Shown here in pieces: positions 1 to 20,000 of a DNA stretch of 20,000 bases. Position 1 is the stretch's first letter. Each line of letters begins with the position of its first letter. Below the pieces are notes generated by a model. The model was not told the origin of the DNA. It saw only the letters and a list, made by a program, of their open reading frames with translations, and did no database searches. The stretch lies in IMG/VR virus record IMGVR_UViG_3300042867_000160, one strand, 5' to 3'. A program made the translations under genes and the position numbers. Origin of the DNA: an uncultured virus (IMG/VR IMGVR_UViG_3300042867_000160) (taxonomy: Duplodnaviria; Heunggongvirae; Uroviricota; Caudoviricetes).

Positions 1-1238
1 ATCTGTGTAGGCATAGTTCCTGATTTGTAATATTCATCAACTAATGTTGATTGCTCATTACCCATTTCATCAAGATATATGAGCTTACCAATCTTTTTCT
101 TAGAGATCCAATAAGCTCTTACCACTACATACTTGTATCCAAATGAAGACACATTTGATGTAAGTCCCAAGAAGTCTTGTAAACCATCATCATTTTGTTT
201 CATCTCAGACTCAATCATCATACGTGTCTGAAGCACAAGAGGATCATATGTATCATATTGTACAGAGTCAATACCATTACCTGCATCTGGATTACCAAGG
301 TTAGACTCACGTACGTTAATTAAACCGTAGTCTTGTAGAGATGAACGTAAGTGATCTATTTCATCTTTAGTGATGTCAGGGATACTCTCAATAATTTCAG
401 AGAGTTCCATAACCTGTACAGTTCCTGCGGCATATGCACCCTGTGCACGTCCTGTTGGATCTGATACATATTTACGATCTGGCGTAGATAGGAACCAAGT
501 GTTCTTAGGATTGGCCACTTCAATATTATATCCCACCTTAGAGTTATCCTCATATATGTGATAGAATTCACGTGCAGAGATTAGCATATCTCTAAATGCA
601 TCTTCTGATTTCTCTTTGAGAACAAAGTCTGCTTTTTGACATGTTAATATATGGTTAGCCCATTTCTCTGCTACAGAAGTATATGAATCAAGTTCATCTT
701 GAACTTGTTCCATTGTCATTTGTTGAACTTGCTCTTCTTCTAATTGTTCTCCTGCTATAGCTGCTTTCTCAAGAATCTTTTGTTTAGCTTGATTTATTAC
801 ATATTCTTGGAGAATACCTGTCTTGAATTCTAGCTCTTCAGACTTACTATCATCATCAAATGCCTTAACACGAAATGCGTCTGGTCTCTTTGATATCTCA
901 CCAATAAGCTCATTTAAAGGAGTGGTGATAATTGAATACATTTTTACATACGCAGGAAGCTCTAGATTCTGCGTAAGCATATCTGTAAAACTTTTCACCT
1001 CAGGAACATCTTGGTAAAAGTCTTCCATACGAAGAATACCTTTAACAAGATCATAGTTCTTAACAAACGTATCTCTGTTTCTTACATACTCAGCATAGGA
1101 CTTATTAGCAAAATAGTCCATTGTATTTTTAATCCAACTTTCATCTTGTTTCTCTTTGTCAGTTTTAAACTGATCAGGAAAGATGTTTAAATAGGCATAC
1201 CTAATTGTTGCATCTTTTGTATATCTAATAATTGCCAT
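1..1238 (-). CDS. Portal protein, crAss-like (3' end runs off the window start)
   Basis: Not in the ORF track. The ATG at 1238-1236 overlaps the TerL stop (TAATG). The frame is open to the window edge: MAIIRYTKDATIRYAYLNIFPDQFKTDKEKQDESWIKNTMDYF...LPAYVKMYSIITTPLNELIGEISKRP...VVRAYWISKKKIGKL. Position directly after TerL and recalled similarity to crAss-like portals support the call. Confidence 0.85.
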   Translation of the reverse strand, partial: MAIIRYTKDATIRYAYLNIFPDQFKTDKEKQDESWIKNTMDYFANKSYAEYVRNRDTFVKNYDLVKGILRMEDFYQDVPEVKSFTDMLTQNLELPAYVKMYSIITTPLNELIGEISKRPDAFRVKAFDDDSKSEELEFKTGILQEYVINQAKQKILEKAAIAGEQLEEEQVQQMTMEQVQDELDSYTSVAEKWANHILTCQKADFVLKEKSEDAFRDMLISAREFYHIYEDNSKVGYNIEVANPKNTWFLSTPDRKYVSDPTGRAQGAYAAGTVQVMELSEIIESIPDITKDEIDHLRSSLQDYGLINVRESNLGNPDAGNGIDSVQYDTYDPLVLQTRMMIESEMKQNDDGLQDFLGLTSNVSSFGYKYVVVRAYWISKKKIGKLIYLDEMGNEQSTLVDEYYKSGTMPTQ

Positions 1239-3271
1239 TATGTAAACAGTTTATGTTTATGCTTTCCAGAACCAAATAGCCCTGATGATGATTGACCAAA
1301 TAATCTACTTTGTTTTTTAATAGAATACATTGCTTGTACTCTTCCATCTCCCTGCCCTCCTATTTTTCCCATAATAGGATCTAATTTCATAGCTAGTGCT
1401 ACAGCTAATTCAGCTGCAATGATACGGTCAAAGTTACCATCTTCATTATACTGAATCATTTCTTCTAAAAGAACAGGATCAAATATCTTAGCCATGCCCT
1501 TTGTTTCTTTTGTTATATTACCCTCTTCGTCTGTTTCTTTTAACAAAGTTTCCTCTGTATATTTCTTTAGACAATTGTGAAGAAAGTCCCTAATCTTTTC
1601 TGATGAACGATGTATACCATAGTCACGCCTCACGGTAGTATTTGGTACAATGTCCTTTAACCAATCTGGTTGTCTCTCTAAGTAATGTGCATCTCCCTTT
1701 GCAATCATGTAATCAATAAATGAAATCTCATCATTCTCACATAGAGCCCTTGCATTAAAATACTTTATCAACATTCTAGCTTGTTCATCCCACACTTCTT
1801 TTTTATCAGGACGTGCAACGTACGAAGCTACAAACATATCTTGATACTTTTCACCATTAATGGCATGCATCCTTTTATATATGTACACTGCTCCTAATGA
1901 TGTAGAATATGCAGACTTACCTTGACGGTATGGATCGACTCCTGCTACATATAATCCATAAGGAGGATTAGTAATTGGAAACTCATATATCACTATAGGA
2001 GCATCTTTAAGATCTGTATTCTTAAGAGGGAAGTTGGTGATGGGCAATTTGTCTGTAAACTCATGCTTTATACCATCGCCATCATCATATAGCACAACAG
2101 GTGTTCCAGTACGTTCTTCTTGTAAGAGTCTGGACTTTTGTCGTTTTGCTCCCTCTATATCAAATATATTAGAATCTTCATTTAAGAATATATCATCCAC
2201 TTCCTGTGGATAGTACATTTTCTCTTTTAAATAAGCAATTCTATCTCCTGCTTTTTTAAGTCTATCTAAGTTTTCATTAGTGATTTTTGTAGCCAGTTCT
2301 TCATTACTAACTAACATCTTTACATTATATAGCTCAGATTCTAATGGCTCATTTAAGTATTCACCAAGACTTGACTCTTCTTTGGCCTCCATCCTAAACT
2401 TATGAGAAATGAATAACCCATGTATCCTTGTCTCATCTTTAGCATTGTTATATTCTAGGAAGTTATAATTGGCTACATCGAACATTAAGCTTTTTGCATC
2501 CATAAACTTCTTCATATCCCCACCAGTTCCTGTAAGAATCGGTGAGCAACCCCAGCCAAAGGGTGTAGTGAAACCTGGAATAGCCGCTTGTAAACCTCGA
2601 AGGAAACTTCCTTTACCAATCTCATCTATAATTAATCTTCTAGGTTTTGTACCTGCAATTGCTTCTTCATTATTACCTTCATCAAGGTTACGTATAAGAA
2701 TCTGTGAGAAGGGAATACGTTCTCCTCCTCTTGTCTTTATTCCTAGCGTCACTTGCTTGGCCCAATTATCTTCTACACGTTGCCATCTCCAAGCTTCTGG
2801 TAAATAATTGAGCCCTTTATCTATCTTATCTGTAATAAGCTTTATATCGGGAGCATTTAGCCCTGAGATGATGTTCTGTGAGTTTTCATCAAACGTTGCC
2901 CCATGTGCCACGTATGATGCCTCTAGAACAGACTTAGCAAAACGTCTGATTCCAAGAATGATGAGCCCTTTCTTTTCTATCTGTGCTCTATCAATTTCAT
3001 TTGTAACAATCCACTCATTATCACGTAATGATGGATTGGCATACACTTGATTTATTCTTCCTCTATCATCTATAACATCCACCTCTGTATGCCATGCATT
3101 GAGATGCCAATATAGAAAAGGATTAATGTAAACTCCGCCCATCATACAGCCATTTGTGCACAGCTCCTCATGAAAGTCAAAGAACTCCTGATGCTCCGCA
3201 CTATCTGGTGTAGGTAGACGTTTCTGGTTCATCATCCAGTCCTTATAGTCTACATTATGTAATTTTATCAT
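1238..3271 (-). CDS. terL: Terminase large subunit
   Basis: 677 aa; Walker A-like GIRRFAKS, Walker B LIIDEIG, coupling-like motif LTGTGG, RNase H-like nuclease motifs AGVDPY and NFDRIIA; followed by the portal gene. Confidence 0.92.
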   Translation of the reverse strand: MIKLHNVDYKDWMMNQKRLPTPDSAEHQEFFDFHEELCTNGCMMGGVYINPFLYWHLNAWHTEVDVIDDRGRINQVYANPSLRDNEWIVTNEIDRAQIEKKGLIILGIRRFAKSVLEASYVAHGATFDENSQNIISGLNAPDIKLITDKIDKGLNYLPEAWRWQRVEDNWAKQVTLGIKTRGGERIPFSQILIRNLDEGNNEEAIAGTKPRRLIIDEIGKGSFLRGLQAAIPGFTTPFGWGCSPILTGTGGDMKKFMDAKSLMFDVANYNFLEYNNAKDETRIHGLFISHKFRMEAKEESSLGEYLNEPLESELYNVKMLVSNEELATKITNENLDRLKKAGDRIAYLKEKMYYPQEVDDIFLNEDSNIFDIEGAKRQKSRLLQEERTGTPVVLYDDGDGIKHEFTDKLPITNFPLKNTDLKDAPIVIYEFPITNPPYGLYVAGVDPYRQGKSAYSTSLGAVYIYKRMHAINGEKYQDMFVASYVARPDKKEVWDEQARMLIKYFNARALCENDEISFIDYMIAKGDAHYLERQPDWLKDIVPNTTVRRDYGIHRSSEKIRDFLHNCLKKYTEETLLKETDEEGNITKETKGMAKIFDPVLLEEMIQYNEDGNFDRIIAAELAVALAMKLDPIMGKIGGQGDGRVQAMYSIKKQSRLFGQSSSGLFGSGKHKHKLFT

Positions 3272-3600
3272 CCTCTATTTTTAAGAAACTTCTCTGCCTT
3301 TGAACTCATTCCAGCTCCACCTCTCACCTCAACCTTAGCTTCCTCCTTTTCACGCAACTTATCTACCACTTCTAGAAGAGCTAAATAGTTCTTCATTGTC
3401 TCCTGTATAAACTTACCTTGTGCTTCTATAGATGCAATAACCATAGGAAGAAGTCCACCTTTTCCTGTGGGTTTCCATTCAATCCTATCTACAAGTGTAT
3501 GCATTGGATGAGCATCAACATATTGCCTCCATGAAGCTAATTGTTCTTCAGCCCATTCAAGCTCTGTATTAATATATGTAGTTTTCTTTATTGCTGCCAT
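3268..3600 (-). CDS. Hypothetical protein directly upstream of TerL (possible small terminase subunit)
   Basis: 110 aa helical-looking ORF with an ATGA overlap onto terL. Function inferred from position only. Confidence 0.6.
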   Translation of the reverse strand: MAAIKKTTYINTELEWAEEQLASWRQYVDAHPMHTLVDRIEWKPTGKGGLLPMVIASIEAQGKFIQETMKNYLALLEVVDKLREKEEAKVEVRGGAGMSSKAEKFLKNRG

Positions 3601-3606
3601 GAGAGT

Positions 3607-3894
3607 TTAGTCGTTATCCTCGTCGTCTAGAATTGTATCTAGATTCATTCCTTCTTTTATAATCTTTTCAATCTGTGATTCTTCTACATAAGGTATTTTT
3701 GACATTAACCTTTCCTTATATGCATTGATTGAATTAAAAATCTGTTTATCTGTCTTGCTCCACAAATATGCACCATTGTATTCTGTAAGAGCGTTTTGTA
3801 AATGCTTTCCTAAAGCGTAATTAGGATAGGCTTCTTTAAGCTCTAATAAAACCTTAATGGTTTTCTCGTAATATTTATCTTCTATAAGGTTCAT
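3607..3894 (-). CDS. Hypothetical protein
   Basis: 95 aa ORF with acidic tail, tightly packed in the operon. Confidence 0.7.
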   Translation of the reverse strand: MNLIEDKYYEKTIKVLLELKEAYPNYALGKHLQNALTEYNGAYLWSKTDKQIFNSINAYKERLMSKIPYVEESQIEKIIKEGMNLDTILDDEDND

Positions 3895-4151
3895 ATAAGT
3901 TGGTTGAAATCTTCATCTGTTAATTTTGGAGATATATTGATTTCAATCTCATTATTATCACCATCTTCAAAATCATTGTCTAATTCAAAATTATCTATAG
4001 CTTCTTGATTGACATATTCTTCTGTAAATATAACAGAGATTCTGTTGTCTTTTTCTGAGGCTATTAAATCAATGAAATCAACACCTTTATTATACAAGTC
4101 CATAAAGACATCTATAATCTCATCAAGAGGAACCTTCTTTATAATAGCCAT
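3891..4151 (-). CDS. Acidic hypothetical protein (86 aa, start MAIIKKVPLDE)
   Basis: Start moved from 4211 to the ATG at 4151, which overlaps the upstream TAA (TAATG); ATGA overlap with the next gene. Confidence 0.7.
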   Translation of the reverse strand: MAIIKKVPLDEIIDVFMDLYNKGVDFIDLIASEKDNRISVIFTEEYVNQEAIDNFELDNDFEDGDNNEIEINISPKLTDEDFNQLI

Positions 4152-4444
4152 TATGACGTTTGTTTTTTTAATATGTCTTCTTCTTCCACTGTATCTATTA
4201 AAGGTAACCATTTTTCTCTAGGACATCCACAAGATAAACATGACGACTTTGCCTCTAGATTACATCCACAATCTGTACAATGTTCATCTGGCCTTAATGG
4301 CGTCTTGTGAAACTTAGAATGAAAAGGACATTCTGCACAAATGGCTAAACGCTCATTTCTAACATTACTAATTGTCACCTTCATATCACTAGAAGGAATA
4401 AGTAGGTTTTTATACCCCTCATAAATTTGTTTAAAATTAATCAT
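4151..4444 (-). CDS. Cys-rich putative Zn-binding protein (DUF6171-like)
   Basis: Pattern RLAICAECP...HCTDCGCNLEAK...CGCPREKW. Family name is from recall. Confidence 0.7.
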   Translation of the reverse strand: MINFKQIYEGYKNLLIPSSDMKVTISNVRNERLAICAECPFHSKFHKTPLRPDEHCTDCGCNLEAKSSCLSCGCPREKWLPLIDTVEEEDILKKQTS

Positions 4445-4790
4445 TATCGCTGTTTGTTGGTTTTAGCAATTTTAATTGATCTTTAGTTTTTGTGTATATA
4501 ACACCTGCTTTTTTTCTATATGCCTCTGTAGCATCTTCATCCATCATATCCTTCTCTGCTCTTTCTATCTTTGCTAAAAGAATCAATGTCTTTCTATCAG
4601 CCTTCTTCTCATTAAACACAAACTTACCAAATCCACTTATTTCTACACTAATATTAGAATCTAAAGCATCATTAGCTGCTTGGAATTGATGATTAATTAC
4701 AGCCTCAATCACCTTATTATTAATTGCCAACTTTACTGACAACGTTCTAATAAGAAAATCTTTAACAGACAATGATGCAGGTTTATTCAT
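4437..4790 (-). CDS. HU/IHF-like DNA-binding protein
   Basis: Two N-terminal helices followed by the HU/IHF signature VEISGFGKF; IHF-like genes are known in crAss-like phages. Confidence 0.75.
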   Translation of the reverse strand: MNKPASLSVKDFLIRTLSVKLAINNKVIEAVINHQFQAANDALDSNISVEISGFGKFVFNEKKADRKTLILLAKIERAEKDMMDEDATEAYRKKAGVIYTKTKDQLKLLKPTNSDND

Positions 4791-5145
4791 TATGTTCTAT
4801 TTTCATCTCTAGCGTAACATTGCTTGAGAATGGTAGAATAATAACTGAGTTCACCTTTATCTTACTTCCATCCTTAATAAACACCCCTATTTTCTTAAGC
4901 TTAGAGATGATGTTATTAATTGTAGGAGATGTAGAATTATATTTCTTACAGAAATCTTCTCTTATAGACGAATAAGAAATGTTACCTCGTATAGCTGTAA
5001 ATGCTACAAGCTGTATCTCTCTTTGTGTCAACTTTAAATCATTAATAGTAGACAATATAGAGTAATATTTCTCAGCCATAGAATAGTCATCCTCCACTTT
5101 ACGTAGGAACTTCTGGACTATCACCTTCTTATTAACCTTTTCCAT
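4783..5145 (-). CDS. Winged helix-turn-helix DNA-binding protein
   Basis: LTQREIQLVAF...SIREDFCKKYNSTSPTINNIISKLKKIGVFIK has MarR-like wHTH spacing; first gene of the leftward operon. Confidence 0.65.
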   Translation of the reverse strand: MEKVNKKVIVQKFLRKVEDDYSMAEKYYSILSTINDLKLTQREIQLVAFTAIRGNISYSSIREDFCKKYNSTSPTINNIISKLKKIGVFIKDGSKIKVNSVIILPFSSNVTLEMKIEHNE

Positions 5146-5605
5146 ATTTAGTTTGCAACAAATATATGTATTAATTCTGTAATATCAAATGTCTATAAAT
5201 ATGACATCGCTATATTATATATTAAATTTTGTATACATGAATGAAACAGTGATTATTAAAAGATGAACATCAAGTCTTTTCATACAGTAGTATTGTAAAT
5301 CTTTACTCCTAAATTCAAATCCTATCCCAAATTTAGAAGGACTATTTAAACGTATATTTATCATAATGTATATATTTATATATGGAGCCCCCCCTTATCC
5401 CCCCCAAAGGTGAGAAATCTTTTTTCAAATTCCAAAAAAAACTTTTCCCAAAATTTTATGCACCCCCCATATTGTTCATGTGCATGACTGTTTAGACCAT
5501 TCCTGATTGCAACCCCTACGGGAAATTGTCGAGTCGGGGTCATCCCCTGCCTTTGTCCATTGTAGCAAGTGCTACAATGTCCACACAATTTAAATTAAAG
5601 TAACC
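5146..5605. other. Non-coding strand-divergence region with poly-C tracts and hairpins
   Basis: 460 nt with no credible ORF between divergent gene blocks; C runs at about 5388-5394, 5399-5405 and 5463-5468; stems ACCCC/GGGGT (5512-5540) and CATTGTAGC-AAGT-GCTACAATG (5558-5579). Confidence 0.7.
5159..5189 (-). promoter_or_regulatory. Bacteroidota primary-sigma promoter (-33 TTTG / -7 TAnnTTTG)
   Basis: Minus strand reads TTTG (5189-5186), a 19-nt spacer, then TATATTTG (5166-5159), ending 13 nt before the ATG at 5145. Exact match to the Bacteroides/Flavobacterium consensus. Confidence 0.75.
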
Positions 5606-6160
5606 ATGGCTAACGAAGCTAAAACTGCAGAAGCAACTGCACCAACAAATGCAAATACAACAGCTGACGCTGTTATTGATGTTATAGTAGAAGAGGTTCC
5701 ACAAGTGGAGACTCTTGATGGCGCTGTATTTACAGTTCAAGCTAAAGACATCAATAGCAGTATTTATGTTGCTCCTCGTGATTTCTTTCACAATGAGCTT
5801 CGCAAAGACAACAAGCCTAATCCACTTGCAGGTCAGCAGTATTGGATTATTAATTACAATGGCATTGCATTTACCACAATGGATAAATCGTTTATTGATG
5901 CCAAGTCTAAATCTGATTTGTACGAGGTTAAATTAAAACGTACAGGTCAGTATTTAGAGCTCGTTAACTTTGAAACAATCAGCGGTAAGCGTAATACTGA
6001 TGCATTGTTAAAAGAGGTTAAAGCTATTGAATTAGACATGCGTGAAATGACTGCGTGGTCTAATAAAAGAATTGCAATGATTGGTGCTCTTGATGCTACT
6101 TCAGCACCTGCCGTCAATGAGGATTTGCGTGCTCAATTAATGGCTAACATTAATCAGTAA
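5606..6160 (+). CDS. Hypothetical protein, first rightward (putative early) gene
   Basis: 184 aa, A-rich leader, Ala/Thr-rich N-terminus, own downstream terminator-like hairpin. Confidence 0.8.
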   Translation: MANEAKTAEATAPTNANTTADAVIDVIVEEVPQVETLDGAVFTVQAKDINSSIYVAPRDFFHNELRKDNKPNPLAGQQYWIINYNGIAFTTMDKSFIDAKSKSDLYEVKLKRTGQYLELVNFETISGKRNTDALLKEVKAIELDMREMTAWSNKRIAMIGALDATSAPAVNEDLRAQLMANINQ

Positions 6161-6164
6161 CATT

Positions 6165-6201
6165 GAATAGAGAGAGCCTTCGGGCTTTCTCTTATTCTCT
6201 T
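6165..6201 (+). terminator. Probable intrinsic terminator
   Basis: GAATAGAGAGAGCC-TTCG-GGCTTTCTCTTATTC, a C(UUCG)G tetraloop hairpin 4 nt after the stop codon. The U-tract is weak. Confidence 0.7.
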
Positions 6202-6238
6202 GCCTTGTCAAATGCTTTGCATTTGTTCCTTACAGATT

Positions 6239-6459
6239 AGTATTGCTTACGCATATGATAGCGAGGTTCGGATGGTTATGGCGTAATACTCCACATGTTC
6301 ATGAAACTAATGCAATATTAACATTGTCTATTAGGAGAAAGTTAACTTTTATGGTAAAATAGCATTAGTTTGTTTGATTAAGTGGGTGTAAAAGAGTGGA
6401 CGCGTGAACAGTATGGTGATAATAACACTAAATCAGATGTGTTCATTATCATTGTTCAT
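6239..6459 (+). ncRNA. Candidate structured RNA (intergenic)
   Basis: Stems 6239-6246/6283-6290, 6304-6313/6362-6371 (10 bp perfect), and 6403-6410 pairing with either 6296-6303 or 6453-6459. Confidence 0.4.
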
Positions 6460-6499
6460 TAAATTATATAGCAATAACAACCTTTTAAACAATAAAGAC

Positions 6500-6631
6500 A
6501 TGATAGGATTCTTTAACTTAGAACATTGTGTGTTCTGTCATATTATATCTATTGGTGATGATGGACATATAACTATTAATGCTAATGGTTATGAATACAT
6601 TACATCTATGGATCAAATGATATTGTTGTAA
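6500..6631 (+). CDS. Small hypothetical protein (43 aa, MIGFFNLEHCVFCH...)
   Basis: Start reassigned to the ATG directly after the repeated leader. Confidence 0.55.
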   Translation: MIGFFNLEHCVFCHIISIGDDGHITINANGYEYITSMDQMILL

Positions 6632-6842
6632 TGAAATAACACCTATAAAACTGTATAATGTCACTAGTTGGTGTTCTTAGATCTAGATTACAACATTACA
6701 CATCTCACAGAATATATATAATCGTCAACTGTATGAATCACAATGCACGTTTGGGTTATATTATACATATGTGAGATGAATAAAGCCTAGAAGCGGGCTT
6801 CAGTAGAGATATAATGCGAAGTGAAACTCTACTATTTTTTTT
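6624..6842 (+). ncRNA. Candidate structured RNA ending in a terminator-like hairpin
   Basis: Stems 6624-6632/6687-6695 (9 bp) enclosing 6638-6643/6670-6675; 6701-6709/6770-6778 (9 bp); 6783-6787/6796-6800; 6802-6808/6827-6833 followed by a T run. Confidence 0.45.
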
Positions 6843-6864
6843 CAACCTTTTAAACAATAAAGAA

Positions 6865-7074
6865 ATGTATATTATACATAATAAGACTAGACAGACATCT
6901 TCAAATATTGATGGTCATTGGCCATTAGACTATCTTGAAAAGATGTTAGAGAAAGGTGACAGAATTATTGTCATCAGTCTTTATTCTAATACTATTAAAG
7001 TTCCATATCATGTGGATTATAATGGTGTTAAAGAATGGGAGTGGGAAAACTTTCCATTACTTAAATCGTATTAG
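6865..7074 (+). CDS. Small hypothetical protein (69 aa, MYIIHNKTRQ...)
   Basis: Start reassigned to the ATG after the second leader repeat. Confidence 0.65.
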   Translation: MYIIHNKTRQTSSNIDGHWPLDYLEKMLEKGDRIIVISLYSNTIKVPYHVDYNGVKEWEWENFPLLKSY

Positions 7075-7114
7075 TTCTCTATGGTTGTAGAGAATCCCTT
7101 CTATATTTCTGTGG

Positions 7115-7297
7115 GTTATCAGAAAGATTAATGCATCATAACTATCTTCCCAAGGGATAGCAATTGTAACAAAGATTGAAAGTATTCTACACATCTGTTT
7201 GGGCTCATATAAAATTGAGTACCTATTTGACCTAGCCCTTAGGCTCTGGTTTAGATGTTGTCATAGAGTGATTACAATTGAATGCAGAGGGGATAAC
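7115..7297 (+). ncRNA. Twister-ribozyme-like structured RNA with a long P5 insertion
   Basis: UAA-UGCA-UC...CUAUC-UUCCCAAGG-GAUAG-[CAAUUGUAA...UUACAAUUG]-AA-UGCA-GA-GGG follows the twister layout (P2, P4/L4, P5, T1 CCC/GGG, T2 UC/GG). P1 is weak and P4/L4 are non-canonical. Confidence 0.55.
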
Positions 7298-7433
7298 TAG
7301 ATGGCTTAAATAACCATTGAAAACTACATCATGCTCACAGACGTTAATGACTATTTTCGAAGATAGTTCGACTTAGAATGTATGTAGAAGTTTATTTTAC
7401 ATTGTATTTTCAAACCTTTTAAATAATATTCAA

Positions 7434-7811
7434 ATGAAAGATTTAAACTATTACACTGTGTACAACCAAGATGGTTTACATATGGGCTCATATCAAGATA
7501 AAGATTGGGCATATTACACTAAAGATAAATACAATGGTCACATCAAGGTAACAAGCGAAGCTATACCTAATAGAGACAATCATTTATACTATAGTGGTTT
7601 AGCTAAAAGAGCTATTAATCATCAACGACGTGTATTAATGCGTAGTTGTATTTATGCTCTTTGTTGTGTCATAATTATATTATATGCATTAGTGTATAAG
7701 ATAATGACAGAACCATTTGATATGGATGTGCATTTAGCATTTATGTTCTTTGGTATTATTGGTTGTGTATTTATTTATTTATTGTCACACGCAGAAAGGG
7801 GAGACGTTTAG
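7434..7811 (+). CDS. Hypothetical membrane protein (two C-terminal TM segments)
   Basis: 125 aa; hydrophobic runs CIYALCCVIIILYALVY and LAFMFFGIIGCVFIYLL. Confidence 0.75.
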   Translation: MKDLNYYTVYNQDGLHMGSYQDKDWAYYTKDKYNGHIKVTSEAIPNRDNHLYYSGLAKRAINHQRRVLMRSCIYALCCVIIILYALVYKIMTEPFDMDVHLAFMFFGIIGCVFIYLLSHAERGDV

Positions 7812-7823
7812 TCTCTCTTTTTT
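7795..7823 (+). terminator. Intrinsic terminator
   Basis: AAAGGGGAGAC-GTTTA-GTCTCTCTTTTTT overlapping the TAG stop. Confidence 0.7.
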
Positions 7824-7841
7824 GTATAAATATATAGCATT

Positions 7842-8309
7842 ATGGACGTTGTCAAACTAAGAAAGCTAGCACACAAGAGTATGTGGACATATGGTAAATA
7901 TGATGGATACACTGTTTCAAATATAATAATCACTAACAAGATATATTTGTTATGGGCTTATTATAATCTTGAGAAGATATCATTTATAGATGAAATACTT
8001 GATGATTTTGCTAATACATATGATAACTTTAAGCTTATTGATAAGCCAGGTAAAGATCCTGATTATTATAAAAGTATAAGAAGATTTTCTTATAATGATT
8101 TAACTAAACAACAGCTGTTTAATAAAATGACTGCTAATAGAATTAATGGTAAACAACACAGTCAAGCTTTACTTACAGCTTATAGAAAAGCTAAATCAAA
8201 AGAAATACATTCTTTTAGAAATGAACATTTATCAAAAGAATCATTACAGGCATTGAATCATGGTAATTCATATAATATACAAGTTATAGTACGTCCAAAA
8301 AATAAATAA
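7842..8309 (+). CDS. Hypothetical protein with an N-terminal (F/Y)GKY.G...YLLW domain (ExoX C-terminal/DUF3820-like)
   Basis: MWTYGKYDGYTVSNIIITNKIYLLWAY matches the small FGKYKG...YLxW domain pattern; basic C-terminus. Confidence 0.6.
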   Translation: MDVVKLRKLAHKSMWTYGKYDGYTVSNIIITNKIYLLWAYYNLEKISFIDEILDDFANTYDNFKLIDKPGKDPDYYKSIRRFSYNDLTKQQLFNKMTANRINGKQHSQALLTAYRKAKSKEIHSFRNEHLSKESLQALNHGNSYNIQVIVRPKNK

Positions 8310-8310
8310 C

Positions 8311-8478
8311 ATGGAGAGATTAAATTATATATTTCCTATGCTAGTGGGAGTGCTAGCATTTATTAATTTTATATGGATGATGAGCTTTCCATATTATGAC
8401 ATTGCTCTTGTATCATTGTGTATATCTATGATATGTATTGCAATAGCAATCATTGAAAGAAATAAAAACCACCACTAA
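8311..8478 (+). CDS. Small membrane protein (55 aa)
   Basis: Not in track; MERLNYIFPMLVGVLAFINFIWMMSFPYYDIALVSLCISMICIAIAIIERNKNHH, starting 1 nt after the previous stop. Confidence 0.6.
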   Translation: MERLNYIFPMLVGVLAFINFIWMMSFPYYDIALVSLCISMICIAIAIIERNKNHH

Positions 8479-8515
8479 TACATAAATTATCCACACATTC
8501 TAAATCATCAATAAG

Positions 8516-8662
8516 ATGAAAACATTTAACGTTTCCTTACAACAATATTTATGTTGGTGTAAAACCTATCCATTAGTGATGCATGACTACGCTTATGCCA
8601 ATAACTATGTGATGGTAAAGATTAAAATTAGCATTCTCAAACAATTAATGGGGGGCTATTAA
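8516..8662 (+). CDS. Small hypothetical protein (48 aa)
   Basis: Not in track; MKTFNVSLQQYLCWCKTYPLVMHDYAYANNYVMVKIKISILKQLMGGY with an A-rich leader. Confidence 0.55.
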   Translation: MKTFNVSLQQYLCWCKTYPLVMHDYAYANNYVMVKIKISILKQLMGGY

Positions 8663-8695
8663 CACTATTGATTTAGGTTAAAAGGTTGAATGCAT

Positions 8696-8727
8696 AGAGC
8701 TCTTGGACATTGTCCTTGAGCTCTTTT
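8696..8727 (+). terminator. Terminator-like hairpin
   Basis: AGAGCTC-TT-GGACA-T-TGTCC-TT-GAGCTCT followed by TTT. Confidence 0.6.
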
Positions 8728-8754
8728 ATTATTCATTTATTAAATAACAATACT

Positions 8755-9951
8755 ATGAAGCCAGCTTATCCAGTTATTAACAATCACAAAGAATGTAACA
8801 AATGTCATATTACAAAGCAAGTTTCTGAATTTGGTAAATGGAAGAGTGCTAGTGGTTTATATCTTCTTACTTCAGACTGTAAGAAATGCAGAGCTGAATA
8901 TCAAATAAAAAGAAATAGAGCTGCAGGAATGAAACCTCGTAATGAGTATCCAGTTACTGATGGACATAAAGAGTGTGCTGACTGTCATACTATAAAACCA
9001 GTTTCTGAATATTGGAAGGCAGTGAATCCAAGTGGAAAGATTACATATGATAGATTATGTAAGATATGTATGAAAAAAAGTTTGGTAGTAAAAGCTAGGC
9101 TAAAAGGAGTACAACCTATGAAAAGACGTCTAGTTATTGATGGTCACAGTGAATGTAGTACGTGTCATGTAGTAAAACCTTTATCTGACTATGTTTTAAG
9201 AAAGAATAAGGATGGATTACCTTCACCATCTGCTCACTGTAAAGAATGTACTAATAAAAAGCAAGTAGAAAGAGCTAGACTAAAAGGAATACAGCCTAAG
9301 AAGTATTATCCTGTAATTGATGACATGAAACTATGCGGTAAATGTAATGTTACAAAGCCAATTAGTGAGTATTCAAATAATCGACACCACTGTAAAGATT
9401 GTATGCGTGTTTATTTTATAAACGCGAGGAGATTAAAAGGTGTACAGCCTAAGAAATGTTATCCTATCATTGATGGTCATAGACAATGCGTTAGATGTAA
9501 TCAAGTAAAATTAGTTGATCAGTATAGAAAAAGTCCTAGAAACAAATTAGGTATACTAGGACATTGTATAGAATGTGATCTAAAAGAAAACCTACAATAC
9601 AGAAGAGCTAAAGGCATGGTTCCAAAAACATTTGTTGCTCATCCTATTATTGATGGCTTAAAGCAATGTTATGTATGTAATGAAAATCTTTCTGTTGAAC
9701 AGTTCTCAGTAAATAGTAAAGGACATATGGGACATTCGTGCAAAGCATGTAATAGCAAAAAAGAAAGACCTTATCGTATTAAATACTACAAAAGAGATTC
9801 TGAAGGATTAACTGATAATTATCTTGCAATGGTTATACGTCGACATGTTCCTATTCATAAAAAGGATATTCCTGAAGACATCTTTCATATATTCAGAGAA
9901 AAGATTAAGATTCAACGTAAAATTAAAGAAGTAAAGAATTTAAACCAATAA
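8755..9951 (+). CDS. Protein with six tandem C4 zinc-finger repeats
   Basis: Likely start is the ATG at 8755 (MKPAYP). Six CxxC...CxxC units of about 50-60 aa, linked by R(L/A)KG(V/I/M)xP...P(V/I)IDG; helical C-terminus LTDNY...DIPEDIF. Confidence 0.85.
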   Translation: MKPAYPVINNHKECNKCHITKQVSEFGKWKSASGLYLLTSDCKKCRAEYQIKRNRAAGMKPRNEYPVTDGHKECADCHTIKPVSEYWKAVNPSGKITYDRLCKICMKKSLVVKARLKGVQPMKRRLVIDGHSECSTCHVVKPLSDYVLRKNKDGLPSPSAHCKECTNKKQVERARLKGIQPKKYYPVIDDMKLCGKCNVTKPISEYSNNRHHCKDCMRVYFINARRLKGVQPKKCYPIIDGHRQCVRCNQVKLVDQYRKSPRNKLGILGHCIECDLKENLQYRRAKGMVPKTFVAHPIIDGLKQCYVCNENLSVEQFSVNSKGHMGHSCKACNSKKERPYRIKYYKRDSEGLTDNYLAMVIRRHVPIHKKDIPEDIFHIFREKIKIQRKIKEVKNLNQ

Positions 9952-9961
9952 ATACATAGAA

Positions 9962-10225
9962 ATGGCAAAGACAGTAAAAAAAGAAGAAATAGCTACAATA
10001 GCACAAGGCTTAATTGTAGTTACTAAAACAGATCGTTCTAAGTCTGTTCGTTTGGTCCTTCAAGATATGGGAGATTCATTAAAGACCAATTTTGACAAAA
10101 CAGCAGATTTAAAAACTGCACTAGCTGCAATTACCGCATATAATTCGGCAATTACCATTGTTAAAACACAAGTGATGTACAAGAGATTAACTGGTACTCC
10201 TGGTAAAATAGATTTTTTCGAGTAA
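9962..10225 (+). CDS. Hypothetical helical protein, probable partner of the Zn-finger protein
   Basis: 87 aa, 10 nt downstream of the Zn-finger gene, ends KTQVMYKRLTGTPGKIDFFE. Confidence 0.75.
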   Translation: MAKTVKKEEIATIAQGLIVVTKTDRSKSVRLVLQDMGDSLKTNFDKTADLKTALAAITAYNSAITIVKTQVMYKRLTGTPGKIDFFE

Positions 10226-10252
10226 TTATTCACCTTTTAAACATGTATAAAC

Positions 10253-10624
10253 ATGAGACAACAATCGATTGAGCTATTACAAATAGCTAAAGACTTACGT
10301 GATTATATAATATCATTAAATCTTTCACAAGATATAAATGAAGAAGGTAATTCTGTTGGTATTAATTTACGCATATCAAATAGAGTGCGTATACACTTAC
10401 ATTCAGTACATGAATATTGTAGCCTGGAGTTTTCTAATTGGCCTAAAACAGTGAATGTATCATTGTTTGAGAAAGATGGATATGCTAATAATACTGTCAC
10501 TATTAATGTAGAATCAATAGATGATGTAGAATTACAAACTATTATTTTGTTAGTTCAAGCAGATATTGCTATATTTAAGGCCGAAAAACTAATCGAAGAA
10601 TGTACTACACAGCAGTCAAATTAG
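10253..10624 (+). CDS. Hypothetical protein
   Basis: 123 aa ORF preceded by an ACCTTTTAAACA leader. Confidence 0.7.
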   Translation: MRQQSIELLQIAKDLRDYIISLNLSQDINEEGNSVGINLRISNRVRIHLHSVHEYCSLEFSNWPKTVNVSLFEKDGYANNTVTINVESIDDVELQTIILLVQADIAIFKAEKLIEECTTQQSN

Positions 10625-11064
10625 TATACAGACACTACGAGCCTGGACCATTAGAGAAAGGTATGTTGTTTGCTGTTATAGCAAATGTAAATGATTATGA
10701 GTATTTACATTTGCATGCTCTTGAAACCATTCCACGTGATATTGAAACATATATACTTGAGAATGGCTTTCCTGTTAAACCCTATTTAGTACAAGCGGTT
10801 GATTCCAATCCAGATACTCCTGAAGTTGTTGTTGCATATCCTGATCAAATTGATTGGATAGAATACTTCAATGATGAGTATCAAATGGATGTTAATATGA
10901 TGAACTATATATCCTTAAACGATCATGGATATGTAGCATTATATATGGGAGATGACAAGGCTATACTAGATGAGGATAAGAAGGTAATAATATGTGATGT
11001 AGATTATTTATTATCATATGATCAAGACTATGATGACGATGATGATGAAGAAATAATAAACTAG
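10600..11064 (+). CDS. Acidic hypothetical protein
   Basis: 154 aa ORF with Asp-rich tail, operon packing. Confidence 0.75.
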   Translation: MYYTAVKLVYRHYEPGPLEKGMLFAVIANVNDYEYLHLHALETIPRDIETYILENGFPVKPYLVQAVDSNPDTPEVVVAYPDQIDWIEYFNDEYQMDVNMMNYISLNDHGYVALYMGDDKAILDEDKKVIICDVDYLLSYDQDYDDDDDEEIIN

Positions 11065-11070
11065 AAAGCA

Positions 11071-11613
11071 ATGTTAAAGTATACGTATTTAAATGCAACA
11101 CAAAAGCAAAAGGTAAGAGATTTCTTTCTAGCTAAGTTTAAATTTGAGCATGTTGTGGGACTAGCAGGTCCAGACATTAATCAATACATTGATAGATTAG
11201 CATCAGAGGGATGTAAACAATTTGAGATTTATGAAAATGATTCTCAAACATTTATGTCTCAGGTGTTTAATCTCAAAACGCCTGTTCATATGATATATGG
11301 TGATATATTAACTGCAGATGCAGATAGAGATGATACATTGTACGATCTTGATTTCTGTAGATCTGTAAATCATTTAACACCACATATTAGGAAGTTTCAA
11401 AATAACTTCATGATGACATTTAGTATAAGAATAAAAGGAGGATTAGATACCACTACAAAGATATTCTTTGATTCAAGAAATGAATCAATTATATCACGTA
11501 CAGATATTACATCACCTATAGTTCATACTGAATACATCACAACTAAAGGAAAATATTTATTCACGCAATATTATGACACATCACCAATGTGTACTATTGC
11601 AAAAATCAATTAG
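11071..11613 (+). CDS. Putative class I SAM-dependent methyltransferase-like protein
   Basis: 180 aa; VVGLAGP (motif I-like), FEIYEND (acidic end of beta-2), IYGDI, LYDLDFC (motif IV-like). Confidence 0.5.
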   Translation: MLKYTYLNATQKQKVRDFFLAKFKFEHVVGLAGPDINQYIDRLASEGCKQFEIYENDSQTFMSQVFNLKTPVHMIYGDILTADADRDDTLYDLDFCRSVNHLTPHIRKFQNNFMMTFSIRIKGGLDTTTKIFFDSRNESIISRTDITSPIVHTEYITTKGKYLFTQYYDTSPMCTIAKIN

Positions 11614-11617
11614 TAAA

Positions 11618-11947
11618 ATGGAAAAGAATTATTTTTATTCACAAACTGAGCTTGGAGATATGATTCATGCTCTTTCAACATCAAATACATCAGTAGCATC
11701 ATTAGCACGAGAGTTTGCAGTTAAGTATAACCGTGGAATGATTGGTGTATCTATGAAACTACACACTCTTGCTAAAGGTATAGTGAGACCAGTGAGAGAT
11801 AAGATTCAAAAACCTGCAAAGATTATTGTTGAGAAAGTAAAATTGCCAAAAAACATTGGTATTGATGTACCAGAAGGTACAAGTTTTGACTTTAAACATG
11901 TTAAACGTGTAGTGTTACAAAAGAAATCATTAACAATTTATTTTTAA
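11618..11947 (+). CDS. Hypothetical protein (109 aa, possible N-terminal HTH)
   Basis: Start reassigned to ATG 11618 (MEKNYFYSQTE), 4 nt after the previous stop; SVASLAREFAVKYNR is HTH-like. Confidence 0.65.
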   Translation: MEKNYFYSQTELGDMIHALSTSNTSVASLAREFAVKYNRGMIGVSMKLHTLAKGIVRPVRDKIQKPAKIIVEKVKLPKNIGIDVPEGTSFDFKHVKRVVLQKKSLTIYF

Positions 11948-11959
11948 ACCAATAATTAT

Positions 11960-12178
11960 ATGTCTATTAAAACTAGAGTGGGTAACCTTGTTCATGTTAA
12001 GAACCAGAACAAGAAGAAAACAGCTAATAATGAGTATTATGCTGTAGTATTGAAGAACAGTAGTAATTATGCTCCTTATCTGTTTACAGAAGTGGAGATT
12101 GCTGTAGCACAGGAACGTGCTCGTAAGAATCCTGAAGATCAAGCAGAACGTAGTTTAGCATCTAAGGTGTTAGACTAA
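11960..12178 (+). CDS. Hypothetical protein
   Basis: 72 aa; TAATG coupling to the next gene. Confidence 0.7.
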   Translation: MSIKTRVGNLVHVKNQNKKKTANNEYYAVVLKNSSNYAPYLFTEVEIAVAQERARKNPEDQAERSLASKVLD

Positions 12179-12438
12179 TGATATCTGAACAGTTACGAAA
12201 CAAATTAGAGTTGTGGTTATTGATCACAACTCTAATCGTAATGATTATAAGTTTTATATTATTTGTATTTTTGTATGTAACTACAGTTAGAATAGAAGGA
12301 AAGTCTGAGATGCATGCTAGTACAATTAAATATGAAGCTTTTGGAATCGTTACAAGCGAGGATATCTATATTGATAATATGGAAAAACGTAGATACACAT
12401 CACATGGTAGATTAATTTTAAATAAATCTGAACAATGA
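12178..12438 (+). CDS. Hypothetical membrane protein
   Basis: 86 aa with an N-terminal hydrophobic helix. Confidence 0.65.
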   Translation: MISEQLRNKLELWLLITTLIVMIISFILFVFLYVTTVRIEGKSEMHASTIKYEAFGIVTSEDIYIDNMEKRRYTSHGRLILNKSEQ

Positions 12439-12542
12439 GAGATCAAGGAAAAAAAGAATCATCACATGAGTTATCATTTGAGATTATATTTTGGTCATAT
12501 TTAGTAATTATTATAGTATTAATATTTTTATCACTACTATGA
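12435..12542 (+). CDS. Small membrane peptide (35 aa)
   Basis: Not in track; MRDQGKKESSHELSFEIIFWSYLVIIIVLIFLSLL with ATGA overlaps at both ends. Confidence 0.6.
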   Translation: MRDQGKKESSHELSFEIIFWSYLVIIIVLIFLSLL

Positions 12543-12808
12543 GCACAACAAGAGGAAGAACGCACGCAGACTTCTATCATCCAACACAGGATGATGTATA
12601 TTGTAGTGTAGAAATTAAATGGGCTCATCATACATCACAAGCTACATTAGAACAGCCAGGCGATGATGATGTGGTCATTGAGGATACTAAACTAATCACA
12701 TATTGTGGTGAATATGTTAACAAGATGGAAGTGCCTGATTGGATAACTCTTGATGATATATATGAAGCAATAGATCCAATGGATTATTATGGAGACGATG
12801 AAGATTAA
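12539..12808 (+). CDS. Acidic hypothetical protein (89 aa, MSTTRGRTH...)
   Basis: Start reassigned to the ATGA overlap at 12539. Confidence 0.7.
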   Translation: MSTTRGRTHADFYHPTQDDVYCSVEIKWAHHTSQATLEQPGDDDVVIEDTKLITYCGEYVNKMEVPDWITLDDIYEAIDPMDYYGDDED

Positions 12809-13058
12809 ACTACATCCAATTTTTTATGTTTTAACATTTGCAGGCATCGTGATGGTGTCTGCTATAATTAATCAAACTATGAACAACAAAGCACCAGAAA
12901 TAGAATCACCAAGTGTGATTAGAGGCATTGTCTCTGTTTATAAATCTATTAACAATGAGCTTGTGCTAGAACATGAGCGCAACAAGAGACACTATCTTGA
13001 GAAATACAACCTACGTGAGATCAAAACTAATAGAACCAGGACAGCACTTGAACAATGA
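12798..13058 (+). CDS. Hypothetical membrane-anchored protein
   Basis: MKIKLHPIFYVLTFAGIVMVSAII N-terminal TM/signal segment; alternative start at 12789. Confidence 0.65.
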   Translation: MKIKLHPIFYVLTFAGIVMVSAIINQTMNNKAPEIESPSVIRGIVSVYKSINNELVLEHERNKRHYLEKYNLREIKTNRTRTALEQ

Positions 13059-13186
13059 AATCCTATCAAAGAAGTAAAATAATCATTTGGTTAGAAGACT
13101 TTGTTTATAACATTGTTATTAGAATAATGAGAGTAGCCATATGGGTAATTGATAAACAAAAACAAAGAAATGACAGAAATATATAA
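13055..13186 (+). CDS. Small hypothetical protein (43 aa)
   Basis: Not in track; MKSYQRSKIIIWLEDFVYNIVIRIMRVAIWVIDKQKQRNDRNI; ATGA overlap and fills the gap between neighbours. Confidence 0.5.
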   Translation: MKSYQRSKIIIWLEDFVYNIVIRIMRVAIWVIDKQKQRNDRNI

Positions 13187-13334
13187 CTATGTATTCCACT
13201 ATAATCATCATGAAGAGTTGTGGTGGGCTATTCCAAGAGAGAGTTATCTTGATTATTGGAATGGGGATAAATATGAATGCTTATTTGCATTAACAATGAA
13301 AGATTTAATAGAGATAATAAAAGATGGAAAATAA
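13170..13334 (+). CDS. Small hypothetical protein (54 aa, MTEIYNYVFHYN...)
   Basis: ATG after an A-rich leader; overlaps the polymerase start. Confidence 0.65.
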   Translation: MTEIYNYVFHYNHHEELWWAIPRESYLDYWNGDKYECLFALTMKDLIEIIKDGK

Positions 13335-15285
13335 TCTAAAGGTGTTGATTTTTGACATTGAAACGATGCAAGAGTTGTTTCTTATTAACATACTTGATCC
13401 AGAATTACATGAACAACATGAATTCATGGTGAGTAGATGGCACAACAATCTTGACGCATTTGTTAAATTCATAGAACAACACCCTGATTATTATTGGGTG
13501 GGATACAATAATTTAAGATTTGACAGTCAAGTGGTAGAATGGGTTATTCGTAACTACGAACAATGGCACCAGTTAGACGGACTAGAGATATGTGCTAAAA
13601 TAGCACAGAAAGCTCAAGATGTAATACATGATGCTAACTTTGATGTATGGCCTGAATATAGAGAAATAGATTTGTCTATGAAGCAAATAGATTTATTCAA
13701 AGTAGCCCATTACGACAATAAAAATCGAATGGTTAGTCTAAAGAGACTTGAGTTTGAGATGGATTTGGAGAACATCGAAGAGATGCCTATTCACCATACA
13801 AAAGTGGATATGACACAAGAAGAGATTCAAATAACTCGTGGCTATTGTAAGAATGATGTATATGCCACTTATGAATTTTACAAAGTACTAAGAGGTAACA
13901 CTACACATCCATTATACGAAGGTCAAGATCAAATACAATTGAGACTTGACATCCAGGAAGAGTTTAACATTCCTTGTCTTAACTATTCTGATTCTAAGAT
14001 TGGTGATGAGATGATTAAGAAGTATTATTGTGAGGAGACACACACAACGTATGAAAATCTACCAAAGAAAGGATTCTTTCGTAAGGAGATTAAAGTGAAA
14101 CAATGTATAGGAACGTATGTAACTTTTACAACGCCACAGCTAAAAGAGTTTCTCAAAAGAATGAAAGCGTTAGTATTGGGACTTAATGATGATTTTAAAG
14201 AAAGTATAACATTTTATGGCAACACTTATACGTTTGCTAAGGGTGGCTTACACACGGAAAACAAACCTGAAGTATTTGAAGCTGATGAAGATTATGAAAT
14301 CATTGATTGGGATGTTAGCAGTTATTATCCTGCTATTATTATCAATAATGGTAAATATCCTCAGCATCTTAGTAGAGGTTTTCTTAACGGTTATAAGCGT
14401 ATGTTTGAGAGGCGTCTTGAACTTAAGCCACAAGCTAAAAAGGACAAACGCATTGCAGGTATTGTTGGGGCTCTTAAGCTTGCTGTCAATTCTGTATACG
14501 GTAAGTCTTCTGACATGCAGAACTGGATCTATGACAGACAACTTACTATGTTTACTACTATCACTGGAGAGCTTAGCTTGCTTATGCTTATTGAAGCGTA
14601 TGAACTAGCAGATATACATGTTATATCAGCTAATACAGATGGTGTAACGATTAGGATAAAGAAAACTCATCTAGATAAGATGAATGAAATTAATGAATGG
14701 TGGCAAAAGTTAACAGAATATGAGCTTGAACGAACCGATTACAGTAGAATTATCTTTTCAACTGTCAACGATTACCTTGCAGTTAAAACAAATGGAGAAG
14801 TCAAAAAGAAGGGTGATTTTCTTACTGATTTTGAGTTGCACAAGAATAAGTCTGGTAGGGTTATTCCTATTGCGCTTGAACAATATTTTATTAATAGTAT
14901 TCCTGTTGCTGACACTATTGTTAATCATGGAAATATATATGATTTCGGTATGCGTCAAAGAGCTAACAAAGATTTCCATTTCGAAGGAAAAGCTGATGGT
15001 AAGACGACTGTCTACAATAAACTTATTAGGTTTTATATCTCTAATACAGGAGAAAAGCTCTTAAAGGTTAAGAATGTAGACTCTATGTCTGGCGCTGCAT
15101 CTGTATCACAAGTGGAAGCTGGTGAGTGGGTGATGACAGTGTGTAATCACCTCAAGAAAGATCATCCTCTAGATAATATTAATCATTCTTATTATATAGA
15201 AAGAGCAGAAAGAATTATTAACAAGATTGATTATAATGGTAAGAGAAGACCTGTAATCATCGCAAACCAACTAACGTTATGGTAG
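13324..15285 (+). CDS. DNA polymerase family B with 3'-5' exonuclease
   Basis: ExoI FDIET, ExoII GYNNLRFD, ExoIII YCKND; PolB motif A DWDVSSYYP, motif B KLAVNSVYGK, motif C variant SANTDG, then KKKG. Confidence 0.93.
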   Translation: MENNLKVLIFDIETMQELFLINILDPELHEQHEFMVSRWHNNLDAFVKFIEQHPDYYWVGYNNLRFDSQVVEWVIRNYEQWHQLDGLEICAKIAQKAQDVIHDANFDVWPEYREIDLSMKQIDLFKVAHYDNKNRMVSLKRLEFEMDLENIEEMPIHHTKVDMTQEEIQITRGYCKNDVYATYEFYKVLRGNTTHPLYEGQDQIQLRLDIQEEFNIPCLNYSDSKIGDEMIKKYYCEETHTTYENLPKKGFFRKEIKVKQCIGTYVTFTTPQLKEFLKRMKALVLGLNDDFKESITFYGNTYTFAKGGLHTENKPEVFEADEDYEIIDWDVSSYYPAIIINNGKYPQHLSRGFLNGYKRMFERRLELKPQAKKDKRIAGIVGALKLAVNSVYGKSSDMQNWIYDRQLTMFTTITGELSLLMLIEAYELADIHVISANTDGVTIRIKKTHLDKMNEINEWWQKLTEYELERTDYSRIIFSTVNDYLAVKTNGEVKKKGDFLTDFELHKNKSGRVIPIALEQYFINSIPVADTIVNHGNIYDFGMRQRANKDFHFEGKADGKTTVYNKLIRFYISNTGEKLLKVKNVDSMSGAASVSQVEAGEWVMTVCNHLKKDHPLDNINHSYYIERAERIINKIDYNGKRRPVIIANQLTLW

Positions 15286-15626
15286 AAAAAACAATCACAA
15301 TGTCAATGTATGAGTATAAAATGCTATCATTAGATGCTGAAATAGCTAGAGAAGCATATAATCAGCTCAAAGAAGAAAAGATGGTTTTTCTTACTGTAGG
15401 AACACGTGCCATGGACATTAGTCAAATGAGTGGTCAAATAGTTGATAAAGACGAATTGCTTAGTAAGATGCAAAAACATTTATCTTTAATGAAAAAACGA
15501 GGTGAAGAACGTGAAACTAATTATACACAACGTATTGCAACTTTAGAGAAACAATTATCTATAATACAAGCACCTGTAGAAGCTGCAAAAGCTGTCACTA
15601 AATGGTGGCATAAACTATTAAAATAA
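15279..15626 (+). CDS. Hypothetical coiled-coil protein
   Basis: 115 aa, ends KWWHKLLK. Confidence 0.7.
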   Translation: MVEKTITMSMYEYKMLSLDAEIAREAYNQLKEEKMVFLTVGTRAMDISQMSGQIVDKDELLSKMQKHLSLMKKRGEERETNYTQRIATLEKQLSIIQAPVEAAKAVTKWWHKLLK

Positions 15627-15627
15627 T

Positions 15628-16020
15628 ATGGCAGGAACAGAAAAACAAAGAGAAGAGATCAATAGGAAGTTGGTCTCTATGCAAATGGAAATGATAGGAC
15701 TCACCTATGATGACGCAGTGAATACACCAGAATTCTGGAGAGTGTATACATTGACAACAGAACAAACAGAAGCATGGCGTAAGCTAGCTATTCCACTTAT
15801 TAAGAAAACATTTAAATGTAATAAGGGAAGAGCAGAGATGACGTTAGGTATGTTTGAGCTTAATCTTGGCTTACGTATACATGATGAATGGGAAGGAGAA
15901 GAGTTCTTTGATACAACACACATTCATACAACTATACCACCTGAAGCACAGTTGCTTAAAAATCAACAGCCTACATTCTGGCAGAAGATTAAGAAGTTCT
16001 TTGTAGGATATTATGATTAA
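15628..16020 (+). CDS. Hypothetical protein
   Basis: 130 aa, ends in amphipathic TFWQKIKKFF. Confidence 0.75.
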   Translation: MAGTEKQREEINRKLVSMQMEMIGLTYDDAVNTPEFWRVYTLTTEQTEAWRKLAIPLIKKTFKCNKGRAEMTLGMFELNLGLRIHDEWEGEEFFDTTHIHTTIPPEAQLLKNQQPTFWQKIKKFFVGYYD

Positions 16021-16282
16021 CACTAAGTGTTAGTTATAATTATACGAAAGGGTATAATATTGCACTTTTTCCCATAATGTTACCTGTAGTTTACATTTAT
16101 GCATGAAATTGTCAATTATAATGCACATTATCATGTAAAATTTTCCACTATAATTCGAATTATTGTCGAATTGTGTAACATAATTTAACAACTTTTGTTA
16201 CAAAACTAGGCGCAATTCGAAAATAATAGGCGCATATTGAGAAAATTCCTAAAAATGTTAGTAATGTTATTGTTTTAGGAAT
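16018..16282. repeat. Cluster of short inverted and direct repeats
   Basis: Inverted repeats at 16018-16032, 16039-16058, 16100-16137, 16118-16131, 16150-16163, 16174-16202 and 16245-16282; direct repeat TAGGCGCA at 16207 and 16227. Confidence 0.75.
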
Positions 16283-16323
16283 AGTATTTGTATATTTACG
16301 AAACTTTTAAACAAAAATATATC

Positions 16324-16521
16324 ATGGGTAACTTTGTAAAATTAACAACAAAAAATGAAGATGGATCTTACACAAGAACGTGGATAGAGCAAGCTTCAAT
16401 TAAAGAATTATCTCAGAACGGAGCATCACAAGCTGGAGATAATGCAGGTACTGCTGTACTTGTAGATGAAAAAATCATTGATTTATGTGCATTCAATGAA
16501 ACTCTTGAGACTTTGAAGTAA
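16324..16521 (+). CDS. Small hypothetical protein (65 aa, MGNFVKLTTK...)
   Basis: ATG after an AACTTTTAAACAAAAAT leader; followed by a terminator. Confidence 0.7.
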   Translation: MGNFVKLTTKNEDGSYTRTWIEQASIKELSQNGASQAGDNAGTAVLVDEKIIDLCAFNETLETLK

Positions 16522-16544
16522 TTCTAAGTTAAAGATTTTAGTGC

Positions 16545-16576
16545 AAAGCCTCTTGGAGAAATCTAAGGGGCTTTTT
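16545..16576 (+). terminator. Intrinsic terminator
   Basis: AAAGCCTCTTGGA-GAAA-TCTAAGGGGCTTTTT, GNRA loop plus U-tract. Confidence 0.8.
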
Positions 16577-16600
16577 GCATTGTAAATAATTTTGTTTACA

Positions 16601-16642
16601 TATTATAATTTTAACACAACACGTTATTATAATTTTCACACA
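16601..16642 (+). repeat. 18-nt imperfect direct repeat TATTATAATTTT(A/C)ACACA
   Basis: Copies at 16601-16618 and 16625-16642, 17/18 identical. Confidence 0.75.
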
Positions 16643-16660
16643 TTTTAAATCACAAAAAAC

Positions 16661-17212
16661 ATGGGAGCAGACGCTTTTATCACAAGACAAAGAGGAATGA
16701 GTGCTAGCGAAGCGTACACACATGCTGTACAAGAAGCAGAATCAGAGCATGGTAGAGATGCTTACAATGGTACAATCAGTACAACATCTAGTTTTAAAGA
16801 TGTAACTGTTACCTTTCATAAAAGTAATAAAGAAAGAAGACAGTTCATTGATAACATGTTACATAACGCAGGTAAGCGTGATTGTTATGTTATTGAAGAA
16901 CAAGCGCCTGTTAAGAACATTAACAAGATTAAATCTATTGTTGAACACACAGTTGTTAAAGGCACCAGTAAATGGGAACTTCGTTACAATGTGTACACAG
17001 GATGGGAAGACAAACAGTTGAAGTCATTCAAAACTAAGACTGATGCTGTTAAATATGCTCGTGAGTATACAGAGAAATCACAGAACACTACGTTTGTACG
17101 TATGGAGAAGATTCTTATTAATCAAGATGCTAATGTAGCTTGTATTAAATACAAGAGCTCTACACAAGAAAGAGAAGGGACGTATATATTCTTTGGCATG
17201 GCCGCTTGTTAA
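16661..17212 (+). CDS. Phage hypothetical protein
   Basis: 183 aa; MGAxxF...AYxxAxxEA...GxxxYNGTI...YIFFGMA, a pattern I recall from uncharacterised phage proteins. Confidence 0.8.
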   Translation: MGADAFITRQRGMSASEAYTHAVQEAESEHGRDAYNGTISTTSSFKDVTVTFHKSNKERRQFIDNMLHNAGKRDCYVIEEQAPVKNINKIKSIVEHTVVKGTSKWELRYNVYTGWEDKQLKSFKTKTDAVKYAREYTEKSQNTTFVRMEKILINQDANVACIKYKSSTQEREGTYIFFGMAAC

Positions 17213-17213
17213 T

Positions 17214-17438
17214 ATGGAAAAGAAACAAACAGCAGTAGACATTCTATTTCAAGAAATAAAGGAAAGTAAATCATTCCTGCCTGATAACTTGTTTGACTAT
17301 CTAGAGATGGTATACAATAAAGCTAAAGAAATAGAAAAAGAGCAGATAAAGAAAGCATATCAAGGAAATTGGTCTGAAATTTTAAGTGATGAGTCAGAAG
17401 AATATTACAACGAAACTTATGGCAAAGACAATGGATAA
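17214..17438 (+). CDS. Hypothetical protein (74 aa, KQTAV-type)
   Basis: Start reassigned to ATG 17214; KQTAV...AKEIEKEQI...EEYYNETY. Confidence 0.75.
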   Translation: MEKKQTAVDILFQEIKESKSFLPDNLFDYLEMVYNKAKEIEKEQIKKAYQGNWSEILSDESEEYYNETYGKDNG

Positions 17439-17775
17439 AGAATTTGTAACATACGAGCAAGCATTAGCCTTAAAGGAATTAGGGTTTGAATATGAGAAGT
17501 TTTATAATTATACTTCACCAATGACTAATCTTGCTCCACTTAAACAACAAGTATTTAGGTGGTTTAGGGAGAATTATGGGTTATATCAACAAATTGAAGT
17601 ATATAGAATTAGTGAGTTTAAAGATGATGAATTATTCTTTGATTTTAAAATCATTGACAATTCAGACGATACTGATTTTCAATATAATAATGACTTATAT
17701 TCTACCTACGAAGAAGCAGAGAATGCAGCAATAGACAAACTTATAGAACTAGCTAAACAACAAGACAATGGCTGA
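17431..17775 (+). CDS. Hypothetical protein (114 aa, KEFVxYEQALALKELGF-type)
   Basis: Start reassigned to ATG 17431; APLKQQVFRWFRE...TYEEAE, a pattern I recall from Bacteroidota phages. Confidence 0.75.
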   Translation: MDKEFVTYEQALALKELGFEYEKFYNYTSPMTNLAPLKQQVFRWFRENYGLYQQIEVYRISEFKDDELFFDFKIIDNSDDTDFQYNNDLYSTYEEAENAAIDKLIELAKQQDNG

Positions 17776-17896
17776 AGATGAATTATATAGTGCTATAGAA
17801 GCAGCTATTATACGTTGGAATCTTGATGGCACTAAAACATCAGGTGAATTAACAAGAGAGATTATGTTATTAATTAAACAACAAAGCAATGGCTGA
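17768..17896 (+). CDS. Small hypothetical protein (42 aa)
   Basis: Not in track; MAEDELYSAIEAAIIRWNLDGTKTSGELTREIMLLIKQQSNG with 8-nt overlaps at both ends. Confidence 0.65.
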   Translation: MAEDELYSAIEAAIIRWNLDGTKTSGELTREIMLLIKQQSNG

Positions 17897-18101
17897 TATA
17901 CAAATGTGTATGGATATGCAATGTCCTATGAAGTTTAAGTGCTACAGACATACAGCACCGTTTAATCAGTTTAGACAAGTTGTCTTTTCTGAATCACCTC
18001 GTAAAGAAGGAACCTTTTATTGTGATCAATATTGGGATAATGAAGGACGTACCTTAGACCCAAAGTTTAGAGAATACGAACGTTATAACGATAAATCATG
18101 A
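17889..18101 (+). CDS. Small Cys-rich protein
   Basis: DIxMC-x4-CP-x4-CYR...C pattern, probable metal binding. Confidence 0.7.
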   Translation: MADIQMCMDMQCPMKFKCYRHTAPFNQFRQVVFSESPRKEGTFYCDQYWDNEGRTLDPKFREYERYNDKS

Positions 18102-18376
18102 TACATATCGAGGATTATGAGAGAGAATTTCTCAAGGATTTAGTATATTTGCAAGAAGAGAAGGAACTATTTTATCGCTCACTAAATGACCCTGGTAAAG
18201 CTCAGATTGAAGCTTTTATGAGCGATAAATTTGATATAAAAGTGTTAGAATCTTTACAAGAGAGAGCTAAGATTAATGTATGTATTCCTGAAAGTTTAAT
18301 TCACAAAATAGATCTTAGAATAATTAGAAATTATGAACGTAAAATTGACACTTTATCATTTCAAAGAACTTCTTAA
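18098..18376 (+). CDS. Hypothetical protein
   Basis: 92 aa, ATGA overlap. Confidence 0.65.
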   Translation: MIHIEDYEREFLKDLVYLQEEKELFYRSLNDPGKAQIEAFMSDKFDIKVLESLQERAKINVCIPESLIHKIDLRIIRNYERKIDTLSFQRTS

Positions 18377-18959
18377 ATCTGGATTCACCCTTGACATGGT
18401 CTTTCTCCTCAAATTAGTGGAGGAAGGCCATGATATCAAAGATATGTGTCAAGGTGATGCTAAGATGGAAATCATATGTCAAGGCGTATATCGTAAAGGA
18501 CTAGTATCTGGAGAGAACAAATTAACCCTAACAGGTAAGAATGTATTGAAGTTTCTTAAAGAGAATGCGCCTGATGATAAGATTATCAAGAAGAAACCAG
18601 CATCTGAAGATTTTGAGAGATGGTGGAAAGCATTTCCAGGCACTGATACATTCAAACATGCAGGTAAAACATTTGCAGGTACTAGAGCATTACGTAGAGA
18701 TGTAGAAAACTGTAAGCTTAAATTTAATGCTATTTTATCAGAAGGAGAATATACAGCTGATGATCTAATAGCAGCATTGGAGTTTGATATCTTACAGAAG
18801 AAAGAAAACTCTGTAAAGAATAATGATAACAAGCTTAAATACATGCAGAACAGTTTGACATATCTCACACAACGTAGCTTTGAACCATTCATTGAGCTGG
18901 TTAGAGAGGGAATAATAATTAAAGAATCAACTAAACCAGTAGGAGGGACAGATATATGA
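18333..18959 (+). CDS. Putative replication initiator / helicase-associated protein
   Basis: wHTH-like N-half, FERWWKAFP motif and YMQNSLTYL segment like phage replisome-organiser C-domains; ATGA-coupled to the helicase. Confidence 0.55.
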   Translation: MNVKLTLYHFKELLKSGFTLDMVFLLKLVEEGHDIKDMCQGDAKMEIICQGVYRKGLVSGENKLTLTGKNVLKFLKENAPDDKIIKKKPASEDFERWWKAFPGTDTFKHAGKTFAGTRALRRDVENCKLKFNAILSEGEYTADDLIAALEFDILQKKENSVKNNDNKLKYMQNSLTYLTQRSFEPFIELVREGIIIKESTKPVGGTDI

Positions 18960-20000
18960 GTTTTCAAGATTTGGCAAAAGAAGTTCAGAATGGACTTGAT
19001 GGTAGGAATAACGGTATTCCTATGGGATTTGATAGATTGAACAGATACATTGGTATCCGTAAGTCTATGTACACATTGGTGGGTGGCTTAACTGGTTCAG
19101 GTAAGACATCATTTATTGATGATGCGTATGTGCTCAATCCATTTGATTGGTATATATCTAAAGCTAATAATACAGACATTAAGCTGAAGATTATATATAG
19201 ATCTATGGAACGTAGTAGGACATATAAGTTTGCAAAGTGGGTTTCTAGAAAGATCTTTATAGATCATGGTATGATTATACCTGTGCCTAAGCTATTGGGC
19301 TGGACATCTAAGATGACTCATGATGAGCATGATCTTTTCTTAACATATGAAGATTATATTGGTAATATGAAAGAAGTGATTACAATCATTGACGGACCAG
19401 AGAACCCAGTGGGTATAGCAAAACAATTGAAAGAGCATGCTGAAGAGAATGGTGTGATACATGAGGTGGATAAATACAATAGAGTGTATGAACCTAATTA
19501 TGATAACACAATCACTATGGTGATTATCGATCACATTGGTTTGTTAAAAACTACCAAAGATTATAATACAAAGAAAGCGTCTATTGATAAAATGTCAGAT
19601 GAGCTTAGATATGCTCGTGACTTCTTTGGATATACGCCTGTTGTTGTCAGTCAGTTTAATCGTGACATCTCTAGTCCAATGAGGATTAAGAATGGTGATG
19701 TAGAACCACAGCTAGAAGACTTTGCTGATAGTTCATCAACACAGAACGACGCTGATGTTGTAGTGGCTTTATTTGATCCTATGCGTTACAAGGTTGAGGA
19801 CCCTAGTGGTTATCAACTAGATAAGCTTAAAGATGAATACGGTGCTAAGTATTTCAGGAGCCTAAGACTAATCAAAAATAGTTATGGTGAAGATGATGTA
19901 AGAATTGGTCTAGGTTTCTTAGGTCAAATTGGTATGTTCAAGGAACTACCTCGACTTAAAGAAATGACAGAGTCTGATTATCAATCAATAGTAAATAAAA
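18956..20000 (+). CDS. DnaB-like (SF4) replicative helicase (runs off the window end)
   Basis: Not in track; MSFQDLAKEV...GIPMGFDRLN, Walker A GGLTGSGKT, SME, Walker B VIIDHIGLL, VVSQFNR, DSSSTQNDADVV, IKNSYG. Confidence 0.92.
   Translation, partial: MSFQDLAKEVQNGLDGRNNGIPMGFDRLNRYIGIRKSMYTLVGGLTGSGKTSFIDDAYVLNPFDWYISKANNTDIKLKIIYRSMERSRTYKFAKWVSRKIFIDHGMIIPVPKLLGWTSKMTHDEHDLFLTYEDYIGNMKEVITIIDGPENPVGIAKQLKEHAEENGVIHEVDKYNRVYEPNYDNTITMVIIDHIGLLKTTKDYNTKKASIDKMSDELRYARDFFGYTPVVVSQFNRDISSPMRIKNGDVEPQLEDFADSSSTQNDADVVVALFDPMRYKVEDPSGYQLDKLKDEYGAKYFRSLRLIKNSYGEDDVRIGLGFLGQIGMFKELPRLKEMTESDYQSIVNK

Follow-up and report, generated by a model that had tools for sequence, protein, structure and literature searches.

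What occupies the 359-nt gap between two co-directional small open reading frames (ORFs; 6866-7074 and 7434-7811) in the DNA of an uncultured phage? The stretch analysed here, called the window throughout, comprises 20,000 nt of IMG/VR record IMGVR_UViG_3300042867_000160. A sequence-only reading had proposed that the gap holds a non-canonical twister-like ribozyme, or else a new RNA class with a twister-like core, carrying about 100 nt of cargo inside helix P5 and preceded by a strand that might switch it off. The comparisons set out below indicate that bases 7129-7291 of the + strand (163 bases) are a genuine RNA element and one copy of a large phage family. We put at roughly 0.65 the probability that this element is a type-P1 twister-class self-cleaving ribozyme belonging to an uncatalogued, phage-borne sub-family.

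The element and its source phage

The window is phage DNA in which a large terminase, a portal protein, a DNA polymerase and a DnaB-type helicase were recognised, and the sequencing runs that contain it are labelled lake water. Its large terminase is 39.5% identical to that of a Leptolyngbya phage, about 32% to those of Cellulophaga phages and about 27% to those of crAss-like phages, while its DNA polymerase is at most 31.5% identical to that of any GenBank phage. Because of these terminase (about 27-32%) and polymerase identities, the crAss-like affiliation assumed at the outset is valid only as a distant kinship and does not hold as a close one. The nearest record (G001) is a 13-kb fragment with the same element. 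ARAGORN found no tRNA in the window, and no relative of the upstream ORF was found in viral_contigs. The parts of the element and its surroundings are listed in Table 1; direct reading of the window confirmed every string and coordinate on which the original proposal was built.

Table 1. Features in and around the intergenic element, in window coordinates; the RNA parts are predicted.
Feature	Position	Strand	Remark
Upstream small ORF	6866..7074	+	69 aa from the ATG at 6866; start at 6814 in the ORF list; no family match
Hairpin UUCUCUA-ugguug-UAGAGAA	7075..7093	+	Directly 3' of the stop codon; seen in minimum-free-energy folds
Putative competing strand UCCCUUCU	7095..7102	+	Complementary to AGAGGGGA at 7286-7293; paired in the pseudoknot-free minimum-free-energy fold
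Hairpin UUUCUG/CAGAAA	7108..7127	+	P0-like position; ends 1 nt before UAA and 3 nt before the predicted cut
UAA	7129..7131	+	Predicted scissile bond U7129/A7130; A7130 at the twister general-acid position
P2 5' strand UGCA	7132..7135	+	Partner 7283-7286
L2 linker UCAUAA	7136..7141	+	U7136 and C7137 form the 5' half of T2
T2 pairs	U7136.G7155, C7137-G7154	+	L2 with L4
P4 5' strand CUAUC	7142..7146	+	Partner 7156-7160
L4 loop UUCCCAAGG	7147..7155	+	CCC 7149-7151 is the T1 strand; GG 7154-7155 is the T2 strand
P4 3' strand GAUAG	7156..7160	+	Covaries in the family
P5 base helix, 5' strand CAAUUGUAA	7161..7169	+	9 bp with 7272-7280
P5 interior, 102 nt	7170..7271	+	Predicted imperfect rod with a three-way junction
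P5 base helix, 3' strand UUACAAUUG	7272..7280	+	Partner 7161-7169
Junction AA, P5 to P2'	7281..7282	+	UAAA at this place in the Rfam consensus
P2 3' strand UGCA	7283..7286	+	Partner 7132-7135
GA	7287..7288	+	G7287 at the twister general-base position
GGG, T1 3' strand	7289..7291	+	Partner C7149-C7151
GAUAAC, possible P1 3' strand	7292..7297	+	From the alignment row of the window
Leader motif UUCAAACCUUUUAAAUAAU	7409..7427	+	Ends 6 nt 5' of the downstream ORF ATG; second copy at 6840-6858, before the upstream ORF
Downstream small ORF	7434..7811	+	125 aa; identity 98% in L001 and L002, 72% in L003

Folding energy on its own is weak evidence for the element. The stretch 7095-7297 has a z-score of -1.84, with 11 of 200 shuffles folding equally well, and the gap as a whole has a z-score of -0.70. 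The inner helices of the P5 arm (ACAUCU 7191-7196 with AGAUGU 7253-7258, CUCA with UGAG, AGCC with GGCU) are all part of the minimum-free-energy fold. A P1 in the adjacent register is lacking in this copy. The loop of the hairpin at 7108-7127 contains GUUAUC (7115-7120), for which GAUAAC (7292-7297) is an alternative partner, making a bulged P1 possible. As a side observation, the 9-nt upstream complement to the G-strand of T1 could lower the activity of this particular copy.

A large family in uncultured phages

Three related loci were reached through the downstream ORF. Their alignment shows two invariant blocks, UUAAUGCAUCAU..CUAUCUUCCCAAGGGAUAGCAAUUGUAA and UUACAAUUGAAUGCAGAGGGG, with differing sequence between and around them. 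Pattern scans of IMG/VR gave 16 loci and then 36, three of which (two distinct sequences) are without the 3' block; looser patterns gave 122 loci, with an estimate of about 350 matching stretches for the whole collection. A scan of contigs from prokaryote genomes returned 20 matches, and the covariance model confirmed 11 loci among them (12 matches, E below 1e-10), mostly in bins of Sediminibacterium, Chitinophagaceae and other Bacteroidia. Pattern scans and covariance model together yield no fewer than 143 distinct copies of the family in uncultured phage contigs, each with both cores and flanks.

Two covariance models were built, R1 from four short forms and R2 from 16 relatives, the window and a near-identical record being left out of the latter. 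R2 matches the window end to end at 7119-7301 (78.3 bits; E 4.1e-20 for 58 kb searched), and since this model was made from relatives only, the element is more than a chance arrangement. Every copy consists of a 5' part, (P1) N-AA, P2 (UGCA or UGUA), YCAU(U/AA), a P4 strand of 5 bp, UUNNNAAGG and P4', and a 3' part, P5, A(A/G), P2' (UGCA or UACA), GA-NNN and (P1'). The shortest natural copies (L037, L023, L043 and L053) are only 52-59 nt long in total.

No cultured phage with the family was found, either by blastn against GenBank phages or in the two phages with the nearest terminases. With 6600-7900 as the blastn query there was no match, and the 46-nt 5' core gave just two partial matches at chance level, in Aeromonas phages. 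Leptolyngbya phage Lbo-JY46 and Cellulophaga phage phi17:2, the cultured phages whose terminases are nearest to that of the window, contain no family member (no match, and 12.5 bits with E of about 1, respectively).

Covariation and conserved positions

Pairing was analysed in an alignment of 101 distinct sequences. Standard pairs fill 94.3% of its cells, compared with 79.0% in shuffles (none of 500 reached the observed value) and 30-46% when the partners were slid. The alignments were fitted to the model structure, and the search patterns prescribed several core letters, which means that part of the core invariance is imposed; the slid-partner control speaks against an artefact and, together with a test in which positions were left free, meets this caveat only in part.

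The helices vary in sequence and stay paired. In P4, 99.6% of cells pair, every one of the five pairs shows compensatory change, and 33 distinct helices occur among the 143 copies; even its closing pair is variable (C-G 67, A-U 16, U-A 13, G-C 3, U.G 1). The four pairs of P2 are 99.7% paired, the third being C-G in 78 sequences and U-A in 19 (UGCA/UGCA or UGUA/UACA), with a U.G intermediate in two copies. The first four pairs of P5 are 99.2% paired and include compensatory changes, while P1 is 70.3% paired in a fixed register, all four of its pairs covarying.

The pseudoknots differ in how far variation bears them out. T1 is 99.7% paired, and each of its three pairs has changed in a compensatory way (in 2, 13 and 6 sequences) through the variants CCC/GGG, CAC/GUG, CCA/UGG and UCC/GGA. 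By eye, each CAC loop listed faces GUG and five of five CCA loops face UGG; two of three UCC loops face GGA and one faces GGG, forming a wobble. The filtered set of 143 copies, with CAC/GUG in 12 and CCA/UGG in 6, had T1 pairing as a requirement. T2 is pairable in 100% of cells; its first pair is C-G 75 times and U.G 26 times, its second C-G in 101 of 101 sequences. This variation is one-sided, and the GG of L4 was fixed by the search patterns, so the alignment is compatible with T2 pairing and does not prove it.

The free-position test covered 30 distinct members of the UGCAUCAU sub-class. The triplet before P2 is UAA in 29 and CAA in one, which makes the cut-site AA constant throughout the set, and P2' is followed by GA in all 30. 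In the wider set, found by a search that permitted GA or GC, GA follows P2' in 142 of 143 copies. The base before the predicted cut varies among the 143 copies (U 86, C 23, G 21, A 13), as has also been reported for twisters in passages of PMC11662667. The three nucleotides before P2' are GAA in 46 of 143 copies and GAG in 93, giving a junction of AA or AG.

These results uphold the twister-type architecture first claimed for the window: P2, P4, P5 and all three T1 pairs covary, and the variable T2 pair is always C-G or U.G. Conservation or covariation among homologues had been named beforehand as a test of the proposal, and in the collected homologues the cut-site AA, GA, T1 and P4 are indeed kept or covarying, with T2 varying on one side only.

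Relation to the twister class

The twister class goes back to Roth et al. 2014, as cited in PMC5408937 and PMC6154101. Set against the type-P1 form (RF03160) as described in passages of the literature, the family shares the order of parts, a P2 of four pairs, GAGGG and an L4 of the form U-CCC-AA-GN. The order P1, UAA, P2, L2, P4/L4, (P5), P2', GAGGG, P1' was found in the window and then in sets of 31 and 143 distinct copies that were parsed. As in the known form, T1 joins the CCC of L4 to the GGG after P2' and T2 would join two bases of L4 to two bases after P2, the cut-site A and the G after P2' are conserved while the base before the cut is variable, and a hairpin, P0, may stand upstream.

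The family also departs from known twisters in several ways. Its T2 is YC/GG, with the first pair flipped, in contrast to GC/GC; its L4 carries an extra 5' U; and its P4 closing pair is variable, whereas in the solved twister structures treated in passages of PMC5408937 an invariant G-C pair and a U.A trans pair extend P4. That architecture of L4 is absent here, although a U and an A are present in the matching positions. P3, found in 78% of known twisters, is lacking, and P5, optional in type-P1 twisters and present in about 1% of known twisters according to passages of PMC6154101, occurs in every copy of the family. The deviations noted in the sequence-only reading (T2 as UC/GG, the extra U in L4, no G-C clamp in P4) are thus real, and they are constant across the whole family. 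On sequence comparison, then, the sub-family is characterised by the lack of P3, by altered T2 and L4 and by a P5 in every copy.

Searches with Rfam models, which had been suggested as a check, gave a divided result. At the gathering cut-off there were no matches in the window or in 20 loci, and E-value mode on 6950-7500 gave no twister match at E up to 10, leaving the window's own copy without a match. Among five short-copy records, twister-P1 (RF03160) matches two below threshold, where it is the sole match and coincides precisely with the element (21.3 bits, E 0.004, in a 180-kb genome; 19.6 bits, E 0.006); it has no match in the other three. The best scores, about 20 bits and from short members only, are far below the RF03160 gathering cut-off of 67.2. 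Over a stretch of 111 nt, twister-P1 is nonetheless the best of 4227 Rfam families, aligning P1, UAA, P2, AAA, P2' and GAGGG, and its consensus places UAA at the same spot as our parsing in family member L053.

The Oryza sativa Osa-1-4 twister (PDB 4OJI), compared here by description, is a 'basic' form without P3 or P5, of type P1 like the family, and has about the same size as the short natural copies. The twister-sister ribozyme (RF02681) gave no match in any of the Rfam covariance scans run. As described in passages of PMC6154101, Osa-1-4 is without P5, unlike the family, and twister-sister bears some similarity in its P4 loop but is presented without a double pseudoknot, whereas the family has two pseudoknots (T1 covarying, T2 pairable).

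Would such a divergent RNA still be a twister? Natural twisters assayed in large numbers tolerated wobbles in either pseudoknot as well as P5 arms and imperfections in P1, and about 94% of the natural candidates were active (passages of PMC11662667); P1 is described as dispensable for cleavage (passages of PMC5408937). Because tested natural twisters tolerate such features and are so often active, we assign the element to the twister class, as a variant branch that is likely to be catalytic. The alternative of a new RNA class seems unneeded, given that the order of parts, P2, P4, T1 and the catalytic bases agree with twister, even though the L4 architecture differs and the Rfam scores stay under the cut-off. 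No published description of the branch was found in titles, abstracts and some passages, and the branch may be represented in Roth et al. 2014 with its supplements or in the supplementary sequence sets of PMC11662667. Standard Rfam annotation appears to miss a whole twister branch, marked by a flipped T2 pair, a longer L4, the lack of P3 and a P5 of 12-204 nt, and the findings bear on the descriptors used in ribozyme searches as well as on P5 as an insertion site in engineered twisters.

The P5 arm

The large P5 insert that had been claimed for the window is real, and in the family it is hypervariable. P5 regions measure 12-204 nt in the 143 copies, with a median of 85, and grouping the 125 interiors of at least 30 nt gives 109 unrelated groups, among them 98 singletons. 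As many as 16 unrelated interiors share an identical 5' core. Some interiors that are related stand under differing P4 helices. The P5 region of the window has a folding z-score of -2.64, compared with a family median of -4.2 (n = 31, counting the base helix and using mononucleotide shuffles). The window interior (7170-7271) resembles no other member's interior and has no 12-mer in common with the rest of the window on either strand, and no motif is common to the interiors of the family. With a P5 region of 12-19 nt, L037, L023, L043 and L053 are short natural forms, which indicates that the fold does not depend on an interior. Read most simply, these comparisons make P5 a structured, free-running peripheral arm within a mosaic intergenic region. 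The interpretation of UACAAU, in the 3' strand of P5, as a -10 box was rejected: the promoter scan was at chance (27 sites compared with 25.5 expected), and P5 covaries in relatives.

Alternative explanations

Some alternatives touch on whether the element cuts, or acts as RNA at all. The twister fold might serve without cutting, as a structural or protein-binding leader element, such as a stabiliser or a docking site for a protein of the phage or its host. Rfam scores far under the cut-off would fit such a role, as would the way in which L4 and the pair closing P4 deviate from the canonical active-site scaffold, and the persistence of degenerate copies without the 5' half in L003 and L018. 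We nevertheless regard it as unlikely: no non-catalytic role is obvious for the cut-site AA or for the G that follows P2', both of which are constant in all 30 members, the active-site pseudoknots are kept (T1 by compensatory change, T2 with its one-sided variation), and the high proportion of active natural candidates in the assay reported in passages of PMC11662667 was reached despite many imperfections. That the conserved unit is a DNA-level element, a recombination or protein-binding site made of inverted repeats, is suggested by near-identical cores that recur across mosaic loci and border swapped sequence, but it is hardly credible in view of T1, in which a loop covaries with a distant three-base strand. 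Wobble (G.U) pairs occur solely in the + strand reading, asymmetric loops are conserved, and the orientation is nearly always that of the flanking genes, all of which argues for an RNA.

Other alternatives accept the fold and add a function to it. In the proposed switch, 7095-7102 would pair with 7286-7293 and block T1, keeping cleavage off until the strand is displaced. The window copy does have nine contiguous pairs with this strand, a reach of at least eight being found in only 12 of 143 copies, and the pairing appears in the pseudoknot-free minimum-free-energy fold; moreover, twisters with an upstream P0 were cleaved less (0.40 versus 0.85), for which the authors suggest an inactive alternative fold (passages of PMC11662667). 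Across the family, on the other hand, at least six contiguous complementary bases occur upstream in 77 of 143 copies, compared with 69.8 expected from shuffled upstream sequence. L001, the nearest relative whose upstream sequence differs, with a downstream gene that is 98% identical, has no upstream C-rich tract, and L127 and L193, with T1 as CAC/GUG, retain an upstream CUCCC that no longer matches the G-strand. Comparison of the copies indicates that the competing strand is not a conserved switch, and switchable control of the ribozyme is very improbable, though the strand may lower activity in the window copy. More room, if still little, should be given to a scaffold for cargo, in which the P5 interior would be functional (a small regulatory RNA, an aptamer or a decoy), would be trimmed, stabilised and displayed by the twister core, and would be exchanged as a cassette between phages. 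The many unrelated interiors on one 5' core, the related interiors in differing P4 cores and the excess structure of P5 regions over shuffles would fit such a scaffold. Compensatory changes inside the P5 of L036 and L039 point the same way, as do two close copies in 10 of 99 loci; in L015 the copies abut exactly, so that the whole unit would be excised there. We doubt this account, however, because natural copies nearly without an interior show that none is required, neither a shared motif among interiors nor a 12-mer shared between the window interior and the window was found, and variable peripheral arms are commonplace in ribozymes. In its boldest form, equally doubtful, the conserved twister core would be a docking and processing scaffold for exchangeable structured RNA cassettes that are released to act on the host or on rival phages. 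Were that true, phages would swap more than 100 unrelated P5 modules by recombination at base-identical cores, possibly via homing elements, and the ribozyme would free each module as a stable RNA with a 5'-OH, or abutting copies would excise a unit that could be ligated into a circle.

Proposed mechanism and genomic role

The comparisons show that the RNA folds through P2, P4 with L4, P5 and P2', the CCC of L4 pairing with the GGG after P2' as T1; the GG of L4 would pair with the YC after P2 as T2. On the preferred reading, that of a self-cleaving variant twister, and by analogy with the twister mechanism, this fold would set A7130 as general acid and G7287 as general base at the U7129-A7130 bond, roles taken from passages of PMC11662667 and PMC6154101. 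The bond would be cut during or soon after transcription, leaving a 2',3'-cyclic phosphate at the end of the upstream RNA and a 5'-OH on the downstream RNA, which would begin with the compact ribozyme. The early transcript is probably cut at U7129/A7130.

The element was present in all 35 phage records searched, usually once and as two copies in four records, and in all eight records that are at least 90% complete (112-180 kb). On the 5' side the closest ORF runs in the same direction as the element in 23 of 24 loci, and on the 3' side this is so in 19 of 24. No constant protein neighbour accompanies the element across loci, the flanking small ORFs being mosaic. Hairpins that end no more than 15 nt from the cut site occur in 52 of 143 copies, compared with 20.0 (sd 3.5) in shuffles, and the spacer after such an upstream hairpin is 58% U, compared with 34% overall. 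Hairpin and U-rich spacer look like the optional P0 of twisters and resemble a terminator. Because the element lies within a co-directional cluster of small genes, often after a hairpin and U-rich tract, cutting would part the upstream from the downstream message; the former would end in a hairpin and a cyclic phosphate, and both would receive defined, structured ends. This position suggests a role in processing or insulating an early polycistronic transcript.

A comparable role has been proposed for hammerhead and twister ribozymes of phages and bacteria, which likewise lie between co-directional genes and near phage genes, and passages of PMC6765202 name separate transcripts of different stability as the outcome, the role itself being only proposed there. 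Association with phage genes is shared between the family and the known twisters of the same source. The chemistry of twisters has been studied well, but what they do in bacteria and phages is still open according to those passages, and the defined place of the family in gene clusters makes a processing role testable. The family is also convenient for study, being large (about 350 stretches estimated in IMG/VR) and mostly represented by one copy per phage. Processing of tRNAs was considered as a general role and set aside, tRNA genes lying within 1.5 kb in only 4 of 20 loci.

Among 24 runs with the stretch, two are RNA runs, and their contigs are uninformative on the expression or ends of the element because they cover only 6600-6860 and 7466-7705, outside it. 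Close to the downstream gene lies a further conserved feature of this region, the leader motif UUCAAACCUUUUAAAUAAU, which has two matches compared with 0.04 expected and is conserved in relatives.

Copies of the element in related phages

The two related phage loci L036 and L039 carry related P5 arms of 110 nt whose differences preserve pairing; one example is the pairing-neutral change between CAAGUU/AACUUG and AGAGUU/AACUCU. The interior of helix P5 is thus maintained as structure, at least in the L036/L039 lineage. In L015, another related locus, two copies abut exactly, with the UAAUGCA of the second copy starting immediately after the GAGGGG of the first, and the P4 and P5 helices differ between them. 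If both predicted sites were cut, an RNA of unit length would be freed, its ends a 5'-OH and a cyclic phosphate. Degenerate copies were also detected in L003 and L018, scoring 38.5 and 36.4 bits, respectively, with the covariance model built from relatives. The L003 copy retains a complete 5' half (UAAUGCAUCAUUCUAUC), separated by 159 nt from a downstream L4-P4'-P5-3' half, as would result from an interruption of the element where P4 meets the L4 loop. Only the part from L4 onwards remains in L018.

Features of the element and its neighbourhood in the window and in related loci
Feature	Location	Strand	Basis or position
Degenerate copy	L003 2546-2830 (= L013)		model score
Degenerate copy	L018 ~480-615	-	model score
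Two abutting copies	L015 331-650	-	
tRNA-like gene	L063 1402-1501	-	3' of predicted ribozyme
tRNA-like gene	L067 1223-1361	-	3' of predicted ribozyme
tRNA-like gene	L069, start ~1640	+	3' of predicted ribozyme
Leader motif UU(U)CAA(A)CCUUUUAAA(U/C)AAU	window 6840-6858 and 7409-7427	+	2 matches vs 0.04 expected
413-aa ORF	window 8710-9951	+	family/domain matches
Strong terminator-like hairpin AGAGAGAGCC-UUCG-GGCUUUCUCU	window 6169-6192	+	directly 3' of ORF 5606-6160

Genomic neighbourhood

In some relatives (L063, L067 and L069), the predicted ribozyme is followed 9 to 150 nt downstream by a tRNA-like gene; the window has no such gene. The acceptor, D and T arms of these genes are all intact, and a long unrelated insert replaces the anticodon-arm region, giving full lengths of 100 and 139 nt. 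Their scores with the Rfam tRNA model are 38.4 and 35.6 bits; ARAGORN called none of them.

Within the window, the leader motif lies a short distance 5' of the ATG in two successive small ORFs, and L001-L003 also conserve it ahead of their homologous ORF. The motif probably serves this phage group as a promoter or as a signal for translation start. The 413-aa ORF has multiple recurring matches to the endonuclease VII, HNH and Lar-like restriction-alleviation families, as well as to the Pfam Stc1 domain. Its product looks like a multi-zinc-finger nuclease-like protein.
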